Assembly: GCA_963662545.2 (NCBI GenBank)
Contig: CAXXLL010000002.1
Coordinates: 2,272,001-2,336,000, forward strand
Length of the DNA: 64,000 nt
Reading direction: 5' to 3'
DNA from: Gammaproteobacteria bacterium
GTDB taxonomy: Bacteria; Pseudomonadota; Gammaproteobacteria; Ga0077536
The position numbers and the translations under genes are program-made. The number at the start of each line of letters is the position of its first letter. Within the stretch, counting starts at the first letter, position 1. Of the stretch, positions 1-64,000 are shown in pieces. The notes beneath the pieces were generated by a model. It saw only the letters and a program-made list of their open reading frames with translations, did no database searches and was not told where the DNA came from.

Positions 1-657
1 TCTACGGTACGTCGCTGGCTAGTTAATTTGGGATTCGGCTGGCGTCGTGCTCGTCCGACCTTACATCTGCGCGACCCACGGGCAGCCACGCGCCTGAAAG
101 CCATTCATCGTGCGTTGTCTCGAGCCCCATCGGGGCATGAAGTGTTTTACGCCGATGAGGTCGATATCGACCTCAATCCCAAAATCGGTTTCCTTTGGTC
201 TACTCAAGGTTGTCAACGTGCCATCCCCACGCCTGGGCAAAACCGGAAACGCTATCTGGCGGGCGCGCTGCACGCACGAACCGGTCGCGTTGCGTATGTC
301 GAGGGCACACGGAAAAACAGCGACCTATTCCTTTGCCTGCTCGACCACCTGCGGCAAACTTACCGCGCCGCGCGTCGAATTATCTTGATCGTGGATAACT
401 ACATCATCCACAAATGTCGCTTGGCACACGTCTGGCTAAAGCACAATCCGAAATTCCGATTGCTGTTCCAGCCGGCCTATCAGCCCTGGGTCAATGACAT
501 TGAGAAACTCTGGAAACAGTTGCACGACAATGTCACCCGGAATCATCGTTACTCGACCATCGACCGTCTGATGGACGCAGTACGTGCCTTCATGCGTGCG
601 GCAAGTCCATTCCCGGGAAACTGCCCGAGTGTCGCAAGATTTGGATCACCTATTTAG
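1..657 (+). CDS. IS630-family transposase, C-terminal part (5' end outside window)
   Basis: DDE motifs YADEVD, IVDNYIIHK and QPWVNDIEKLW are typical of IS630/Tc1. The frame is open from the window start. Confidence 0.93.
   Translation, partial: STVRRWLVNLGFGWRRARPTLHLRDPRAATRLKAIHRALSRAPSGHEVFYADEVDIDLNPKIGFLWSTQGCQRAIPTPGQNRKRYLAGALHARTGRVAYVEGTRKNSDLFLCLLDHLRQTYRAARRIILIVDNYIIHKCRLAHVWLKHNPKFRLLFQPAYQPWVNDIEKLWKQLHDNVTRNHRYSTIDRLMDAVRAFMRAASPFPGNCPSVARFGSPI
1..657 (+). mobile_element. IS630-family insertion sequence, right part
   Basis: Transposase stop lies in an IS630-like right end (GATCACCTATTTAG) that abuts an interrupted host gene at a TA. Confidence 0.85.
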
Positions 658-868
658 TTACCGTGGAGCGAACAAAATCGGAAGGAATCTCCTGCTGTTC
701 GATCAGTATTACTGCCTCGCTTCGATATACCGCGGGCAGCAGCAGCGCGAGCAGCAAGCTGACCATGAGTATCGTCACGCTAACCGATAACAACAGCTGA
801 CGGCGACGGCTCAAAGCCGAAAGATAGTCACGGAGTTGAATACTTGGAATCTGCGTTTCGCTCGTCAT
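658..868 (-). pseudogene. 5' fragment of polysaccharide chain-length determinant (Wzc/GumC-like), interrupted by IS630
   Basis: LRDYLSALSRRR, a TM helix, then LPAVYRSEAVILIEQQEIPSDFVRSTVT is a Wzz/GumC N-terminus. The frame runs into the IS end after about 70 codons. Confidence 0.85.
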
Positions 869-1061
869 TTCAAATTGGTTCGCTTGAAATTATCTGAAGC
901 AGGCAATTTGGTCCATACGGCCAAGGATCATGTCGGTCGCGAAATCTGTTGAGGCGGCAATGCTGTTCGGATTCAGGAATCTCCGGTCGCGCTGGACGAA
1001 ATATCAATGCGCTTAGGATACATTGTGCTATGCAGCACAGAATAGCATAACTTAATGAAAT

Positions 1062-2282
1062 TTAACGAAAGTAAGGGATTGGATCGCCGTCGTAGCGAAA
1101 CTCAAATGTCACTCGATTGCTGGTCGCGACCATCCTTGAATCGAGGCGTTCGCGAAATAGGAACCGATAGGCCAATGAAAGACTCGTATTTTTCGTCACT
1201 TTGTACTTTAAAGAAGAACGTACGGCAATCCGATTCAAGGCACGTAATGACACACCCCCGGCCGTTTCCTGTTGCTGCTCATTGAATTCGAATCCGAGGC
1301 GCCCGATCCATCGGTCACTAAATTCGTACTTACCATGCGCCGCCACAGTTTGGCGCTTCTGCCGGGAACCCAGACTCGATGGCATAACCAAGCGGTTCCA
1401 TTCAATAGTCAATTCGCTACGCAAGAACTGTTTCTCGACTAGTGTATTCACGATCTGGCCGCTCGTGCGGCTTTCCTGCGTCAAACGTATGTTTCCGAAC
1501 TGGAGCGGAATGAGGGATAAGATAATCGGCTGAGTGCTATGGACCACGGTACGGCCGATGTTCTGTCCGACCAAGATCTGTGCTCGCAAGGTCTCCGAGA
1601 ATGAATGATCGAAACCGAACTGGAAAGTGTAGCTTGTAGTCGTACTGTTAATGTCAGGTGTATCGAAAACCGAGAGCGACGAATTTCCGAGAATCACTGT
1701 CTTCTCACTCACTCCATAGCGAAGATTAAGACCGGCATTCGAATTACGATAATCAACAAGATTCGATTGACCACCCTGATCAAAAGACACGTCGAACATT
1801 CCCCCGAATGCGGTCACGCTGAAGCGATCGGTCACGCTATGAACCCAGCTCGAATTGAACGCGATAGTCGTACGCGGTACCGCCGAGTCGATCTGTCCTA
1901 AATCGGTCAATTCAGTCGTCGCAGATGATGCTCGCGAGAACTCGAATGCGAAAAAAACCTGATTCCGTTCGAAGTTTTTAAGCGCAGACAAATCGACGAA
2001 ATAGTCTTCCGCATCCAGCTCTTTCTGACTGCTGCCGCGTGTCAACCTGAATTTCGGATTAAGATCTATTGCGTAAGTGGGCTTTCTATAAGTCGTATCT
2101 ATTTCGATTTTGGTGACGGATGCCCAAAGCCCGCTGCCATCCTCTGCTCGAACTCGGCGATTATCGTCGATGAAAAAAGATGGCGCGAACGACGGCGTCA
2201 CGTGCAACTCGCCGAACGCGGACACACTTATCAGTGCAAGCGCCTCCGTAGTGGCGAATCGACCTGCGGCGAATTCGCGCAT
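1062..2282 (-). CDS. Outer-membrane beta-barrel protein, EPS-export associated
   Basis: 406 aa, signal-like N-terminus, amphipathic beta strands, terminal FEFRY. Lies between wza-like and wzc-like genes. Confidence 0.7.
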   Translation of the reverse strand: MREFAAGRFATTEALALISVSAFGELHVTPSFAPSFFIDDNRRVRAEDGSGLWASVTKIEIDTTYRKPTYAIDLNPKFRLTRGSSQKELDAEDYFVDLSALKNFERNQVFFAFEFSRASSATTELTDLGQIDSAVPRTTIAFNSSWVHSVTDRFSVTAFGGMFDVSFDQGGQSNLVDYRNSNAGLNLRYGVSEKTVILGNSSLSVFDTPDINSTTTSYTFQFGFDHSFSETLRAQILVGQNIGRTVVHSTQPIILSLIPLQFGNIRLTQESRTSGQIVNTLVEKQFLRSELTIEWNRLVMPSSLGSRQKRQTVAAHGKYEFSDRWIGRLGFEFNEQQQETAGGVSLRALNRIAVRSSLKYKVTKNTSLSLAYRFLFRERLDSRMVATSNRVTFEFRYDGDPIPYFR

Positions 2283-2337
2283 TCCCGCACTATTGTGGGT
2301 AAGTGCCAGAGCGTGCGCCGACCGTATTTATTCGCGC

Positions 2338-2910
2338 TCAGGGCACGACGATGACGTCGCCCGGCTGGAGCATTATGTTCTGATCCAGGTTACGTCCATA
2401 TTGAACGTCGCCATATTTAAAGCTCAAGGACTGCTGATCCTGCCCCTTGCGCCTCAATATCGAGATTTTGTTCTCTTCGGCGAATACGGCCAAGCCCCCA
2501 GCGAGCGCAAGCGCCTGCGTAACGTCCAAGGGTCGTTGCATAACATATACACCCGGCCGATTAACCTTACCGAGCACGTAAATAGTATTCCCTTCATTCT
2601 GGAGCAGTTGGACAGTAACTACCGGGTCGGGAATATACTCCTCGATTCGCGTGGCGATTTCCGCTTGAACCGCCCCAACGGTGCGACCCGCTACTGCCAA
2701 ATCGCCGACAAGGGGAAAAGAGATTCCACCGTCGGGACGCACCAGCAGATCCTGTTGTAAATCCAGTTCCTTCCATACTGAGACTCTCAGTACATCGCCG
2801 GGTTGTATGCGATACGCCGTATCGTTTCCATCGGCGAGCGCAATCGAACAACTCGCGCACGCGACCGAAAGTGCCGCGATCGCATTGATCCGGAATCTAG
2901 AACACGTCAT
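2338..2910 (-). CDS. Polysaccharide biosynthesis/export protein (Wza/EpsE family)
   Basis: YRIQPGDVLRVSVW..VRPDGGISFPLVG Poly_export motif plus SLBB domain (LQPGDVIVVP). Start could be 2964. Confidence 0.9.
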   Translation of the reverse strand: MTCSRFRINAIAALSVACASCSIALADGNDTAYRIQPGDVLRVSVWKELDLQQDLLVRPDGGISFPLVGDLAVAGRTVGAVQAEIATRIEEYIPDPVVTVQLLQNEGNTIYVLGKVNRPGVYVMQRPLDVTQALALAGGLAVFAEENKISILRRKGQDQQSLSFKYGDVQYGRNLDQNIMLQPGDVIVVP

Positions 2911-2985
2911 TTGAATATCCAATATGGCAATGAGTGATAGCTGGCGCGCAAGATCGCATGTCAAAAGGAAGTCAGGTAGCGGCTA

Positions 2986-4443
2986 TCAAACACGGTCGTA
3001 TTTGTCCTCGAAACGAACAATGTCATCCTCCCCTAGATAAGATCCCGACTGCACCTCAATCATCTCCAGCAAAATCGGTCCGCGATTTTCGAGCCGATGC
3101 TTTTCCCCGATAGGAATGTAAATTGATTCGTTCTCCGAGAGCAGAAACGTCTCATCGCCCCGCGTAACCGTCGCGGTCCCCGCAACTACGATCCAGTGCT
3201 CTGCGCGGTGACGGTGCAATTGCAGTGAAAGCGCGGCACCCGAATTAACGGTGATACGCTTGACCTGGAATCGCGGCCCCGCATCGATATTCTCATAGCT
3301 GCCCCAAGGCCGGTACACCCTTCGATGAGTCAGCTGCTCCACGCGATTCTGTCGAGAAAGCCAGTCGACGATACTTTTCACGTCCTGGGTACGGGTTTTG
3401 TCGGCCACCATTACTGAATCCGCGGTCTCCACCACCACCAAATTCTCGCAACCGATCGTCGCGACCAATCGGTGCTCGGCAAAGACGAGACTATCCTTAG
3501 AGTCAATTACGCAGACATCACCACGGATCACGTTGCCGTTAACATCCTTGGCTGACACGTCCCAAAGACTCGACCACGAGCCGACGTCGGTCCAGCCGAC
3601 GTCGAGCACGACCACCGCGGCATTCCCACCCGCCGCAGCCAGCGGCTCCATGACAGCATAGTCGATGGAATCGCTCGGGCAATTGGCAAATGCCTCCACT
3701 TCGAGTCTGAAGAACTCTCCGTCTTCGCGCGCCGCGTCGGTAGCGGCACTCGCGTAACGCGCAATGTCGGGGCAGTAATGTTCGGCTTGCGCCAGCCACA
3801 CTGACGCTTTCATCGCGAAGATCCCGCCATTCCAGAGGTAGCCGCCCGCGTTTAGGTAGCTTTGCGCGGTGGCTTCGTCCGGTTTCTCCCGAAAACTGCG
3901 CAGCGCGTAAACGGCCGCACCGTCACCGGATTCCAGAGCATCTCCGACCTCGATGTAACCGTAGCCCACCTCCGCATGTGTCGGGACCACGCCGAACATT
4001 ACAATGCGCCCAGCGATGGCCTCTGCGAGCGCGGCGCGGGCTGTGATATTGAACGCGGCGCGGTCTTTGATCAGATGATCCGCCGGCATCATCAACAGCA
4101 CGGGATCCTCGCCCTGCCGCACCGCGCGCCGCGCCGCGGAGGTCAGTGCGGGCGCAGTATTGCGGCCCTCGGGTTCGAGCATTATGGTCGCAGGCAGGCA
4201 GCCAACCTGCCGGGCCTGCTCGGCGACCAGAAAGCGATGCTCTTCGTTGCAGACCACAACCGGCGCCTCGACCCGCATATCTCCGGTATCCTCGAGCCGC
4301 GTAAGGGTTTGTTGCAGCAGCGACTCATTGCCACCCAATGCGAGGAACTGCTTCGGGTAGTACCCGCGGGATAGCGGCCACAAACGCGTGCCGCCACCGC
4401 CCGCGAGAACCACGGGCCAGATCGCGATCGTGGGATGATTCAT
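2986..4443 (-). CDS. manC: Mannose-1-phosphate guanylyltransferase / mannose-6-phosphate isomerase
   Basis: VVLAGGGGTRLWPLSR..PKQF, EPEGRNTAPA, SIDYAVME and C-terminal cupin RPWGSY..HRAEHW. Confidence 0.95.
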   Translation of the reverse strand: MNHPTIAIWPVVLAGGGGTRLWPLSRGYYPKQFLALGGNESLLQQTLTRLEDTGDMRVEAPVVVCNEEHRFLVAEQARQVGCLPATIMLEPEGRNTAPALTSAARRAVRQGEDPVLLMMPADHLIKDRAAFNITARAALAEAIAGRIVMFGVVPTHAEVGYGYIEVGDALESGDGAAVYALRSFREKPDEATAQSYLNAGGYLWNGGIFAMKASVWLAQAEHYCPDIARYASAATDAAREDGEFFRLEVEAFANCPSDSIDYAVMEPLAAAGGNAAVVVLDVGWTDVGSWSSLWDVSAKDVNGNVIRGDVCVIDSKDSLVFAEHRLVATIGCENLVVVETADSVMVADKTRTQDVKSIVDWLSRQNRVEQLTHRRVYRPWGSYENIDAGPRFQVKRITVNSGAALSLQLHRHRAEHWIVVAGTATVTRGDETFLLSENESIYIPIGEKHRLENRGPILLEMIEVQSGSYLGEDDIVRFEDKYDRV

Positions 4444-5117
4444 CGCCTGAATTCCTACTCGATTCGGGACACTGACATTACTATGGCTGCCAGATCAACT
4501 CTGGCATGTCCCGTAACCTGGCCATGTCACTGATATGCTATCAGCCTGCTATTCCGTTAGATATGTGTCCCCCTCTTGAGGGATCTTCGGGGAACTATGG
4601 TGTTTCTAAATTTCATACCTGGATATCTCGTTGGATTTTATTAAAGGTGTTTCTAATTCTTTACGGGTCGTCCTGAACCCGCGATGGCGTAAACGATTTC
4701 CAATAAGGCGAACGAACTGCGGACCAAGACATCGCCCGTTATCGACGAACGTTGGCGTCACATTTACTGATCTTAGCCGCGCAAAGATCGATACGGTCAT
4801 CGTCTCATATCCCGGTCGCCACACGATGATTAGGGAGCTAATTAACAGGCAGTGAAACCGTAGAACTTCTATAAAACGCGCCAGCCGGCATCGCACAGTT
4901 GAAAGCGGCCATTAGACGAGCACGAAAATTTGAAAACCAGTCTATCAAGCAAGCCCCTATCATGGATTTTTTGGCATCCCCACCAGCGATTATGGAATTG
5001 GACATTAGTTGAAGCTATACGAAGCGTAGTACCAATCTCGCCAATCAATAAATTACTTGTCAGATTAGTAGTCTTAATCGATTCCGCTCTTCTTGTTATT
5101 CACGCCTTATTACTTGT

Positions 5118-6820
5118 CTAGTGTGCATCCCTAAACGCGATGCGGTTGAAATAAAAAGGAAAATTTGTCGCTTAAGGGATCGAAACCTCCGGTAGGTCGT
5201 GATCTAATGGAACTTCAAACCTCTGATTTTCCACACAATCATCGACACCACAGGAGGGGGAATGCGTCAGAAACGCACGGCCCAAGCGAGTATATACGAG
5301 CTGTTTGCTGACCATGACCTGGGGCGAGAGCTGCAGGGCATGTCCGAGTGGCTCGATGCTCACCCCAAGGTCCTCACGCCGGTCATGAACGATCTGTGTC
5401 GGCGGGGTTTGAAGCCCACCGGTCGACGCGGACTGTCGGCGGAGTCGGTGCTGCGCTGCGCGGTGCTCAAGCAGCACCGGCAATTGAGTTACGAGGAGCT
5501 GGCCTTTCACCTGCAGGACTCGGCGAGCTTTCAGGCCTTCGCCCGGTTGCCGGGTAATGAACGTCCGAAGAAGTCTGCCTTACAGCGGGTGGTCTCGGCG
5601 ATCCAGGTATCGACGTGGGAGTCTATTCATCGCGCCCTGCTGGCGACGGCGAAAGAGACGCGCATTGAGCCGGCACAGCGTGTACGGATTGATAGCACGG
5701 TAACGGACAGTGCCATCCACGCGCCGAGCGACAGTCATCTGCTGTGGGATGGCGTGCGTGTTGTGGTTCGTCTGCTCGCACAGGCGCGCGAGTTGCCTGG
5801 CGCGCCGGAGTTGTGCTTCGTGAACCACACTCGATTGGCGAAGAAGCGTGCGCGGGCGCTGTGGTATGCGCGTGGTGCGAAGCAACGCCAACGTCTGTAT
5901 CGCGATTTGATTGGGGCGACGCGTTCAACCTTGGAAGCGGTAGCGAGGGTACGTGAGCAGCTGCTGAGCCCGGGCGTCACCGGCGTTGAACTGCCGGACT
6001 GGCTAGCGCAGGTAGCGCACTACGAAACACTTGTTCTGCAGGTGATTTCGCAAACTGAGCGGCGGGTGTTCGGCGGTGAGAAGGTCCCCGCGAGCGAGAA
6101 GTGCGTGAGCTTGTTCGAGCCGCATACCGACATCATCATAAAGGGTGCGCGCGACGTTCAGTACGGACACAAAATCAATCTGGCTTCGGGGCGCAGTGGC
6201 CTCATCCTCGACGTGGTCATCGAGCGAGGCAATCCGGTCGATAGTCAGCGCTTCATGCCGATGCTCGAACGGCATCGAACACACTACGGGACGATGCCAC
6301 GACAGGTCGCCGCCGATGGCGGCTATGCGAGCCTCGACAATCTCCGGGCGGCGAAAGCAGAAGGCATCGAAGACGTTGCCTTCCACAAGAAGCGCGGGCT
6401 CGCGATCGCCGACATGGTCAAGAGTCAGTGGGTCTATCGACGCTTGCGCAACTTCCGCGCCGGCATCGAGGCCGGTATCTCCTGCCTGAAGCGTGCATAC
6501 GGATTGGCACGTTGCACCTGGAAGAGCCTGCCGCACTTCGAAGCCTACGTGTGGTCTTCTGTGGTCGCCTACAACCTCAGCCTGCTCGCGCGCTATCAAC
6601 TCGAATAGCGACGTTCACTCGCACTAACTGACCTCCTCGATATCGTCGAACGGGCGACTTTGGGTTGCAGCGCTCTGCGGCCGGCGAACGTACTCACAAT
6701 TACGCTCGAAGAGCCCTTCGACCCCCACCGAACCGCCGCTACCGCTCCAACAACCTACTTTCAACACCTCGATTTCTCCGTGCCCATCGAAGAAAATGCC
6801 TGTTTATGGACGGACACTAG
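5118..6820 (+). mobile_element. ISNCY-family insertion sequence, copy 1
   Basis: Terminal IRs CTAGTGTGCATCCCTAAAC / GTTTATGGACGGACACTAG (16/19 match). Apparently identical to 52371-54073. Confidence 0.92.
5262..6608 (+). CDS. ISNCY-family (IS4/IS5-like DDE) transposase
   Basis: RIDSTV, AADGGY and RAGIEAGISCLKR motifs. RBS AGGAGG upstream. Confidence 0.92.
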   Translation: MRQKRTAQASIYELFADHDLGRELQGMSEWLDAHPKVLTPVMNDLCRRGLKPTGRRGLSAESVLRCAVLKQHRQLSYEELAFHLQDSASFQAFARLPGNERPKKSALQRVVSAIQVSTWESIHRALLATAKETRIEPAQRVRIDSTVTDSAIHAPSDSHLLWDGVRVVVRLLAQARELPGAPELCFVNHTRLAKKRARALWYARGAKQRQRLYRDLIGATRSTLEAVARVREQLLSPGVTGVELPDWLAQVAHYETLVLQVISQTERRVFGGEKVPASEKCVSLFEPHTDIIIKGARDVQYGHKINLASGRSGLILDVVIERGNPVDSQRFMPMLERHRTHYGTMPRQVAADGGYASLDNLRAAKAEGIEDVAFHKKRGLAIADMVKSQWVYRRLRNFRAGIEAGISCLKRAYGLARCTWKSLPHFEAYVWSSVVAYNLSLLARYQLE

Positions 6821-7842
6821 CTAGACGATCCTCACAGCTAGGTCTCACTAAGGTTTTTGATCGGGCGAAAGTACCGGATGATATTTCGATCCTGTATCTT
6901 GACTTAGGTACTCATAAGGAAGGCGCAGAGTTGTCCCTGGTCGTGGACCGGATTTTACCGAAGATGTCCAAGGCCTTCGAAGCATATGGGTTCGAGGCAA
7001 GCCAAGGTTCATTTGATCAAGTTGATAGGAGATAGGAGATTTTCCGATCGAAACAATGTCGGTATCATTCATGCGGCTCTGTGTCGCGAATTACCCGGCG
7101 ACAGAAAGATCAGACTTTATAGTGATTTAAAAAGCGGAATAGGAGATTCTCTATATAGGCTAACCAACACTTATGAAGAAGTGAGCGCGATGCGGCTTTC
7201 AGATTGGCTTAACGACAAAGAAATTAATCTGGAAACTCAAATCGTTTTATTACGAATGAACATCGAGGGCGCAGAGTACGATGTGATACAAGATCTTGTC
7301 GAGAATAAGCTTGCAATGCATATCGATGGTTATTACGGGATGTGGGACGATGTCTCAAAACTTGATTGGCGGCGAGATGTTTACTTTCGTGACTTCCTTT
7401 CGAAGAATCATATATTTCCATTTACATTTAACGGACGTGATATGAGGTGGAATATTCGAATAAGATGTATCGAATACGACATAAATACTTTTGTTCTTGC
7501 GGGCTTAGAGAAATTGAAACGGAATTCATGCACCGATAGCAAGCCTACCCGGCCCGGAAGATAGCAGGCTCTATGAGAACAGGCGCTAAGGAATTCTCAC
7601 GTAATATGAACTGTTTCATATGCTCGCATCAGGATAGCTTGTCGGATTTCTTGAAGGGCATGGTTGAATTCGGCGTGTGTCTCCCTGATACGTTTTTAAA
7701 GCACTCGGTTAAACGACGGACTCAAATAATATTGGCTTCGTACAAAGTCGCTTAACCCAATTGAACCGCCGAGTGTCCCTGACAAAAGCCGATTCAGGAA
7801 ATCGATAGCACGCGCTTCGCAGCGTGATTTTTAATCCGGCCT

Positions 7843-8931
7843 TCAGTAATCGCCACCTACATCCCTTCCGATGTGCGCGTAAGCGGGAGTTTCACGAATG
7901 ACGGTGCCCTTGCCATCCCACAAGATGAAACGCGCGGCTATTCCGAGGCCTGAGGCAAGGTCCGGACCGCTTTCCGGCCCTAGCACCATCAAGGCCGTCG
8001 CGTAAGCGTCGGCCCACACCGCATCCTCGTGCAGCACAGTCACGGCTGCCAGCCGATGCGTCACCGGCGCACCGGTGCGGGGGTCCAGCGTATGTCCGTA
8101 GCGTTGGCCATCGATCTCACGAAAATTACGGTAATTACCAGACGTGGCGAGCGCCATGTCCGAGAGCGTCAGGACCTCATCCGGTACGATCCGATCTCCG
8201 TCCGGACGTTCGAGTGCGATGCGCCATCCGCTACCGCCGGGATTGTGGCCGCTGAGTTTGATCTCGCCACCGAGCTCGACCATGAAATGCTCGAAGCCGT
8301 CACGTTGGAGTAACGCCGCCAGGCGATCGACGGCGTAGCCTTTCGCGATCGCCGACAAGTCAATGTAGATGTCTCGATGGGCTTTCATGATTGACGGCGG
8401 CTTTGAACGCAGACTCAGAAGTTCGAAGCCCACAACAGCGCGCACTTGCTCGAGCTGTGCGGGCGTCGGTGGGCTGGGCGCAACGTCGTGCGGCCCGAAA
8501 CCCCACAGATTGACCAGCGGACCGACCGTCACGTCGAATGCGCCGCCGCTGTCGCCACGAACGCTGGCTGCAATGGAGAGTACCTCGAAAAGGCCATTAG
8601 ATACCTCGATCCATTGCCCGGCGCCGCTGCGATTGATGATCGAGAGCTCGGATTGCGAATCATAGGTCGACATCGACCGATTGATGCGGCCGAGCTCCTC
8701 GTCGATGCGTATTTTGAGTGAAGCGGCAGCGTCCGGCGTCACGGGTTCGGCGATCTTGACGGTATACGTCGTGCCCATCGTCGGCCCGCGAAGGACGGTC
8801 AAGGCTTCACGTTCGGCACACCCAGCCAGGCACACGCCGAGCACGAACGCGAGTGAAAAAAGCGCACTCGGCAACCGCACCCGGCTTCCAGGGAACTGGT
8901 CCACGGAACTCTCGCAGTTCACGTTAGTCAC
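7843..8931 (-). CDS. apbE: FAD:protein FMN transferase (ApbE lipoprotein)
   Basis: Lipobox LAGC, GPTMGTTY, FDVTVGPL, DLSAIAKGY, ATSGNYRN, ADAYATA. Confidence 0.93.
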   Translation of the reverse strand: MTNVNCESSVDQFPGSRVRLPSALFSLAFVLGVCLAGCAEREALTVLRGPTMGTTYTVKIAEPVTPDAAASLKIRIDEELGRINRSMSTYDSQSELSIINRSGAGQWIEVSNGLFEVLSIAASVRGDSGGAFDVTVGPLVNLWGFGPHDVAPSPPTPAQLEQVRAVVGFELLSLRSKPPSIMKAHRDIYIDLSAIAKGYAVDRLAALLQRDGFEHFMVELGGEIKLSGHNPGGSGWRIALERPDGDRIVPDEVLTLSDMALATSGNYRNFREIDGQRYGHTLDPRTGAPVTHRLAAVTVLHEDAVWADAYATALMVLGPESGPDLASGLGIAARFILWDGKGTVIRETPAYAHIGRDVGGDY

Positions 8932-9010
8932 TCAAGCCATTAGAATTACAGGCCAAAATATATACGGTCGGGGTTTCAGCCGGCTGTTCGAACTTTAGAA
9001 AACGGTATAT

Positions 9011-9991
9011 ATGGACACCGCAACTTCGACCCGCGAGGCCATTTACAGACTGCGCGATTTCGTGAGCCAGCACATTCTCGGCCAGGAACGGCTGGTCGAG
9101 CGGCTGCTGGTGGCGCTGCTGTGCGATGGCCATCTCCTGGTCGAAGGCGCCCCCGGCCTCGCCAAGACCCGCGCGATCAAGGTTTTGGGTGAAGGTATCG
9201 AGGGCGAATTCCATCGGATTCAGTTTACCCCCGATCTCATGCCCGCAGACCTCACGGGGACGGAAATCTATCGCCCGCAGGATGGCTCGTTCGTGTTCCA
9301 GCAAGGTCCGCTGTTTCACAATCTCGTCCTCGCCGATGAGGTCAATCGCGCGCCCGCTAAAGTGCAGTCGGCCCTTCTTGAAGCCATGGGGGAGCGGCAG
9401 ATCACCATCGGGCGCGTTTCCTATCAATTGCCGGAACTGTTCATGGTGATGGCCACACAGAATCCACTGGAGCACGAAGGCACCTACCCGCTACCGGAGG
9501 CGCAACTCGACCGGTTCCTCCTGCACGTCAACATTACCTATCCCGATCACGAGGCAGAAAAGCGGGTGCTGCACCTCGCGCGCGAGGAAGCCGCCAATCC
9601 GGTCGAAGCCGGCGCCGCGCCCACCGCGGTCCTGGACCAGGAACAGGTCTTCGCCGCGCGGCGCGAAGTGCTCGCCACCTTTATGAGCGAAGACGTCGAG
9701 CGCTACTTGATGGAGATCGTTTTCGCGACGCGCTCGCCGGCGCCCTACGGTGACGACCTGGCGAACTGGTTGGAGTACGGCGGCAGCCCGCGCGCTACGA
9801 TCGCACTCGACCGCACGGCACGCGCCCACGCCTGGCTGGCCGGGCAGGATTACGTGAGCCCGGCGGACGTTCAGGACGTCGCGAGCGACGTCTTACGCCA
9901 TCGCGTGATACTGAACTACGAGGCAACAGCGGACGGCGTCACAACCGATCGCTTTGTTAATGAACTCGTTCAGCGCATCGCCGTTCCGTAA
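9011..9991 (+). CDS. moxR: MoxR-family AAA+ ATPase
   Basis: LLVEGAPGLAKT, RIQFTPDLMPAD, ADEVNRAP, ATQNP..EGTYPLPEAQLDRF. Confidence 0.95.
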   Translation: MDTATSTREAIYRLRDFVSQHILGQERLVERLLVALLCDGHLLVEGAPGLAKTRAIKVLGEGIEGEFHRIQFTPDLMPADLTGTEIYRPQDGSFVFQQGPLFHNLVLADEVNRAPAKVQSALLEAMGERQITIGRVSYQLPELFMVMATQNPLEHEGTYPLPEAQLDRFLLHVNITYPDHEAEKRVLHLAREEAANPVEAGAAPTAVLDQEQVFAARREVLATFMSEDVERYLMEIVFATRSPAPYGDDLANWLEYGGSPRATIALDRTARAHAWLAGQDYVSPADVQDVASDVLRHRVILNYEATADGVTTDRFVNELVQRIAVP

Positions 9992-10021
9992 CATCCCGTG
10001 CCAGGCCGGCGGTCGTAAGCT

Positions 10022-10972
10022 GTGAGCGCATCGCTAGCAAACGAAGCGGCGACGGTGCCGGACATCGAACGCGTCGAACCCCAACTGCGCGAGCTAATGA
10101 GCCTCGCGGCATATGCCGCGGCGCTGCCGTCCTGGTCCCGATCCATTCGTGCGACCCAGAGCGGACAGTATCTCTCAACCCTGCGTGGGCGCGGCATGGA
10201 ATATGACGAATCACGACCTTACCAGCCGGGAGACGACGTCCGCCTGCTCGACTGGCGCGTGACCGCGCGCACCGGTAAACCGCACACGAAGCTGTTTCGC
10301 GAGGAACGCGAACGCCCGGTGTTTCTCTGTGTCGACTATCGGCGCGGTATGTTCTTCGCTACGCGCGGCGTATTCAAGGCGGTCCAGGCCGCGCGCACGG
10401 CGAGCGTGCTCGCCTGGCGTGCGCAGCTGAACGGCGACCGTGTCGGCGGCCTGGTGTTCGCGGACGGCGAACATCATGAATTACCGCCACGGCGCGGCAA
10501 AACGGCAGCTATTCAGTGGATAAAGCTGCTTTGTGAACAGGCCCCAAAGGTTCGCACCGCGGCAACAGCGGACGGTATCGATCGCACGCTCGCGGACGCC
10601 ATGACGCGCCTCAGGCGCATTGCCAAGCCCGGCAGCCTGATCTTTTTGGTGAGTGATTTCCGCGCCTTCAACGATCATTGCAAAGCCGAACTCGTACGCC
10701 TCGCTGGACATACCGACATCGCCTTGATCGCGATCCACGATCCGCTCGAAGCCCGGCTCCCGGCGCTGCACGAAGCCGCGTCGGTCAGCGATGGCCACCG
10801 CACCGTTCGCCTCGCCGGTATCACCACCCGTCAGCGTGCACATTACGCCGAGCAGTTTGCGCGGCGGATCGAAGCCGTCAGGCAGCACTGCCGCGATCAC
10901 CGGCTGCTTTTTACGACGATCGATACCACCGCCGACCCTATCGCGGCGCTGGTCAAGCTGCTGGGCGGTTGA
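10022..10972 (+). CDS. DUF58 domain protein
   Basis: GRGMEYDESRPYQPGDDVR..DWRVTAR and LVSDF. Follows moxR. Confidence 0.92.
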   Translation: MSASLANEAATVPDIERVEPQLRELMSLAAYAAALPSWSRSIRATQSGQYLSTLRGRGMEYDESRPYQPGDDVRLLDWRVTARTGKPHTKLFREERERPVFLCVDYRRGMFFATRGVFKAVQAARTASVLAWRAQLNGDRVGGLVFADGEHHELPPRRGKTAAIQWIKLLCEQAPKVRTAATADGIDRTLADAMTRLRRIAKPGSLIFLVSDFRAFNDHCKAELVRLAGHTDIALIAIHDPLEARLPALHEAASVSDGHRTVRLAGITTRQRAHYAEQFARRIEAVRQHCRDHRLLFTTIDTTADPIAALVKLLGG

Positions 10973-10977
10973 ACGGC

Positions 10978-11499
10978 ATGGATCCGGAGACGCTGCCGCT
11001 CAGAGACATTCACCTGCCGGCGCCCATCACCTGGTGGCCGCCGGCGCCGGGTTGGTTGATCGCGGCCGGCTTACTGGCGCTCATCGCCTGCGCGTCGCTG
11101 ATCGCCTGGCGGCGTCGTGTCCGTTTACGGGCACAGCGCGCGGCCCTGCGGGAACTCGATCGCATCACTGCCCGTTACACCGTAAGCGGCGATGGACACA
11201 CGTGTGCGCGGAGCCTTTCTCGGCTTGCACGGCGGATCACGCTCGTGTACGCCGGGCGAAAGGCGACGGCCGCCACCGGTCTTGAGTGGCTGGCTGTCAT
11301 TCGAAATCTCAGCAGCGACGAGGACGTCACCGAAACCCTGATACAGATTCTCCAAACCGCACCCTATTCAAAAACGGCTGCCGAGCAACTGCCGGCCAAG
11401 GACTACCGCGCGGCCGCGGACGCTATGCGAACGTGGCTCCGCGCATTGCCGAAGCGGGTGCGAACACTGGCACGTTCGGACAGACATGCTGCAGTTTGA
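10978..11499 (+). CDS. DUF4381 domain membrane protein
   Basis: MDPETLPLRDIHLPAPITWWPPAPGW signature. ATG at 10978. Confidence 0.88.
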   Translation: MDPETLPLRDIHLPAPITWWPPAPGWLIAAGLLALIACASLIAWRRRVRLRAQRAALRELDRITARYTVSGDGHTCARSLSRLARRITLVYAGRKATAATGLEWLAVIRNLSSDEDVTETLIQILQTAPYSKTAAEQLPAKDYRAAADAMRTWLRALPKRVRTLARSDRHAAV

Positions 11500-12481
11500 A
11501 TGGCCCTGGGTTTTCGCGGTGCTGCCGCTGCCGTGGCTGATCCGGCGCTTGCTGCCAGCCGCCACCACCGTGCGCGGCGCCCCGCTGCGGGTACCGGCCC
11601 TCGAAGATTTTCAATTCCTGGTCGATCCAGGGACCGCCGCCGGCTGGCGGGCGAGCATCGCGGCCTGCGCGCTCGCCTGGATCCTGCTCGTGACCAGCGC
11701 GGCGCGGCCCCAATGGCTCGGCGATGCGATCGAAGTGCCGGTCAACGGTCGCGACCTCATGTTGGCCGTCGATCTCTCCGAAAGTATGCGCGAAACGGAT
11801 TTCGTGTTGAACAGCCGCCCGGTCGATCGCTTGACCGCCACGAAGATCGTCGCGCGGGACTTCATCGACCGGCGGGTCGGCGATCGATTAGGCCTCATCC
11901 TGTTCGGCCAGCAGGCGTATCTGCACGTGCCGCTTACCTTCGATCGCAGCACCGTGCAGCAGCTTCTAGATGAAGCTGTGATCGGCATCGCCGGTCGACA
12001 GACAGCCATCGGCGACGCCTTGGGTCTGGCGGTAAAGCGCCTGCGGGGCGAAGAAACGCCGCATAAAGTGCTCATATTAATGACCGACGGACACAATACC
12101 GCGGGCGTGATCGAACCGTTGCGCGCGGCCGAACTCGCGGCCGAAGCAGGACTCACCGTGCATACCATCGGCATCGGCGCGAACGAATCCATCCAACGCG
12201 GCTTTTTCGGCTCGGTCAGGATCAACCCGTCCGCCGATCTCGACGAGGAAACACTCAAAGCCATCGCCGCGAAGACCGGGGGGCGCTACTTCCGCGCGTA
12301 CGACACGCGGAAATTTCAGGAGATATACACCGAACTCGACAAACTCGAGCCGATCGAGCACGGCGGTGAGCACTTTCGCCCGACCGCGCCGCTGTTTTTC
12401 TGGCCACTGGGGCTGGCGTTCGCCTGCACTGCCGCAACGCTGGTCTTGCGCGGGCGCAGCACGCGCGCAATGGCGCAATGA
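11486..12481 (+). CDS. vWA domain protein (BatA-like)
   Basis: ARPQW, MIDAS DLSESM, TAIGDA, LMTDG. Confidence 0.92.
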   Translation: MLQFEWPWVFAVLPLPWLIRRLLPAATTVRGAPLRVPALEDFQFLVDPGTAAGWRASIAACALAWILLVTSAARPQWLGDAIEVPVNGRDLMLAVDLSESMRETDFVLNSRPVDRLTATKIVARDFIDRRVGDRLGLILFGQQAYLHVPLTFDRSTVQQLLDEAVIGIAGRQTAIGDALGLAVKRLRGEETPHKVLILMTDGHNTAGVIEPLRAAELAAEAGLTVHTIGIGANESIQRGFFGSVRINPSADLDEETLKAIAAKTGGRYFRAYDTRKFQEIYTELDKLEPIEHGGEHFRPTAPLFFWPLGLAFACTAATLVLRGRSTRAMAQ

Positions 12482-12494
12482 TGGATGCCGCTTG

Positions 12495-14288
12495 ATGGAA
12501 GAATTCCACTTTCTGCGACCCTTGTGGCTGACCGGCCTCGTGCCGTTCTGGTTCATCGTGTGGCGGACCCTGCGATCGTCACACCTCGGTGGGGCGTGGT
12601 CGCGTGCCTGTGACGCAGCGCTTTTGCCATTCGTCCTCAAGACGCAGCCCGTGGGCAGCGGCAGTTTTGCTGGCATCGGAGCGACCCTGGCGGGCACGCT
12701 CGCGATCATTGCGCTGGCGGGCCCCGTGTGGGAGCGCCTGCCGGTTCCGGTATTTCGTGGAGATTCCGCGCTGGTCATTGCGCTCGATCTCTCGCGTTCG
12801 ATGACCGCCGAAGACCAAGCGCCGTCGCGGCTCCAACGGGCCAAATTCAGGATCGCCGACATCCTGCGGTTACGAACCACGGGGCAGACGGCGCTGGTCG
12901 TATTCGCCGCGCAGAGTTTTATCGTCACTCCGCTGACCGACGACACGGAAACGATCGCCGCCCAACTACAGGCACTCGATACCGAAATCATGCCGAAACA
13001 GGGCAGCGAACCCGCCGGTGCACTAGCGCAAGCCGATCAATTGCTGCTGCAGGCAGGTATTCCACGCGGCCACGTGTTGCTGATTACCGATGGTGCCGAT
13101 CCGGCGGCGCTGGAACGCGCACACAAGCGCCTCGCTTCGATGCGCCATCGCCTGAGCGTGCTCGGCGTGGGCACGGCCGAAGGCGCGCCTATCCCTGATC
13201 AGTCGGGTGGCTTTTTGAGGAATTCCGACGGCGAGATAATCGTAAGCCGGCTGGCGTCTTCGGAACTCGGGCGACTCGCGCGGGCGGGCGGCGGCATCTA
13301 CCTGGAAGTCACGGCCGACGACAGCGACTTGACGCGCCTCAATAGTCTCCTCGACGCCGATCTCGACGCCGACGTTCAGCGGCTGGAGGAATTGGCGTCG
13401 AGCCAGTGGCGTGAATTCGGGCCGTGGCTGCTACTACCCCTGTTGCCGCTCGCCGCGCTGGGATTCAGGCGTGGGATCCTCGTCCTCGCCGTTGCCCTCA
13501 TGGCACCCACCCTACCGCGGGAGGCCCTCGCCAACTGGTGGCAGACGCCGGACCAGGCCGCCTACGAAGCCTTCGACGAGGGCGCCTACGCGTCGGCCGC
13601 AAAGACTTTCGAGAACGACCGCTGGCGAGGCGCGGCGCACTACCGCGCCGGCGCTTTTGAGGATGCCGTCCAGGCACTGTCCAATCTCGACGATATTGAG
13701 GCGCATTACAACCTTGGCAACGCCCTGGCCAAGGTCGGGCGCTTTGCGGAAGCGATCGCCGCTTATGAGGCGGCGATCGCAAAAGCCGCTGATCACGAAG
13801 ACGCGGCGTACAACAAAGCTTTGCTCGAGAAACTGCTCGCCGAAGAAGCATCCGATCAGCAGAATTCGAACGATCAGGACAATGGCAGCGAAGACGATGG
13901 GGAGCAAAACCAGGGTGCCCAGCAGGATGGCGGTCAACACGGCGAAGCGACCGAGCCCGATCTAAGTTCGACCAGTGACGCCGATGGCGAGAATACCGAC
14001 GCGACAGAACCGAACGACATGGCCAAGGAGGAAGAGGATTCCGCAGCCGCGGAAGCCGCTGCACAACGCGAAGAACGGGCCGACGAGGAGAAGGACGAGG
14101 AGGAACAACGAACGAGCCGAACGCAACTGGCAGAAGGCGAGAGTGAATCGGACGCGGAGCGCGCACAGGCGACCGAGCAATGGCTGCGCCGGATCCCGGA
14201 CGATCCCGCCGGCCTGCTGCGGCGCAAGTTCCAGTATCAGTACAAGCGCCTCTACGGCGACGCCCCGTACCAGGGGGATCAATGGTAA
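12495..14288 (+). CDS. vWA + TPR protein (BatB/BatC-like fusion)
   Basis: FHFLRPLWL, DLSRSM, TPR YNLGNALA, acidic linker, QWLRRIPDDPAGLLRRKF. Confidence 0.9.
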   Translation: MEEFHFLRPLWLTGLVPFWFIVWRTLRSSHLGGAWSRACDAALLPFVLKTQPVGSGSFAGIGATLAGTLAIIALAGPVWERLPVPVFRGDSALVIALDLSRSMTAEDQAPSRLQRAKFRIADILRLRTTGQTALVVFAAQSFIVTPLTDDTETIAAQLQALDTEIMPKQGSEPAGALAQADQLLLQAGIPRGHVLLITDGADPAALERAHKRLASMRHRLSVLGVGTAEGAPIPDQSGGFLRNSDGEIIVSRLASSELGRLARAGGGIYLEVTADDSDLTRLNSLLDADLDADVQRLEELASSQWREFGPWLLLPLLPLAALGFRRGILVLAVALMAPTLPREALANWWQTPDQAAYEAFDEGAYASAAKTFENDRWRGAAHYRAGAFEDAVQALSNLDDIEAHYNLGNALAKVGRFAEAIAAYEAAIAKAADHEDAAYNKALLEKLLAEEASDQQNSNDQDNGSEDDGEQNQGAQQDGGQHGEATEPDLSSTSDADGENTDATEPNDMAKEEEDSAAAEAAAQREERADEEKDEEEQRTSRTQLAEGESESDAERAQATEQWLRRIPDDPAGLLRRKFQYQYKRLYGDAPYQGDQW

Positions 14289-16009
14289 GCCGCATCCATA
14301 TCACACTCGCATTGGCAGCTTGGCTTATCGCCCTTCAGGCTGCGGAGATCGAACTCGACGTTACGCCGGATCCGCTCGTCATGGACGAGTCGTTCCAATT
14401 GCGCTTTCGGGTGACCGGAGAGGCCGAGCGCAATCCCGACTTCGCCCCGCTCGAAGTACTCTTCACCCTCATCGGCCGCAATCGGCAGACCTCCATCAAA
14501 TGGGTCAACGGGCGACGCGAGCAGACCACCTCGTGGATCATCAACGCGATGCCACGGCATACCGGCGAGGTCGAGATCCCTTCGATCAGGTTTGGCTCTG
14601 ACCGCAGCCCCACGCGCAAGATCACCGTCATCGCCTCTTCCAGTGCGCCGGTCGACAGCGACGCTAAGATCATCCTGCAGGTCGAGGCGACACCGCGAAA
14701 CCCGTACGTGCAGCAACAGGTGATCTATACGTTCCGGCTGCTGCACCGGGTTGAACTCGGAAACCCGCGTTTTTCATCGATCACGACCAGCGCCGACGCC
14801 ATCATCAAACCGCTCGGCACGGGTCGGCAGTTCATCCACAAAGTCAAGGGCCGCAGCTACGAAGCTTTCGAGCAGCGCTACGCGATTTTCCCACAGAAAA
14901 GCGGACCTTTGACCATCCATCCGCTGGTGCTGACGACGCAGATGCGTGCCGGCAAGCGCAATTTCTCGGATCTCTTCGCACGCGCCCTCACCACCAAGCG
15001 TGTCGAATCCGACGCCGTCGAGCTCGACGTACGGCCGGTCCCTGCCGTTTTTCCGGACCACGCGACCTGGCTGCCCGCCCGGCGGCTGCGCCTCTACGAG
15101 GAATGGGAGCCCGACGTCGAGGAGGCGGAGATCGGCGCGCCGCTGTCGCGTACGATCTTCCTCTGGGCCGAGGGCCTCGTCAGCGGCCAGGTTCCGTTGG
15201 TCGAATTCGACGCGCCGCCCGGGATCAAGGTCTACCCGGATAAACCACAAAGCAACGACCAGGATACGCCGAGCGGTTTTACCATGGTGCTGCAGGAAAA
15301 GTTCGCCTTCATTCCAGGCCGCCCGGGTACGGTGCGGTTCGAGCCTCTACGCGTGCCGTGGTGGAACATAGAGACAGACCAGATGGAGACTGCGGAGCTT
15401 CCCGAGCGTACCCTTAGAGTCGCGGGTGCTGCACTTGCGGCGGGCCGAGTTCAGTCAACGCCGATCCCGGAGCCCGCCGTGGAACAAACCGTTGCAGCTG
15501 CCCCTAGGTTACCCGCGGTACGGGCCAGTGTTTGGTTTTGGATCGCATGCGCACTCGGTGCCGGCTGGCTCGCTACACTCGGATTGTGGTTTTTAAAGTC
15601 GCGGCGGGTCACGCAGGTAGGAGCTCTCGAGCAGTCCGCGCCGCCGCCGCGCCGCGCCGCGGCCGTGCGTGATTTGAAGACGGCTTGCCGGGCGGATGAC
15701 CCGTGCGGGGCACGTGCGGCGCTGATGAACTGGTCGACAACGGTCTTCGGAGCCACCCCGGGCTCATCCGATGCCATAAAAGCTCCCGGCCCGGCGCCCC
15801 TGAACTTACGGAGCTTGGCGCTGCGCTTGAAAGGCGACCTGGGCAGCGAAATCAACCGGCTGGAACAGCAGCTATACGGCCAGGTGGACACCGACTGGCG
15901 CGGCAGGGCGCTGTGGGATGCGTTTCGCCGCCACCGGTCGCCCACAGCACCGGGCACTAGCCGCTCGGACGACCCGCTGCCCCCAATCTTCAAGTTAGCG
16001 GAACAATAG
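14282..16009 (+). CDS. BatD-family protein
   Basis: Signal peptide, PYVQQQV, RYAIFPQKSG, WLPA and VPWWN motifs. Last gene of the operon. Confidence 0.88.
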   Translation: MVSRIHITLALAAWLIALQAAEIELDVTPDPLVMDESFQLRFRVTGEAERNPDFAPLEVLFTLIGRNRQTSIKWVNGRREQTTSWIINAMPRHTGEVEIPSIRFGSDRSPTRKITVIASSSAPVDSDAKIILQVEATPRNPYVQQQVIYTFRLLHRVELGNPRFSSITTSADAIIKPLGTGRQFIHKVKGRSYEAFEQRYAIFPQKSGPLTIHPLVLTTQMRAGKRNFSDLFARALTTKRVESDAVELDVRPVPAVFPDHATWLPARRLRLYEEWEPDVEEAEIGAPLSRTIFLWAEGLVSGQVPLVEFDAPPGIKVYPDKPQSNDQDTPSGFTMVLQEKFAFIPGRPGTVRFEPLRVPWWNIETDQMETAELPERTLRVAGAALAAGRVQSTPIPEPAVEQTVAAAPRLPAVRASVWFWIACALGAGWLATLGLWFLKSRRVTQVGALEQSAPPPRRAAAVRDLKTACRADDPCGARAALMNWSTTVFGATPGSSDAIKAPGPAPLNLRSLALRLKGDLGSEINRLEQQLYGQVDTDWRGRALWDAFRRHRSPTAPGTSRSDDPLPPIFKLAEQ

Positions 16010-16151
16010 TAGGAAACTTGTCACAAATCCCTTCTAAAGTATTCTAGAATAGGCCGTTCGGACCCGAGGTGCTGCTACAACCAACTACACTCCGGATACT
16101 GCCCCAATAAAAAACGATCACGGGGCAGCCATGCGAGGAGGAACCGGCGGC

Positions 16152-18299
16152 ATGAATACAGCGGCGGCAGTGCTGGCTGTCGATGATAACGCTACGATTC
16201 GAAAAGCGATTTCCATGCGTCTCGGCGCGAAAGGCTTCGAGGTCGTCACCGCCCAGGACGGCCTCGAAGCGCTGAAACTCATCGGACAAAAGCGCTTCGA
16301 TCTCGTTCTTCTCGACCTGCAGATGCCCGAAATGCGGGGCGACGAAGTATTGCGTCGCGTTCGGCAGCAATATTCCGCCACCGAGCTGCCAGTCATCATT
16401 CTTGCGGCGAGTAGCGACAAGGCGGATATCAACCGCAGTCTCGAACTCGGCGCCAACGACTACATCATCAAACCCGGCGACCTGCCTATCCTGGTCGCGA
16501 GAATTCGCACCCAGCTAGCACTCAAGGATACCGTGGCCAAGCTTCGCGAGCACAGTGCGTTGATGCGCAAGGTGTTTTCCCTGGAAGCGGCGGGCGTGAA
16601 CGGCTACGCGGATGACACCGAGATACTGCTAGACGATATCGACGGCGTGCAAAGTATCCCGTTCGACTTGTTGCACGACAACATGCCCATGACCTGCTTC
16701 ACCTTGACCAGCGACGGCAACATCATCAACACCAACCGCTTCGGCGCGCAGTTTCTGGGCTACAGCGCCGATGAGATCGTCAAGCGCCCCCTCCTCGATC
16801 TCTACGTTGCCGACGACCGCGGGCTGGCACAGGAAAACCTGGCCGGCGCGGTCGACATGCCCGGGGCCGTGCAACGCTGGGACATCCGCCACATCAAGAA
16901 GAACGGCGACGTCATCTGGATGCGGAACACGGCGCGTGCCGTGCGATACGGCCGGTCGCTGATCATTCTCGTCACCTGTGAGGATATCGACGACGCCTAC
17001 AAATTGAGTGAAATACTGTCGCTACAATCGCTGCACGACGAATTGACGGGCCTCGCCAACCGTAAGGCGCTCGAGCAACGCCTCAACCAGGTCATAGAAA
17101 GCGCGCAGACGGAGAAAACCAAACATTCGCTCGCCGTCATCGACCTCGACGAGTTCATGCTGATCAACGACGCTTGCGGTCACGAGGGCGGCGACGAGCT
17201 CCTGCGCCAGATCGCGAAGCTGCTGAAGTCGCTGGTGCGCACGCGCGATACCATCGCACGCATCGGTGCGGACGAATTCGGCGTACTGATGGAGGATTGC
17301 CCCACGGAAACGGCCCGCGAGGCCGCCGAAGACCTGCGACGGGCGATCGAATCGCACGCGTTCATCTGGAAAGGCCGCCGTTTCAAGGTTTCGGCCAGTC
17401 TCGGCACGGTCACCATCGACGAGTCCTGCGACACCACCGGCAGCGTGCTCAGTATGGCGGATACGGCGTGTTACGCAGCCAAGGATTCAGGGCGCAACCG
17501 CGTCCACACCTACCAACCGGACGATGCGCCGATCGCAGCCCGGCACGGGGAGAGGCGTTGGGCTGCGCGCATTTCCCAGGCCCTCGCCGAAGATCGCTTC
17601 GAGCTGAACCTGCAGCCGATCCGATCGCTGATCGCCGACGGAGAAGATCATTACGAGCTGCTGCTGCGCATGAGGGATGAAATGGGCGAGATCGTCATGC
17701 CGGGGGAATTCTTACCGGCCGCGGAACGCTACAATCTCGCCGATAGGCTCGACCGCTGGGTCATCGCCCGCGCCTTTGAGTGGTTACGCCAGCGCCCACC
17801 GGGTACGACTCAGCTGTGCTGCATCAATCTTTCGGGGCAGTCGATCGGCAACGACGGCGTACTCGAATTCATATTCGATCAATTCGACAGCGGCGCTGCT
17901 GCCCCGCACGAAGTGTGCTTCGAAATCACGGAAACGGCGGCGATCGCCGATCTGGTGAGCGCCACGCGGTTCATGCAGCAGCTCAAGGAACGCGGTTGCC
18001 GCTTCTCGCTCGACGATTTTGGCAGCGGTTTCTCCTCACTCGCTTACTTGAAACAACTGCCGGTCGATTTTCTAAAGATCGACGGCGCGTTCGTGCGGGA
18101 CATGGCTAATGACTCCATCGACTGCGCCATGGTTCGATCGATCAACGAGATCGGCCATGTCATGGGGAAACGGACGATTGCCGAATTCGTCGAAGACAAT
18201 CGCACCTTAGACATGTTACGCGCAGTCGGCGTCGATTTCGTGCAGGGTTACGAGATCGGCCGCCCGGTGCCTTTGGACCAGTTCGAGGTTCACTTCTGA
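16152..18299 (+). CDS. REC-PAS-GGDEF-EAL c-di-GMP signalling protein
   Basis: Receiver (VDD, LLDLQMP, KP), PAS, HDELTGLANR, GADEF, ELLLR, DDFGSG, QGY. Confidence 0.92.
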   Translation: MNTAAAVLAVDDNATIRKAISMRLGAKGFEVVTAQDGLEALKLIGQKRFDLVLLDLQMPEMRGDEVLRRVRQQYSATELPVIILAASSDKADINRSLELGANDYIIKPGDLPILVARIRTQLALKDTVAKLREHSALMRKVFSLEAAGVNGYADDTEILLDDIDGVQSIPFDLLHDNMPMTCFTLTSDGNIINTNRFGAQFLGYSADEIVKRPLLDLYVADDRGLAQENLAGAVDMPGAVQRWDIRHIKKNGDVIWMRNTARAVRYGRSLIILVTCEDIDDAYKLSEILSLQSLHDELTGLANRKALEQRLNQVIESAQTEKTKHSLAVIDLDEFMLINDACGHEGGDELLRQIAKLLKSLVRTRDTIARIGADEFGVLMEDCPTETAREAAEDLRRAIESHAFIWKGRRFKVSASLGTVTIDESCDTTGSVLSMADTACYAAKDSGRNRVHTYQPDDAPIAARHGERRWAARISQALAEDRFELNLQPIRSLIADGEDHYELLLRMRDEMGEIVMPGEFLPAAERYNLADRLDRWVIARAFEWLRQRPPGTTQLCCINLSGQSIGNDGVLEFIFDQFDSGAAAPHEVCFEITETAAIADLVSATRFMQQLKERGCRFSLDDFGSGFSSLAYLKQLPVDFLKIDGAFVRDMANDSIDCAMVRSINEIGHVMGKRTIAEFVEDNRTLDMLRAVGVDFVQGYEIGRPVPLDQFEVHF

Positions 18300-18321
18300 A
18301 TCGTTGTTGGAGACATTTCAA

Positions 18322-18395
18322 TTCGCCCGCAAGCGGGCTCTTACGGAAGGCATACCGCGAACCCCTGCCCCCGTAGGAGCTCGCTAGCGGGCGAA
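18322..18395. repeat. Inverted pair of GTAG-type REP elements (REPIN-like)
   Basis: TTCGCCCGCAAGCGGGCTCTTAC ... GTAGGAGCTCGCTAGCGGGCGAA between convergent genes. Same unit at 31109-31169. Confidence 0.8.
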
Positions 18396-18440
18396 GGGCG
18401 CTTACCGTTGTAAACTGATCATGCGGAACGATCATTGAAG

Positions 18441-19037
18441 CTAGCCCCTCCCATCCCGGTCTGGGGTGTGGGTCAAATCGGACGGCTCGTCAATGTCGAG
18501 CAGCACGCCGGGGTCGTCCGTTTCGATCCATTGAACCTCGCCTGCATAGGACCGGAGAATCGAACGCGCACCCTCGTCGCCACTGAGTTCCAGTAGATCG
18601 GAACGAAATCGAGCGGGGAAAAGCACGGGATGGCCGGAGCGCTGACGGTATCTCGGCACGATGATGGCGTCGGCTTCATCGAAGCAACGGATCACCCGCT
18701 TTACCGTCGCCGTCTCGACGTGCGGCATATCGCCGAGCGCGACGATCCAGGCCCGCGCCTGCATACTGCGCCGTACGCCGCAGCGCACGCTATGCCCCAT
18801 ACCACGATGCGCGTCGGCACATTCGACGACCTCGAATCCGGCTTGCGAAAAGCACTCCCAAGTGGTGTCGTCGCCGGCGCGCGTGACGACCAGCAGCGAA
18901 TCGACGGCGTCGGCAATGCGTCGGGCTGCCTTGAGGCCCACGCATTCGTCGCCCGGCAAGCGCGCCAGCAACTTGTTGGCGCCGAACCGGCTGGCGCTGC
19001 CTCCGGCGAGTAGCAATCCCGTCAGTGCGTCGCCCAC
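18441..19037 (-). CDS. mocA: Molybdenum cofactor cytidylyltransferase-like nucleotidyltransferase
   Basis: LLLAGGSASRFGANKLL, LGDMP, GHPVLF, GDEGAR, DIDEPSDL. Confidence 0.85.
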   Translation of the reverse strand: MGDALTGLLLAGGSASRFGANKLLARLPGDECVGLKAARRIADAVDSLLVVTRAGDDTTWECFSQAGFEVVECADAHRGMGHSVRCGVRRSMQARAWIVALGDMPHVETATVKRVIRCFDEADAIIVPRYRQRSGHPVLFPARFRSDLLELSGDEGARSILRSYAGEVQWIETDDPGVLLDIDEPSDLTHTPDRDGRG

Positions 19038-19041
19038 ACCG

Positions 19042-19995
19042 TCACGCCGATGCGCGGTGAGTCACGATTTCGACGCCGTTGCGCGCGGCCGTGATGTCGA
19101 CCACGACCGCCAACGCGATTTCCTGCGGCCTGCGGGTGTTCAAATCGATGCCGATCGGACCCCGAATGCGGGTGATATCGGCCTCGCTAGCGCCGAAATG
19201 CTCCATCAATCGCTCCGCGCGGCGCTTCGTGGTGCCCGACGAACCCAAGGCCCCAATGTAGAAAGCCCGTGTTCGTAACGCCTCGATCATGGCGAGATCG
19301 TCGACTTTGGGATCGTGAGTCAGCGCGACGATGGCCGTCTGTTCGTCACAGTGTGCACCCGCAATGTGATCATCGGGGTACGCGCCTGTCACTTCGAAAT
19401 CGGCCAGACTCCATGCTTCACGATATTCGATACGCGGGTCACATACCTCGACAGCGTATTCGAGCTGTGCGGCGAAACGGCATACCCAGGACGCGAGTTC
19501 GCCGGCGCCGATGACCATTAAGCGCCATGCCGGTTCGTAGACGACTTTCAGGACCTTGTCGCTGAATTCTGTACGCTCGTCGGTGTCGGCAATCGACCAG
19601 CTTGCGGTCTGCCGCTCGAGATCGATGGACCGAACGATGCGCTGACCCGATCGCAGGACCTCGACGAGATCGGCAACGACCGACGCCTCGGTGATCGGTT
19701 CGAGCACCAGCAGCAATCGTCCGCCGCAGGGCAGCGTGCGGCTGGATTCCGAAGCGTATTCGATCGTTTCGATGCGGTTGGGAAACTGCCTCTGGATGCG
19801 TTCGATGAGTTCTTCCTCGATGCATCCGCCGGACACCGAACCTTCGAAGCGCGCGTTCTCGTTCAGCACCATTAATGCACCGGGTTGGCGTGGCGAAGAG
19901 CCCCAGGTATGTGCGACCGTCGCCAGCACAACCCGGTCGCCGCGTTCGAGCCACGCCAGACCGCGTTCGAGAATGTTCACTTCGCTACGGTGCAC
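19042..19995 (-). CDS. XdhC/CoxI-family molybdoenzyme accessory protein
   Basis: TWGSSPRQPGA, GSVSGGCIE, LPCGG, THDPKVDD, YIGALGS, GPIG. GTG start inferred. Confidence 0.9.
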   Translation of the reverse strand: MHRSEVNILERGLAWLERGDRVVLATVAHTWGSSPRQPGALMVLNENARFEGSVSGGCIEEELIERIQRQFPNRIETIEYASESSRTLPCGGRLLLVLEPITEASVVADLVEVLRSGQRIVRSIDLERQTASWSIADTDERTEFSDKVLKVVYEPAWRLMVIGAGELASWVCRFAAQLEYAVEVCDPRIEYREAWSLADFEVTGAYPDDHIAGAHCDEQTAIVALTHDPKVDDLAMIEALRTRAFYIGALGSSGTTKRRAERLMEHFGASEADITRIRGPIGIDLNTRRPQEIALAVVVDITAARNGVEIVTHRASA

Positions 19996-20149
19996 TGTGA
20001 TAGATCCCGCTTTTCGCCCGATCGATCCTCGAGTCGGCCGCAAGCCGGGCCACTATAGCCCAGCCCGACTTCTGCCGCGGGGCTTTTCCCGCATTGCCGA
20101 ACAACCGATACTAGATGCCACACCCGAACCCCTGATCCGCAGCACACTC

Positions 20150-20974
20150 ATGTCCACGACAGCCGAGACCGCCGCCAGCCATCCGGTCGCACTCGAAGTG
20201 CGCGGGCTCTCGTCGTCCTTCGGCAAGCTGCGGGTTCTCGACGGCATTGATTTTTCAGTCCGTCAGGAGGAGATTTTCGTCATCATGGGTGAAAGCGGCG
20301 CCGGTAAGACCACGCTTTTACGTCACGTGCTCGGGCTTGCCGCGCCCGATACAGGCGAGATCGACCTGCTTGGCAGTCCCCTTCACCCGGCCACTCGTAA
20401 ATCCCTGTTCGCGCTGCGCAAGAAGATGGGGGTCGCGTTTCAGCACGGCGCACTGATCAACTCGATGTCCGTGCTCGACAACATTGAACTTCCCTTGCGC
20501 CAGAACACTAAACTCGATCGATCAACGATACGCATCATGAGCCGCATGAAGCTCGAGATGATGAATCTCGGCGGCTTTGAAGACTACATGCCGGCACAAC
20601 TGTCCGGCGGTATGCTCAAACGGGCCGGATTGGCGCGGGCGGTGGTGATGGATCCGCGGATCCTTTTCTTCGACGAACCCTCCGCAGGCCTCGATCCCGT
20701 GACGGCAGCCGAACTCGACGGTTTGATCCTGCAATTGCGGGACGCCCTCAAGATGACCATCATCGTCGTGACGCATGCCCTTGAGAGCGCCGTTAAGATA
20801 GCTGACCGTATCATGATCATCGGCAACGGTGGAATTCGCGCCATCGGCACGCTCGAAGAAATACGCAAATCCCCGGACACCTATATTCAATCGCTGCTCG
20901 AACGCCGCACCCTCGACCGTGACGTTGACGGCGACGCCTATCTAGAGCGCTTGACGGCAAATCTCGATGAGTGA
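20150..20974 (+). CDS. mlaF: Mla ABC transporter ATP-binding protein
   Basis: GESGAGKT, LSGGMLKRAGLAR, FDEPSAGLDP. Confidence 0.9.
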   Translation: MSTTAETAASHPVALEVRGLSSSFGKLRVLDGIDFSVRQEEIFVIMGESGAGKTTLLRHVLGLAAPDTGEIDLLGSPLHPATRKSLFALRKKMGVAFQHGALINSMSVLDNIELPLRQNTKLDRSTIRIMSRMKLEMMNLGGFEDYMPAQLSGGMLKRAGLARAVVMDPRILFFDEPSAGLDPVTAAELDGLILQLRDALKMTIIVVTHALESAVKIADRIMIIGNGGIRAIGTLEEIRKSPDTYIQSLLERRTLDRDVDGDAYLERLTANLDE

Positions 20975-21758
20975 CGCGGCGGTTGCTTTCGCGCCGAACT
21001 GGCTCGTCGTACGAATCGCGACCCTTGGGCGCCTGGGCCTGTTCTTCGCCCTGGTATCGCTTCACGTGGCGCGTCCGTGGCGCCAGTGGCGGGTGACGCT
21101 GGCCCAAATCCACTTCATCGGCACGCGCTCTCTCACCGTGATCGCCGTCGCTGGCGGTTTCGTGGGCATGGTGGTAGCCCTGCAATTTTACGACACGCTC
21201 GTTCGCTTCGGCAGCGTCAGCCTGCTGGGTGCCGCAGTGGGGCTCAGTCTGATACGGGAACTGGCGCCGGTGCTGACCGCGCTGATTGTGATCGGGCGGG
21301 CAGGCTCGGCGATGTGCGCCGAAATCGGCATCATGCGAAGTGACAATCAGATCGATGCCTTGGAATGCATGGCCATCGACCCTTACGGGTATCTCATCGC
21401 TCCGCGATTCATTGCCACCCTGATTTCCGTCCCCCTGTTGACGGCGATATTCAATGTGGTCGGCATCGCCGGCGGGTGGTTCATCGGAGGCGTCATTTTC
21501 GGTATCAGTGAGGGCTCGTATTTCGCCGGTATTGCCGATAGCGTCCTGCCGCGTGACGTACTGATGGACGTCGTCAAATCTTGCAGCTTCAGCCTCATCA
21601 TCGTCTGGATTTGCACCGGCAAAGGATACCTGCTGCACTTGGATCACCGCCCGGCTTTCGGCGCGGAAGGCGTAAGCCGTACGACCACCGATGCGGTGGT
21701 TGCCTCCTCGATTACGGTGCTTTTTGCAGACTTCATCATCAGTGCCTTGATGCTCTGA
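20967..21758 (+). CDS. mlaE: Mla ABC transporter permease
   Basis: RELAPVLTALIVIGRAGSAMCAEIGIM..QIDALE and GAEGVSRTTTDAVV. Confidence 0.92.
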   Translation: MSDAAVAFAPNWLVVRIATLGRLGLFFALVSLHVARPWRQWRVTLAQIHFIGTRSLTVIAVAGGFVGMVVALQFYDTLVRFGSVSLLGAAVGLSLIRELAPVLTALIVIGRAGSAMCAEIGIMRSDNQIDALECMAIDPYGYLIAPRFIATLISVPLLTAIFNVVGIAGGWFIGGVIFGISEGSYFAGIADSVLPRDVLMDVVKSCSFSLIIVWICTGKGYLLHLDHRPAFGAEGVSRTTTDAVVASSITVLFADFIISALML

Positions 21759-21787
21759 GAACATGGCGAAATTAGAAAGGGACGACC

Positions 21788-22237
21788 GTGGGTAATATCA
21801 AAATTGAATTTGGCATCGGGATCTTCATGTTGATCGGTCTTGCCTGTCTCAGCTACCTGGCGGTCGAGCTCGGTGACCTGGAGATTTTCGGCAGTGATTA
21901 TTACGCGCTCGATGCGCGTTTCGTGTCATCTTCAGGGCTTAAGAAAGGCGCATTTGTAGAAGTCGGCGGAGTCCGCGTCGGCAAGGTCGGCGCGATTACG
22001 CTGGACTATGCGACCTACGAATCCGTCGTTCAACTCAAACTCGATCCCGGCGTTAAATTGCAAGACGATGCGATTGCATCGATTCGCACGGAAGGCATCA
22101 TCGGCGATAAATTCGTCAAAATCACGCCGGGGGGCTCGGAAGTGATCCTCAAGCCCGGTGATGAAATCCTTGAGACCGAATCGTCGATCAACATCGAAGA
22201 ACTGATCAGCAAGTATATTTTCGAGGGCGATGATTGA
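21788..22237 (+). CDS. mlaD: MCE-domain lipid asymmetry protein
   Basis: N-terminal TM, GLKKGAFVEVGGVRVGKV, ASIRTEGIIGDKFV. Confidence 0.92.
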   Translation: MGNIKIEFGIGIFMLIGLACLSYLAVELGDLEIFGSDYYALDARFVSSSGLKKGAFVEVGGVRVGKVGAITLDYATYESVVQLKLDPGVKLQDDAIASIRTEGIIGDKFVKITPGGSEVILKPGDEILETESSINIEELISKYIFEGDD

Positions 22238-22411
22238 CCCTCATGATGCTGTCGAGACGGCAATATTAAGGAACCTCTGTGTCCCTGTGGAATATTTTTA
22301 CGTTTCTGGACCTTCGGTATCCAGCAGCCTTACATAGTGACAAGCGTTTGGTGTAGCCTGTCCGGGTCAGCAGGACGGAAATTATCGGAGTGCGGCCTAG
22401 GGGTGGATTCG

Positions 22412-23068
22412 ATGAGTAAGCAAATGGCAGACTACCGATCGTGGCTGATGCTCACATTGATCTTTGCACTGTGCTCGGTCATTCATACCGCCACGCTTGC
22501 GGCCGAAGATGTCGAAACGCCGCTTCAGGTCGTGACGAAAACGGTGGATGGCGTCATCGCTGTACTCGCGCAAGGCGAGTCAAGCGAGAATACGAAAAAG
22601 CGGCAGGTAAAAAACATTATCGGCCGGCACTTCGATTTCGTGGCCATGTCCAACCGTGTCCTTGCTACCAACTGGAGTAAGGCGACCAAAGAGCAGCGGG
22701 CGCGGTTCACCGGCTTGTTTCGCGAACTCTTGTCCAACAACACCTACTGGCGTAGGATATCGGGGTTTAGCAACGAGAAGGTCGAGTATCTCGGAGAGCG
22801 CATGCGATCAGACAAGCTGGCAACCGTGAATACAGTCATCAAAACAGACTCCGTGGATATTCCGGTCGATTACAAGCTTTATCGCAAGGGCGACACCTGG
22901 ATGGCCTACGATATCGTCATTGAGCAAGTCAGCCTCGTGCGCAACTATCGCGGAAGCTTTCAGAATATCGTGCGAGACGTCGGTATCGATGGACTGATCA
23001 GCCAGTTAGAGACGAAAGTGGCGGAAGCGTCTACCGACGAACAAGCGCAGCAGCGCCTGGTCCGTTAG
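22412..23068 (+). CDS. mlaC: MlaC/Ttg2D periplasmic phospholipid-binding protein
   Basis: FDFVAMS, IPVDYKL, WMAYDIVIEQVSLVRNYR. Confidence 0.88.
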   Translation: MSKQMADYRSWLMLTLIFALCSVIHTATLAAEDVETPLQVVTKTVDGVIAVLAQGESSENTKKRQVKNIIGRHFDFVAMSNRVLATNWSKATKEQRARFTGLFRELLSNNTYWRRISGFSNEKVEYLGERMRSDKLATVNTVIKTDSVDIPVDYKLYRKGDTWMAYDIVIEQVSLVRNYRGSFQNIVRDVGIDGLISQLETKVAEASTDEQAQQRLVR

Positions 23069-23092
23069 TAGCCCGCATCTCTCACGAAGTTT

Positions 23093-23731
23093 TTATTCCG
23101 GCGGAAGACCGCCGTGCTTTTCCTTGTAGCTCGCGATTCTCCCCTCCAGATCCAGCAGCAGCCCGTCCATGCCTTCCGATTTGATGATCGCGCTGAACGT
23201 GTTGCGGTAGTTATTGACCAGGCTGATGCCTTCGATCACGACGTCGTAGGCGAACCATTCACCGTCGTTGTTTTTTAAACGGTAGGTGATCGGAATCCGG
23301 ACTGCATCGGTCACTATCTGCGTGTCGACGATCGCGCGATCCTTGCGTACCTGTTCCCCGAGGTACTCCACCCGCTGGCCGCTATAGGCTTCGATTTTGG
23401 TGCGGTAAGTATCTTCCAGATACTGTGAGAAGAACTCGACGAAGCGCCGCTTTTCCTCGGCCGTCGCGGTTCGCCAGTTGGTTGCCAGAATGCTCTGCGA
23501 CATGCTGCGAAAATCGAAACGCGTGTCGATGATCTTGCCGATTTCGAGCCAGCGTTGTTCGCGATTCAAGCGTTTGTCTTTGAGTATTTCCAAAACGCCG
23601 CCGACCGCCTCCTTCACCGTTTGAGTGGGCGTCATCGCGGCTTCAACGGGAGCCGTCGACAACGCCGCGATCACGCATATCGATAACAACACCTTGAGCT
23701 CCCGAATTATCAAGTGCAGGTTCGTGTTCAT
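23093..23731 (-). CDS. mlaC: Second MlaC/Ttg2D paralog
   Basis: FDFRSMS, IPITYRL, WFAYDVVIEGISLVNNYR. Confidence 0.88.
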   Translation of the reverse strand: MNTNLHLIIRELKVLLSICVIAALSTAPVEAAMTPTQTVKEAVGGVLEILKDKRLNREQRWLEIGKIIDTRFDFRSMSQSILATNWRTATAEEKRRFVEFFSQYLEDTYRTKIEAYSGQRVEYLGEQVRKDRAIVDTQIVTDAVRIPITYRLKNNDGEWFAYDVVIEGISLVNNYRNTFSAIIKSEGMDGLLLDLEGRIASYKEKHGGLPPE

Positions 23732-23743
23732 TGCATCCCCGGT

Positions 23744-26700
23744 TTAGGTAACGAGTTGGATCGCAGTCAACGCGACCGCCACGACAAATTGTTCGTCTCC
23801 AATTTCGAATCGATCGAGACGATCGCCGCCCGGCGATTCAAGGTAATCGAACTCCGTTGCCAGTGTCTCCGTGCGTATGAATTCGATATGTTCCTGGATC
23901 GCCTCGTGCAGTTTCGTCGACGCATGGTATTCGACCCGAATCCGGTCGGTGAGTTGGAAATCGCACGCTTTGCGCATCGACTGGATGCGATTGACCACCT
24001 CGCGGGCATACCCCTGAGAGCGCAGCGCGTCGTCGATGCGCGTATCGAGGGCGACGGTGAGCACGCCCTCCTGCGCAACGCTCCACTCTCCTATTTCCTC
24101 ACTCGAGATTTCAATTTCGTCCGCCGCAATCTCGATAACACCTTCGCTGGTTGGAACCTGTGTGCTACCCGTCTCCAGCAGTCGCCCGATATCGTCGTCG
24201 CCAAAGGTCGCTATCGCCGCTGCAGCGGCTTTCATCTGCTTGCCCAGCCGGGGTCCCAGCTTTTTGAAATCTGCCTTGGCCGAACGCTTTACGACCCCGC
24301 TGGAATCCGCGATGTATTCGATTTCCTTGACGTTCACCTCGTCGAGGATAATGTCTTTCACGCGCTCGACGATCGTCTGATTCATCGTCGTCCCGGTAAC
24401 CAGTAACAATCGTGCAAGCGGCTGTCGCACGTTGATCTGGCTGCGATTGCGCAGCAACAGGACGAGTTGAACGATGCGACGGGCAAGTTCCATCTGCTCT
24501 TCGAGATCATCTCGCACGATCTGCTCGTCCACCGTCGGAAAATCGGCGAGATGAACCGATCCTTGCGGCACCTGCCCACCGACCTCGTTCAGGCGGCGGT
24601 ACAGCCAGTCGCTGAAAAACGGCGCGATCGGACTCATCATGACGGCGAGCCCGAAAAGACATTCGAACGTGGTTTGATACGCGTTGATTTTGCTCTCTTC
24701 GGACACCGCGACCGTTTGCGGAGTCGCCTTCTTTCCCGCCCAAAAACGGAATCTGGAACGCCGGATGTACCAGTTCGACAATTCGTCGACGAACCGCTCC
24801 ATGGCACGCGCCGCACGCGTGCAATCGTAGGCTTCGAAAGCCCCGTCGACCGTCTGCGCAGTTGAGTTCAAACGGCTCAGGATCCATTGATCCAATTCGC
24901 CGCGCTCGGCAGCGGGTACGGTGGGTTCAGCAAACGTAAAGCCGTCGATGTTCGCGTAACTCGCCATGAACTTGTAAACGTTCTCGATGGTACCGAAAAA
25001 TCGACCGCGGGTTTCGATTAAGCCGCGCTCGGAGAATTTCATGCTGTCCCACGGCGGCGAGTTACTCATCATGTACCAGCGCACGACGTCCGCACCGTGG
25101 GTCGAAACCACTGCAAAGGGATCGACGCTATTGTTGCGCGATTTCGACATTTTTTCGCCCTTGTCGTCGAGAATGAGGCCGTTGACGACGACATTCCTGA
25201 ATGCAACCCCATCCATCACCAAGGTTGCGATCGCGTGCAGCGTGTAGAACCAGCCGCGGGTCTGGTCGATCCCTTCGCAAATGAAATCCGCCGGGAAGTT
25301 ACGCTCGAAGGCCTCCTTATTTTCGAATGGGTAGTGCCACTGGGCAAAAGGCATGGCGCCCGAATCGAACCATACGTCGAGCACATCAGGCACCCGGCGC
25401 ATCGTGCCGCCATCGGGTGCAGGCCATGTGAATTCGTCGACGAATGGACGATGCAGATCGATCGAGTTGTCATCCGGCAGCGATTTCCCGCACCTTTCCC
25501 GCAATTCAGCGATCGATCCAATGACTTCGTAATACGCAGACCCGGGCTTGTCGGAAACCCATATGGGCAGCGGCGTCCCCCAATAACGCATACGGCTGAG
25601 CGCCCAGTCGACGTTGTTCTCGAGCCAGTTACCAAACCGTCCATCCCTGATCGCGTGCGGATGCCACTCAACCGTCTTGTTCAGGGCAACCAAGCGATCC
25701 TTGACGGCTGTGGTGCGAATAAACCAGCTTTCAACCGGGTAACTCATGAGCGGCGTGCCCTTGCGCCAGTCGTGCGGGTAACTGTGAATGTGTTCGCTGC
25801 GTTTGAACAGCAGACCGCGATCTTTGAGATCCCGAATAATTTTACGGTCGGCGTCTTTAAACCAGTCGCCCGCGACCACCGGCGCCTCGTCCTGGAAAAC
25901 ACCGTCGGGCGCGACCGGATTCACCATGGGTAGTTGTTCTCGCTGTCCGACTTCGAAATCTTCGGCGCCGAATGCGGGCGCGATGTGCACGATGCCGGTA
26001 CCGTCGTCGACGGTGACGTATTCGGCTGCGCAAACCCGCCACGCGTGTGCCGGGTAGTCGATGCCTGCGACCCGGTAAAGGGGCTCGTAGCGGCGCCCAA
26101 TCAGGTCCCGGCCCTTGTGCCGTTCGATCACCGTAGTGTCGTCGTCGAGGATGTCGAGCCGTGCTTCGGCCAACACCAGACGCTCCTCGCCGCACCTCAC
26201 CGTGACGTAATCGATGTCCTCGCCCACCACCAGGGCGACGTTCGAGATCAGGGTCCATGGCGTCGTCGTCCATGCGAGCAAGCTCGTGCGTTCCTCGTCG
26301 GTCGAGCGGAAACGCACGGTGATGCTGGGATCGGACACTTGCTTGTACCCGAGGCTGACTTCATGGGAAGACAGCACCGTGCCGGAGCCCGGGCTATACC
26401 ACTGTATCTTATGGCCCTTGTACAACAGACCGCGCCGATGGATCTCCTTGATCAACCACCAGACCGATTCTATGTAGGGGGTTTCAAAGGTGACGTATGG
26501 ATTTTCCAGGTCCACCCAGAAGGCAATGCGGCGCGTCAATTCGTCCCAATCGCGCTTGTAGCGGGATACACTTTCGCGGCAGGCCGCGTTGAAGGCTTCG
26601 ATGCCATAGGCTTCGACTTGTTGACGGCCGTCGAGACCGAGTTCCTTCTCCACTTCAATTTCCACAGGAAGTCCATGGGTATCCCAGCCGCCCTTGCGCT

Positions 26701-26944
26701 CCACGCGATATCCCTTGAGGGTTTTATAGCGGCAGAAGACGTCTTTGATGGTGCGCCCGAGGACGTGATGAATACCCGGGCGCCCGTTGGCCGTCGGCGG
26801 ACCCTCGTAAAACGTAAACGAAGGCGCGCCGTCGCGCGCTGTCACGCTCTCAGCGAAGGTCTTCTCCTCATCCCAGAGATCGAGCAGTTCGGCCTCGATT
26901 TCGGGAAGGTTCAAAGACTTGATTTCCTGAAATTTATTGGCCAT
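23744..26944 (-). CDS. ileS: Isoleucine--tRNA ligase, type 2 (IleRS2)
   Basis: FYEGPPTANGRPGIHH, GWDTHGLP, WTTTPWTL, DQTRGWF, KMSKS. 1066 aa with a type-2 C-terminal domain and no C-terminal zinc finger. Confidence 0.95.
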   Translation of the reverse strand: MANKFQEIKSLNLPEIEAELLDLWDEEKTFAESVTARDGAPSFTFYEGPPTANGRPGIHHVLGRTIKDVFCRYKTLKGYRVERKGGWDTHGLPVEIEVEKELGLDGRQQVEAYGIEAFNAACRESVSRYKRDWDELTRRIAFWVDLENPYVTFETPYIESVWWLIKEIHRRGLLYKGHKIQWYSPGSGTVLSSHEVSLGYKQVSDPSITVRFRSTDEERTSLLAWTTTPWTLISNVALVVGEDIDYVTVRCGEERLVLAEARLDILDDDTTVIERHKGRDLIGRRYEPLYRVAGIDYPAHAWRVCAAEYVTVDDGTGIVHIAPAFGAEDFEVGQREQLPMVNPVAPDGVFQDEAPVVAGDWFKDADRKIIRDLKDRGLLFKRSEHIHSYPHDWRKGTPLMSYPVESWFIRTTAVKDRLVALNKTVEWHPHAIRDGRFGNWLENNVDWALSRMRYWGTPLPIWVSDKPGSAYYEVIGSIAELRERCGKSLPDDNSIDLHRPFVDEFTWPAPDGGTMRRVPDVLDVWFDSGAMPFAQWHYPFENKEAFERNFPADFICEGIDQTRGWFYTLHAIATLVMDGVAFRNVVVNGLILDDKGEKMSKSRNNSVDPFAVVSTHGADVVRWYMMSNSPPWDSMKFSERGLIETRGRFFGTIENVYKFMASYANIDGFTFAEPTVPAAERGELDQWILSRLNSTAQTVDGAFEAYDCTRAARAMERFVDELSNWYIRRSRFRFWAGKKATPQTVAVSEESKINAYQTTFECLFGLAVMMSPIAPFFSDWLYRRLNEVGGQVPQGSVHLADFPTVDEQIVRDDLEEQMELARRIVQLVLLLRNRSQINVRQPLARLLLVTGTTMNQTIVERVKDIILDEVNVKEIEYIADSSGVVKRSAKADFKKLGPRLGKQMKAAAAAIATFGDDDIGRLLETGSTQVPTSEGVIEIAADEIEISSEEIGEWSVAQEGVLTVALDTRIDDALRSQGYAREVVNRIQSMRKACDFQLTDRIRVEYHASTKLHEAIQEHIEFIRTETLATEFDYLESPGGDRLDRFEIGDEQFVVAVALTAIQLVT

Positions 26945-27149
26945 CGCCTGTCTTTAATCGCTGGGAATTCAAGTGGGTTCGGAGAACTGCCGAATTATAT
27001 CCGAACCGTCGTTCCGAATCGGCGCTCTGCAGACATAAATTGTCACGCTAATTCACAAAATAGGGCATTCCTTTTGTGCTATCGTTTATCCATACGAGCG
27101 GTATGAATCCGCTAGCCGGATTCATACCGGCCGGTTCTGGAGAATCAGT

Positions 27150-28382
27150 GTGAGTTCGGATCAGGTTCTCGAATTTCTGCAATTTGTCGAAGGACAGAAA
27201 AATCAATCTGTTCGGGAGCTATTGGACAAGGTTCTGCGTAAAAGCCGGCTCATGACCCACGCAGAAGCCGGTACTATTTTCATCGCACGCAAACGCGGAC
27301 GCGAGCGCTGGCTCGAACCGGCGAGCATACAAAACGACGCCGTCAAAGTGAAACGAGCCGACTTCATGGTTCCGATCGGACCCGGAACGATCGCCGGCCA
27401 TGTCGCACACAAGGGTCGAACGGTTCTGATCGACGATGTATACGACATTCCCAAGAGAAGCCCCTTTAAATTCGATCCCAAGTTCGAACGCCGTAACTAC
27501 AAAACGCACTCGATGTTCTGCTTCCCGTTGAAGAATCTGCAGGACGAGGTCATCGGCGTCGTTCAACTCATCAACTGCCGGGTGCGCAAGAAAGCCAATC
27601 CCGTCCCTTTTGCACCTGATGTCGAACAGTTAGTGGCCCCGATTGCCCGGGTCGTCGGCCACTCCATCGAACGCGCGGAGATGCTCGATCAAATCAGGCA
27701 TAAGAACAAAACCTTACGTGTCCGCAACCGCCAGCTCGACGAACAACGCGAGCGCATCGCAGCGCTGCAGGAAGAGACCGAAGAAGCGTTTCAGGTTTCA
27801 GTGACCCTGCTCGCACGGGCCGCCGAGATCCACGACGAGGAGACCGGCAACCACATCATTCGTGTCAACGAGTACAGCTATTACCTCGCCAAACTCGCAG
27901 GCATGCCGGATCCCTGGTGCGATGAACTCAGATATAGCGCACAGCTGCACGACGTCGGCAAGATGAGCGTCGACTCCGCAGTGCTGAAGAAGAAAGGGTC
28001 TCTGGACGAGGCGGAGCGCGAAGAAATGGATCGTCACACCGTTTACGGATATCAGATCCTCTCCGCATCGTCCCGCCTCACTTTCGGCGCGGAAATCGCG
28101 CTTCATCATCACGAGAAATGGGACGGGACGGGTTACCCCAATCAAGTCAAAGGTGACGCAATACCGCTATCCGCGCGTATTGTGCAAATTGCCGACATTT
28201 ACGATGCGCTGCGCGCCAAGCGTCCGTATAAACCGTCCTTTAGTCACAAGAAATCCGTCGACATCATTACCAAGGGTGATGACCGCATTGATCCGGTCAA
28301 GCATTTTGATCCCAGGCTCGTCGGCCTGTTCGCGGAACATCACAAGGAATTCGACAAGATCTGGCTGTCGCTGAAGGACTGA
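27150..28382 (+). CDS. GAF + HD-GYP phosphodiesterase
   Basis: GAF (GVVQLIN), ETGNH, LHDVGK, HHEKWDGTGYP, ADIYDAL. Confidence 0.92.
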   Translation: MSSDQVLEFLQFVEGQKNQSVRELLDKVLRKSRLMTHAEAGTIFIARKRGRERWLEPASIQNDAVKVKRADFMVPIGPGTIAGHVAHKGRTVLIDDVYDIPKRSPFKFDPKFERRNYKTHSMFCFPLKNLQDEVIGVVQLINCRVRKKANPVPFAPDVEQLVAPIARVVGHSIERAEMLDQIRHKNKTLRVRNRQLDEQRERIAALQEETEEAFQVSVTLLARAAEIHDEETGNHIIRVNEYSYYLAKLAGMPDPWCDELRYSAQLHDVGKMSVDSAVLKKKGSLDEAEREEMDRHTVYGYQILSASSRLTFGAEIALHHHEKWDGTGYPNQVKGDAIPLSARIVQIADIYDALRAKRPYKPSFSHKKSVDIITKGDDRIDPVKHFDPRLVGLFAEHHKEFDKIWLSLKD

Positions 28383-28390
28383 ACGCGGGC

Positions 28391-28864
28391 TCACCCCGAC
28401 AATCGTTCCGATTCGACCATTGCCTCTACTGCGAACTGCCGCACATGCTGGATCATGGCGTGGAGCCCGTTGCTGCGCGTCGGTGACAGATGTTCGGCGA
28501 GTTGAATGTCCTTGACGAAATCGGGCGGGGTCGCGAGTATGTCCGCCGGCCGCCGGTCGGAGTAAATCTTGAGTAGGATCGCGATCAAACCGGCAACGAT
28601 AGTGGAATCACTGGTCGCTTCGTAATGCAGACGCTCATCGCGGCGTGCGGTCACCATCCACACCTGTGACTGGCAGCCGTGCAAGCGGTTGCCTTCAGTC
28701 TTCCACTCTTCCGGAAATGCAGGCGCCTCTCGGCCGAGGTCGATGATGTATTGATAGCGATCGGTCCAATCGTCGAAGATCGAAAATGTCTCGATGATCT
28801 CGCGCTGTGCTTCGAGGATCTCGGGCGAGGGTTCTAACTCCAAGTTCGATTCTCTCTCGTTCAT
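28391..28864 (-). CDS. sufE: SufE-family Fe-S sulfur acceptor
   Basis: DRYQYIIDLG, GCQSQVW, LSPTRSNGL. ATG overlaps the cysS stop. Confidence 0.9.
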   Translation of the reverse strand: MNERESNLELEPSPEILEAQREIIETFSIFDDWTDRYQYIIDLGREAPAFPEEWKTEGNRLHGCQSQVWMVTARRDERLHYEATSDSTIVAGLIAILLKIYSDRRPADILATPPDFVKDIQLAEHLSPTRSNGLHAMIQHVRQFAVEAMVESERLSG

Positions 28865-30240
28865 TCCGCTCGCCACTGAGTTCCGTTCGGGCCATCTTTG
28901 ATCTGCACGCCCATCTGCGCCAGTTCGTCTCGAATCGCATCCGCGCGTGACCAGTTCTTTGCCGCCCTCGCCGCGTTCCGCGCTGTGATCATCTCCTCTA
29001 CGGTGTCCGCTTCTACCTGGACGCTGCTCGACGCCTCGAACCACGCCTTTGGATCCTGCTGTAGGATCCCAAGTTCACGGCCGCAGGCCAGTAATTGGGC
29101 CTTTAATCGGCATCTTTCGGTCGCATCAGTCGCTCGATTTGCCCCCGTAACCGCTTCCATCAACACCGCGATCGCTTTCGGTGTATTGAGGTCATCGTCC
29201 ATCGCCGCCTTGAATTCGGCAGATGCCTCACTGTGTTCCTCATCGAATTCGACATCGGCAAGCCGCTCCAGCGTTCCGTATATGCGGTCGAGCTGATTTT
29301 TGGACTGCCGAATAAGCCCTTCGTTCCAACCTAGCGGTTCACGATACTTCCCCTGGATCAGGGCCATGCGAATGGCTTCGCCGGGAAAAGAATCGAGCAG
29401 TTCGCGCACCAACATCACATTGCCGGTCGATTTGGACATTTTTTCACTGTCGATTTCGACGAAGCCATTGTGTACCCAGTAACGGCTCAAGGCCTCGTTC
29501 GCGTGCGCGCAGACGCTCTGGGCGATTTCGTTCTCATGGTGGGGGAACTTCAAATCGTTACCGCCGCCATGTATATCGATGGTACGACCCAGATGACGCT
29601 CGATCATCGCCGAGCACTCGATGTGCCAGCCGGGACGGCCGCGACCCCAGGGACTGTCCCAACCTGGCAGTTCGTTCGGCGACGGCTTCCACAGAATGAA
29701 ATCTGCAGGATCCCTCTTATAAGGTGCGACCTCGACGCGGGCCCCGGCGATCATATCCTCGCGAACGCGCCCGGATAGAGCGCCGTAGTCCTTAAACGAC
29801 GGCACGTGAAAAAGCACATGCCCCTCGATCGAGTAGGCATGGTCTTCCTCGATCAAGCGTTCGATCATCGCGACGATCGTATCGATGTGCGCGGTTGCGC
29901 GCGGTTCGATGGTGGGCGGTAATACGCCCAAGGCTTCGATATCCGCGTGGTAGACAGCCGTATAGCGATCGGCGATCTCGGCGATCGGCACGCTCTCTTC
30001 AGCCGCCTGGGCGTTGATCTTGTCGTCGACGTCGGTGATATTGCGCGCGTACACAACGTTGTCGTAATGCCGCATCAAGACCCGGTAGAGCAAATCAAAG
30101 ACCACCGCGGCGCGCGCGTTGCCGATGTGAGGTGCGTTGTAGACGGTCGGACCGCAGGCATACATCGTGACCCGACCGGATTCGGCAGGCGTGAACTTTT
30201 CCTTACGCCGTGTAAGTGAATTGTAGAGTTCCAGAGACAC
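28861..30240 (-). CDS. cysS: Cysteine--tRNA ligase
   Basis: [39 protein letters not shown]. Confidence 0.96.
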
Positions 30241-30457
30241 CTAGATGCAGAGAACGGTCTAAGCCGGGAGCGGCGGAGTATACTAAAGCCGACATTAAAA
30301 ATCCCTGCGCGTCGCGATTCGCTCTGGGCGCGTGCAATGCCGCAAAGGCATTTCGCTGGTTCGGGCAATTTCAGTGGGACTTTAACTATACCGAGTGGAA
30401 CTTCGAATCAATCTGATTATCTACAGTCAATTTGTGTATTCAATAGGGAGACTTTGC

Positions 30458-31042
30458 ATGTTTAGCACCCATACCAAGAAACTGAGCACGATGACAGCGG
30501 GAACCGCTTTGGCGATGTTGATCTCCTGCAGTTCATTTGCCGCAGACTACAAGATCGATCTCGCCCACGCGTTCATTCAATTCGAGATATCCCACCTCGG
30601 TTACAGTACGCTGGCCGGACGATTCAACGATTTCGAAGGGAATTTTAATTGGGACAAATCGAACCCTGGGAGTGCGGCCATGGAAGTGACGGTCAAGACG
30701 GCCAGCATCGACAGCAACTGGGCCGAACGCGACAAGCATCTTCGCAGTGATGAATTCCTCGATGTCGAAAAATTTCCGACCGCAGTGTTCAAAACCACCA
30801 AGTACGATGGCGATGCGTCCGGCGGGAAGATGGAAGGTACCTTGACCCTCCACGGCGTCACCAAGCCGATCACGCTGGACGTCAAATATATCGGGGAAGG
30901 CGACGACCCCTGGGGTGGTTACCGTGCGGGTTTTGCCGCCTCGACGACTTTGAATCGCGGCGACTTCGATATTTCCTATGATCTGGGTCCGGCCTCCGGA
31001 TCGATGGAGTTTAAGCTCTTCGTCGAGGGGATCCGGCAGTAA
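30458..31042 (+). CDS. yceI: YceI-family periplasmic polyisoprenoid-binding protein
   Basis: Signal peptide, HLGYS..GRF, ERDKHLRS..F, LTLHGVTK, DPWGGYRAGF. Confidence 0.92.
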   Translation: MFSTHTKKLSTMTAGTALAMLISCSSFAADYKIDLAHAFIQFEISHLGYSTLAGRFNDFEGNFNWDKSNPGSAAMEVTVKTASIDSNWAERDKHLRSDEFLDVEKFPTAVFKTTKYDGDASGGKMEGTLTLHGVTKPITLDVKYIGEGDDPWGGYRAGFAASTTLNRGDFDISYDLGPASGSMEFKLFVEGIRQ

Positions 31043-31055
31043 GAAGCGCATGGTT

Positions 31056-31092
31056 CGCGCCGGGAAATGACATTACCTGCGTTTCCCGGCGC
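31056..31092 (+). terminator. GC-rich hairpin downstream of yceI
   Basis: CGCGCCGGGAAA...TTTCCCGGCGCG stem, without a clear U-tract. Confidence 0.4.
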
Positions 31093-31108
31093 GCGGCATC
31101 AGATCGTG

Positions 31109-31169
31109 TTCGCCCGCAAGCGGGCTCCTACGCGTTCGAAGCCGTGCAAGGAGCCCGCTTGCGAGCGAA
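31109..31169. repeat. Inverted REP pair
   Basis: TTCGCCCGCAAGCGGGCTCCTAC ... GCAAGGAGCCCGCTTGCGAGCGAA between convergent genes. Confidence 0.8.
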
Positions 31170-31218
31170 TCGATACGTCAGGCTACGATTAAACGTTCTA
31201 ACGGGACGGATCGCACAT

Positions 31219-31764
31219 TTAACCCCGGATCATCCGCGCCAGCGTGCCATGGCGGTCGATGAACTGATGCTTCAGTGCCGCCCCCGCATGCAGACAGATC
31301 AACACCCCGGTGACGTATCCGAGGTAGAAATGGAGTTCGATCGCTAAGTCGCGCAGATTCTTGTCAACCTTGACCACCGGCGGAACCTCGAACCAGCCGA
31401 AGATATCGATCGACTTACCCACGGAGGTCGATATTAAATAGCCCGTCACCGGAATCAATAACATTGCCGCGTAGAGGGCGTGATGCATGACTCCGGCTGC
31501 CATGCGTTCCCAGGTCTTGAGTTCGACCTGGTGTTCCGGCGACGGCGAGACGAAACGCCACCCCGCGAAGAGCGCACCCAGAGCGAGGGCGAACATGCCG
31601 AAACCTTTGTGGATCGCGAGCGATTCGTTATACCACTTATCGAAATAGGTCAGATCGACCATGTACCAGCCCAGAGCGATCAGTCCGGCGATGAGGATCG
31701 CGACGGACCAGTGCAGGAGTTTGGCGATCAGACCGTAGCCGTTGCGGGTATTTCGTAATTTCAC
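31219..31764 (-). CDS. Cytochrome b561 (YceJ-like)
   Basis: YGLIAKLLHW, HKGFG, HHALY, LH..HAGAALKHQF heme-ligand pattern. GTG start inferred. Confidence 0.9.
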   Translation of the reverse strand: MKLRNTRNGYGLIAKLLHWSVAILIAGLIALGWYMVDLTYFDKWYNESLAIHKGFGMFALALGALFAGWRFVSPSPEHQVELKTWERMAAGVMHHALYAAMLLIPVTGYLISTSVGKSIDIFGWFEVPPVVKVDKNLRDLAIELHFYLGYVTGVLICLHAGAALKHQFIDRHGTLARMIRG

Positions 31765-31808
31765 GATGACCTGGGCGCCGGCATGCCGTCGTATCGGCAC
31801 CAATCGCG

Positions 31809-33296
31809 TTAATAGCGGTAATGCTCGGGTTTATACGGTCCATCTCGCGACACGCCCAGATACTTCGCCTGCTTGCGATTCAAACCATCGAGCTTGATCC
31901 CGAGTTTGTCGAGGTGCAGCCGCGCTACTTTCTCGTCCAGGAGTTTTGGCAGCGTATGCACACCGAGGGGATAACGTTCCGGGAAATTGAATATCTCAAT
32001 CTGCGCGATCGTCTGATTGGTAAAGCTGTTGGACATGACGAAACTCGGGTGTCCCGTCGCGCAGCCGAGGTTCACCAAGCGGCCCTCGGCTAGCAAAATC
32101 AGGCGACGATTTTTCGAAATTGTGATCTGGTGGACCTGCGGTTTAATCTCGGTCCACTTGTATTTTCGCATGCGATCGACCTGGATCTCGCTGTCGAAAT
32201 GGCCGATGTTGCAGACCACCGCGAGGTCCTTCATGCGCTTCATGTGCTGCTCGGTAATGACATCGCAACAACCGGTCGTGGTAACGAAAATGTCCCCTAC
32301 GCGGCACGCGTCGTCCATGTGCATGACTTCATAGCCTTCCATGGAAGCCTGCAAGGCGCAGATCGGATCGATTTCAGTGACGACGACCCGCGCACCCTGC
32401 CCCCGCAAGGACTGACACGATCCCTTGCCGACATCGCCGTATCCGGCCACGACCGCGACCTTGCCCGAAAGCATGACATCGGTGGCGCGATTGATGGCGT
32501 CGACCAGCGAGTGCCGGCACCCATAAAGATTGTCGAACTTTGATTTCGTCACCGAGTCGTTGACATTCATTGCCGGAAACAGCAGTTCGCCTTTTTCGTG
32601 AAGCTGATAGAGCCGGTGCACGCCCGTCGTCGTCTCCTCCGTCACACCCTTGATGTGCGGTGCAATCCGGTGAAATCGCTGCGGGTCACGCTTGATCGAA
32701 CGCTTGAGCTGCGCGTACAACACGGTTTCTTCCTCGCTGCCGGGTTTGGCATTGAGTATCTTCGGATTCTCTTCGGCCTGATACCCCAAAAGCACGAACA
32801 GCGTCGCGTCGCCGCCATCGTCAAGTATCATGTTCGGTCCCTTGCCGCCGCCCCAATCGAGGATCCGGTCGGTGTACTGCCAGTATTCGGCGATGCTCTC
32901 TCCCTTTACGGCGAAGACGGGGAACCCGCGCTTGGCGATCGCGGCCGCAGCGTGGTCCTGGGTCGAAAAGATGTTGCAGCTTGCCCACCGAATCTTGGCG
33001 CCGAGGATTTCGAGCGTTTCGATCAACACGGCCGTTTGAATGGTCATGTGCAGTGAACCGGTGATACGGGCGTTCCGGAGCGGCTTGTCGCGTCCGTATT
33101 CTTCGCGCATCGCTATCAGGCCCGGCATTTCCTGTTCGGCCAGCGTGATTTCCTTACGGCCGTAATCAGCGAGGCCTAAATCCTTGACGACGTAATCTTT
33201 CACCGCCCTGCGCGCGGCGCGTTTTTTCGCACCCGAGGACCTCACAACGCGTTGAGACGTACCGGTGTGTTTTCGATCTGTTGATTCCTGACGCAT
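31809..33296 (-). CDS. ahcY: Adenosylhomocysteinase
   Basis: [51 protein letters not shown]. Confidence 0.97.
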
Positions 33297-33335
33297 TCAA
33301 AATCCCCGTTATTGGTAAAACAATTTACTGATTAA

Positions 33336-33497
33336 GGAGCCTCTGAATAAGTCATGGTGCGTCTGAATGGTTCATGAAATGGTGCAGATCAAGGCACGAA
33401 TCGCAGCCCATAGCGGGGACTAGGGCTAAGGTTCGTAACGTAAGGATGCGCGATTTCATGGGCAAGGCAGATGTGCCACGACTTATTCAGAGGTTCC
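33336..33497. mobile_element. MITE (162 bp) with IS5-like ends
   Basis: GGAGCCTCTGAATAAGTCATGG ... CCACGACTTATTCAGAGGTTCC terminal IR (20/22 match), flanked by TAA on both sides. No ORF. Confidence 0.8.
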
Positions 33498-33503
33498 TAA
33501 AAT

Positions 33504-34670
<1,167 letters not shown>

Positions 34671-34786
34671 GCAATCTCTCCTTGCGTTGGCGATTTTCGA
34701 CGTGGGGTCAGCGTCGGACAGCCCGATGCCGCGGGTCTAAAGGGGGGGCATTATGAACGATTTGCGCGTCCGCTGCCTCGCGGTGA

Positions 34787-35809
34787 TCAGCCACCACGGC
34801 CGGCAAGCTCCAGCACGAGTTTGCCCATGTGGCTGCTTTCCTCCATGACGGCGTGCGCTTCGGCGGCGTTCTCCAGTGCATACGTCGCGTGCACGTGGGC
34901 GTATACCTTGCCGGCTCGCACCAGGGGCCAGATTTCGTCCGCCACCGCCGCGGTAATCGCGCTTTTCCGTGCGACGCTCTGCGGGCGCAAGGTAGATCCG
35001 CACAGTGTCAAACGCTTCGGCAACACGTGGGCGAAGTTCACTTCCGCCTTAGGCCCCATGAGAAATGCGATCATGACGTAACGGCCGTCGTTGGCGAGAA
35101 CGCGGATATTCTTCATGACGTAGGGGCCGGCAACCATGTCGAGCACCACATCGACGCCGTCCGGGGCACAGAGTTCGGCCACCCGGGATTCCCAATCTTC
35201 TTCACGATAATTGATGGCGTGATCTGCCCCCATACGAATACAGTAGTCGCATTTATCCTTCGATCCCGCCGTGGTCAAGACCTTGGCGCCCCATGCCTTC
35301 GCAACCTGGATCGCAGTCGTACCAATACCGCTACTGCCGCCGTGTATCAACACGGTTTCTCCAGCCTCGAGTTTGCCGCGCTCGATCAAGTTGTGATACA
35401 CGGTAAAGCAGGTTTCCGGCAGCGCGCCGGCTTGCGTCGCGCTCAGTTCGTCCGGCCACCGCAGGCAATGCCCCGCGTTGGCCACGCAAAACTCCGCATA
35501 ACCCCCGCCGTGCGTCAGTGCAACGACCCGATCGCCCTGCTGCCAACGCGTCACCTCCGCGCCGACGGCGGCCACAAGGCCTGCCACTTCCAGGCCCGGC
35601 AGAGGACTGGCGCCGGGCGGCAGGGGATAAAGCCCGGCTCGCTGCATGCAGTCCGGCCGATTGACGCCGGCGGCGTGAACGGCGATCAACACTTCGTCTG
35701 CCGCCGGCACCGGCACTGCCGTACGCGTGGGTTTGAGAACTTCCGGGCCACCCGGTTCGGTGATCTCGACCGCGAGCATGTCTTGTGGTATCTGACCGCG
35801 AACCTTCAT
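34787..35809 (-). CDS. NAD(P)H-quinone oxidoreductase (MDR, PIG3-like)
   Basis: AAGVNRPD..QR, PGLEVAG, LPETCFTV, HGGSSGIGT, GSTLR. Confidence 0.9.
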   Translation of the reverse strand: MKVRGQIPQDMLAVEITEPGGPEVLKPTRTAVPVPAADEVLIAVHAAGVNRPDCMQRAGLYPLPPGASPLPGLEVAGLVAAVGAEVTRWQQGDRVVALTHGGGYAEFCVANAGHCLRWPDELSATQAGALPETCFTVYHNLIERGKLEAGETVLIHGGSSGIGTTAIQVAKAWGAKVLTTAGSKDKCDYCIRMGADHAINYREEDWESRVAELCAPDGVDVVLDMVAGPYVMKNIRVLANDGRYVMIAFLMGPKAEVNFAHVLPKRLTLCGSTLRPQSVARKSAITAAVADEIWPLVRAGKVYAHVHATYALENAAEAHAVMEESSHMGKLVLELAGRGG

Positions 35810-35916
35810 TTTTTAGAGCTCCACACTTTTATCGTCCGCGCGCGGACTGACGGAGTATAAGTCCTGGGCGAGCGTCGCCGAAGTCCGGCACCGAATCCAG
35901 TCGTGCTACGATTTAA

Positions 35917-36867
<951 letters not shown>

Positions 36868-36931
36868 AGAAAAGGGGTCGGAGTAAATCATTGGTAAATC
36901 ACGGGCCCATGTCGAAGTGCGTTGCCATTAA

Positions 36932-37576
36932 TTAACGCCGACCTCTTTTCTCATATAGCGTTTTCAGTGATCGGTACACGATGTCTCGAAATCGGGCGTC
37001 GTCACTGTCCAGCCCCGCTATCAACTCGGACAGCACTACATTGTCCTCGCGCCCGTCCCAAACCTTCACATATTCGCCGGTTTTATAGCCGTGATCCTGG
37101 CGAAACACATTGAGGACGTTCTTGCCGATGTAGGATCGATAGAGATCGTCGAAACCACTGCCGCAAGATTCGAGCAGGTTGCGAACGGAATCCACGGCAA
37201 ACCGCTTTTCTGCTAGCGCCGCGTGAGCAAGCCGCTCCACTTCCTCCAGGAAGGGCAGCGCAGGGCGCGGTGAATCCCATTCCCGCGCGATATCGGCGGC
37301 AGTCCGCCGATAGTCTCCCTCCACTTCGATGCGCTGGCTGAGACCGAAATGCCAGATATCAACGATCTCCAGGATCACCTGCTCGAAATCGGGTGCGGAA
37401 TGCTTCCACCATTTCCAATTGCCGTAGTGATCCATTAATTCGGCGCATTCGATCCATATCGCGCGATACCATTCCCGATCGCGGGACAGCCAGTCGCGAT
37501 CGACGCGGCTGTTCATCTCGCCTTGCATCGATAGCATCAAGCTGATTTTTTCGATCTTGGGATCGATTTCCGACAC
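36932..37576 (-). CDS. Dimeric (all-alpha) dUTP diphosphatase
   Basis: ECAELMDH..WKWWK, EIVDIWHF, YIGKNVLNVFRQDHGYK, W.GREDN. Confidence 0.88.
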   Translation of the reverse strand: MSEIDPKIEKISLMLSMQGEMNSRVDRDWLSRDREWYRAIWIECAELMDHYGNWKWWKHSAPDFEQVILEIVDIWHFGLSQRIEVEGDYRRTAADIAREWDSPRPALPFLEEVERLAHAALAEKRFAVDSVRNLLESCGSGFDDLYRSYIGKNVLNVFRQDHGYKTGEYVKVWDGREDNVVLSELIAGLDSDDARFRDIVYRSLKTLYEKRGRR

Positions 37577-37656
37577 CGATCGACGCTCCCGTCGAACCAC
37601 GATAACCGGTCCCGAGTATACCTCCGCAGACCGAAGTCTTTCGTGCAATAGGCAGG

Positions 37657-39570
37657 CTAGGCGAAGAATGCCCGCACGTCGTCGATGTCGCTCGTTACGG
37701 GCATCGGCGGCAGCGAGTTCAGGAAGGCCCGCCCATAGCTGCGTCGCAGGATGCGGTTGTCGCCAATCATCAAGACGCCGCGGTCGGAGACGTCGCGGAT
37801 AAGGCGCCCGGCGCCCTGCTTGAGCGCGGTGATCGCTTCGGGGAGCTGCAGTTCCACGAATGGATTGCCCCCGCGCGCGCTCATCGCCGCCATCCGCGCC
37901 TTGGTCACGGGCTCGTCCGGTACGCCGAACGGCAGCTTGTCGATAATGACGCAGCTAAGCCGTTCGCCGCGAACGTCGACGCCTTCCCAGAACGTTGCGG
38001 TCCCCATCAGGACCGCGTTGTCCATCGTCTCGAATCGGTGCAGCAGATCGCTGCGCGGCGCCTCGCCCTGGACTAGCAAAGAATAATCGGCGCGCTGACG
38101 GAGCAGATCAGCGCAAATATTAAGCGCACGATAACTGGTAAACAAGAAAAAGGCGCGGCCGTGGCTGCATTCAAGCAAAGGCAGTGCAGCGTCCACCAGG
38201 TCGCTTTCGAAATCGGGATGGCGAGGCTCGGTGTGCAAGCGCGGAATATACAGCAGCGCCTGTTTCGCGTAGTCGAATGGACTCTGCCACAGGTGTTCGC
38301 GCGCGTTTTTTATACCCAGTGCATTTGCGAAGTGGTCGAACCGGCCTGCCACCGCGAGCGTTGCTGAAGTCATTATCCAGGCCGCTTTAGAATTTTCGAG
38401 GCGCTGCGAAAATTCCGCAGCGACCGTGATCGGCGTGTCGTGCAGGCTGAACCCGCCGCGGCCGGTTTCGAGCCATCGGACCGAGACCTCGTCGGCGTTT
38501 CGGTCGAACGCATCGAGGCGTTCGCTCAAGGCGATCGCGCGTTCGTGGCAGCTCGCAAGCGCGATGCCACGCTCTGCGAGCCGGCCGAGCAGCTTACCTA
38601 GCTCCTCGAGCGCCGCTGAGAGCGCCTGCAGGCGCTCTGCTGCGCCATTACGGTCTGCGAAAGACACCCAATCCATGCGCTGCGGTTCCTTACCCAGGAA
38701 GCGCCTCAGTTCGAATTGCGCGGTGTCGAGTGCCGTAGACGATGCATTCAATGCCGGCGTATCGGGGGCTTCATCCCGGGCGGCTTCCAACACGTCCCGG
38801 CACAGATTGCCAAGCTGCTGCGCCGACACCGAGCGACTGAAAAAGCTGGACGCGATATCGGGCAGCTTGTGCGCTTCGTCCACAATGATCGCGTCAGCCG
38901 CGGGCAGCAGCTCAGCGAAGCCGGTTTCGCGCAGGACAAGATCGGCAAACAGCAGGTGGTGATTGACGACCACGAGATCGGCGGCGGCCGCTGTGCGACG
39001 CGCCCGCACCACGAAGCAGTCATCGAATGACGGACAGTCCTGACCGAGGCAGTTCTCTGTCGTCGAGGTCACCAGAAACCGGATCTGGGGATCATCGTCG
39101 AGTTCGCGCACCTCTTCGAGATCGCCGCTGTCGCTCTGCCCGGCCCACCGCCCGAGGTGCTCCAGCAACGGCAAGCGGTGTGCCTCCACTTCACGGTTTA
39201 GCACCGCCCGTTCAAGACGATAAAGGCAGAGATAGTTCTGCCTCCCTTTGAGCAGCGCCGCATCGATCGACAGATCGAGCGCGCGGCGAACGATCGGAAG
39301 ATCGCGATGATACAACTGGTCCTGCAGGGTTTTCGTCGCGGTCGAAATAACAGTCTTCAGGCCCGACTGCAGCGCCGGTACCAGGTAGGCGAAGGTTTTT
39401 CCCGTGCCGGTACCGGCCTCGCAAATCAGCACTTCGCGGGCCGCCAGCACCTCGTCGATCACCGCCGCCATTGCCTGCTGCTCACGACGCGGACTGAAAC
39501 CCTCGATCAGATCTGCGAATGGGCCTGCCGCGCCGAGTACCGCAGCCGCCTCGGAATTTTCGGATGACAT
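37657..39570 (-). CDS. yoaA: ATP-dependent DNA helicase, DinG/YoaA family
   Basis: EAGTGTGKT, KGRQNYLC Fe-S cysteines, DEAH, SATL, FWEGVD, QGAGRLIR. Confidence 0.92.
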   Translation of the reverse strand: MSSENSEAAAVLGAAGPFADLIEGFSPRREQQAMAAVIDEVLAAREVLICEAGTGTGKTFAYLVPALQSGLKTVISTATKTLQDQLYHRDLPIVRRALDLSIDAALLKGRQNYLCLYRLERAVLNREVEAHRLPLLEHLGRWAGQSDSGDLEEVRELDDDPQIRFLVTSTTENCLGQDCPSFDDCFVVRARRTAAAADLVVVNHHLLFADLVLRETGFAELLPAADAIIVDEAHKLPDIASSFFSRSVSAQQLGNLCRDVLEAARDEAPDTPALNASSTALDTAQFELRRFLGKEPQRMDWVSFADRNGAAERLQALSAALEELGKLLGRLAERGIALASCHERAIALSERLDAFDRNADEVSVRWLETGRGGFSLHDTPITVAAEFSQRLENSKAAWIMTSATLAVAGRFDHFANALGIKNAREHLWQSPFDYAKQALLYIPRLHTEPRHPDFESDLVDAALPLLECSHGRAFFLFTSYRALNICADLLRQRADYSLLVQGEAPRSDLLHRFETMDNAVLMGTATFWEGVDVRGERLSCVIIDKLPFGVPDEPVTKARMAAMSARGGNPFVELQLPEAITALKQGAGRLIRDVSDRGVLMIGDNRILRRSYGRAFLNSLPPMPVTSDIDDVRAFFA

Positions 39571-39667
39571 GCGAAAAAAAAGGGTCAGGATTAACTATCC
39601 GCAAAGCATTTCGACATGGGCCGGCGAGTTGCCATTAAGTCCGCGACCTTCCGGAAAGAAAAGATCT

Positions 39668-39742
39668 CGCCAAGGCGCAATAAAACCAAAGCGAATTGTG
39701 ATTGTTAGCGATGTTTTTTCCTGGTGTCTTTGCGCCTTGGCG
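39668..39742. repeat. Short intergenic inverted repeat (REP-like relic)
   Basis: Perfect 13-bp arms CGCCAAGGCGCAA / TTGCGCCTTGGCG. Confidence 0.5.
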
Positions 39743-39795
39743 CGAGAAATATTGATGTTTATGGATAGACACGGATCAACTCCGATCTCAATGTT

Positions 39796-40272
39796 CTATT
39801 CGTCGGCGCGCTCGATGCCACCGTCGCGGGTCCATACTCGCTCGCCTATGATCTTGAAACGGGCGACCGAGATCGAACCCCGACGGTTCGGTTTCGAGGC
39901 CGCCAGGACGTTCTCGATAGCGCTGTGGGTCGCTTCGATCATTTCGAACGGCTCGTATTCTTCGTCCATCAACACGAGGACCGCGGTATCCCAGGGCTTG
40001 TCGAGCTTGAGTTGGCCCAGCCGATGCGGTTGGTGTTTGTCGCCGAACACCGCGCGGCCCTTGATCTGCAGCCGCTCGATCGCGTCGCCGCGCTTGCGCG
40101 TCGCGTCGTAACCCGCGGCATCACGGGGGGCTGGTTCCAATCCGAGTTGAATGATGGCGTCATTGATGGCGATCTCACCGCTGATCGCCAGCGTCCGACC
40201 GGTCGCCTTTCGGTATTCGGCCGCCAGTTTACGCGCTTCCGACATGAGTTTGTCGACACGATAGAGGCCCAT
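39796..40272 (-). CDS. Conserved hypothetical protein (possible PD-(D/E)XK-like fold)
   Basis: 158-aa ORF with SGE..GYDA..QIKGR pattern, co-directional downstream of epmA. Confidence 0.7.
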   Translation of the reverse strand: MGLYRVDKLMSEARKLAAEYRKATGRTLAISGEIAINDAIIQLGLEPAPRDAAGYDATRKRGDAIERLQIKGRAVFGDKHQPHRLGQLKLDKPWDTAVLVLMDEEYEPFEMIEATHSAIENVLAASKPNRRGSISVARFKIIGERVWTRDGGIERADE

Positions 40273-40334
40273 GGAGTTCGGGATCCGCCTTCATCATGAA
40301 GTTTGATCGTATTGATACTACATAGGTATGTAAT

Positions 40335-41330
40335 TTATTCCATCGAGCCGTCGGATTTTAGTTCCGGAACTGAATCGGAGAGGACACCGATCCCGGTCGC
40401 GTCCGCGATGTCACTGACGCCCGTCAACACCATGATCAGGCGCTCGATACCGAGCGCCACCCCAGCGCAAGCAGGTAAACCGTCGGCCAGCGCCGCCAGC
40501 CAGTCTTCATCGACATCCATTTTCGGCCGTCCCCGCCGCATCCGCAGGGCATTATCCTGCTCAAAACACTGGCGCTGTTCCTCGACATCGGTAATTTCGT
40601 GGTAACCGTTGGCGATTTCGGTGCCGTCGACGATCAACTCGAAACGCTCCGCAATGCGCGGCCCGCGAGCCGACACCCGCGCGTAGCCGCGCAGTTCAAG
40701 TGGGTAATCGAACAGAAAAACGGCCCCATCGACAGCGAGCGCGGGTTCGAGACGGTGTACATAAATGCAATCGAAAAGCAGCGAACGGTCTTCCCTATCC
40801 TCGGGCGACAGGCGCGTAGACTTTCCGTTAGCGATATCGGCAAGCCGCGCGGTGGTAATCGTATGCGGATCGCCGCCGATATGACGCGCCCATAATTCGG
40901 CGTAGCTCACGCGGGTGATCGGCCGGTTCATTCCGAGCGAGTGGAGCAGCGCTTCGACGTCATCCATCAGTTGCCTGTGATCGAAACCGCGTCGGTACCA
41001 CTCCAGCATGGTGAATTCAGGCAGATGGAAACGGCCTGCCTCGCCGCCGCGAAACACCGGCCCGATCTGGTAGATATCGCCGCTGCCGGCGGCCAGCAAG
41101 CGCTTCATTGCCGATTCGGGCGAGGTGCGCAAATAACGGCGCCCTGGGACGGACGCACATTCGAGCGCAAGACTCTCGAGCGCGGGTTCGCTCGTCGCAA
41201 ACCTGGACAGCACAGGCGTGGTGACTTCGCAGGCGCCGCCCGCCTCGAAATAATCTCTCATTTGCGCGATGAGCCGCGCCCGGTAACGCAGCCTCTCGAC
41301 GGTTACACTTGGGCGCTGATCATGCGCCAT
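40335..41330 (-). CDS. epmA: EF-P lysine aminoacylase
   Basis: YLRTSPE.AMKRLL, FRGGEAGRFH.PEFTMLEWY, EIANGY, GVALGIERL. Confidence 0.94.
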   Translation of the reverse strand: MAHDQRPSVTVERLRYRARLIAQMRDYFEAGGACEVTTPVLSRFATSEPALESLALECASVPGRRYLRTSPESAMKRLLAAGSGDIYQIGPVFRGGEAGRFHLPEFTMLEWYRRGFDHRQLMDDVEALLHSLGMNRPITRVSYAELWARHIGGDPHTITTARLADIANGKSTRLSPEDREDRSLLFDCIYVHRLEPALAVDGAVFLFDYPLELRGYARVSARGPRIAERFELIVDGTEIANGYHEITDVEEQRQCFEQDNALRMRRGRPKMDVDEDWLAALADGLPACAGVALGIERLIMVLTGVSDIADATGIGVLSDSVPELKSDGSME

Positions 41331-41342
41331 GCGAAAGGGTTC

Positions 41343-41915
41343 CTAACCTGCCTTCGCGCGGGACACGTACTCACCCGTTCGCGTGTCGATCTTCAGGCAC
41401 TCACCCTGCTCGACGAACAGGGGTACTTTGACGACGGCGCCCGTTTCGAGCGTGGCCGGCTTGGTGCCGCCGGAAGCCGTATCGCCCCGCACGCCGGGAT
41501 CGGTCTCGGTGATTTCCAGGACCACGAAATTCGGTGGTGTGACGGTGAGCGGCACGTCGTTCCACAGCGTGATTTCGCAGATTTCCTCACCCTTGAGCCA
41601 TTTGACCGCCTCGCCCATGGCGGCCTCGGATGCCATGATCTGCTCGAAGGACTGCGGGTCCATGAAATGCCAGTGCAACCCGTCGTGATAGAGATATTGC
41701 AATTCGGTATCGACCACATCCGCTGCCTCGACGGTCTCGCCCGACTTGAGCGTCTTCTCGATGACTCGACCGGTCTTGAGGTTTCTTATTTTGATACGAT
41801 TGAACGCCTGCCCCTTACCCGGTTTGACGAATTCGTTCTCGACAATGCTGTATGGATCACCGTCGAACAAGAGTTTGAGTCCGGCTTTGAACTGACTGGT
41901 ACTGTAAGAAGCCAT
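41343..41915 (-). CDS. efp: Elongation factor P
   Basis: [29 protein letters not shown]. Confidence 0.97.
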
Positions 41916-41948
41916 CGAATCTCGAGATTTCACAAATTTGGGGCGCCA

Positions 41949-42980
41949 ATGATACCGCGAAGCCGAATTTCCGAGGAATTAAACGATTGGCGCTCGGAAC
42001 TGCGCAACGCCTACCGAGATCCGGTAAAACTACTCGAAGCACTCGAAATCAAACCCGCTAGCATCGGCTTGTCGAACGCCGCGGCCACTGGCTTCGCGTT
42101 TCGTGTTCCGCACGCTTATGCCGCACGCATGCGCCGCGGCGACCCGAACGACCCGCTGCTGCGTCAGGTTCTGCCACTCCAAGAAGAAACCGAATCTCGC
42201 GAGGGATATTCAAGCGATCCCGTCGGCGAATTCGCGCTTCTTCAAGACGGCAACCTGATTCATAAATACCGCGGCCGGGCGCTGCTCGTATTGACCGGCA
42301 CGTGTGCGGTTAACTGCCGGTATTGTTTTCGTCGCGCGTTTCCCTATGGAAAAACCGTAGGGCAGGAGCGCCTACGGCGCGCCTTCGCTCGCATCGCCGC
42401 GGATACCAGCCTCTCGGAGATCATCCTGAGCGGCGGCGATCCCCTGGTGCTCGACGACGCCGCTCTCGGACATGTTTTGTCCGCTCTTGATGCCATCGGC
42501 CACGTCCAACGCGTTCGTATCCATACACGTCTGCCCGTCGTGCTACCTTCGCGGATCACCGATGCGCTGCTTGACGTACTGAACGGTTCGAGCACCCAGA
42601 CGATCATCGTGATCCACGTCAATCATCCGCGTGAAATCGACGACAAAACCGTGACGGCGCTGGCACGCTGCCGCGCGGCCGGCATCACGCTTCTGAACCA
42701 GTCCGTGCTGCTCAGAGGCGTCAACGACGACGCCGAGGTCTTAACGGAGCTGTCGCATACCTTGTTTGATGCGGGCGTGCTGCCCTATTACGTCAACCTG
42801 CTCGATCGGGTTTCGGGAACCGCCCATTTCGAAGTACCCGATGATCGCGCAAGCATCATCGAAGGGGAACTGCGCGCGCGCCTGCCCGGTTATCTGGTGC
42901 CGCTGTTCGTGCGGGAAATCCCGGGGGCGGCCTCTAAAGTGCCGCTGAATGCATTGACGTCAGGGGGCGATCGAGCTTAA
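41949..42980 (+). CDS. epmB: EF-P beta-lysylation protein (lysine 2,3-aminomutase)
   Basis: [44 protein letters not shown]. Divergent from efp. Confidence 0.94.
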
Positions 42981-43146
42981 ACGCTCAGCGCTACGGGCAT
43001 AATTTCGAATGGGCTGACGCGCGTGCCGCAGCTAAAGATCGCGGCGGCGATGACGATAACAAGGGGTGAACGGAACAATTCCACCCTCCCTGGTCCGTTC
43101 CCGTTCGCGGACTGGTCAAGACCGGTCCGCGATTTTTTTAACCTGG

Positions 43147-45390
43147 CTAAAACGCCGGCTCCATCCGGTCGACGCGCTGAAAGCCGCGCGGCAGTTTCAT
43201 CCCGCGCCGTGCGCGATCGCCGATGTAATGCTCTTGATCGATTTCCTTGAGCGTGATGTAGCGATTGCCCGCATAGATGCGTAAATCATCCTCGGGTCCA
43301 AGTACGGTGATCGCCTTCATCGTCTCCTCGCGCAATTTCAGTTTCGCCGACGGGATCTGCAGGATCTTCTGGCCTTTGCCCCGCCCCAGCAACGGCATTT
43401 CTCCGATCGGAAATATCAGGAGGTGCCCGGCACTGGACACGCACGCGATCCAGTCCTCGTCCGGATCCGCCACTGCGACGGGTGGCAGTACGCGTGCACC
43501 TTGAGGCAGGCTCATGACCGCCTTGCCCGCGCGGTTCTTAGTCATCAATACTTCGAGTTCGGCGACAAAGCCATAGCCGAAATCCGAAGCGAGCAATACA
43601 TAGGGGTCGACGCCGGCGATGACGACACCCGCAAACCCCGCACCTTCGGGCGGCGTCAGACGGCCGGCCAGCGGTTCACCCAGGCCGCGCGCAGACGGCA
43701 GGCTGTGAGCGGCTACGGTATAGGCGCGGCCGGTCGAATCGAAGAACACAACGTTTTGATTGCTCTTGCCACGCGCCGCCGCCTGGAATTCGTCGCCAGC
43801 ACGGAAGCTGAGTTCACGGGGATCGAGTTCATGCCCCTTGGCGGCCCGTGCCCAGCCCTTGGCCGACAACACGACGGTGATCGGTTCGGTCGGGAGCAGT
43901 TCGGTTTCCGAAATGGCTTGTGCCGCCGACCGTGAGACGATGGGGCAGCGCCGTTCGTCTCCATATTGGTTCATGTCTGCGCGGATTTCGTCACGGATCA
44001 CGGTGCGCAACCGCCGCTTGGACTTCAAGATCTGTTCGAGCTTCTTGCGCTCTGTTGCAAGCTCTGCCTCCTCACCGCGTATGCGTTGCTCTTCGAGCCG
44101 TGCGAGATGGCGCAAGCGTAGATCGAGAATGGCATCCGCCTGCACGTCCGAAAGACGAAAACATTTCATCAATACCGACTTCGGCTTGTCTTCAGTGCGA
44201 ATGATGTGGATGACCTCATCTATGTTAAGAAACGCGATGAGATAACCTTCGAGCACGTGCAGGCGGGCGATGACCTTGTCGAGGCGGTACTGCAGCCGAC
44301 GGCGCACCGTCTCGGTCCGAAATGAAAGCCATTCGGTTAGCAAGGTCTGCAAATTTTTAACTGCGGGAAGGCCACTGGTACCGATGACGTTCAAGTTGAC
44401 TCGGTAACTGCGCTCAAGATCGGTCGTTGCAAACAAGTGCTGCATGAGTTGCTCGGTATCGACGCGGTTGGAACGCGGGACGAGCACGAAGCGCGTCGGT
44501 GTTTCGTGATCCGACTCGTCACGGAGATCATCCAGCATCGGCAGCTTCTTAGCCTGCATCTGCGCGGCGATCTGTTCGAGGATCTTCGAGCCGGAACTCT
44601 GGTAGGGAAGCGTCGTGATGACGACGTTCGATCCTTCGTGTTCGTAACTGGCCCTGAGCTTTACGCTACCGCTGCCGGTTTCGTATATCTCGCGGAGATC
44701 GTCTGTGGGCGTAATTATTTCACCGCCGCCGGGATAATCCGGTCCGTTCACGTACTTGCAAAGATCCGCCACGGTCGCCTTTGGTGATTCCAGCAAGTGT
44801 ATGCAGGCTTGGGCGACTTCGTTCAAATTGTGTGGCGGAATATCCGTTGCCATACCCACTGCGATACCCGTCGTCCCGTTCAACAGCACGTTCGGCAACC
44901 GCGCTGGCAGCAGTAAAGGCTCCTCCAGCGTACCGTCGAAATTGGGTCCCCAGTCGACCGTTCCCTGCCCCAGTTCGGACAACAAAACGTCCGCGTAAGC
45001 GGTTAATTTCGCCTCGGTATAACGCATTGCCGCAAACGACTTGGGATCATCCGTCGAGCCCCAGTTACCCTGCCCATCGACTAGGGGATAGCGATAACTG
45101 AAAGATTGCGCCATCAATACCATCGCCTCGTAACAGGCGGAGTCGCCGTGCGGATGAAACTTACCGATCACGTCGCCAATAGTGCGTGCGGATTTCTTGT
45201 ATTTCGATCCGGCATCGAGGCCCAGCTCCGACATCGCGTAAACGATGCGCCGCTGAACCGGTTTGAGGCCGTCGCCGACGTGGGGCAGCGCACGATCGAG
45301 GATGACGTACATCGAATAATCGAGGTAGGCACGCTCGGTGAATTCCCTGAGCGGAATTTTTTCGATGGCAAAGGAATCGTCGCGGGCCAT
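43147..45390 (-). CDS. parC: DNA topoisomerase IV subunit A
   Basis: [37 protein letters not shown]. Confidence 0.96.
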
Positions 45391-45418
45391 AATCGAAAGA
45401 TTCTCTAGAGGCTTATTC

Positions 45419-45443
45419 GTGCCATGACTTATTCAGAGGTTTC
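45419..45443. repeat. Solo right end of the 33336-33497 MITE family
   Basis: GTGCCATGACTTATTCAGAGGTTTC directly abutting the parE stop codon. Confidence 0.7.
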
Positions 45444-47333
45444 TTAGTTCACCGTGGCCAGGTTACCCTTGCGCTCCAGCCATTCTCGCCGATCACTCGC
45501 GCGGCGCTTCGCCAATAACATGTCCATTAGTGCGTCGGTCTTTTTGTCGCTGTCGATGTTCAATTGCACGAGCCTGCGCGTACTCGGCGCCATTGTCGTC
45601 TCGCGTAGTTGCAGCGGATTCATTTCGCCCAGCCCCTTGAAGCGCTGGACGTTGACTTTACCTTTTATCTTCTCGGCGGTAATGCGATCCAGTACTGCGG
45701 TTTTCTCACCATCATCCAGGGCATAAAAGACCTGCTTGCCGGCGTCGATTCGATACAGCGGTGGCATGGCCGCGTACACCCGTCCTTCACCCACCAACGC
45801 GCGAAAATGGCGAACGAACAGGGCGCATAAGAGGGTCGCGATATGCAATCCGTCGGCATCCGCATCGGCCAGGATACAAACCTTGCCATAACGCAGCTTG
45901 GAGGTGTTTGCACTGCCGGGATCCATCCCTATTGCAACGGAAATGTTGTGGACCTCCGATGACGCGAGGACCTGCGCCGAGTCCACCTCCCAGGTATTCA
46001 GGATCTTTCCGCGCAGCGGCAGGATCGCCTGGTACTCTCGATTGCGCGCCTGCTTGGCCGAGCCGCCGGCGGAATCGCCTTCAACCAGGAAAAGCTCGGT
46101 TCGTTCGAGATCCTGGGCGCTGCAATCGGCGAGCTTACCGGGCAGCGCCGGTCCAGCGCCGGCGATTTTCTTGCGCACGACCTTGGCCGCTTTGATCCGG
46201 TGCTGCGCGCGCGCAATGGACAGTTCGGCGATCCGCTCGCCGCTCTCTACGTGCTGGTGCAGCCACAGGCTGAACGTATCACGCACAATACCAGAAACAA
46301 ATGCGGCGCAGGCGCGCGAGGACAATCGTTCCTTGGTCTGCCCCGAGAACTGCGGTTCCTCGAGTTTCAATGAAAGGATGTAGGTGCAACGTTCGAAAAC
46401 GTCTTCGGCGACAAGTTTGACGCCGCGCGGCAGTAGGTTGCGGTTATCGCAAAATTCCCGCATCGCTTCGAGCAGGCCCTGCCTGAGGCCAGCGACATGG
46501 GTGCCGCCCTGGGGAGTCGGCACGAGATTAACGTAGCTTTCCGTGACGAGTTCAACATCGTCCGAACACCAATGAAGCGCCCAATTCACCGCTTCGCGGG
46601 TGCCGTCGACTTCACCGCAAAAGGCGTCCGCCGGAATCAGATTGGCCCCATCCATTGCATCGGAGAGGTAGGTCGCCAGGCCGTGCTCGAAGATCCACTC
46701 GAGTTTCTCCGAGGTGTTTTCATCGTGAAACTTGACCTTGAGGCCCGGGCAGAGAACTGCTTTTGCCCGCATCACGTGCTTGAGTTTCGGCAATGCAAAT
46801 TGAACGCTGTCGAAATACTTCGGATCGGGCCAGAAGCGAATGGTCGTCCCGCTGTTGCGCGCGCCGACCTTGCCAACCTCTTCAAGGGGCGAGCGCGTGT
46901 CGCCGCCGCTGAACGACATGTTGTACTCGCGCCCACCACGCTTTACCCAAACTTCGAGTTGTTTGGACAGCGCATTGACAACCGACACGCCGACGCCGTG
47001 TAGACCGCCGGAAAACTTGTAGTTCTTACGTGAAAACTTACCGCCGGCGTGCAGGCGGGTGAGGATGACCTCGACACCGGGGATCTTTTCTTCGGGGTGT
47101 TCGTCGACCGGCATGCCGCGCCCGTTATCGGTGACGGAAACGGAGCCGTCCTTGTGCAGACACACCGCAATCACCGTGCAGTGGCCGGCAAGAGCCTCGT
47201 CCACGCTGTTGTCCAGCACTTCCTGTACGAGGTAATTGGGGCGGGAAGTATCGGTATACATCCCAGGGCGTTTACGCACCGGTTCGAGACCGGTGAGGAC
47301 TTCGATGTCCGCTGCGTCGTAGCGTGCGCTCAA
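45444..47333 (-). CDS. parE: DNA topoisomerase IV subunit B
   Basis: GLEPVRKRPGMY, EVLDNSVDE, GLHGVG, EGDSAGGS, DAD.DG, RFKGLGEM. TTG start inferred. Confidence 0.96.
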   Translation of the reverse strand: MSARYDAADIEVLTGLEPVRKRPGMYTDTSRPNYLVQEVLDNSVDEALAGHCTVIAVCLHKDGSVSVTDNGRGMPVDEHPEEKIPGVEVILTRLHAGGKFSRKNYKFSGGLHGVGVSVVNALSKQLEVWVKRGGREYNMSFSGGDTRSPLEEVGKVGARNSGTTIRFWPDPKYFDSVQFALPKLKHVMRAKAVLCPGLKVKFHDENTSEKLEWIFEHGLATYLSDAMDGANLIPADAFCGEVDGTREAVNWALHWCSDDVELVTESYVNLVPTPQGGTHVAGLRQGLLEAMREFCDNRNLLPRGVKLVAEDVFERCTYILSLKLEEPQFSGQTKERLSSRACAAFVSGIVRDTFSLWLHQHVESGERIAELSIARAQHRIKAAKVVRKKIAGAGPALPGKLADCSAQDLERTELFLVEGDSAGGSAKQARNREYQAILPLRGKILNTWEVDSAQVLASSEVHNISVAIGMDPGSANTSKLRYGKVCILADADADGLHIATLLCALFVRHFRALVGEGRVYAAMPPLYRIDAGKQVFYALDDGEKTAVLDRITAEKIKGKVNVQRFKGLGEMNPLQLRETTMAPSTRRLVQLNIDSDKKTDALMDMLLAKRRASDRREWLERKGNLATVN

Positions 47334-47813
47334 ATGACGAATTCCATTCACCCGGGGCTTCCGCAAAATCTGGAAACTAGCCGGTCGGATTATGACAAAT
47401 CAAAAAAAATATCGAAATTGCCGCACCGCTTCGGAGAGTGAGCACATCGCCCGTTTTGCGTCAGTCAGCAGATCGGGCAACGTCTGCCGGAAGAACTCCT
47501 CGACCCGCTTGCTCATCAACCCGATCTCGCCGGGCGCACCGACCACGACGTCCACGAGCTCGGAGGCGCGGACACCCCACTCAGGATCTTCTGGGGCGGC
47601 GAGCCGGATGGGCACTTCAGCCGCCGACGGAGGTGGGGCATCTCGAAACGCGATGTTGTGACGCGCTCCGACCGAATTTCTTCAGTTGGGCACACATGCA
47701 CCCTAGGTGCCCGGACCGCCCGGGCGCCGGCGAGACCGACATGGGCGCCACCGACCCTCCCGTCCCACCTCTCGAACTCGGCGGCGCGGTCGGGGCCTCT
47801 ACTAGCCAAATTC

Positions 47814-47842
47814 TTGATACGGTCCAAAAGTGGACACATAAT
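47814..47842 (+). promoter_or_regulatory. sigma70-type promoter for leaderless furA, overlapping a putative FurA operator
   Basis: TTGATA-17 bp-CATAAT, with the ATG 7 nt after the -10 box. Internal palindrome GTCCAAAAGTGGAC. Confidence 0.6.
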
Positions 47843-47848
47843 GCGATC

Positions 47849-50594
<2,746 letters not shown>

Positions 50595-50689
50595 TACCCG
50601 GCGGAGAGGTCTTCCTTCGAGGACTCTGAGACCCGTCCGGCAGACGGCGGCTGGCCGATCGCTCACCGCTTGGTCTGACCGGGTACACT

Positions 50690-50751
50690 TCCAAATTTAG
50701 ACTCAGTCTAAATTTGGACTAAGTCTAATTAACATCGTCCACGAAGGTCAA
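50690..50751 (-). promoter_or_regulatory. Perfect palindrome / tandem Fur-family-like operator with a possible minus-strand promoter
   Basis: TCCAAATTTAGACT-C-AGTCTAAATTTGGA plus an overlapping TTGGACTAAGTCTAA. Minus strand has TTGACC-18 bp-TAGACT. Confidence 0.5.
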
Positions 50752-51075
50752 GCGCTACAATTTGTCGGGTCAAGGGAATCGTAGCGAGGCGGTTGGGGAA
50801 ACGAGGCCAGATGCATCACGGTTTGAGCCGAATAATGGGTCTAATTAGTGAACAATATGGCGCGTCTGGACCGCTGTCCAAACGCCGTAGTAGATTCTTC
50901 CTAACTCTGGCAGGCTGCTAGCCCATGTGGCTCGCTGGCTTTCTGCTGCGGAAACACGAGTGAGAAATGCGGTTAAGATCGTTTGACCGCCTCACACATC
51001 CGTAGGTACAGTTCCGGCCCACCTCATCCATGGCCGCAAAGGCCGTGGAAAATTTCGTAAAAAGGCCCCAGCGCG

Positions 51076-51326
51076 TGGCAAAGACCGGAAAAAAAGAACC
51101 GCCCGTCGACTTCGAAGCGGCCATGAGCGAACTCGAATCGCTGGTCGAAAAAATGGAGCAGGGGGAATTCACGCTCGCGGATTCCATCAAGCAATTCGAA
51201 CGCGGCATGGAACTGTCCCGAATGTGCCAGAAAGCGCTACGGGTGGCCGAGCAGAAAGTCCTGAAACTCGCGGGAGATCGCGACAAAGAAGCACTGGAAG
51301 AATTTAAACTGCCCGACCACGACTAA
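51076..51326 (+). CDS. xseB: Exodeoxyribonuclease VII small subunit
   Basis: FEAAMSELESLVEKME.GE..L.DS...FERG..L...CQ..L..AEQKV. Start approximate (GTG near 51075 or ATG 51030). Confidence 0.92.
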
Positions 51327-51396
51327 GGAACGGTCGTTGAATTGACTTAGCAGATTCATACTGTCCCTGGGGGCTCCGAAGCACGGCGAACACCAA

Positions 51397-52290
51397 TTGA
51401 ACACCCTACAACGAAGACTCGCACCCCTGCAGGACCAGGCTAATACCGCGCTGGACCGGTTCCTGCCGGCAGAAGAGAAGGCACCGATACGCTTGCATCA
51501 GGCTATGCGTTACGCGGCGTTGGCCCCGGGCAAACGCATCCGACCGGTGCTTGCCTACGCCACGGGTGAGGCACTGGGCGTGCCGCGAGCGACGCTCGAT
51601 CCCGCAGCGGTAGCGGTTGAATGCATCCACGCTTATTCGCTGATTCACGATGACTTGCCGGCGATGGACGATGACGAACTGCGGCGCGGGCGACCGACCT
51701 GTCACCGTCAATTCGGCGAAGCGACGGCCATTCTAGCGGGTGACGCCTTACAGGCGCTGGCATTCGAAGTGCTGAGTTCGAACGCGTCCAACGGCGTATC
51801 CAACGAGCGTCGCCTGACGATGACGAATACGCTGGCGCACGCAAGCGGCTCGCTCGGCATGGCCGGGGGACAGGCGCTGGATCTGGACGCCGTCGGCAAC
51901 AACCTGACCTTGGGCGAACTCGAAAACGTCCACAAACACAAAACCGGCGCGCTGATTCAGGCGAGCGTAATGCTGGGATATCTCTGTGGTAACGGTCATG
52001 ACGACGACCTTGCAGAGCGCCTGAAACGGTACGCGACATGTGTCGGGCTCGCGTTCCAGGTACAGGACGATATTCTCGACGTCGAAGGGGACACTGAGAT
52101 CATTGGAAAACCACAAGGATCGGACGCCGGCCTGGACAAACCCACCTACCCGCACCTGCTCGGCATGGACAATGCGAAAGCAACCGCGAATCGATTATGC
52201 GAGGAAGCGATCGCCTGCCTCGAACCTTTGGGGTCCAGTGCGGACACTCTGGCAATGATCGCCGACTACATCGTCAAGCGCGACCGTTAA
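51397..52290 (+). CDS. ispA: Farnesyl diphosphate synthase
   Basis: GKRIRP, LIHDDLPAMDDDELRRG, HKTGAL, FQVQDDILD. Confidence 0.95.
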   Translation: MNTLQRRLAPLQDQANTALDRFLPAEEKAPIRLHQAMRYAALAPGKRIRPVLAYATGEALGVPRATLDPAAVAVECIHAYSLIHDDLPAMDDDELRRGRPTCHRQFGEATAILAGDALQALAFEVLSSNASNGVSNERRLTMTNTLAHASGSLGMAGGQALDLDAVGNNLTLGELENVHKHKTGALIQASVMLGYLCGNGHDDDLAERLKRYATCVGLAFQVQDDILDVEGDTEIIGKPQGSDAGLDKPTYPHLLGMDNAKATANRLCEEAIACLEPLGSSADTLAMIADYIVKRDR

Positions 52291-52370
52291 TGGCGAGGGG
52301 AAAGATGTTTCCGTGACATTTTGCCCCTCGCAAATAGCAGGTTGCTGGTGGCTAGCCCAATAAAAACTAA

Positions 52371-54073
52371 CTAGTGTGCATCCCTAAACGCGATGCGGTT
52401 GAAATAAAAAGGAAAATTTGTCGCTTAAGGGATCGAAACCTCCGGTAGGTCGTGATCTAATGGAACTTCAAACCTCTGATTTTCCACACAATCATCGACA
52501 CCACAGGAGGGGGAATGCGTCAGAAACGCACGGCCCAAGCGAGTATATACGAGCTGTTTGCTGACCATGACCTGGGGCGAGAGCTGCAGGGCATGTCCGA
52601 GTGGCTCGATGCTCACCCCAAGGTCCTCACGCCGGTCATGAACGATCTGTGTCGGCGGGGTTTGAAGCCCACCGGTCGACGCGGACTGTCGGCGGAGTCG
52701 GTGCTGCGCTGCGCGGTGCTCAAGCAGCACCGGCAATTGAGTTACGAGGAGCTGGCCTTTCACCTGCAGGACTCGGCGAGCTTTCAGGCCTTCGCCCGGT
52801 TGCCGGGTAATGAACGTCCGAAGAAGTCTGCCTTACAGCGGGTGGTCTCGGCGATCCAGGTATCGACGTGGGAGTCTATTCATCGCGCCCTGCTGGCGAC
52901 GGCGAAAGAGACGCGCATTGAGCCGGCACAGCGTGTACGGATTGATAGCACGGTAACGGACAGTGCCATCCACGCGCCGAGCGACAGTCATCTGCTGTGG
53001 GATGGCGTGCGTGTTGTGGTTCGTCTGCTCGCACAGGCGCGCGAGTTGCCTGGCGCGCCGGAGTTGTGCTTCGTGAACCACACTCGATTGGCGAAGAAGC
53101 GTGCGCGGGCGCTGTGGTATGCGCGTGGTGCGAAGCAACGCCAACGTCTGTATCGCGATTTGATTGGGGCGACGCGTTCAACCTTGGAAGCGGTAGCGAG
53201 GGTACGTGAGCAGCTGCTGAGCCCGGGCGTCACCGGCGTTGAACTGCCGGACTGGCTAGCGCAGGTAGCGCACTACGAAACACTTGTTCTGCAGGTGATT
53301 TCGCAAACTGAGCGGCGGGTGTTCGGCGGTGAGAAGGTCCCCGCGAGCGAGAAGTGCGTGAGCTTGTTCGAGCCGCATACCGACATCATCATAAAGGGTG
53401 CGCGCGACGTTCAGTACGGACACAAAATCAATCTGGCTTCGGGGCGCAGTGGCCTCATCCTCGACGTGGTCATCGAGCGAGGCAATCCGGTCGATAGTCA
53501 GCGCTTCATGCCGATGCTCGAACGGCATCGAACACACTACGGGACGATGCCACGACAGGTCGCCGCCGATGGCGGCTATGCGAGCCTCGACAATCTCCGG
53601 GCGGCGAAAGCAGAAGGCATCGAAGACGTTGCCTTCCACAAGAAGCGCGGGCTCGCGATCGCCGACATGGTCAAGAGTCAGTGGGTCTATCGACGCTTGC
53701 GCAACTTCCGCGCCGGCATCGAGGCCGGTATCTCCTGCCTGAAGCGTGCATACGGATTGGCACGTTGCACCTGGAAGAGCCTGCCGCACTTCGAAGCCTA
53801 CGTGTGGTCTTCTGTGGTCGCCTACAACCTCAGCCTGCTCGCGCGCTATCAACTCGAATAGCGACGTTCACTCGCACTAACTGACCTCCTCGATATCGTC
53901 GAACGGGCGACTTTGGGTTGCAGCGCTCTGCGGCCGGCGAACGTACTCACAATTACGCTCGAAGAGCCCTTCGACCCCCACCGAACCGCCGCTACCGCTC
54001 CAACAACCTACTTTCAACACCTCGATTTCTCCGTGCCCATCGAAGAAAATGCCTGTTTATGGACGGACACTAG
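52371..54073 (+). mobile_element. ISNCY-family insertion sequence, copy 2
   Basis: Same ends and same translated transposase as 5118-6820. Confidence 0.92.
52515..53861 (+). CDS. ISNCY-family transposase
   Basis: 448 aa, identical translation to 5262-6608. Confidence 0.92.
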   Translation: MRQKRTAQASIYELFADHDLGRELQGMSEWLDAHPKVLTPVMNDLCRRGLKPTGRRGLSAESVLRCAVLKQHRQLSYEELAFHLQDSASFQAFARLPGNERPKKSALQRVVSAIQVSTWESIHRALLATAKETRIEPAQRVRIDSTVTDSAIHAPSDSHLLWDGVRVVVRLLAQARELPGAPELCFVNHTRLAKKRARALWYARGAKQRQRLYRDLIGATRSTLEAVARVREQLLSPGVTGVELPDWLAQVAHYETLVLQVISQTERRVFGGEKVPASEKCVSLFEPHTDIIIKGARDVQYGHKINLASGRSGLILDVVIERGNPVDSQRFMPMLERHRTHYGTMPRQVAADGGYASLDNLRAAKAEGIEDVAFHKKRGLAIADMVKSQWVYRRLRNFRAGIEAGISCLKRAYGLARCTWKSLPHFEAYVWSSVVAYNLSLLARYQLE

Positions 54074-54172
54074 CTAGAACCTATCTCAAAATTATTCGCG
54101 TACGCGTTGCGCCTTGAATTGCGCAAAAATCGCTGCCGGCGCGTACGTGAATAATTTTGAGATAGGTTCTAG
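54074..54172. mobile_element. Palindromic MITE (99 bp), copy 1
   Basis: 33-bp arms CTAGAACCTATCTCAAAATTATTCGCGTACGCG with one mismatch. CTAG at both ends. Confidence 0.75.
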
Positions 54173-54237
54173 AATACACGGTAGGGTCGCCGTGCTTGCT
54201 ACCTCGAAGAAAATGCCTGTTTATGGACGGACACTAG

Positions 54238-54336
54238 CTAGAACCTATCTCAAAATTATTCGCGTACGCGTTGCGCCTTGAATTGCGCAAAAATCGCTGC
54301 CGGCGCGTACGTGAATAATTTTGAGATAGGTTCTAG
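54238..54336. mobile_element. Palindromic MITE (99 bp), copy 2
   Basis: Copy within the second 164-bp unit. Confidence 0.75.
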
Positions 54337-54448
54337 AATACACGGTAGGGTCGCCGTGCTTGCTACCTGACCACCGATCTCGCCGGGCGCATCAGAGCGC
54401 CGAGGCGGGCGTGCTTTCTACCGATTTAGATCCGAGGACTTCTCCCAA

Positions 54449-55279
54449 ATGAACCAGCCTGCTCCGGTCGTTCGCAATATCCCCGATGTTCAGGGCACCG
54501 AAGACACGCGCCGCATCGCGATCGATCGCGTGGGAATCAAGGACATCCGCCATCCGGTCGTGGTCCGGGATCGCGCCGGCCGCGAACAGCATACGATCGC
54601 GACATTCAACATGTACGTCGGCCTGCCGCACAAGTTCAAGGGCACTCACATGTCGCGTTTCGTGGAGATCTTGAACAACCACGAATACGAGATTTCCGTC
54701 GAATCGTTCAACACGATGATTACCGAAATGACCGACGTGCTGGAAGCGGAACGCGGTCATATCGAAATGAACTTCCCGTATTTCGTCGAAAAGTCCGCTC
54801 CCGTATCGGGAGTCAAGAGTTTGATGGATTACGCGGTGACCTTCGTCGGCGAAATCCACGAGCATCGACGACCCCAGGTTTCGGTAAAAGTAGTGGTACC
54901 GGTAACGACGCTGTGCCCGTGTTCAAAGGACATTTCCGATTACGGCGCCCATAATCAGCGGTCACACGTGACCGTAGACGTGAAAATTGGCGAATTCGTG
55001 TGGATCGAAGAACTGATCGACATCGTCGAGGGAGTTGCGTCCTGCGAACTCTACGGGTTGCTGAAACGCCCGGATGAAAAGTATGTGACCGAGCGGGCGT
55101 ACGATAATCCACGATTCGTCGAAGATATGGTGCGCGAAGTGGCTTTGCGCTTGAACGAAGATGACCGTATCCGCGCCTATACCGTCGAGTCCGAGAACTT
55201 CGAATCCATTCACAATCACTCTGCCTATGCCTTGATCCGCCGCGACAAGGACAGCGGCGAGGAAGAGTCACTCGACTGA
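54449..55279 (+). CDS. folE2: GTP cyclohydrolase FolE2
   Basis: [49 protein letters not shown]. Confidence 0.96.
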
Positions 55280-55397
55280 TCAGGGCTGCCCTGACGGGGC
55301 GTCAAAAACTTCCCCTCAATCCAGCGATTGCCGGTTAAAAGCGCCGGTTTATTGGCGCTATAACTATTAGCTGTTGAAAACTATCAGTATTTTAATT

Positions 55398-55413
55398 TGG
55401 CACGCCAAATGCA
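55398..55413 (+). promoter_or_regulatory. sigma54 (-24/-12) promoter
   Basis: TGGCACG-CCAA-ATGCA with correct GG-N10-GC spacing. AT-rich upstream region. Confidence 0.7.
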
Positions 55414-55424
55414 TTATTCCTATT

Positions 55425-55494
55425 GCGCAGTCGGTCTAAGTCCACTGCGCTCCTCCCTTTGGTCCTTTACGGGTGCATTCGCACCCGTTTTTTT
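55425..55494 (+). ncRNA. Candidate small regulatory RNA (~70 nt)
   Basis: Starts at the predicted sigma54 +1. 5' hairpin GCGCAGT/ACTGCGC, single-stranded TCCTCCCTTT, terminator ACGGGTGC-ATTC-GCACCCGT-T6. Confidence 0.65.
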
Positions 55495-55555
55495 ACGCGA
55501 GTATGTACCTGAGTAAACCCTAGAAACAGGGCATTTTTGCGTCAAACAGCCGCCG

Positions 55556-55726
55556 TTACTCGTCGTCGTCTGACTTTTTCTTGTCGGAATCGGGCCAGCC
55601 GTCAGAAGGGCGTGGCTTCTTCAATGCCTCGCTTACGGCATCCTTCCAGTCACCATTGATCTTTACGCGTTCCTCTTTTGGGCCGCGCTTCGATATTTTT
55701 CCCGACTGATCTTTTTTTACTACCAT
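55556..55726 (-). CDS. Small basic/acidic protein (56 aa), passenger of the IS1595 element
   Basis: Read manually: MVVKKDQSGKISKRGPKEERVKINGDWKDAVSEALKKPRPSDGWPDSDKKKSDDDE. Below the ORF-track cutoff. Confidence 0.65.
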   Translation of the reverse strand: MVVKKDQSGKISKRGPKEERVKINGDWKDAVSEALKKPRPSDGWPDSDKKKSDDDE

Positions 55727-55791
55727 ATGTTGAGATCTGCAGTAAGAGCGTTTACTATCTCGTAGTAGTTAGTTTACTACATAGCAGTGAT

Positions 55792-56616
55792 ATGGCCAAA
55801 ATCAAAGCAGTGGACGAGTCCGGAGGCGCAAAATCAAAGCGGCGCGCGCGGCAGCGTTCTGGCACTGCGTTTCCCTACTATGGGCTCAGTCAATCCGTAG
55901 AGGTCGCGAACAAAATACGATCTCAAGGAGGGGGCGTATGTAGCCGTGACCAACTTGCACATTTCCTGAATTATTCTACTACTCGTAGCGGGGCTTACCT
56001 AACTCGGATGAGCGCCGCTAAGATGTTTGGCCTGATCTCGATGTCCGGAGAAACCGTGTCCATAACGGAGCGAGCGCAAAAAATTCTCGTCCCGGTACTT
56101 CCGTCAGACTCGAACGATGCCAAAATAGAAGCATTCCTGGCTGTGGAGCTTTTCCGCCGAGTTTACGATGATTTTTATGGCAAGAAACTGCCGCCGAAAG
56201 TTGGCACCAAAAACCTTTTCGAGAACATATACAAAATTACGCCCGACAAGATCCAGACAGCTTTACGCGCATTTTACGACTCTGCGGAGTTCGCAGGGTT
56301 TTTCCCGGATAACGGCAAAACGCGGCTTATTAAGCCCATCACAGCGGTAGAGCCCGGGACTTTAGAGCCAAAAGATGCCGTTGATGATGACCCTGGTACA
56401 GACCCGCCGGCAGATCCTCCTCCGGATAAACGAAAGCATGGCGGCAGTGGTAGTGGCGAGGGTCCACCGCCCGGTATACATACGGCAATAGTCGGTCTGC
56501 TACGCGAACTTCCGCCGGCCGGGTCCGATTGGCCCGCCACCAAGAAAGAACGATTTATGCAGGCATTCAGGGCGACTATTGATTTCATCTACCCGGAACA
56601 GGAGGAGCTACAATGA
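55792..56616 (+). CDS. Hypothetical protein, winged-helix-like N-terminus, Pro-rich linker (possibly DUF5343-related)
   Basis: 274-aa ORF with SRDQLAHFLNYSTTRSGAYLTRMSAAKMFGLI helix-turn-helix-wing pattern and C-terminal IHTAIVGLLRELPP..WP. Confidence 0.75.
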   Translation: MAKIKAVDESGGAKSKRRARQRSGTAFPYYGLSQSVEVANKIRSQGGGVCSRDQLAHFLNYSTTRSGAYLTRMSAAKMFGLISMSGETVSITERAQKILVPVLPSDSNDAKIEAFLAVELFRRVYDDFYGKKLPPKVGTKNLFENIYKITPDKIQTALRAFYDSAEFAGFFPDNGKTRLIKPITAVEPGTLEPKDAVDDDPGTDPPADPPPDKRKHGGSGSGEGPPPGIHTAIVGLLRELPPAGSDWPATKKERFMQAFRATIDFIYPEQEELQ

Positions 56617-56715
56617 GGAGGGTTTAAGGGCTGGCTCGGCGGCCCGGTCCAAGCGTCAGCGGTGGTTCAACTTGTGAGAAGCTTGCCACCGCTGACGGCC
56701 CGGGACTACATCCAT

Positions 56716-56816
56716 GCGGACGTGGTGGAATTGGCAGACACGCCGACTTTGGGGGTCGGTGGGGGTTGATCCTTTGACCAGGGGACCCCGTGCAGGTTCG
56801 AGTCCTGTCGTCCGTA
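56716..56816 (+). tRNA. Atypical tRNA: Leu-type body, TGG (Pro) anticodon, 32-nt variable region
   Basis: GCGGACG/CGTCCGT acceptor, D arm GTG-GAATTGGCAGA-CAC, anticodon arm CCGAC-TTTGGGG-GTCGG, T arm GCAGG-TTCGAGT-CCTGT, A73. An alternative 9-bp acceptor model spans 56714-56821 and ends in ACCA. Confidence 0.85.
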
Positions 56817-56854
56817 TACCATTAATCCGCTGCTGAAAGCTTGGCAGAAAAACG

Positions 56855-57856
56855 TCAGCCAAGCAATCGCCGAACCATCGGCAGATTAGTCGATACTGGT
56901 TCAGCATAGTAAAGCCGCTTCCCATTTGATGCCTTGATAGCCGCCGTAACCCTCTCTCCATCCTCAAGCTCGCGGCGGTTGAACCGAAATTCGAACTCAG
57001 CCATGTAGCGGTGCAGATGCTTACGGCTGACACTGTGATAGACGCCATTCAGACCGCGCTTGAAGATGCTGAAAAAGCCTTCTACCCGGTTCGTGGTTAC
57101 GTCGCCCCTGGCGTACTCGCGGGCCTTATGCTTCACCGTTTCGTGACCGCCCTTGAATTCCGCACCGATACCCCGATAACCACTGTGTTCATCGGTCATA
57201 ATCCGGGAATCGGGATGGACATGCTCCCGGATAGCGGCCTTTAACGTCTTACCAGTCACATCGGGTATAACCCTAGTGCGGACTTCGCCGCCACGTTGAA
57301 CCAGGGCGACGACGGGCTGTTTGTCGCCATGGCCCCGCTTGCTCTTACCTTTGTATCGGGGCTTTCCCCCAACGAAAGTTTCATCGACTTCAACGTCGCC
57401 GTTCAACTGGCCGTCATACGCTGGTGCCATAGCGAACCGGATACGGTGCAGCAGGAATAGGGCTGACTTGTAGGAAATTCCAGTCTGGCGGTGAATCTCA
57501 AGGGCCGACACGCCTTTCTTGGACGTGGCTGCACGCCAGAACCCGAAGCACCAATGACGCAGTTCAATCCGGCTGTCCTCAAACACGGTGCCGGTGCGGA
57601 CAGTGAATTGCGCTGTAAACTTAGCTCGCGCACAATCCCGGCAGCGCCAGCGAAAGTTCTTTTGCCGTGCGCCAGTCTTGTTATCTTGCATCTGGTAGAC
57701 ATTTTCGCTACCGCAACGGGGGCAGCAAGGATTCTCGCCCCAACGCTGCTTCTCTATGAACTCAACCGCAGCCTTCTCGTCGGCGCAGGCTTTTGGAACA
57801 GCCTTGATTACTGGGTCGTTCTTGGTGGAGCGGTTTTGAACTTTTGGCTTACTCAT
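56855..57856 (-). CDS. IS1595-family transposase
   Basis: Zinc ribbon CPRCGS..WRCRDC, FTVRTGTVFE, VEVDETFVGG, IMTDE..GY, TTNRVEGFFS, HLHRYMAEFEFRFN. Confidence 0.95.
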   Translation of the reverse strand: MSKPKVQNRSTKNDPVIKAVPKACADEKAAVEFIEKQRWGENPCCPRCGSENVYQMQDNKTGARQKNFRWRCRDCARAKFTAQFTVRTGTVFEDSRIELRHWCFGFWRAATSKKGVSALEIHRQTGISYKSALFLLHRIRFAMAPAYDGQLNGDVEVDETFVGGKPRYKGKSKRGHGDKQPVVALVQRGGEVRTRVIPDVTGKTLKAAIREHVHPDSRIMTDEHSGYRGIGAEFKGGHETVKHKAREYARGDVTTNRVEGFFSIFKRGLNGVYHSVSRKHLHRYMAEFEFRFNRRELEDGERVTAAIKASNGKRLYYAEPVSTNLPMVRRLLG

Positions 57857-57862
57857 ACATCA

Positions 57863-57891
57863 ATTGTATATACAAATTATCCTTTCGTCAA
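57863..57891 (-). promoter_or_regulatory. sigma70 promoter of leaderless transposase, overlapped by TGTATATACA palindrome
   Basis: Minus strand TTGACG-17 bp-TACAAT-6 nt-ATG. Confidence 0.7.
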
Positions 57892-58040
57892 GTATAAAGT
57901 TAATTACTATGTGCTTGTCGCTAAAGGGCGGTATCGCCGATCTGCAACAAATTTTTACATATATTGTTCCTTTTTAGTCTATATTTTGTATATACAGGGA
58001 TGTAGAATGTTGCGGAAATGACCTCAAGGATGTATATGCA

Positions 58041-58334
58041 TTGCCGCTAGAGATTAGTAACGGAGTACGTCGAAAGCTCGCCAGTAAAGAGCCGCCAGTC
58101 ACGGAGGCTGAAATTGTCGAATGCTTCGCGAATAGATTGAGTAAATACCTCTATGACGTTCGGGAGGATAACAAAACTAACCCGCCCACCAGATGGTTTG
58201 TTGCTGAGACAGATTATGGAAGAAAGCTCAAAGTTGTGTTCATGAGCATTGGGGACAATATCGTGATCAAAACAGCTTTTGAACCAAATCCTGATGAAAT
58301 ACGTATATACAACAAGTTCAGCCAGCCTACTTAG
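58041..58334 (+). CDS. Putative type II toxin (BrnT/DUF4258-like)
   Basis: 97 aa, VTEAEIVECF, RWFVAETDYGRKLKVVF..IVIKTAF. Upstream of an RHH antitoxin. Confidence 0.7.
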   Translation: MPLEISNGVRRKLASKEPPVTEAEIVECFANRLSKYLYDVREDNKTNPPTRWFVAETDYGRKLKVVFMSIGDNIVIKTAFEPNPDEIRIYNKFSQPT

Positions 58335-58357
58335 TAATCTCGGAGAGAGAGAACCAC

Positions 58358-58708
58358 ATGAATGAAACCACGAAAATTGAATCAACTGAGGAAGCATGGG
58401 AGTCCGGACAGCTCGGGCGCGACGAAGCTTACGCTCACGTTTTCGAGAATGAACAAGAAGACGCACTCGATAAAGCTCTAGAACTCCAAATGATCTCCAT
58501 ACGACTTCAAAAATCTCTCATAGAAGATTTCAAGCTAATTGCCAAATTGCATGGCCTTGGGTATCAGCCGCTCATGCGTCAGATATTGACGCGGTTTGCC
58601 GATTGCGAGAAAAAGCTACTTCTTAAAAAGTTCGTAGCTGACCAAGAAAAAATGGAGGCAGCGGAGCAATTGACCGATAATGAGGAACCAATTGCCTCAC
58701 ACGGATAG
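58358..58708 (+). CDS. CopG/BrnA-like ribbon-helix-helix antitoxin
   Basis: Acidic N-terminus (TEEAWE), then MISIRLQKSLIEDFKLIAKLHGLGYQPLMRQIL. Confidence 0.8.
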   Translation: MNETTKIESTEEAWESGQLGRDEAYAHVFENEQEDALDKALELQMISIRLQKSLIEDFKLIAKLHGLGYQPLMRQILTRFADCEKKLLLKKFVADQEKMEAAEQLTDNEEPIASHG

Positions 58709-58727
58709 CCTCAAACGATTTCAATAT

Positions 58728-58752
58728 AAACCCGCTTCGGCGGGTTTTTTTT
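58728..58752 (+). terminator. Intrinsic terminator
   Basis: AAACCCGC-TTCG-GCGGGTTTTTTT. Confidence 0.85.
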
Positions 58753-58804
58753 CACCGCCAGAAACCCGTCATAAGGGTTTACTCAAGTACATACTTCCGT
58801 TTTT

Positions 58805-59593
58805 TTACAAACCCGCTTTTTTCGCCGCCTCCCACAAGCGGTCCAACCACTCGAGATCCGCAGACCCGGGCGACGAGCCCTGCGCCCGCAGTTCGGCCTC
58901 CACGTGCCTGAACCGCCGTTCGAATTTCCGGTTCGCGGCACGTAAAGCGGCCTCCGGATCACAACCGAGGTGGCGTGCGACGTTAACCATCGCAAACAGC
59001 AAGTCGCCTAATTCTTCGTGGATCGCAGCGACGTTCGACTGCCCCATGGCGTCCTCGAGTTCCGCGGTTTCTTCGCCAAGCTTAGCCCAGGGGCCAGCCA
59101 CATCCGGCCAGTCAAACCCGACCCTGGCGGCCCGCTTCTGCAGCTTTAGGGCGCGCGTGAGCGCGGGGAAATTGACGGGCACCTCGTCGAGTTCGCTGAA
59201 CGTATCGCGATCGCGCCGGGACGCGCGCTCCGTCGCCTTCTGCATTTCCCACTGTTTGGCAACGGCCGTCGCATCGCTTGCGCCACCGTCCTCGAATACG
59301 TGGGGATGCCGTCTCAAGAGCTTCCGCTCCAATTCGCCTATTACCTCGTCGATTGAGAAACGGCCCTCCTCCTCGGCTAACTGGCAATAGAAAATGACCT
59401 GAAACAGAAGATCGCCTAATTCCGAGGGTAACTCCTCCAGACGCCCGGATTCGATGACGTCCGCCACCTCGAAAGCCTCTTCCAAGGTATGCGCTACGAT
59501 CGATTTAAACGTCTGTTCCCGGTCCCAGGGACAGCCGCCATCGGGCGCGCGCAATGCCCGCATCAGGTCACGCAGTGTTTGGAGATTCGACAT
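58805..59593 (-). CDS. mazG: Nucleoside triphosphate pyrophosphohydrolase
   Basis: LRAPDGGCPWDREQT, EEAFEV, ELGDLLFQV, RRHPHVF, GFDW, second EELGDLLF. Confidence 0.96.
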   Translation of the reverse strand: MSNLQTLRDLMRALRAPDGGCPWDREQTFKSIVAHTLEEAFEVADVIESGRLEELPSELGDLLFQVIFYCQLAEEEGRFSIDEVIGELERKLLRRHPHVFEDGGASDATAVAKQWEMQKATERASRRDRDTFSELDEVPVNFPALTRALKLQKRAARVGFDWPDVAGPWAKLGEETAELEDAMGQSNVAAIHEELGDLLFAMVNVARHLGCDPEAALRAANRKFERRFRHVEAELRAQGSSPGSADLEWLDRLWEAAKKAGL

Positions 59594-59742
59594 GAATGGC
59601 CTCCGTCATCCGTCCCGGTGACGCCATGAACGGCGTGTAACAATGCATCAATGGCCTTGATTAGATCGTTCTTTACCTTGAGAATCCGTGGGATTTGATA
59701 TTTTCAAGGCCACTTGCAGCACACCGACTCAAGCGTCAGGAC

Positions 59743-60318
59743 ATGTCACAGCCGCTCATTCTAAGACTCGATATCGAGGGGACGCCAATCCGCTGGATCC
59801 CTTGGCAGAATGCCGTGTGCCTTTACAGCCGTGAACTGGTGGCCTGGACGGCGGGCGATAACGCGTTCACGTTTTATGGCGGAGTCGAGCGCGCCAGCGG
59901 CGAGCGTTCCTCGATCACCGTGCATTCGATCATTGCGATCAAGCGATCGAAACGGGGAAAACACCTCAAACGGCACATCCCGCCGCTCAACAGTCACGAG
60001 CTATTCCGGCGCGACGGCAAGCTTTGCATGTATTGTGGCGGGGAGTTCGCCGAACACGGCTTGACGCGGGACCATGTGATCCCCTTGTCCCACGGCGGCC
60101 GCGACGTCTGGTCCAACGTGGTCAGCGCCTGCCGTAGCTGTAACATGCGCAAGGGCGGCCGCACTCCGGAACAGGCCCGCATGCCGCTGCTGGCCGTCCC
60201 CTATGTCCCTAACTGGGCCGAATTTCTCGCACTTTCCAACCGGCGCATTCTTGCCGACCAGATGGATTTTCTGAAATCTCAGTTCAACCGCAAGAATCGA
60301 ATCCTCGGCATCGCCTGA
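59743..60318 (+). CDS. HNH endonuclease
   Basis: LFRRD..CMYCG..LTRDHVIP..GG..W.NVVSACRSCN.RKG.RTP. Confidence 0.9.
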   Translation: MSQPLILRLDIEGTPIRWIPWQNAVCLYSRELVAWTAGDNAFTFYGGVERASGERSSITVHSIIAIKRSKRGKHLKRHIPPLNSHELFRRDGKLCMYCGGEFAEHGLTRDHVIPLSHGGRDVWSNVVSACRSCNMRKGGRTPEQARMPLLAVPYVPNWAEFLALSNRRILADQMDFLKSQFNRKNRILGIA

Positions 60319-60731
60319 AGATCGCCTGCCGTGGCTTTCTTCTCGCCGCATTCACCGTGGCCGCAAGCACTGCATCGGCTGCTGATGGCGCCGGGAATTA
60401 TGCGATCTGGGGTACGGGCAACGCGTCTTGTAATCGATTCCTGCATGCAGACGATCGTGACGACGGGCAGGCGCCTTTCGAACACTACCTAATGGGATAC
60501 CTGACGGCTTACAACACGCTGTACGACGATACGTACAACGCACTCGGCGCGATACCGCTCGCAGACGCCATGGACTGGCTCGCAGATTACTGCGACCTGC
60601 ACAAGCTCGATAGTTTCGAGCGCGCCATCATGCAATTAGTGGTTGCGCGACACGACCAGCGCCTGCGGCGATCATCCAACACCGCGAGGGGTTGGGGTAC
60701 GCCAGCCGCTAAAAGCCCAGACCCCCGCTGA
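60315..60731 (+). CDS. Hypothetical exported protein
   Basis: YAIWGTGNASC..YLMGYLTAYN..WLADYC. A full signal peptide needs a CTG start at 60315, otherwise the start is GTG 60357. Confidence 0.65.
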   Translation: MKIACRGFLLAAFTVAASTASAADGAGNYAIWGTGNASCNRFLHADDRDDGQAPFEHYLMGYLTAYNTLYDDTYNALGAIPLADAMDWLADYCDLHKLDSFERAIMQLVVARHDQRLRRSSNTARGWGTPAAKSPDPR

Positions 60732-60938
60732 CGTATGAATCCGGGATCGCTCAAATGCTCGTTTCAGTCATCGTCGTAAGCTTGCGCAAGATGTTGTTAA
60801 GCAGCTCACAGTTCGGGCTGTTAACACCTTTTTTGACTGTGGAGCGAATTGCGCTAGACCCTATAATCGTTCATCATCTCGACCACCGAATGGACTGATA
60901 AAAATTCAACGTCGTCCCGCGTACGAGGAGAACCACTA

Positions 60939-61256
60939 ATGAGCAAGAATCTGATTGGACACCTGAAGCTGCCGGCGATCTGCATCCTGCTAGGCTTCGT
61001 TAGCGCGTGTTCGACCGTCGACAGCAAACAGGTTTCGGCTATCGAGGCCAAGGCCAACAGCGCGATATCCGAAGCCCGCAGCGCGGCCAGCACCGCGCAG
61101 AATGCGATGAAGGCCGCCGAGGCGGCTCAAGCCGCGGCCGATGCCGCGGCGGCAACCGCCGCTGAGGCCAAGAGCACGGCCGAAGCAGCGATGTCCTGCT
61201 GTAACGAGAACAAGGATCGCATCGAACGCATGTTCGAACAGACGATGAAGAAATGA
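60939..61256 (+). CDS. Lpp/OprI-like alanine-zipper lipoprotein
   Basis: RBS GAGGAG, lipobox VSAC, Ala-rich coiled coil, C-terminal RIERMFEQTMKK. Confidence 0.88.
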   Translation: MSKNLIGHLKLPAICILLGFVSACSTVDSKQVSAIEAKANSAISEARSAASTAQNAMKAAEAAQAAADAAAATAAEAKSTAEAAMSCCNENKDRIERMFEQTMKK

Positions 61257-61285
61257 ACTAGCGATTCCGCACAAAGTCTCGTAGT

Positions 61286-61311
61286 AGAACCCCGCCGCGG
61301 CGGGGTTCTTT
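61286..61311. terminator. Terminator between convergent genes
   Basis: AGAACCCCGCC-GC-GGCGGGGTTCT followed by TTATTT. Confidence 0.75.
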
Positions 61312-61331
61312 ATTTGTGCACTAGCAGCCTA

Positions 61332-62351
61332 TCAACTCCGAGAGTTAAGGATCGCGCCTGGTTTGAGTTGCAGTGTGCCTATGACGTGGGGTATGCCGTC
61401 CTTCATTTCCACGGCGCGCCTGATATCCGCCCAGACCAACCGCACCTTGTAGTCCTTGACGCGGTCGAGAATCAGCTTGACCACGTGGGAATACTGATCG
61501 TTGTACACGTTCTTGTCTTCATTCAGGTGAGGATGCACTTCGAGATAAACCTGGTCGTGTGACACACCGATCTTGTACGGCTGATTGACGATATGTACCG
61601 CCATCCCGACCTGCGTCGCGCTGAAGACCTGTGCGATGTCTTTGGGATACATGCGTACACATCCGTGCGTCACGCGCATGCCGATTCCATAGGGTTTATT
61701 GGTTCCGTGAATCAGGTACCCGGGAATGCTCAGACGTACCGCGTGCGCACCCAGAGGATTGTCCGGCCCGGGCGGTACGACCGCCGGGAGGGGATCGCCC
61801 TCCGCCGCGTGCTCCGCCCGAATCGATTCAGGTGGATACCACGACGGATTGCGCACCTTCGAGACGATCTTGGACTTACCGTGGGGAGTGACCCAGTCCT
61901 GGCGCCCGATACTGACAGGAAAAGTCAGCACTTCGGTCTGCGCGCGCCGGTTGTTCTTGTTGAACAAGTACAGGCGCATTTCAGGGACGTTGATGACGAT
62001 GCCGTCGCGCGGCGCATCAGGGATCACATAGAGATTCGGCACAACGATTTCGGCACCTTCGCCCGGAATCCAGGGGTCTATGCCGGGATTCGCCAATCGC
62101 ATTTCCTTGTAACCCTGGTCGTAGGCGCGGGCGAGATCCGAAAGGGTATCTGCGTAAACCGTTGTCGCGAGGGACACCTCCCCGATCAGATCGGGGGCAT
62201 CATCTCGTAGGTAAAATGACTGGCCGGCGTGCGCCACCAAGCACGGCAGGGCGAGTATCAACAGCATCAAACCAAGGTTTCCCAAGCGTCTCGGGCGTGC
62301 GCTTGCAGCGGCAAACCCGGCGACTAAACGATGATATCCATACGCGATCAA
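61332..62351 (-). CDS. L,D-transpeptidase (ErfK/YbiS/YcfS family)
   Basis: LysM-like ANPGIDPWIP, INVPEMRLY, GPDNPLG, YLIHGTN..GIGMRVTHGCVRM. Start may be downstream. Confidence 0.92.
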   Translation of the reverse strand: MIAYGYHRLVAGFAAASARPRRLGNLGLMLLILALPCLVAHAGQSFYLRDDAPDLIGEVSLATTVYADTLSDLARAYDQGYKEMRLANPGIDPWIPGEGAEIVVPNLYVIPDAPRDGIVINVPEMRLYLFNKNNRRAQTEVLTFPVSIGRQDWVTPHGKSKIVSKVRNPSWYPPESIRAEHAAEGDPLPAVVPPGPDNPLGAHAVRLSIPGYLIHGTNKPYGIGMRVTHGCVRMYPKDIAQVFSATQVGMAVHIVNQPYKIGVSHDQVYLEVHPHLNEDKNVYNDQYSHVVKLILDRVKDYKVRLVWADIRRAVEMKDGIPHVIGTLQLKPGAILNSRS

Positions 62352-62378
62352 AACGAGACGCTCCTTGCAACCCTTTGT

Positions 62379-62765
62379 TCAAGCCTTCGAGAGGGCATAA
62401 ACCGCAATAGACAACCACGCGCCCATCAATGCAAGGCCGCCAGCCGGCGCGGCGATGGCGAACACGCGAACGCCGCTCAGCACACTGGCGCTTAGACCGC
62501 CGCAAAACAGGATTATTCCCGCAATGGCGAGGACGCCGGCGATCCGGATCGAGACAGAGCCCGGTGTCGACTCGGCCAGAGCGCCGATAACAACGAGCAA
62601 CAGGCCGTGGATCAGCAGATAGGCGGAAACGGTCTCCAGCGTCGCAAGGCCGGCCGGCTCAATGCGCTGTTTGAACAGATGCGCGCTCAAAGCGCCGAGC
62701 ACGATCCCGGCGCAACCGGCCAGCCCCCCCGTGATCATGAAAATTTTAACCAGTATTGACGTCAT
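62379..62765 (-). CDS. DUF423 membrane protein (YgdD/TMEM256-like)
   Basis: LGALSAH, Y..IHG, GIILFCG, AP.GG....AW. Confidence 0.85.
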   Translation of the reverse strand: MTSILVKIFMITGGLAGCAGIVLGALSAHLFKQRIEPAGLATLETVSAYLLIHGLLLVVIGALAESTPGSVSIRIAGVLAIAGIILFCGGLSASVLSGVRVFAIAAPAGGLALMGAWLSIAVYALSKA

Positions 62766-62946
62766 CCAAGCGATTCAAGGAGAGGGAAAAAAGCGTCTTT
62801 CGGTGCCCGTCGATGGGCCGGCAGCAGGACCGTGGAAAATCACGATTATCACCACCCTGGTAATCTCGCGCCGATGAAACACTATACTCGCCCGATTTCC
62901 GGATGATAGCGCCTCGCGCGACGGTGAGAGACAGGATACGGCAAAC

Positions 62947-64000
62947 GTGAACAGAGGCGCCAATGCCCGCGGGCTCTGCCAAGCACTCGTGACGGTGCTC
63001 ATGTTAATGAGCGCGGGTATCCGCAGTGAATCCATCGATATCAGCCGGGCGTTCAGCATATCCAGTGATTACACTACTGGCGACACGTTCATGCAGATCC
63101 GCCTGCGAGGCACCGTAGAACTGATACCCGCAGCATTGCACGGCATCGAACTGCATGAACTGTCGGGGCTCGCCTGGGCGGCGGATGAGAAAACGCTGTA
63201 TGCCGTATCCGACGCTGGCTTCGTCGCTCATCTACGCCCGCATTTTCATGACGGTAATCTGATTCGCGTCTACCTCGACGCCATCCACCGACTGCTCGGG
63301 CCGGATGGAGCACCCGTTGCGAAACGCCTGGCCGACGCCGAAGGGCTGGTGGCACGCAACGCGCGCAACGGCGTCAGAGATGATACGGAGTTGATCATCT
63401 CATTTGAAACGGTGCCCAGAATCGTCCATTACACGCCGCGCGGTGAATACCTCCGGGAGACGGCGCTGCCGTTGCCGCTGCGCGAACCGGACCGCTACTC
63501 AGCGCGTAACCGGGAGCTCGAGGCGCTCACCGAGCACGATGAATTCGGCCTGATCACGGGGCCGGAACGCCCGCTGAAAAATGCCCATCAATCGATGATT
63601 ACGCTCTATTCGGTCGCTGGTCATTCCTGGCTTTATCGCCCCATTGATCCCGAACACAGCGCATTGGTCGGCCTTGAATCGATGCCGGGTGGTGATCTCC
63701 TGATACTCGAACGGCGATTCGCTTCGGTATTCCGTCCCGTCATCATCTCGCTACGACGGGTGCGCCTTCATCCACCGGCGTTTGGGGACGAAACACCGAT
63801 TACCGACATCGCGCGTTTCGATTCATCCAGGGGCTGGGCGATCGATAATTTCGAAGGGGTAGCGCGGCACGAAGGTTCACGTTATTTCATCGTCAGCGAC
63901 GACAATGACAGCCCGCTTCAAAAAACGCTGCTGATGTATTTTGAGATCGGCGATGACGTGGCGCCCTTTCGGGAAGCTGACCGCCTGTCCGGTGAAGCCG
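62947..64000 (+). CDS. Esterase-like activity of phytase family protein (runs off window end)
   Basis: Open frame with no stop before the end: ELSGLAW..LYAVSD.G, DAEGL, LEAL, LILERRF, DNFEG, VSDDN. Absent from the ORF track because no stop is present. Confidence 0.85.
   Translation, partial: MNRGANARGLCQALVTVLMLMSAGIRSESIDISRAFSISSDYTTGDTFMQIRLRGTVELIPAALHGIELHELSGLAWAADEKTLYAVSDAGFVAHLRPHFHDGNLIRVYLDAIHRLLGPDGAPVAKRLADAEGLVARNARNGVRDDTELIISFETVPRIVHYTPRGEYLRETALPLPLREPDRYSARNRELEALTEHDEFGLITGPERPLKNAHQSMITLYSVAGHSWLYRPIDPEHSALVGLESMPGGDLLILERRFASVFRPVIISLRRVRLHPPAFGDETPITDIARFDSSRGWAIDNFEGVARHEGSRYFIVSDDNDSPLQKTLLMYFEIGDDVAPFREADRLSGEA

Follow-up and report, generated by a model that had tools for sequence, protein, structure and literature searches.

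A clade of IS1595-family transporter elements with a conserved microprotein gene and a Leu-type class II tRNA bearing a proline anticodon

The window analysed here, a stretch of 64,000 nucleotides from a gammaproteobacterial genome, contains an intact IS1595-family transporter insertion sequence that moved recently into a host terminator, at its T-tract. The transposase places it in a single, well-supported clade of elements with CGGAAGTATGTACTT-type ends and 8-bp target duplications. The core of this clade consists of the transposase, a basic microprotein of 42–59 aa encoded by one end, and a tRNA with, in nearly every case, the anticodon UGG; a winged-helix gene lies beside this core in most clade elements, and one or two variable slots take toxin-antitoxin or defence-type passengers. 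The cargo is partly non-random, the tRNA and microprotein being kept in most of the clade while the passengers are swapped. As an explanation of the whole, we consider it on balance probable that this is a mobile clade whose conserved core includes an anticodon-switched Leu-type tRNA reading CCN codons.

The element measures 3,304 bp between its duplications and has the terminal inverted repeats and 8-bp target duplication of the IS1595 family. Direct reading and a repeat search both place copies of TTTTTTTA at 55488–55495 and 58800–58807, the left copy being further supported by an empty site in a related genome. The left inverted repeat (55496–55521, plus strand) begins CGCGAGTATGTACC and the right (58774–58799, minus strand), when read inward, begins CGGAAGTATGTACTT, which is also the clade consensus core of the element ends; the ends start CGC/CGG. 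The two repeats match at 23 of 26 positions on direct reading, and the repeat search gives arms of 27 nt at 89%. The exact direct repeat returned by that search spans 12 nt, CCGTTTTTTTAC, rather than 8 because 3+1 flanking bases agree by chance. The 26-bp repeats with their 23 matches, the 8-bp duplication and the 3,304-bp length, together with the central position of a 1,002-bp transposase ORF, had been given in a sequence-only reading of the window and were all recovered. The insertion lies in the T-tract of a host terminator with its stem at 55469–55488, and the search for an unoccupied target in relatives, which that reading had proposed, found one in the same-genus genome G002: with flanks 89–91% identical, it reads T10-A, as against T7A, element, T7A in the window. 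The claim of a recently moved IS1595 transporter element is borne out, since the duplication is perfect and a relative has the empty site; none of the three outcomes named beforehand as counting against it occurred. The element is single-copy in its own genome and has a GC content of 51% versus 58% for the genome. Its relatives are bounded by the same 15-nt end motif and by AT-rich 8-bp duplications, which are perfect (8/8) in 16 elements as counted by reading.

The transposase gene (56855–57856, minus strand) encodes 333 aa with the features of an ISXO2/IS1595-type DDE enzyme, including an N-terminal zinc ribbon, and matches DDE_Tnp_IS1595 (PF12762, 3.5e-44), Zn_ribbon_IS1595 (PF12760, 1.9e-10) and NCBIfam NF033547 (6.6e-59). 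D158, D222 and E259 are invariant in an alignment of 15 transposases, suggesting that they constitute the catalytic triad. The clade set comprises 27 loci, namely the window, 13 genome loci and 13 metagenome loci, and was compared with 67 more distant IS1595 loci whose transposases are at most 50% identical. In a quick IQ-TREE analysis of 90 transposases (94 less 4 that fell short of 270 aa), the 26 rows at 52% identity or more all fall on one side of a branch with an SH-aLRT value of 99. Relatives on PLSDB plasmids all lie below 41% identity. Because many of the metagenome contigs are short, absences in the metagenome loci are soft.

The proposed check on cargo co-occurrence yielded a strong recurrence of the tRNA. 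A Pro-anticodon tRNA is present in 22 of the 27 clade loci (21 with UGG, 1 with AGG), one further locus has tRNAs with other anticodons and four are without a tRNA; in an independent set of viral contigs the count is 5 of 9 clade loci, and among the distant IS1595 loci a tRNA lies within 1 kb of the transposase in 4 of 67. Across all copies, AGG is found in L017, L054 and L131, position 34 thus being U or A, still within the proline box. Wherever both ends and the tRNA were found, the tRNA lies within the ends. The tRNA-bearing clade loci span Pseudomonadota, Planctomycetota and Gemmatimonadota, and distances between the tRNAs correlate with those between the transposases (Mantel r 0.30, a value reached in 2 of 2000 permutations). 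The placement of the tRNA relative to the transposase varies, being upstream on the same strand, downstream and convergent, or 1.3 kb away, and it is always clustered with the winged-helix and microprotein genes in changing orientations. Even with filters off, no tRNA was detected inside the ends of L036 and L118/L119, yet these have perfect duplications; L039, likewise with no tRNA inside its ends, has a duplication of 7/8. As tRNA-less relatives also have duplications, the tRNA would be dispensable in cis for transposition. Farther relatives combine class II bodies of the same kind, Leu-like or Ser-like, with the anticodons GUC, UUA, UGC, GGA, UGU, UAU and CGC.

In the window the tRNA gene (56716–56816, plus strand) scores 45.8 bits against the Rfam tRNA model RF00005, for which the gathering score is 29. 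It specifies a class II tRNA with a Leu-type body, the proline anticodon UGG and a 32-nt variable region. ARAGORN called no tRNA in the window and so missed this gene; of 14 related loci, the 9 whose variable arms are shorter do receive a tRNA-Pro(tgg) call. In the 13 related genome loci, eight RF00005 matches exceed the gathering score, and four of these are copies of the element tRNA itself. RNAalifold analysis of 12 copies recovered 24 base pairs, 22 of them with compensatory changes, in a consensus fold with 7 acceptor and 5 T-stem pairs. Invariant among these copies are U34, G35, G36, U8, A14, A15, G18, G19, parts of the T loop and an A after position 20, and C2-G71 is found in 12 of 12; A73 is present in 18 of 19 copies, and position 48, the last of the variable region, is U in 19 of 20 Pro-anticodon copies. 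The D arm is closest to host tRNA-Leu, with a mean identity of 0.83, versus 0.63 for Ser, 0.63 for Pro and 0.52 for Tyr. Departures from this pattern include a G1-U72 wobble and a displaced CCA, with none in register, in the window copy; C33 in place of U33 in two relatives; variable regions of 30–45 nt in some copies, exceeding those of every host tRNA; and a Pro-type C1-G72 acceptor stem in L038 alone.

According to the accessible part of PMC9976931, leucine identity in E. coli depends on A73, A15-U48, G18G19 and A20a, with the anticodon and long arm dispensable, whereas proline identity depends on G72, G35, G36, A73 and G15-C48. By these E. coli rules the element tRNAs possess the leucine set, and their anticodon, which is UGG in the window copy and throughout the 12 aligned copies, is not a leucine anticodon (NAG or YAA). 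Of the proline determinants they have G35, G36 and A73; in place of G72 (as C1-G72), G15-C48 and a class I short variable loop, the window tRNA has G1-U72, A15-U48 and the 32-nt variable region. Given the leucine determinants in the body and a leucyl-tRNA synthetase that ignores the anticodon, the reading most likely to hold for the molecule itself is that of an anticodon-switched Leu-type tRNA decoding CCN codons.

The microprotein gene (55556–55726, minus strand) encodes a basic protein of 56 aa and reads outward to the left end. It shares the motif GPKxE..K(I/L)..(D/N/K)W..A..AL.K.(R/K)P..GWP with its relatives, and its codon-position differences are 0.34/0.22/0.60. HMM matches occur in 21 of the 27 clade loci and in none of the 67 other IS1595 loci; 694 relatives were found at E<=0.001 among 50%-identity cluster representatives. 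The adjacent divergent gene (55792–56616, plus strand) encodes a 274-aa protein that has no family match in Pfam or NCBIfam and whose 68 homologues are all unnamed or "hypothetical". Its AlphaFold model (pLDDT 85.8) shows an N-terminal winged helix-turn-helix, a helical domain, a disordered linker and two C-terminal helices, from which it is likely to be a regulator of an uncharacterised family; weak fold matches include the RNA-binding ROQ domain. Candidate sigma-70-like promoters, by consensus match only, lie between these two genes (55730–55758, plus strand, 9/12) and just upstream of the transposase start (57863–57891, minus strand, 10/12). A perfect 12-bp hairpin (56654–56697, plus strand, z -2.97) separates the winged-helix gene from the tRNA. 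Metatranscriptome contigs from one study cover the microprotein, winged-helix, tRNA and toxin-antitoxin genes, one of them (56473–56813) linking the last part of the winged-helix gene to the tRNA; being assembled contigs, they cannot prove transcription, processing or charging.

The remaining cargo is a candidate toxin-antitoxin pair on the plus strand. The putative toxin (58041–58334, 97 aa, TTG start) is a divergent BrnT (DUF497)-like protein with no Pfam match at 0.01, assigned through its homologues, of which 10 of 27 aligned match BrnT_toxin (PF04365, best 1.4e-9) and some are named DUF497 by their source. The putative CopG/BrnA-like antitoxin (58358–58708, 116 aa) matches CopG_antitoxin (PF12441) at E 2.9e-4 and 22 bits, under the 28-bit cut-off. 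The arrangement, with the candidate antitoxin gene beginning 23 nt past the small candidate toxin gene, resembles that of BrnT/BrnA type II modules; unlike those, the toxin candidate falls under every Pfam threshold and the antitoxin candidate under the gathering score. A terminator-like hairpin with a T-run follows the pair (58728–58747, plus strand) and forms the terminator part of weak sRNA matches. The sequence-only reading had listed tRNA-like, winged-helix and microprotein genes and a toxin-antitoxin pair as cargo, and this inventory agrees with the Rfam, BrnT/CopG_antitoxin and AlphaFold results. As a bundle it holds in part: the tRNA, the microprotein and mostly the winged-helix gene make up a conserved core, to which the toxin-antitoxin pair does not belong. 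The BrnT/BrnA-like pair is a lineage-specific, swappable passenger, and relatives have HigB-like/XRE, Fic, SocA/Panacea, dCTP-deaminase-like, NYN or PDC-S42 genes instead. Some of this cargo matches defence-candidate models (PDC-S42, HEC-09); none of the window's own proteins matched a PADLOC model.

On the favoured reading the tRNA would be a working molecule rather than a relic, probably derived from the transcript of the winged-helix gene or from a shared divergent control region, with the winged-helix protein acting as regulator. The bacterial leucyl-tRNA synthetase is expected to recognise its body and disregard the anticodon, which would result in low-level Pro-to-Leu decoding at CCN codons; some charging by ProRS through G35/G36 may also occur. 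Host manipulation, addiction, or mistranslation linked to stress or defence are candidate gains for the element, although such decoding across the proteome is expected to be costly and its benefit is hypothetical. A rather unlikely alternative is that the gene is an extra tRNA-Pro, charged with proline by ProRS through G35, G36 and A73, which would supply CCA/CCU decoding for the AT-richer genes of an element crossing hosts that differ in codon usage. These three nucleotides are strong proline determinants in PMC9976931, as far as that source was accessible, and with A73 nearly constant, UGG (or AGG in L017, L054 and L131) retained in every Pro-type copy, and the Pro-type acceptor stem of L038, they count against the favoured reading. 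So does the transposase, which has CCA for 5 of 12 proline codons versus 10% CCA genome-wide, fitting plain codon supply in an element of lower GC content, albeit from small counts. Against this alternative stand the Leu-type body, with its A15-U48, Leu-like D arm and class II arm, and the lack of G72 and G15-C48, both of them strong determinants for proline in the same part of PMC9976931. Three canonical tRNA-Pro genes (UGG, CGG and GGG, all C1-G72) are already present in the host, and the same body type in related elements has Asp, Ala, Thr, Ser, Ile and ochre anticodons, for which codon supply offers no explanation.

It is comparably improbable that the tRNA-shaped molecule takes no part in translation and serves the element as a regulatory or structural RNA, for instance by binding the winged-helix protein or microprotein as a ligand, by acting as an RNase P/Z processing signal that shapes the neighbouring mRNAs, or by being the RNA partner of an addiction module. 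The 30–45-nt variable regions, seen in eight genome and metagenome copies and in L116 and L126, are in its favour and against the anticodon-switched tRNA; three of them fit a kink-turn-like pattern by reading. The same applies to C33 in two copies and to the G1-U72 and missing in-register CCA of the window copy, and the constant clustering with the winged-helix and microprotein genes and the ROQ-like fold match are also consistent with such an RNA. However, the invariant anticodon, the 7-nt loop and the complete array of nucleotides for tertiary interactions bear the mark of selection for translation, a cis processing role fits poorly with a placement that shifts with respect to the transposase, and a binding role is hypothetical. 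Far less credible is the idea, raised by the sequence-only reading, that the toxin-antitoxin pair and the atypical tRNA constitute one self-stabilising or phage-defence unit. BrnT matches among the toxin homologues, the CopG-type partner and the defence candidates in relatives, including the dCTP-deaminase-like gene, speak for it, but the passenger changes in almost every relative while the tRNA stays. L017 (2,384 bp) has the tRNA, winged-helix gene and microprotein without the pair, L121, at 2,128 bp, contains the tRNA and microprotein and leaves little room for other cargo, and the window proteins have no PADLOC match; the claim of a joint function is therefore not upheld. Least plausible of all is a captured host tRNA-Leu pseudogene, a functionless hitch-hiker with a chance anticodon mutation. 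A single A35G change would convert a Leu NAG anticodon to NGG, the window copy has small defects and some clade members have lost the tRNA, but compensatory changes in nearly all pairs around a fixed anticodon across three phyla, the recurrence in clade loci of both sets, and the correlation with transposase distance all contradict it.

Phages and other mobile elements carry tRNA genes that add to the codon supply or make good the loss of host tRNAs to cleavage. Like them, the present element brings its own tRNA and is AT-richer than its host; in their tRNAs body and anticodon match, whereas this one combines a Leu body with a Pro anticodon on a 2–4-kb DDE insertion sequence. Transporter IS (tIS) of the IS1595 family, the ISNha5 group, were reportedly described by Siguier, Gagnevin and Chandler in 2009. 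The ISNha5 subgroup has ends beginning CGG, lengths over about 3.4 kb and passenger genes, among them a transcription regulator. The window element resembles it in its zinc-ribbon DDE transposase, its inverted repeats starting CGC/CGG, its AT-rich 8-bp duplication, its size of more than 3 kb, and its non-transposition genes with a regulator-like passenger, here the winged-helix gene. The window clade differs in keeping a tRNA and a microprotein, neither of which was found mentioned for tIS. ISNha5 itself carries a transcription-regulator passenger, according to the accessible part of a 2025 review.

No published description of an element with a tRNA and microprotein core was found, the closest being the allo-tRNAs near toxin-antitoxin systems of Mukai et al. 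(2017, PMC5389517). In the accessible text of that paper, allo-tRNAs are mostly of Ser identity and are defined by an acceptor/T-stem geometry of 8/4 or 9/3, and an association with transposable elements is proposed, one irregular tRNA overlapping a "transposon-related protein"; its main text, so far as accessible, describes no IS family, ends, duplications or conserved partner genes. The element tRNA shares with them the class II-type body, the anticodon mismatching its probable identity and the location beside toxin-antitoxin or transposon genes, and differs in its canonical 7/5 cloverleaf, Leu-type body and Pro anticodon. Most allo-tRNA-UAU species in that text were inactive in E. coli, which weighs against the favoured reading. 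As Leu and Ser synthetases ignore the anticodon, an anticodon change gives a tRNA that inserts the wrong amino acid, and mistranslating variants of this kind are reported in the accessible parts of PMC6827378 (yeast tRNA-Ser with UGG) and PMC11028032 (human tRNA-Leu variants). Those are engineered or rare eukaryotic alleles, whereas the element tRNA belongs to a bacterial mobile element and has been conserved through deep divergence. Two of the loci, L095 and L151, have Ser-like UAU tRNAs adjoining IS1595 transposases.

Direct reading of positions 55200-59100 delimits the element precisely. The target duplication TTTTTTTA occupies 55488-55495 and 58800-58807; the inverted repeats directly inside it, 26 nt each, span 55496-55521 and 58774-58799, agree at 23/26 positions and were returned by a repeat search as 27-nt arms at 89%. 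The same search saw the duplication as an exact direct repeat of 12 nt instead of 8, owing to chance agreement of the three preceding bases and the one that follows. The 3,304 bp between the duplications are arranged around a central ORF of 333 aa (56855-57856, minus strand), an IS1595 transposase that matches DDE_Tnp_IS1595 (3.5e-44) and Zn_ribbon_IS1595 (1.9e-10) in Pfam and NF033547 (6.6e-59) in NCBIfam. On one side of it are a 56-aa ORF for a basic microprotein (55556-55726, minus strand), a 274-aa ORF for a winged-helix protein (55792-56616, plus strand) and a class II tRNA with a Leu-type body and a UGG (Pro) anticodon (56716-56816, plus strand), which scores 45.8 bits in Rfam against a gathering score of 29; ARAGORN makes no tRNA call in the whole window. 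On the other side are a toxin candidate of 97 aa (58041-58334) and an antitoxin candidate of 116 aa (58358-58708), both on the plus strand. Since repeats, duplication, transposase, tRNA and ORFs were all located where the sequence-only reading had them, its description of ends, duplication, size, ORFs and tRNA-like gene was right in every particular. The element, a transporter IS within the IS1595 family, is present as a single copy in the window's own genome (5.58 Mb, three contigs). Between winged-helix gene and tRNA, the spacer 56617-56715 contains a strong hairpin whose 12-bp stem is perfect; the spacer as a whole folds at -47.9 kcal/mol (z -2.97), and the hairpin is not followed by a T-run.

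The insertion point is the T-tract of an intrinsic-terminator-like hairpin (55469-55488). An empty site, sought in relatives, is present in the same-genus genome G002, where the match to the left flank ends at the duplication (89%), that to the right flank starts there (91%), and the two abut. Read directly, this site consists of the terminator stem, ten T, one A and then the right flank, the ten T standing against seven in a single copy of the window's duplication; T-run length apart, it is the empty site. Recent movement, which the sequence-only reading had proposed, is thus shown. Parts of the element also occur in three metatranscriptome runs of one study and in one run guessed to be RNA, as contigs covering 55450-55662, 55773-56324, 56473-56813, 56700-56910, 56591-56832, 58027-58471 and 58517-58726; being assembled, these show presence in the libraries and not transcript ends, processing or charging. 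The first (run X1) crosses the left junction, and therefore the same insertion was present in that sample. One of the contigs reaches from the end of the winged-helix gene into the tRNA, ending 3 nt short of A73. The stretch 56911-58026 in the transposase gene has no contig in the four runs, a gap in cover that carries no meaning.

The transposase belongs to a distinct clade with its own defined ends. A second genome of the genus, G001, contributes a related element (loci L005 and L016): its transposase is 88-90% identical to that of the window, its microprotein 76% identical, and it contains a different 177-aa ORF and a tRNA of 50.8 bits with the same UGG anticodon. Searching species-representative genomes with the transposase gave 13 loci at 54-88% identity, with record titles naming Gammaproteobacteria, Lysobacterales, Nevskiaceae, Pseudohongiella, Planctomycetales/Pirellulales, Phycisphaerae and Gemmatimonadales; scans with the transposase alignment added 80 loci from metagenome contigs (35-67%), and a scan of viral contigs gave another 80 (38-68%). 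In a quick IQ-TREE analysis of 90 transposases (4 of 94, shorter than 270 aa, having been left out), all 26 rows at least 52% identical to the window's fall on one side of a branch with SH-aLRT 99. The phyletic range of the clade spans Pseudomonadota, Planctomycetota and Gemmatimonadota, soil and water metagenomes, and viral contigs. On plasmids no near-identical DNA was found, and the relatives there are all below 41% identity. With loci oriented on the transposase and up to three mismatches tolerated, the end motif CGGAAGTATGTACTT is found inverted on either side of the transposase gene in relatives. Reading of the flanks counted 16 elements with perfect 8/8 duplications, namely the window, L017, L019, L022, L024, L025, L027, L028, L029, L033, L036, L040, L117, L121, L122 and L118, the last counted once with L119, which has identical element and flanks; L026 and L039 show 7/8 and L116 none. 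The duplications in relatives are mostly AT-rich, and element sizes run from 2,128 to 4,566 bp.

Distant IS1595 elements among L042-L108 and L123-L195 (e.g. L058, L060, L067, L098, L100, L108) have the end motif in common but neither tRNA nor microprotein; their length of 1.8-3.3 kb implies passengers there too. At L016 no second end of the related element was found; its far side (3003-4913, equivalent to L005 2829-3743) abuts both a second, unrelated IS1595 transposase, 42% identical, and a protease-like ORF of 331 aa.

Within the clade, the tRNA and the microprotein recur. With Rfam, ARAGORN and a covariance model built from 12 copies combined for detection, a Pro-anticodon tRNA adjoins the transposase or lies inside the ends in 22 of the 27 clade loci (window and L016-L041), as against any tRNA within 1 kb in only 4 of the 67 loci with transposases at most 50% identical (L051 with UGG, L054 with AGG, L073 with UUA and UCG, L095 with UAU). 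The viral contigs yielded class II UGG tRNAs in five of nine loci at 52% identity or more (L116, L117, L121, L122, L138), and Leu-like class II tRNAs within 1.5 kb in 6 of 71 more distant ones (anticodons, read by eye: L126 and L136 UGG, L131 AGG, L123 UGC, L146 GGA, L195 UGU). The 22 clade tRNAs carry UGG in all cases except one AGG (L017); 19 are class II (84-104 nt) and three are short and class I-like (L023, L031, L037). The tRNAs of L032 have GUC and AGU anticodons. Even with covariance-model filters off, no tRNA was found inside the elements of L030 (whose contig stops 660 nt past the gene), L036, L039 and L041; none was found either in the viral-contig clade loci L118/L119 (also with filters off), L120 and L137. 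Such absences are soft in every group because many contigs are short. L036 and L118/L119 nevertheless have intact ends and perfect duplications (L039, also lacking a match, has 7/8), so the tRNA is not needed for transposition, at least not in cis.

The microprotein follows a similar pattern. All-against-all BLAST of element ORFs placed it in 12 of 14 elements, with the motif G-P-K/E-x-E/D-x-x-K-I/L-x-x-x-W-x-x-A/L-x-x-x-A-L/V-x-K-x-R/K-P-x-x-G-W-P, and an HMM finds it in 21/27 clade loci against 0/67 other metagenome loci, and in 8/9 viral clade loci against 0/71 others. Its gene is invariably placed 60-230 nt from one of the ends and directed outward. Across 18 gapless copies, the differences between pairs at the three codon positions (0.34, 0.22, 0.60) have the pattern of a coding frame. 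Neither Pfam nor NCBIfam has a family for it, and a word-index search returned only the microprotein itself, while a full HMMER scan of 1.84 billion cluster representatives gave 694 matches at E<=0.001; among the best 150 of these, 149 are 38-123 aa long. It occurs in 5 of 401 sampled genomes of the window's class, the five including the window's genome and the unpublished G319. Complex prediction with the transposase scored 0.00, a value that gives no verdict and is evidence neither way. The motif may be a portable module and not only a stand-alone peptide, because it also ends a longer protein, P0289 (349 aa), as a C-terminal tail (residues 309-343) after sequence that appears protease-like by eye. 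A second, partial copy in the host genome (G000:C3:2955927-2956013; L114, about 1500-1590) covers 29/49 profile positions (E 3.5e-10), with 77% nucleotide identity over 100 nt; it adjoins a 380-aa ORF, an IS630-type transposase by eye, with neither tRNA nor IS1595 gene nearby, and is probably the stump of an older element.

The 274-aa protein has 68 homologues, all without a Pfam domain or a name beyond 'hypothetical', and no Pfam or NCBIfam family; in the Atlas it meets unnamed clusters and, apart from these, just one 'Mrr-like N-terminal' label and DUF5343 at 0.87. Its AlphaFold2 model, built on 46 sequences (mean pLDDT 85.8), predicts an N-terminal winged helix (helices 32-46, 52-58 and 67-78; strands 82-85 and 88-91), followed by a helical domain, a disordered stretch at about 190-225 and a pair of helices at the C-terminus. 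A Foldseek search of the PDB had nothing at E<=0.001, only weak winged-helix matches. Homologues are found at L021 (32% identity) and L017, and L027 has a DUF5343-like protein at the same place (2.5e-5). In L016, L022, L024-L026 and L118 there is a coiled-coil protein of 130-180 aa with a C-terminal HARE-HTH-like domain (1.2e-3). Comparison of this type with the 274-aa type gave no detectable relation (hhalign probability 0.6%), and the two are for that reason taken as position-equivalent only. L019, L020 and L028 are without a winged-helix gene and have a Gp49/XRE pair at that place. In several arrangements, the winged-helix, tRNA and microprotein genes are always clustered round a short divergent or tandem control region; the window shows a promoter-like site upstream of the winged-helix gene, and none was found there for the tRNA.

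The remaining cargo varies from element to element. The window's 97-aa protein has 73 homologues, some of which their source labels DUF497; 10 of the 27 aligned match Pfam BrnT_toxin (best 1.4e-9), the window's copy not being among them, and the match of the 116-aa neighbour to CopG_antitoxin (2.9e-4) stays under the curated cut-off. The toxin family had no match in a profile search of the PDB, and PADLOC had none for the three window proteins tested. Relatives carry a Gp49/HigB-like protein with an XRE regulator (L018-L020, L028), a Fic protein (L028), a SocA/Panacea antitoxin with its partner (L025, L026), a dCTP-deaminase-like protein (L024), an NYN protein matching PADLOC HEC-09 (L021, 2.2e-46) or a protein matching the PADLOC candidate PDC-S42 (L027, 3.8e-68). 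L121 (2,128 bp) comprises transposase, tRNA, microprotein and another 700 nt, and L017 (2,384 bp) has nothing beyond the core, here transposase, tRNA, microprotein and winged-helix gene. The clade offers a compact natural vehicle for defence and toxin-antitoxin genes. The sequence-only reading had treated the bundle as one self-stabilising unit; this interpretation is supported in part and sharpened, in that the recently moved element with its recurrent tRNA and microprotein is shown, and the toxin-antitoxin pair is a passenger and not the partner of the tRNA, because other modules fill its slot in relatives and L017 is core only.

The tRNA of the element is a real tRNA, as judged from its covariation. 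Of the 24 pairs that RNAalifold predicts from 12 aligned copies, 22 show compensatory double changes; among lineages, acceptor stems have diverged almost completely with pairing kept, and the invariant positions are U8, G9, A14, A15, G18, G19, two D-loop A's, parts of the T-loop and the three anticodon bases. Distances of tRNA (variable region removed) and transposase over 19 loci, kin among them not being independent, correlate with a Mantel r of 0.30, reached in 2 of 2000 permutations, which fits joint inheritance. The host itself has a full set (50 ARAGORN tRNA calls), with canonical tRNA-Pro UGG, CGG and GGG that all have C1-G72 and short variable loops. By its looks, a 90-nt 'tRNA-Glu' with a misplaced anticodon (G000:C2:142495-142584) is a false positive among the host calls, as is a 95-nt 'tRNA-???' (G000:C3:2603809-2603903).

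In the review PMC9976931, leucine identity in E. coli is assigned to A73, the A15-U48 pair, G18G19, A20a and D/T-loop tertiary contacts, with neither anticodon nor long-arm sequence counting, and SerRS is blocked by C2-G71. Copies of the element's tRNA have A73 in 18/19 cases, C2-G71 in 12/12 and U as the last base of the variable region in 19/20 with a Pro anticodon, and their D-arms are closest to host tRNA-Leu (mean identity 0.83, against 0.63 for Ser, 0.63 for Pro and 0.52 for Tyr); all the leucine determinants so listed are therefore present. The proline set given in the same review is G72, G35, G36, A73 and G15-C48, of which only G35, G36 and A73 are found, the acceptor end being G1 and U72 in the window and G1-C72 in most relatives. 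These features suggest that LeuRS should charge the tRNA irrespective of the anticodon and that some acceptance by ProRS is possible as well; the proline alternative is kept alive by L038, where the acceptor stem is of Pro type, with C1-G72. Other anticodons on Leu- or Ser-like class II bodies in more distant elements fit a family of anticodon-switched tRNAs derived from the two scaffolds that are charged without regard to the anticodon; the rule does not hold for a few class I-like tRNAs of these elements. We infer charging independent of the anticodon, the reading of proline codons, and what this reading does for the element. A repair of a Pro codon in the transposase by the tRNA was also considered and is not supported: 26 clade and 64 other aligned sequences give no convincing column with Pro in the clade and Leu elsewhere, but for one weak C-terminal column.

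Insertion sequences are usually seen as a transposase with its ends and occasional random passengers. In this case a whole transposase clade has kept two further parts, an unannotated microprotein and a tRNA with a body that does not match its anticodon. Charging with leucine would make the tRNA a natural and mobile means by which bacterial Pro codons are deliberately mistranslated as Leu; charging with proline would mean that a Leu-type scaffold can be re-assigned in nature; and, had it no use in translation, it would be a new tRNA-derived RNA part of a DDE transposon. A bolder proposal, which we regard as improbable, is a self-contained module of winged-helix gene, Leu-bodied tRNA(UGG) and microprotein in which the mistranslating tRNA would be the effector, a regulated 'RNA toxin' corrupting proline decoding and giving the IS its own addiction or abortive-infection function. 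Such a module would explain why, across phyla, toxin-antitoxin and defence genes have come to travel preferentially with this clade. In its milder form, the proposal would reduce to a natural, horizontally spreading device for ambiguous Pro-to-Leu decoding.

The ISNha5 group is said, in a 2025 review, to carry a transcription regulator. Mukai et al. 2017 (PMC5389517) found toxin-antitoxin systems close to irregular 'allo-tRNAs', of which one overlaps an ORF related to transposons, and suggest a link to transposable elements that a 2020 review repeats. Unlike the allo-tRNAs, the element's tRNA lacks the defining 8/4 or 9/3 geometry, differs in identity and has a fixed proline anticodon. Searches of the openly readable main texts found no tRNA described as part of IS1595 elements, nor a tRNA or this microprotein as a conserved part of an insertion sequence. 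The clade provides a genomic context, with defined ends, duplications and partner genes, for the earlier unexplained irregular tRNAs near toxin-antitoxin systems.

Several individual elements and tRNAs have peculiarities of their own. The tRNA-less 2,450-bp clade element of L118 (also L119), with the duplication AAATATTT, splits a helicase-like gene on a viral contig (3318-3899 and 6346-6804), so called from GxGKT and DExH motifs seen by eye. L116, an element without target duplication, has two odd tRNAs: one of 116 nt (4993-5108) with UGG and a variable arm of about 45 nt, and one (6261-6348) with a Ser-like body and an alanine (CGC) anticodon. L155 has an IS1595 transposase and, 2.5 kb away, 184 nt that match the tRNA model (5149-5332); acceptor, D and T arms are tRNA-like there, but an insert of roughly 100 nt follows the anticodon region. 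The variable arms of 30-33 nt in the window (56760-56791), L016 and L022 resemble a kink-turn when read by eye against the consensus, with the order stem, 3-nt bulge, G-A, short stem, loop, short stem, G-A, stem. Compensatory changes between copies affect both stems, and the long arms of L017, L021 and L038 have a 4-nt bulge on the 3' side instead.

Follow-up and report, generated by a model that had tools for sequence, protein, structure and literature searches.

A conserved leucine-type tRNA with a proline anticodon in an IS1595-type element, and matching codons in its transposase

Why would an insertion sequence carry a tRNA whose body resembles tRNA-Leu and whose anticodon reads a proline codon, and which amino acid would such a tRNA deliver? 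These questions are raised by an IS1595-type element in a gammaproteobacterial genome, within a stretch of 64,000 nucleotides that we analysed as a whole and call the window. Few natural tRNAs deliberately misread sense codons, and what they are for is in most cases obscure. We propose that this tRNA receives leucine and serves to decode dedicated CCA codons in the transposase gene of its own element, and we put the probability of this reading at roughly 0.6.

A sequence-only reading of the locus had described an intact cloverleaf at positions 56714-56821 inside an IS1595 element, and this description is borne out by an Rfam match and by covariation among homologs. The gene matches the tRNA family RF00005 at model positions 1-71 with 45.8 bits, the gathering score being 29 (E-value 1.4e-6 in the 64-kb window; Table 1). 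It is the lowest of the 48 RF00005 matches in its own genome, the next being tRNA-Leu(GAG) with 48.4 bits. ARAGORN, which had been proposed as a check, detected no tRNA in the window or in the tRNA stretch submitted alone. Folded by itself, the sequence does not take up a cloverleaf at minimum energy (z = -1.45; 16 of 200 shuffled sequences fold equally well). Since the single-sequence fold is not significant, support for the tRNA comes from the covariance model and the homologs, not from thermodynamics. On these grounds, it is a real tRNA gene.

The cloverleaf has a 7-bp acceptor stem with G1.U72, a D stem of 3 bp plus G13.A22, an anticodon stem CCGAC/GUCGG and a T stem GCAGG/CCUGU. Its variable region is 32 nt long and forms an arm whose layout recurs at three other loci (L023, L029 and L060); this layout may be that of a K-turn. 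The 3′ tail, AUACCA, is non-canonical. The first description had also suggested a 9/5 fold, in which the acceptor stem extends to 9 bp and is followed by an encoded ACCA. This extended fold is possible in the window copy but is not conserved: in a homolog from the same genus, a 7-bp stem is followed by ACCA and the bases at -1 and -2 are unable to pair, and of 100 members of the family just 24 could pair both extra positions. Membership in the 8/4 or 9/3 class of allo-tRNAs was considered as well and is ruled out by a 7-bp acceptor stem and a 5-bp T stem that covary.

Table 1. Positions of the element, its genes and the candidate recoded codons in the window
Feature	Position	Strand	Remarks
IS1595-type element, 3,302 bp	55497..58798		Encloses the tRNA gene
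tRNA gene, leucine-type class II body	56716..56816	+	7/5 cloverleaf, A73 at 56816; RF00005, family model R1, homolog covariation
Anticodon TGG (UGG; pairs with the proline codon CCA)	56750..56752	+	Loop UUUGGGG; U34 G35 G36 invariant in homologs
Long variable arm	56761..56789	+	GGGG/CCCC outer stem, GUU bulge, GA opposite GA, UCC/GGG inner stem
12-bp hairpin, about 18 nt 5′ of the tRNA	56654..56697	+	Hairpin 5-20 nt upstream at homologous loci too
Left terminal inverted repeat GCGAGTATGTACCTGAGTAAACCCT	55497..55521	.	
Right terminal inverted repeat (reverse complement GGAAGTATGTACTTGAGTAAACCCT)	58774..58798	.	
Direct repeat, left copy GTTTTTTTAC	55487..55496	.	Within T-tract of host terminator
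Direct repeat, right copy GTTTTTTTAC	58799..58808	.	
IS1595-family transposase, 333 aa	56855..57856	-	PF12762 DDE_Tnp_IS1595, 150.9 bits; PF12760 Zn_ribbon_IS1595, 41 bits
Transposase residue 21, CCA	57794..57796	-	Motif AVPKACADE; candidate recoded site
Transposase residue 320, CCA	56897..56899	-	Motif GKRLYYAEP; conserved Leu position of the family; candidate recoded site
Tiny basic protein, 56 aa	55556..55726	-	Motif GPK..E.VKI.G.W..AV..ALKK.RP..GWP
Passenger ORF, unknown family	55678..56616	+	Start probably ATG near 55789
Two small passenger ORFs, 97 and 116 aa	58041..58708	+	Second has a weak CopG-antitoxin match

The tRNA is not peculiar to this copy of the element. At all 13 loci with related transposases in our genome_contigs set, an NGG tRNA lies close to the transposase, and at 12 of them a homologous leucine-type class II tRNA is present (11 UGG and 1 AGG). 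We aligned the first eight homologs (alignment A1) and tested them for covariation. All 192 stem cells are paired, with both sides changed in 21 of the 24 pairs; none of 500 shuffles reaches the observed value, and slid controls are 37-53% paired. Covariation extends through both the 7 bp of the acceptor stem and the 5 bp of the T stem. U8, A14, A15, G18, G19, U48, the T-loop bases and the anticodon U34 G35 G36 are invariant in this alignment.

These features, read from sequence, support a leucine-type body. In E. coli, the identity set of tRNA-Leu comprises a class II body with a long variable arm, A73, A15:U48 and the G18G19 layout of the D-loop, while bacterial tRNA-Pro has a class I body, a short variable loop and C1:G72. 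Bacterial LeuRS as a rule ignores the anticodon. A family model (R1) gives the window tRNA 97.9 bits and ranks the five tRNA-Leu genes of the genome next (81.8-64.5 bits), followed by tRNA-Ser (53) and tRNA-Pro(UGG) (43.5). This ranking, A73 in 70 of the 71 unique metagenomic tRNAs among the matches listed and the invariance of A15 and U48 in the eight homologs agree with the leucine-type body first proposed. The window tRNA departs from bacterial tRNA-Pro in its 32-nt variable region and its G1.U72 pair, and in place of a leucine anticodon (NAG/NAA) it has UGG. The three tRNA-Pro genes of the host have C1:G72 and short loops; one of them is tRNA-Pro(UGG). The element tRNA is extra to a full host set.

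The family extends well beyond this lineage, with NGG in every homolog examined in Gammaproteobacteria, Planctomycetota and Gemmatimonadota. In a BLAST comparison of 81 same-family genomes (own genome included), the tRNA was present in a single other genome (G051). A pattern scan of viral_contigs gave 24 matches, with 19 loci scoring at least 60 bits with R1, and a scan of metagenome_contigs gave at least 120 tRNA matches. Among the matches listed, R1 matches 74 of the first 80 metagenomic loci and 40 of 40 others. The 71 unique metagenomic tRNAs in that set have the anticodons UGG (57), AGG (7), GGG (6) and CGG (1), the search pattern itself having required NGG. An IS1595-like transposase is found on the same contig at 34 of 73 metagenomic loci among the matches listed, and at 10 of the 16 with flanks of 1.5 kb or more on each side. 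At one locus (L166), a second leucine-type tRNA has a serine anticodon (CGA). The concern that homologs might all have TAG, making this copy a singleton, is not borne out: their anticodons are NGG throughout and their stems are compensated, which argues that the proline anticodon is selected. The tRNA is conserved, widespread cargo and not a decayed singleton.

The element that carries it has 25-nt terminal inverted repeats, in which 21 of 22 core bases match, and lies between the two copies of a perfect 10-bp direct repeat, whose exact length is ambiguous due to a T-run. The target duplication of the IS1595 family is usually 8 bp. Both element and tRNA are single-copy in their genome, so the ends could not be defined from paralogs. 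Inverted repeats with the common end GGAAGTATGTACTT enclose the tRNA and the transposase in the window and at eight related loci. The transposase matches the NCBIfam model NF033547 with 199.4 bits, and in the window the tRNA gene converges on its 3′ end. This layout differs among elements, in which the tRNA can be convergent and downstream, divergent and upstream, or upstream on the same strand.

The tiny basic protein is conserved in this group of insertion sequences, with tblastn matches at 43 of 157 loci. Homologs of the longer passenger ORF adjoin the tRNA at two other loci (L024 and L028); the members of this ORF family (window, L024 and L028) diverge too far for a comparison of their codons to tell anything. 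The two small ORFs on the other side of the transposase probably form a toxin-antitoxin pair, judging from the CopG match. A PADLOC scan of the passengers gave weak helix-turn-helix matches only. Toxin-antitoxin passengers are common in these elements.

RNA-library contigs from three runs in two studies cover the tRNA (56473-56813, 56700-56910 and 56591-56832), although such contigs may include DNA. None lies on 56912-57903, in the body of the transposase gene, which is not evidence of silence. A promoter scan gave four sites (chance expectation, 2.9), and no site stands immediately 5′ of the tRNA.

The transposase genes offer a specific counterpart to the anticodon. In 30 transposases linked to a UGG tRNA, CCA accounts for 44 of the 46 proline codons in the two columns that correspond to residues 21 and 320; the other two are CCT, and CCG and CCC do not occur. 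Among the remaining proline codons of the same 30 genes, 82 of 290 are CCA (Fisher p = 3.6e-19, kinship not corrected). A second batch has CCA 17 times and CCT once at the C-terminal site. CCA makes up 10.6% of proline codons in the host. Where the anticodon differs, the codon differs as well: of the four AGG-linked transposases, all use CCT at the C-terminal site and two use it at the N-terminal site (the other two are not proline there), and in one GGG-linked transposase both sites are CCT. The tree has four changes of anticodon, and in three of three independent pairs the codon switches in the same way (p = 0.25, not significant alone). The third codon base in the transposase thus matches the tRNA anticodon, and this covariation favours the use in translation that the sequence-only reading had inferred. 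It also gives the supposed mistranslation a specific target, which that reading had not foreseen. Dedicated CCA codons at two fixed transposase sites, linked to the anticodon of a tRNA, are a new result here.

The pattern has exceptions. In the first alignment, 9 of the 30 UGG-linked transposases have neither proline nor leucine at the C-terminal site (three Ser, two Gln, one Thr, one Lys, and two gaps or truncations). In the transposase at the locus with the CGA tRNA, we looked for a corresponding use of TCG and found one such codon, at a non-leucine column, and no recoded leucine site.

Which amino acid is intended at the special sites? Residue 320 replaces the leucine of a C-terminal motif of the family, RLxY(R/K)xL. 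Among 150 representatives at 50% identity, the column has leucine in 56 and proline in 27, and leucine is found in 54 of the 88 representatives that lack proline at either special site. The position is also leucine in the six IS1595 copies of the same genome that can be aligned at this column, and all six lack such a tRNA. Two tRNA-bearing relatives have a true leucine codon at this position (L099, with CTA, and L042), and it is hydrophobic (Val, Leu or Ile) in 8 of the 120 closest homologs. The five CCA codons of the window transposase stand at positions where its non-P-type relatives seldom have proline (0/21, 5/67, 0/76, 8/88 and 0/88, the counts of 0/76 and 0/88 following from the definition of that group), and its six CCC or CCT codons stand at columns in which proline is the commonest residue of the family. 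In a predicted structure of the transposase (mean pLDDT 92.4), residue 21 lies within a helix spanning residues 15-25, a weak hint that leucine might fit better there than proline; residue 320 is placed in a non-helical tail. Leucine is therefore likely the intended residue at the special sites, as judged from family comparison, and we infer that LeuRS would charge the tRNA. Not every CCA codon in the transposase fits leucine. If all are read as leucine, the score with NF033547, a model that covers residues 95-295 only and neither key site, falls by 1.2-3.5 bits in five of five transposases.

The proposed mechanism would run as follows. The tRNA, probably co-transcribed with the upstream passenger gene, would fold into a normal L-shape and be charged with leucine by the host LeuRS. 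It would then be used on the ribosome, where its selected targets would be a few CCA codons of the transposase, chiefly those of residues 21 and 320. A fully 'correct' transposase would arise only when the element tRNA beats the host tRNA-Pro at the special codons, and host CCA codons would be misread as leucine at a low rate, as a side effect. The codons would have followed changes of anticodon, with CCA alongside UGG and CCU alongside AGG or GGG. We consider the odds even that the element thereby has a private code, in which a leucine-charged tRNA(UGG) turns a few designated transposase codons into leucine and tRNA competition tunes the amount of active transposase. That such a code has spread over several bacterial phyla and phage-like contigs, with codons following anticodon changes, seems to us an evenly balanced proposition. 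Use on the ribosome and a benefit to the element are presumed throughout.

Proline is the obvious alternative to leucine. The element tRNA carries the proline marks G35, G36 and A73, and a proline-charged tRNA could, as in phages, supply codons that are rare in GC-rich hosts, residues 21 and 320 then being truly proline. We regard this as unlikely, although several observations agree with it. The match between codon and anticodon is silent on the amino acid inserted, and reading CCA as leucine lowers the score of the core domain, as noted. CCA is also used in 11 UGG-linked genes at one column where the own-genome controls have proline, and it occurs at the three conserved prolines of the tiny basic protein (19, 7 and 5 of 41), whose codons are mixed and follow no rule; frequent insertion of leucine would harm this protein. 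C1:G72 is found in 4 of the 71 metagenomic tRNAs among the matches listed. At one locus (L030), the sole nearby tRNA(UGG) is class I, with the proline marks C1:G72 and A73, and the transposase has CCA at both special sites. However, proline charging would leave unexplained why a leucine-type class II body, A73 and G1:C72 are conserved across phyla. It also gives no account of why the matching codon is confined to a few positions while family-conserved prolines use CCC or CCG. Moreover, tRNA-Pro(UGG) is already needed by every host examined and is present in this genome, and residue 320 is the family's conserved leucine, with relatives that have Val, Leu or Ile.

A leucine-charged tRNA might instead act on the whole proteome, as general mistranslating or stress cargo that replaces proline by leucine, with the transposase CCA sites as a by-product. 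Some leucine-type NGG tRNAs do occur apart from the IS1595 transposase: among the matches listed, 5 of the 16 well-flanked metagenomic loci lack both this transposase and its end motif, one tRNA lies in a phage tRNA array (L052/L054), and two lie beside IS1-like (L080) and IS4-like (L073) transposases. The frequent toxin-antitoxin passengers also recall the setting of allo-tRNAs. This explanation is nevertheless improbable in our view, as it accounts neither for CCA being used almost exclusively at two fixed transposase columns nor for the change to CCT where the anticodon is AGG or GGG.

It is similarly doubtful that the RNA acts outside translation, as a decoy for anticodon nucleases, as a regulatory or antisense RNA for the transposase, or as an integration target. 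An invariant anticodon could also be maintained by a protein that recognises the anticodon loop, the gene converges on the transposase 3′ end in the window, and 17 of the 71 metagenomic tRNAs among the matches listed have C33 instead of U33. Yet the triplets that match the anticodon stand in frame and occupy fixed residues of the transposase, elements differ in where the tRNA lies and which way it points with respect to the transposase gene, and the bases for the tertiary interactions of a translating tRNA are all conserved. The tRNA is internal to the element and not at a junction. Neither the decoy nor the integration target, both raised by the sequence-only reading, gained support. Finally, it is hardly credible that the gene is a tRNA-Leu(UAG) pseudogene in decay, in which A35 became G by chance: UGG is one transition from UAG, and G1.U72 and the odd tail of the window copy would suit decay, but all homologs examined have NGG and their stems are fully compensated.

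Under leucine decoding of the transposase codons, the tRNA offers a candidate purpose for natural misreading, namely two fixed codons in a small gene. If this is true, a transposon reassigns a sense codon for its own gene. Transposition would be controlled in a new way, and environmental bacteria would have a new source of mistranslation across the proteome. Transposases of the clade would then be mistranslated in databases at the special sites. Naming by anticodon would label such tRNAs as tRNA-Pro, and ARAGORN misses them.

The closest relatives of the element tRNA are the tRNA-Leu genes of its host. Like bacterial tRNA-Leu, it has a 7/5 cloverleaf, a long variable arm, the D-loop GGAAUUGG.AGAC, A14, A15, G18G19, U48 and A73, and most family members start with G1:C72 and C2:G71. 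Unlike bacterial tRNA-Leu, it is transposon-borne, its anticodon is NGG rather than NAG or NAA, and the variable arm of many members reaches two to three times its normal length (at most 34 nt).

Phage suppressor tRNAs reassign stop codons in phage late genes. In both cases, a mobile element would supply a tRNA that alters the meaning of a codon in its own genes; here, by contrast, the codon is a sense codon, the gene is an insertion-sequence transposase and the tRNA would compete with the host tRNA-Pro. Transporter insertion sequences of the IS1595 family carry passenger genes, according to ISfinder descriptions. Our element shares with IS1595 insertion sequences a DDE transposase that begins with a zinc ribbon, as well as terminal inverted repeats, a duplicated target site and passengers, but differs from the described elements in that its conserved passengers are a tRNA and a tiny basic protein. 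Our literature search found no description of a tRNA as cargo of the IS1595 family, or of a leucine-type NGG tRNA family.

Natural mistranslating tRNAs are known from Streptomyces and Kitasatospora, in the form of tRNA-ProX and its synthetase ProRSx, according to a review (PMC11415595). As described there, tRNA-ProX likewise occurs naturally, is conserved and combines the body for one amino acid with the anticodon for another, and it likewise has an odd position 33 (A33, compared with C33 in 17 of 71 tRNAs here). The direction is opposite, with a proline body on Ala, Asn or Thr anticodons. In addition, tRNA-ProX has a dedicated synthetase, is not reported on an insertion sequence and is not known to have dedicated target codons. 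The allo-tRNAs of Acidobacteria also have long variable arms and mismatched anticodons, and lie near toxin-antitoxin and transposon-related genes, as described in another article (PMC5389517). The anticodon UGG is absent from the main text of that article, and its supplements might list such tRNAs. Some allo-tRNAs are active missense suppressors in E. coli, again according to PMC5389517. Their folds are given there as 8/4 or 9/3 and their identity as mostly serine, whereas the tRNA family of our element is 7/5 and leucine-type.

A selected, mobile tRNA with a leucine-type body and the proline anticodon UGG lies within the IS1595-type element of the window. In addition, codons that match this tRNA are retained at two fixed positions of the element's own transposase, and at one of the two the family has a conserved Leu. 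The sequence-only reading had proposed such a tRNA, and the Rfam model, a family model, homologs and element ends confirm it. The Rfam tRNA model matches over its full length at 56716-56816 (forward strand; 45.8 bits versus a gathering score of 29; E 1.4e-6). ARAGORN reported no tRNA in the window, nor with the candidate stretch alone as input; the great length of the variable region is the probable reason. A single-sequence thermodynamic fold did not yield the cloverleaf (z -1.45, not significant); the case for a tRNA stands on the covariance model and the homologs. In the host genome, R1, a model built from eight family sequences, scores the candidate at 97.9 bits, followed by the five tRNA-Leu genes (81.8, 81.4, 75.5, 70.5 and 64.5 bits), tRNA-Ser (53 bits) and host tRNA-Pro(UGG) (43.5 bits). 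As R1 derives from the tRNA family itself, only the rank order of the host tRNAs is informative.

Features of the element and parts of its tRNA (window coordinates)
Feature	Position	Strand	Details
Element	55497-58798		3,302 bp; ends GCGAGTATGTACCTGAGTAAACCCT and reverse complement GGAAGTATGTACTTGAGTAAACCCT
Tiny basic protein gene	55556-55726	-	56 aa; motif GPKxE.LKI.G.W..AV..ALKK.RP..GWP; beside left inverted repeat
ORF, no recognised family	55678-56616	+	
Hairpin	56654-56697		12 bp
tRNA acceptor stem			7 bp, G1.U72
tRNA D arm, leucine-type			GUGG-AAUUGGCAG-ACAC
tRNA anticodon UGG	56750-56752	+	stem CCGAC/GUCGG, loop UUUGGGG
tRNA variable region			32 nt
tRNA T arm			GCAGG-UUCGAGU-CCUGU; A73
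IS1595-family transposase	56855-57856	-	PF12762, 150.9 bits; zinc ribbon PF12760
Two small ORFs, toxin-antitoxin-like	58041-58334 and 58358-58708	+	second: weak CopG-antitoxin match (22 bits, under Pfam cut-off)

The host genome (5.58 Mb, 3 contigs), whose closest records are gammaproteobacterial MAGs, has a complete tRNA set, including tRNA-Pro UGG, CGG and GGG along with five tRNA-Leu genes; all of them encode their CCA end. The candidate, present in one copy, is therefore an extra tRNA. The same genome carries identical tRNA-Ser(UGA) genes at C3:5883-5972 (+) and C3:20983-21072 (-), inverted and 15 kb apart, which may flank an invertible or acquired segment. ARAGORN also called a 90-nt “tRNA-Glu” (C2:142495-142584) and, at C3:2603809-2603903, a tRNA of 95 nt whose anticodon has two bases; both are absent from the 48 Rfam RF00005 matches of the genome and are thus likely false positives.

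The transposase gene is convergent to the tRNA, which lies 38 nt from its stop codon. A perfect 10-bp direct repeat (GTTTTTTTAC) is present on both sides of the element, which is inserted between folE2 and mazG, in the T-tract of a host terminator. An unrelated second transposase (DDE_Tnp_1 with DUF772, 448 aa; 52515-53861, forward strand) lies past folE2, about 1.6 kb upstream of the element. The tiny basic protein is conserved in the IS group, with tblastn matches in 43 of 157 loci. In place of the two small ORFs, four related elements (L025, L026, L027 and L035) have Gp49/HigB-like and HTH pairs. Three RNA-labelled runs from two studies gave contigs at full identity across the tRNA (56473-56813, 56700-56910 and 56591-56832), one of them unbroken from the end of the upstream ORF via the hairpin into the tRNA. 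These contigs hint that the tRNA is transcribed, possibly from a promoter-like site at 55730-55758; RNA-labelled libraries may include DNA, and the contigs give no transcript ends.

Among 81 genomes of the same family, own included, one other has a homolog. In this same-genus genome, G051, homology spans the hairpin, tRNA and transposase. Its tRNA is 79% identical and also has the anticodon UGG; the D, anticodon, T and variable-arm stems all show compensatory changes. A transposase search of genome_contigs found 13 loci, from Gammaproteobacteria, Planctomycetota and Gemmatimonadota. Leucine-type tRNAs are found in seven of them by Rfam and in 12 by R1, with the anticodon UGG in 11 and AGG in one (L024). 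The NGG anticodon is thus kept and the window's tRNA is not a singleton. At the 13th locus, L030, the tRNA(UGG) is of class I, with C1:G72 and A73 (L030:81-155); it lies about 0.9 kb upstream of the transposase, near the contig end, and could be a host tRNA-Pro or cargo. Inverted repeats with a common end motif (GGAAGTATGTACTT) surround the tRNA and transposase in the window and at eight of these loci, delimiting elements of 2.4-3.7 kb; a single element end was seen in four more.

In the 8-sequence alignment, all 192 of 192 cloverleaf cells are paired, and 21 of 24 pairs changed on both sides. None of 500 shuffles scored as high, and slid controls gave 37-53% pairing. Positions U34, G35, G36, U8, A14, A15, G18, G19 and U48 and the T-loop bases are invariant. 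A 9/5 fold with an extended acceptor stem, previously suggested for the candidate, is ruled out by G051, where ACCA directly follows the 7-bp acceptor and the two bases 5′ of G1 are unable to pair; both extra pairs are possible in 24 of 100 unique family members.

The variable arms of the window, G051 and two related loci (L029 and L060) share one order: outer stem, 3-nt bulge, GA, inner stem, loop, inner stem, GA, outer stem. Such a layout would agree with the K-turn consensus. In a second common type, the bulge is instead a 4-nt A..A on the 3′ strand. The long variable arm and C33, which occurs in about a quarter of members, might damp decoding. Such damping has been proposed for other natural mistranslating tRNAs that have G33 or A33, according to a review (PMC11415595).

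We searched viral and metagenome contigs with a pattern that fixes the leucine-type D-arm bases, Y32, Y33, an NGG anticodon, R37 and the T loop, and excludes short variable loops. Viral contigs gave 24 stretches, with 19 loci at R1 scores of at least 60 bits; an IS1595-like transposase occurs in 9 of the 21 viral loci examined. Metagenome contigs gave at least 120 stretches, and among the loci listed R1 matches 74 of 80 in the first batch and 40 of 40 in the remainder. The 71 unique tRNAs of the first batch have the anticodons UGG (57), AGG (7), GGG (6) and CGG (1), and variable regions of 13-34 nt; A73 occurs in 70, G1:C72 in 64, and C33 and an encoded CCA in 17 each. An IS1595-like transposase is on the same contig in 34 of 73 metagenome loci listed. 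Where at least 1.5 kb is available on both sides, it is present in 10 of 16 contigs, and one more has the end motif.

Some of these tRNAs have other neighbors. In two viral contigs with 46% GC (L052:1694-1777 and L054:8477-8560), a leucine-type tRNA(UGG) is one of several tRNA genes in a phage-like array; the stretch examined contains no IS1595 transposase. Leucine-type NGG tRNAs also adjoin an IS1-like transposase (tRNA L080:2101-2184, transposase L080:2809-3768) and an IS4/IS5-like DDE_Tnp_1 transposase with a SWIM finger (L073:1684-1765 and L073:2105-3394). Such tRNAs may be cargo of other IS families as well. Given the phage array and these neighbors, the tRNA class is wider than this IS1595 group. 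Tandem leucine-type UGG pairs occur at L100:3899-3999 and 4007-4091, and at L177:1206-1297 and 1498-1583, where one copy has a damaged T loop. Locus L166 has tandem leucine-type tRNAs beside an IS1595-like transposase (L166:715-813 and L166:897-986, both +), one with CGA (serine codon UCG) and the other with UGG, which suggests that further leucine-body tRNAs with G at position 35 exist.

We aligned 37 tRNA-linked transposases with eight own-genome IS1595 copies without such a tRNA. Two “proline” columns are conspicuous, namely residue 21 of the window's transposase (motif A-[ILV]-P-x-A-C-x-D-E) and residue 320 (motif GKRLxYxxP). Nucleotide data, available for 30 UGG-linked genes, show CCA 44 times in these columns, CCT twice and CCG or CCC never; the remaining Pro codons are CCG (120), CCA (82), CCC (67) and CCT (21), an enrichment of CCA with Fisher p 3.6e-19, uncorrected for kinship. 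In a second batch, the C-terminal site is CCA in 17 genes and CCT in one, and the N-terminal site is CCA in all eight where the motif was found. CCA was also the codon in three UGG viral loci. AGG-linked genes have CCT at the C-terminal site (4 of 4); their N-terminal site is CCT in L024 and L114, and non-Pro in L128 and L136. CCT also occurs at both sites in the GGG-linked L091, and in L038, a relative of L128 with a poor anticodon stem. On a maximum-likelihood tree there are four anticodon changes, and the codon switches the same way in all three independent contrasts; with three pairs, significance is out of reach of a sign test (p 0.25). CCA makes up 10.6% of Pro codons in the host and 5 of 12 in the window's transposase.

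The most likely mechanism, with a probability of roughly 0.6, would be insertion of leucine at these dedicated transposase codons. Residue 320 aligns with Leu in all six own-genome controls that align there. Across 150 representatives of 50%-identity clusters, Leu occupies this position in 56 and Pro in 27; 28 lack it, and the others have Ala, Ser, Val or further residues. Of the 88 representatives in which neither special site is Pro, 54 have Leu at residue 320. The site is CTA (Leu) in a basal tRNA-linked lineage (L099) and Leu in L042. CTA is one transition from CCA, and UAG is one transition from UGG. At the window's CCA codons (residues 4, 15, 21, 145 and 320), non-P-type relatives have Pro in 0/21, 5/67, 0/76, 8/88 and 0/88 cases, two of the zeros following from the definition of this group; at residue 15, Leu is most frequent. 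At its six CCC/CCT codons (residues 43, 46, 166, 181, 198 and 215), the family most often has Pro. Of the 120 closest homologs, at 66-89% identity, 112 have Pro at residue 21; at residue 320, Pro is present in 90 by strict motif and in several more by eye, and the exceptions there include five with Val, two with Leu, one with Ile and seven with Ser.

The main rival, charging with proline and a matched codon use, appears unlikely to us. Counting against leucine, one column with Pro in the controls is CCA in 11 UGG-linked genes. Other observations are unfavorable to leucine or neutral: the three conserved prolines of the tiny protein are CCA in 19, 7 and 5 of 41, and L030 has CCA at both special sites, yet only the proline-like class I tRNA nearby. 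Reading CCA as Leu lowers the NCBIfam IS1595 score by 1.2-3.5 bits in 5 of 5 genes, with a model that covers residues 95-295 and so excludes residues 21 and 320. The C-terminal site is neither Pro nor Leu in 9 of 30 UGG-linked genes. In the L166 transposase, we saw no recoded Leu site matching the CGA (Ser) tRNA. In the predicted transposase structure (mean pLDDT 92.4), residue 21 falls within helix 15-25 and residue 320 belongs to a non-helical tail, which is only a weak hint. Decay from a Leu TAG anticodon, a caveat of the sequence-only reading, is rejected, since every homolog examined keeps an NGG anticodon and the stems are compensated.

Full-text searches covering main articles gave no account of an insertion sequence whose tRNA combines a leucine-type body with a proline anticodon. 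According to PMC5389517, allo-tRNAs resemble this family in being tied to toxin-antitoxin genes and transposons, but they have 8/4 or 9/3 folds and are for the most part serine-type. In tRNA-ProX, as PMC11415595 describes it, the direction is opposite to that of the present family, and the tRNA has its own synthetase alongside.
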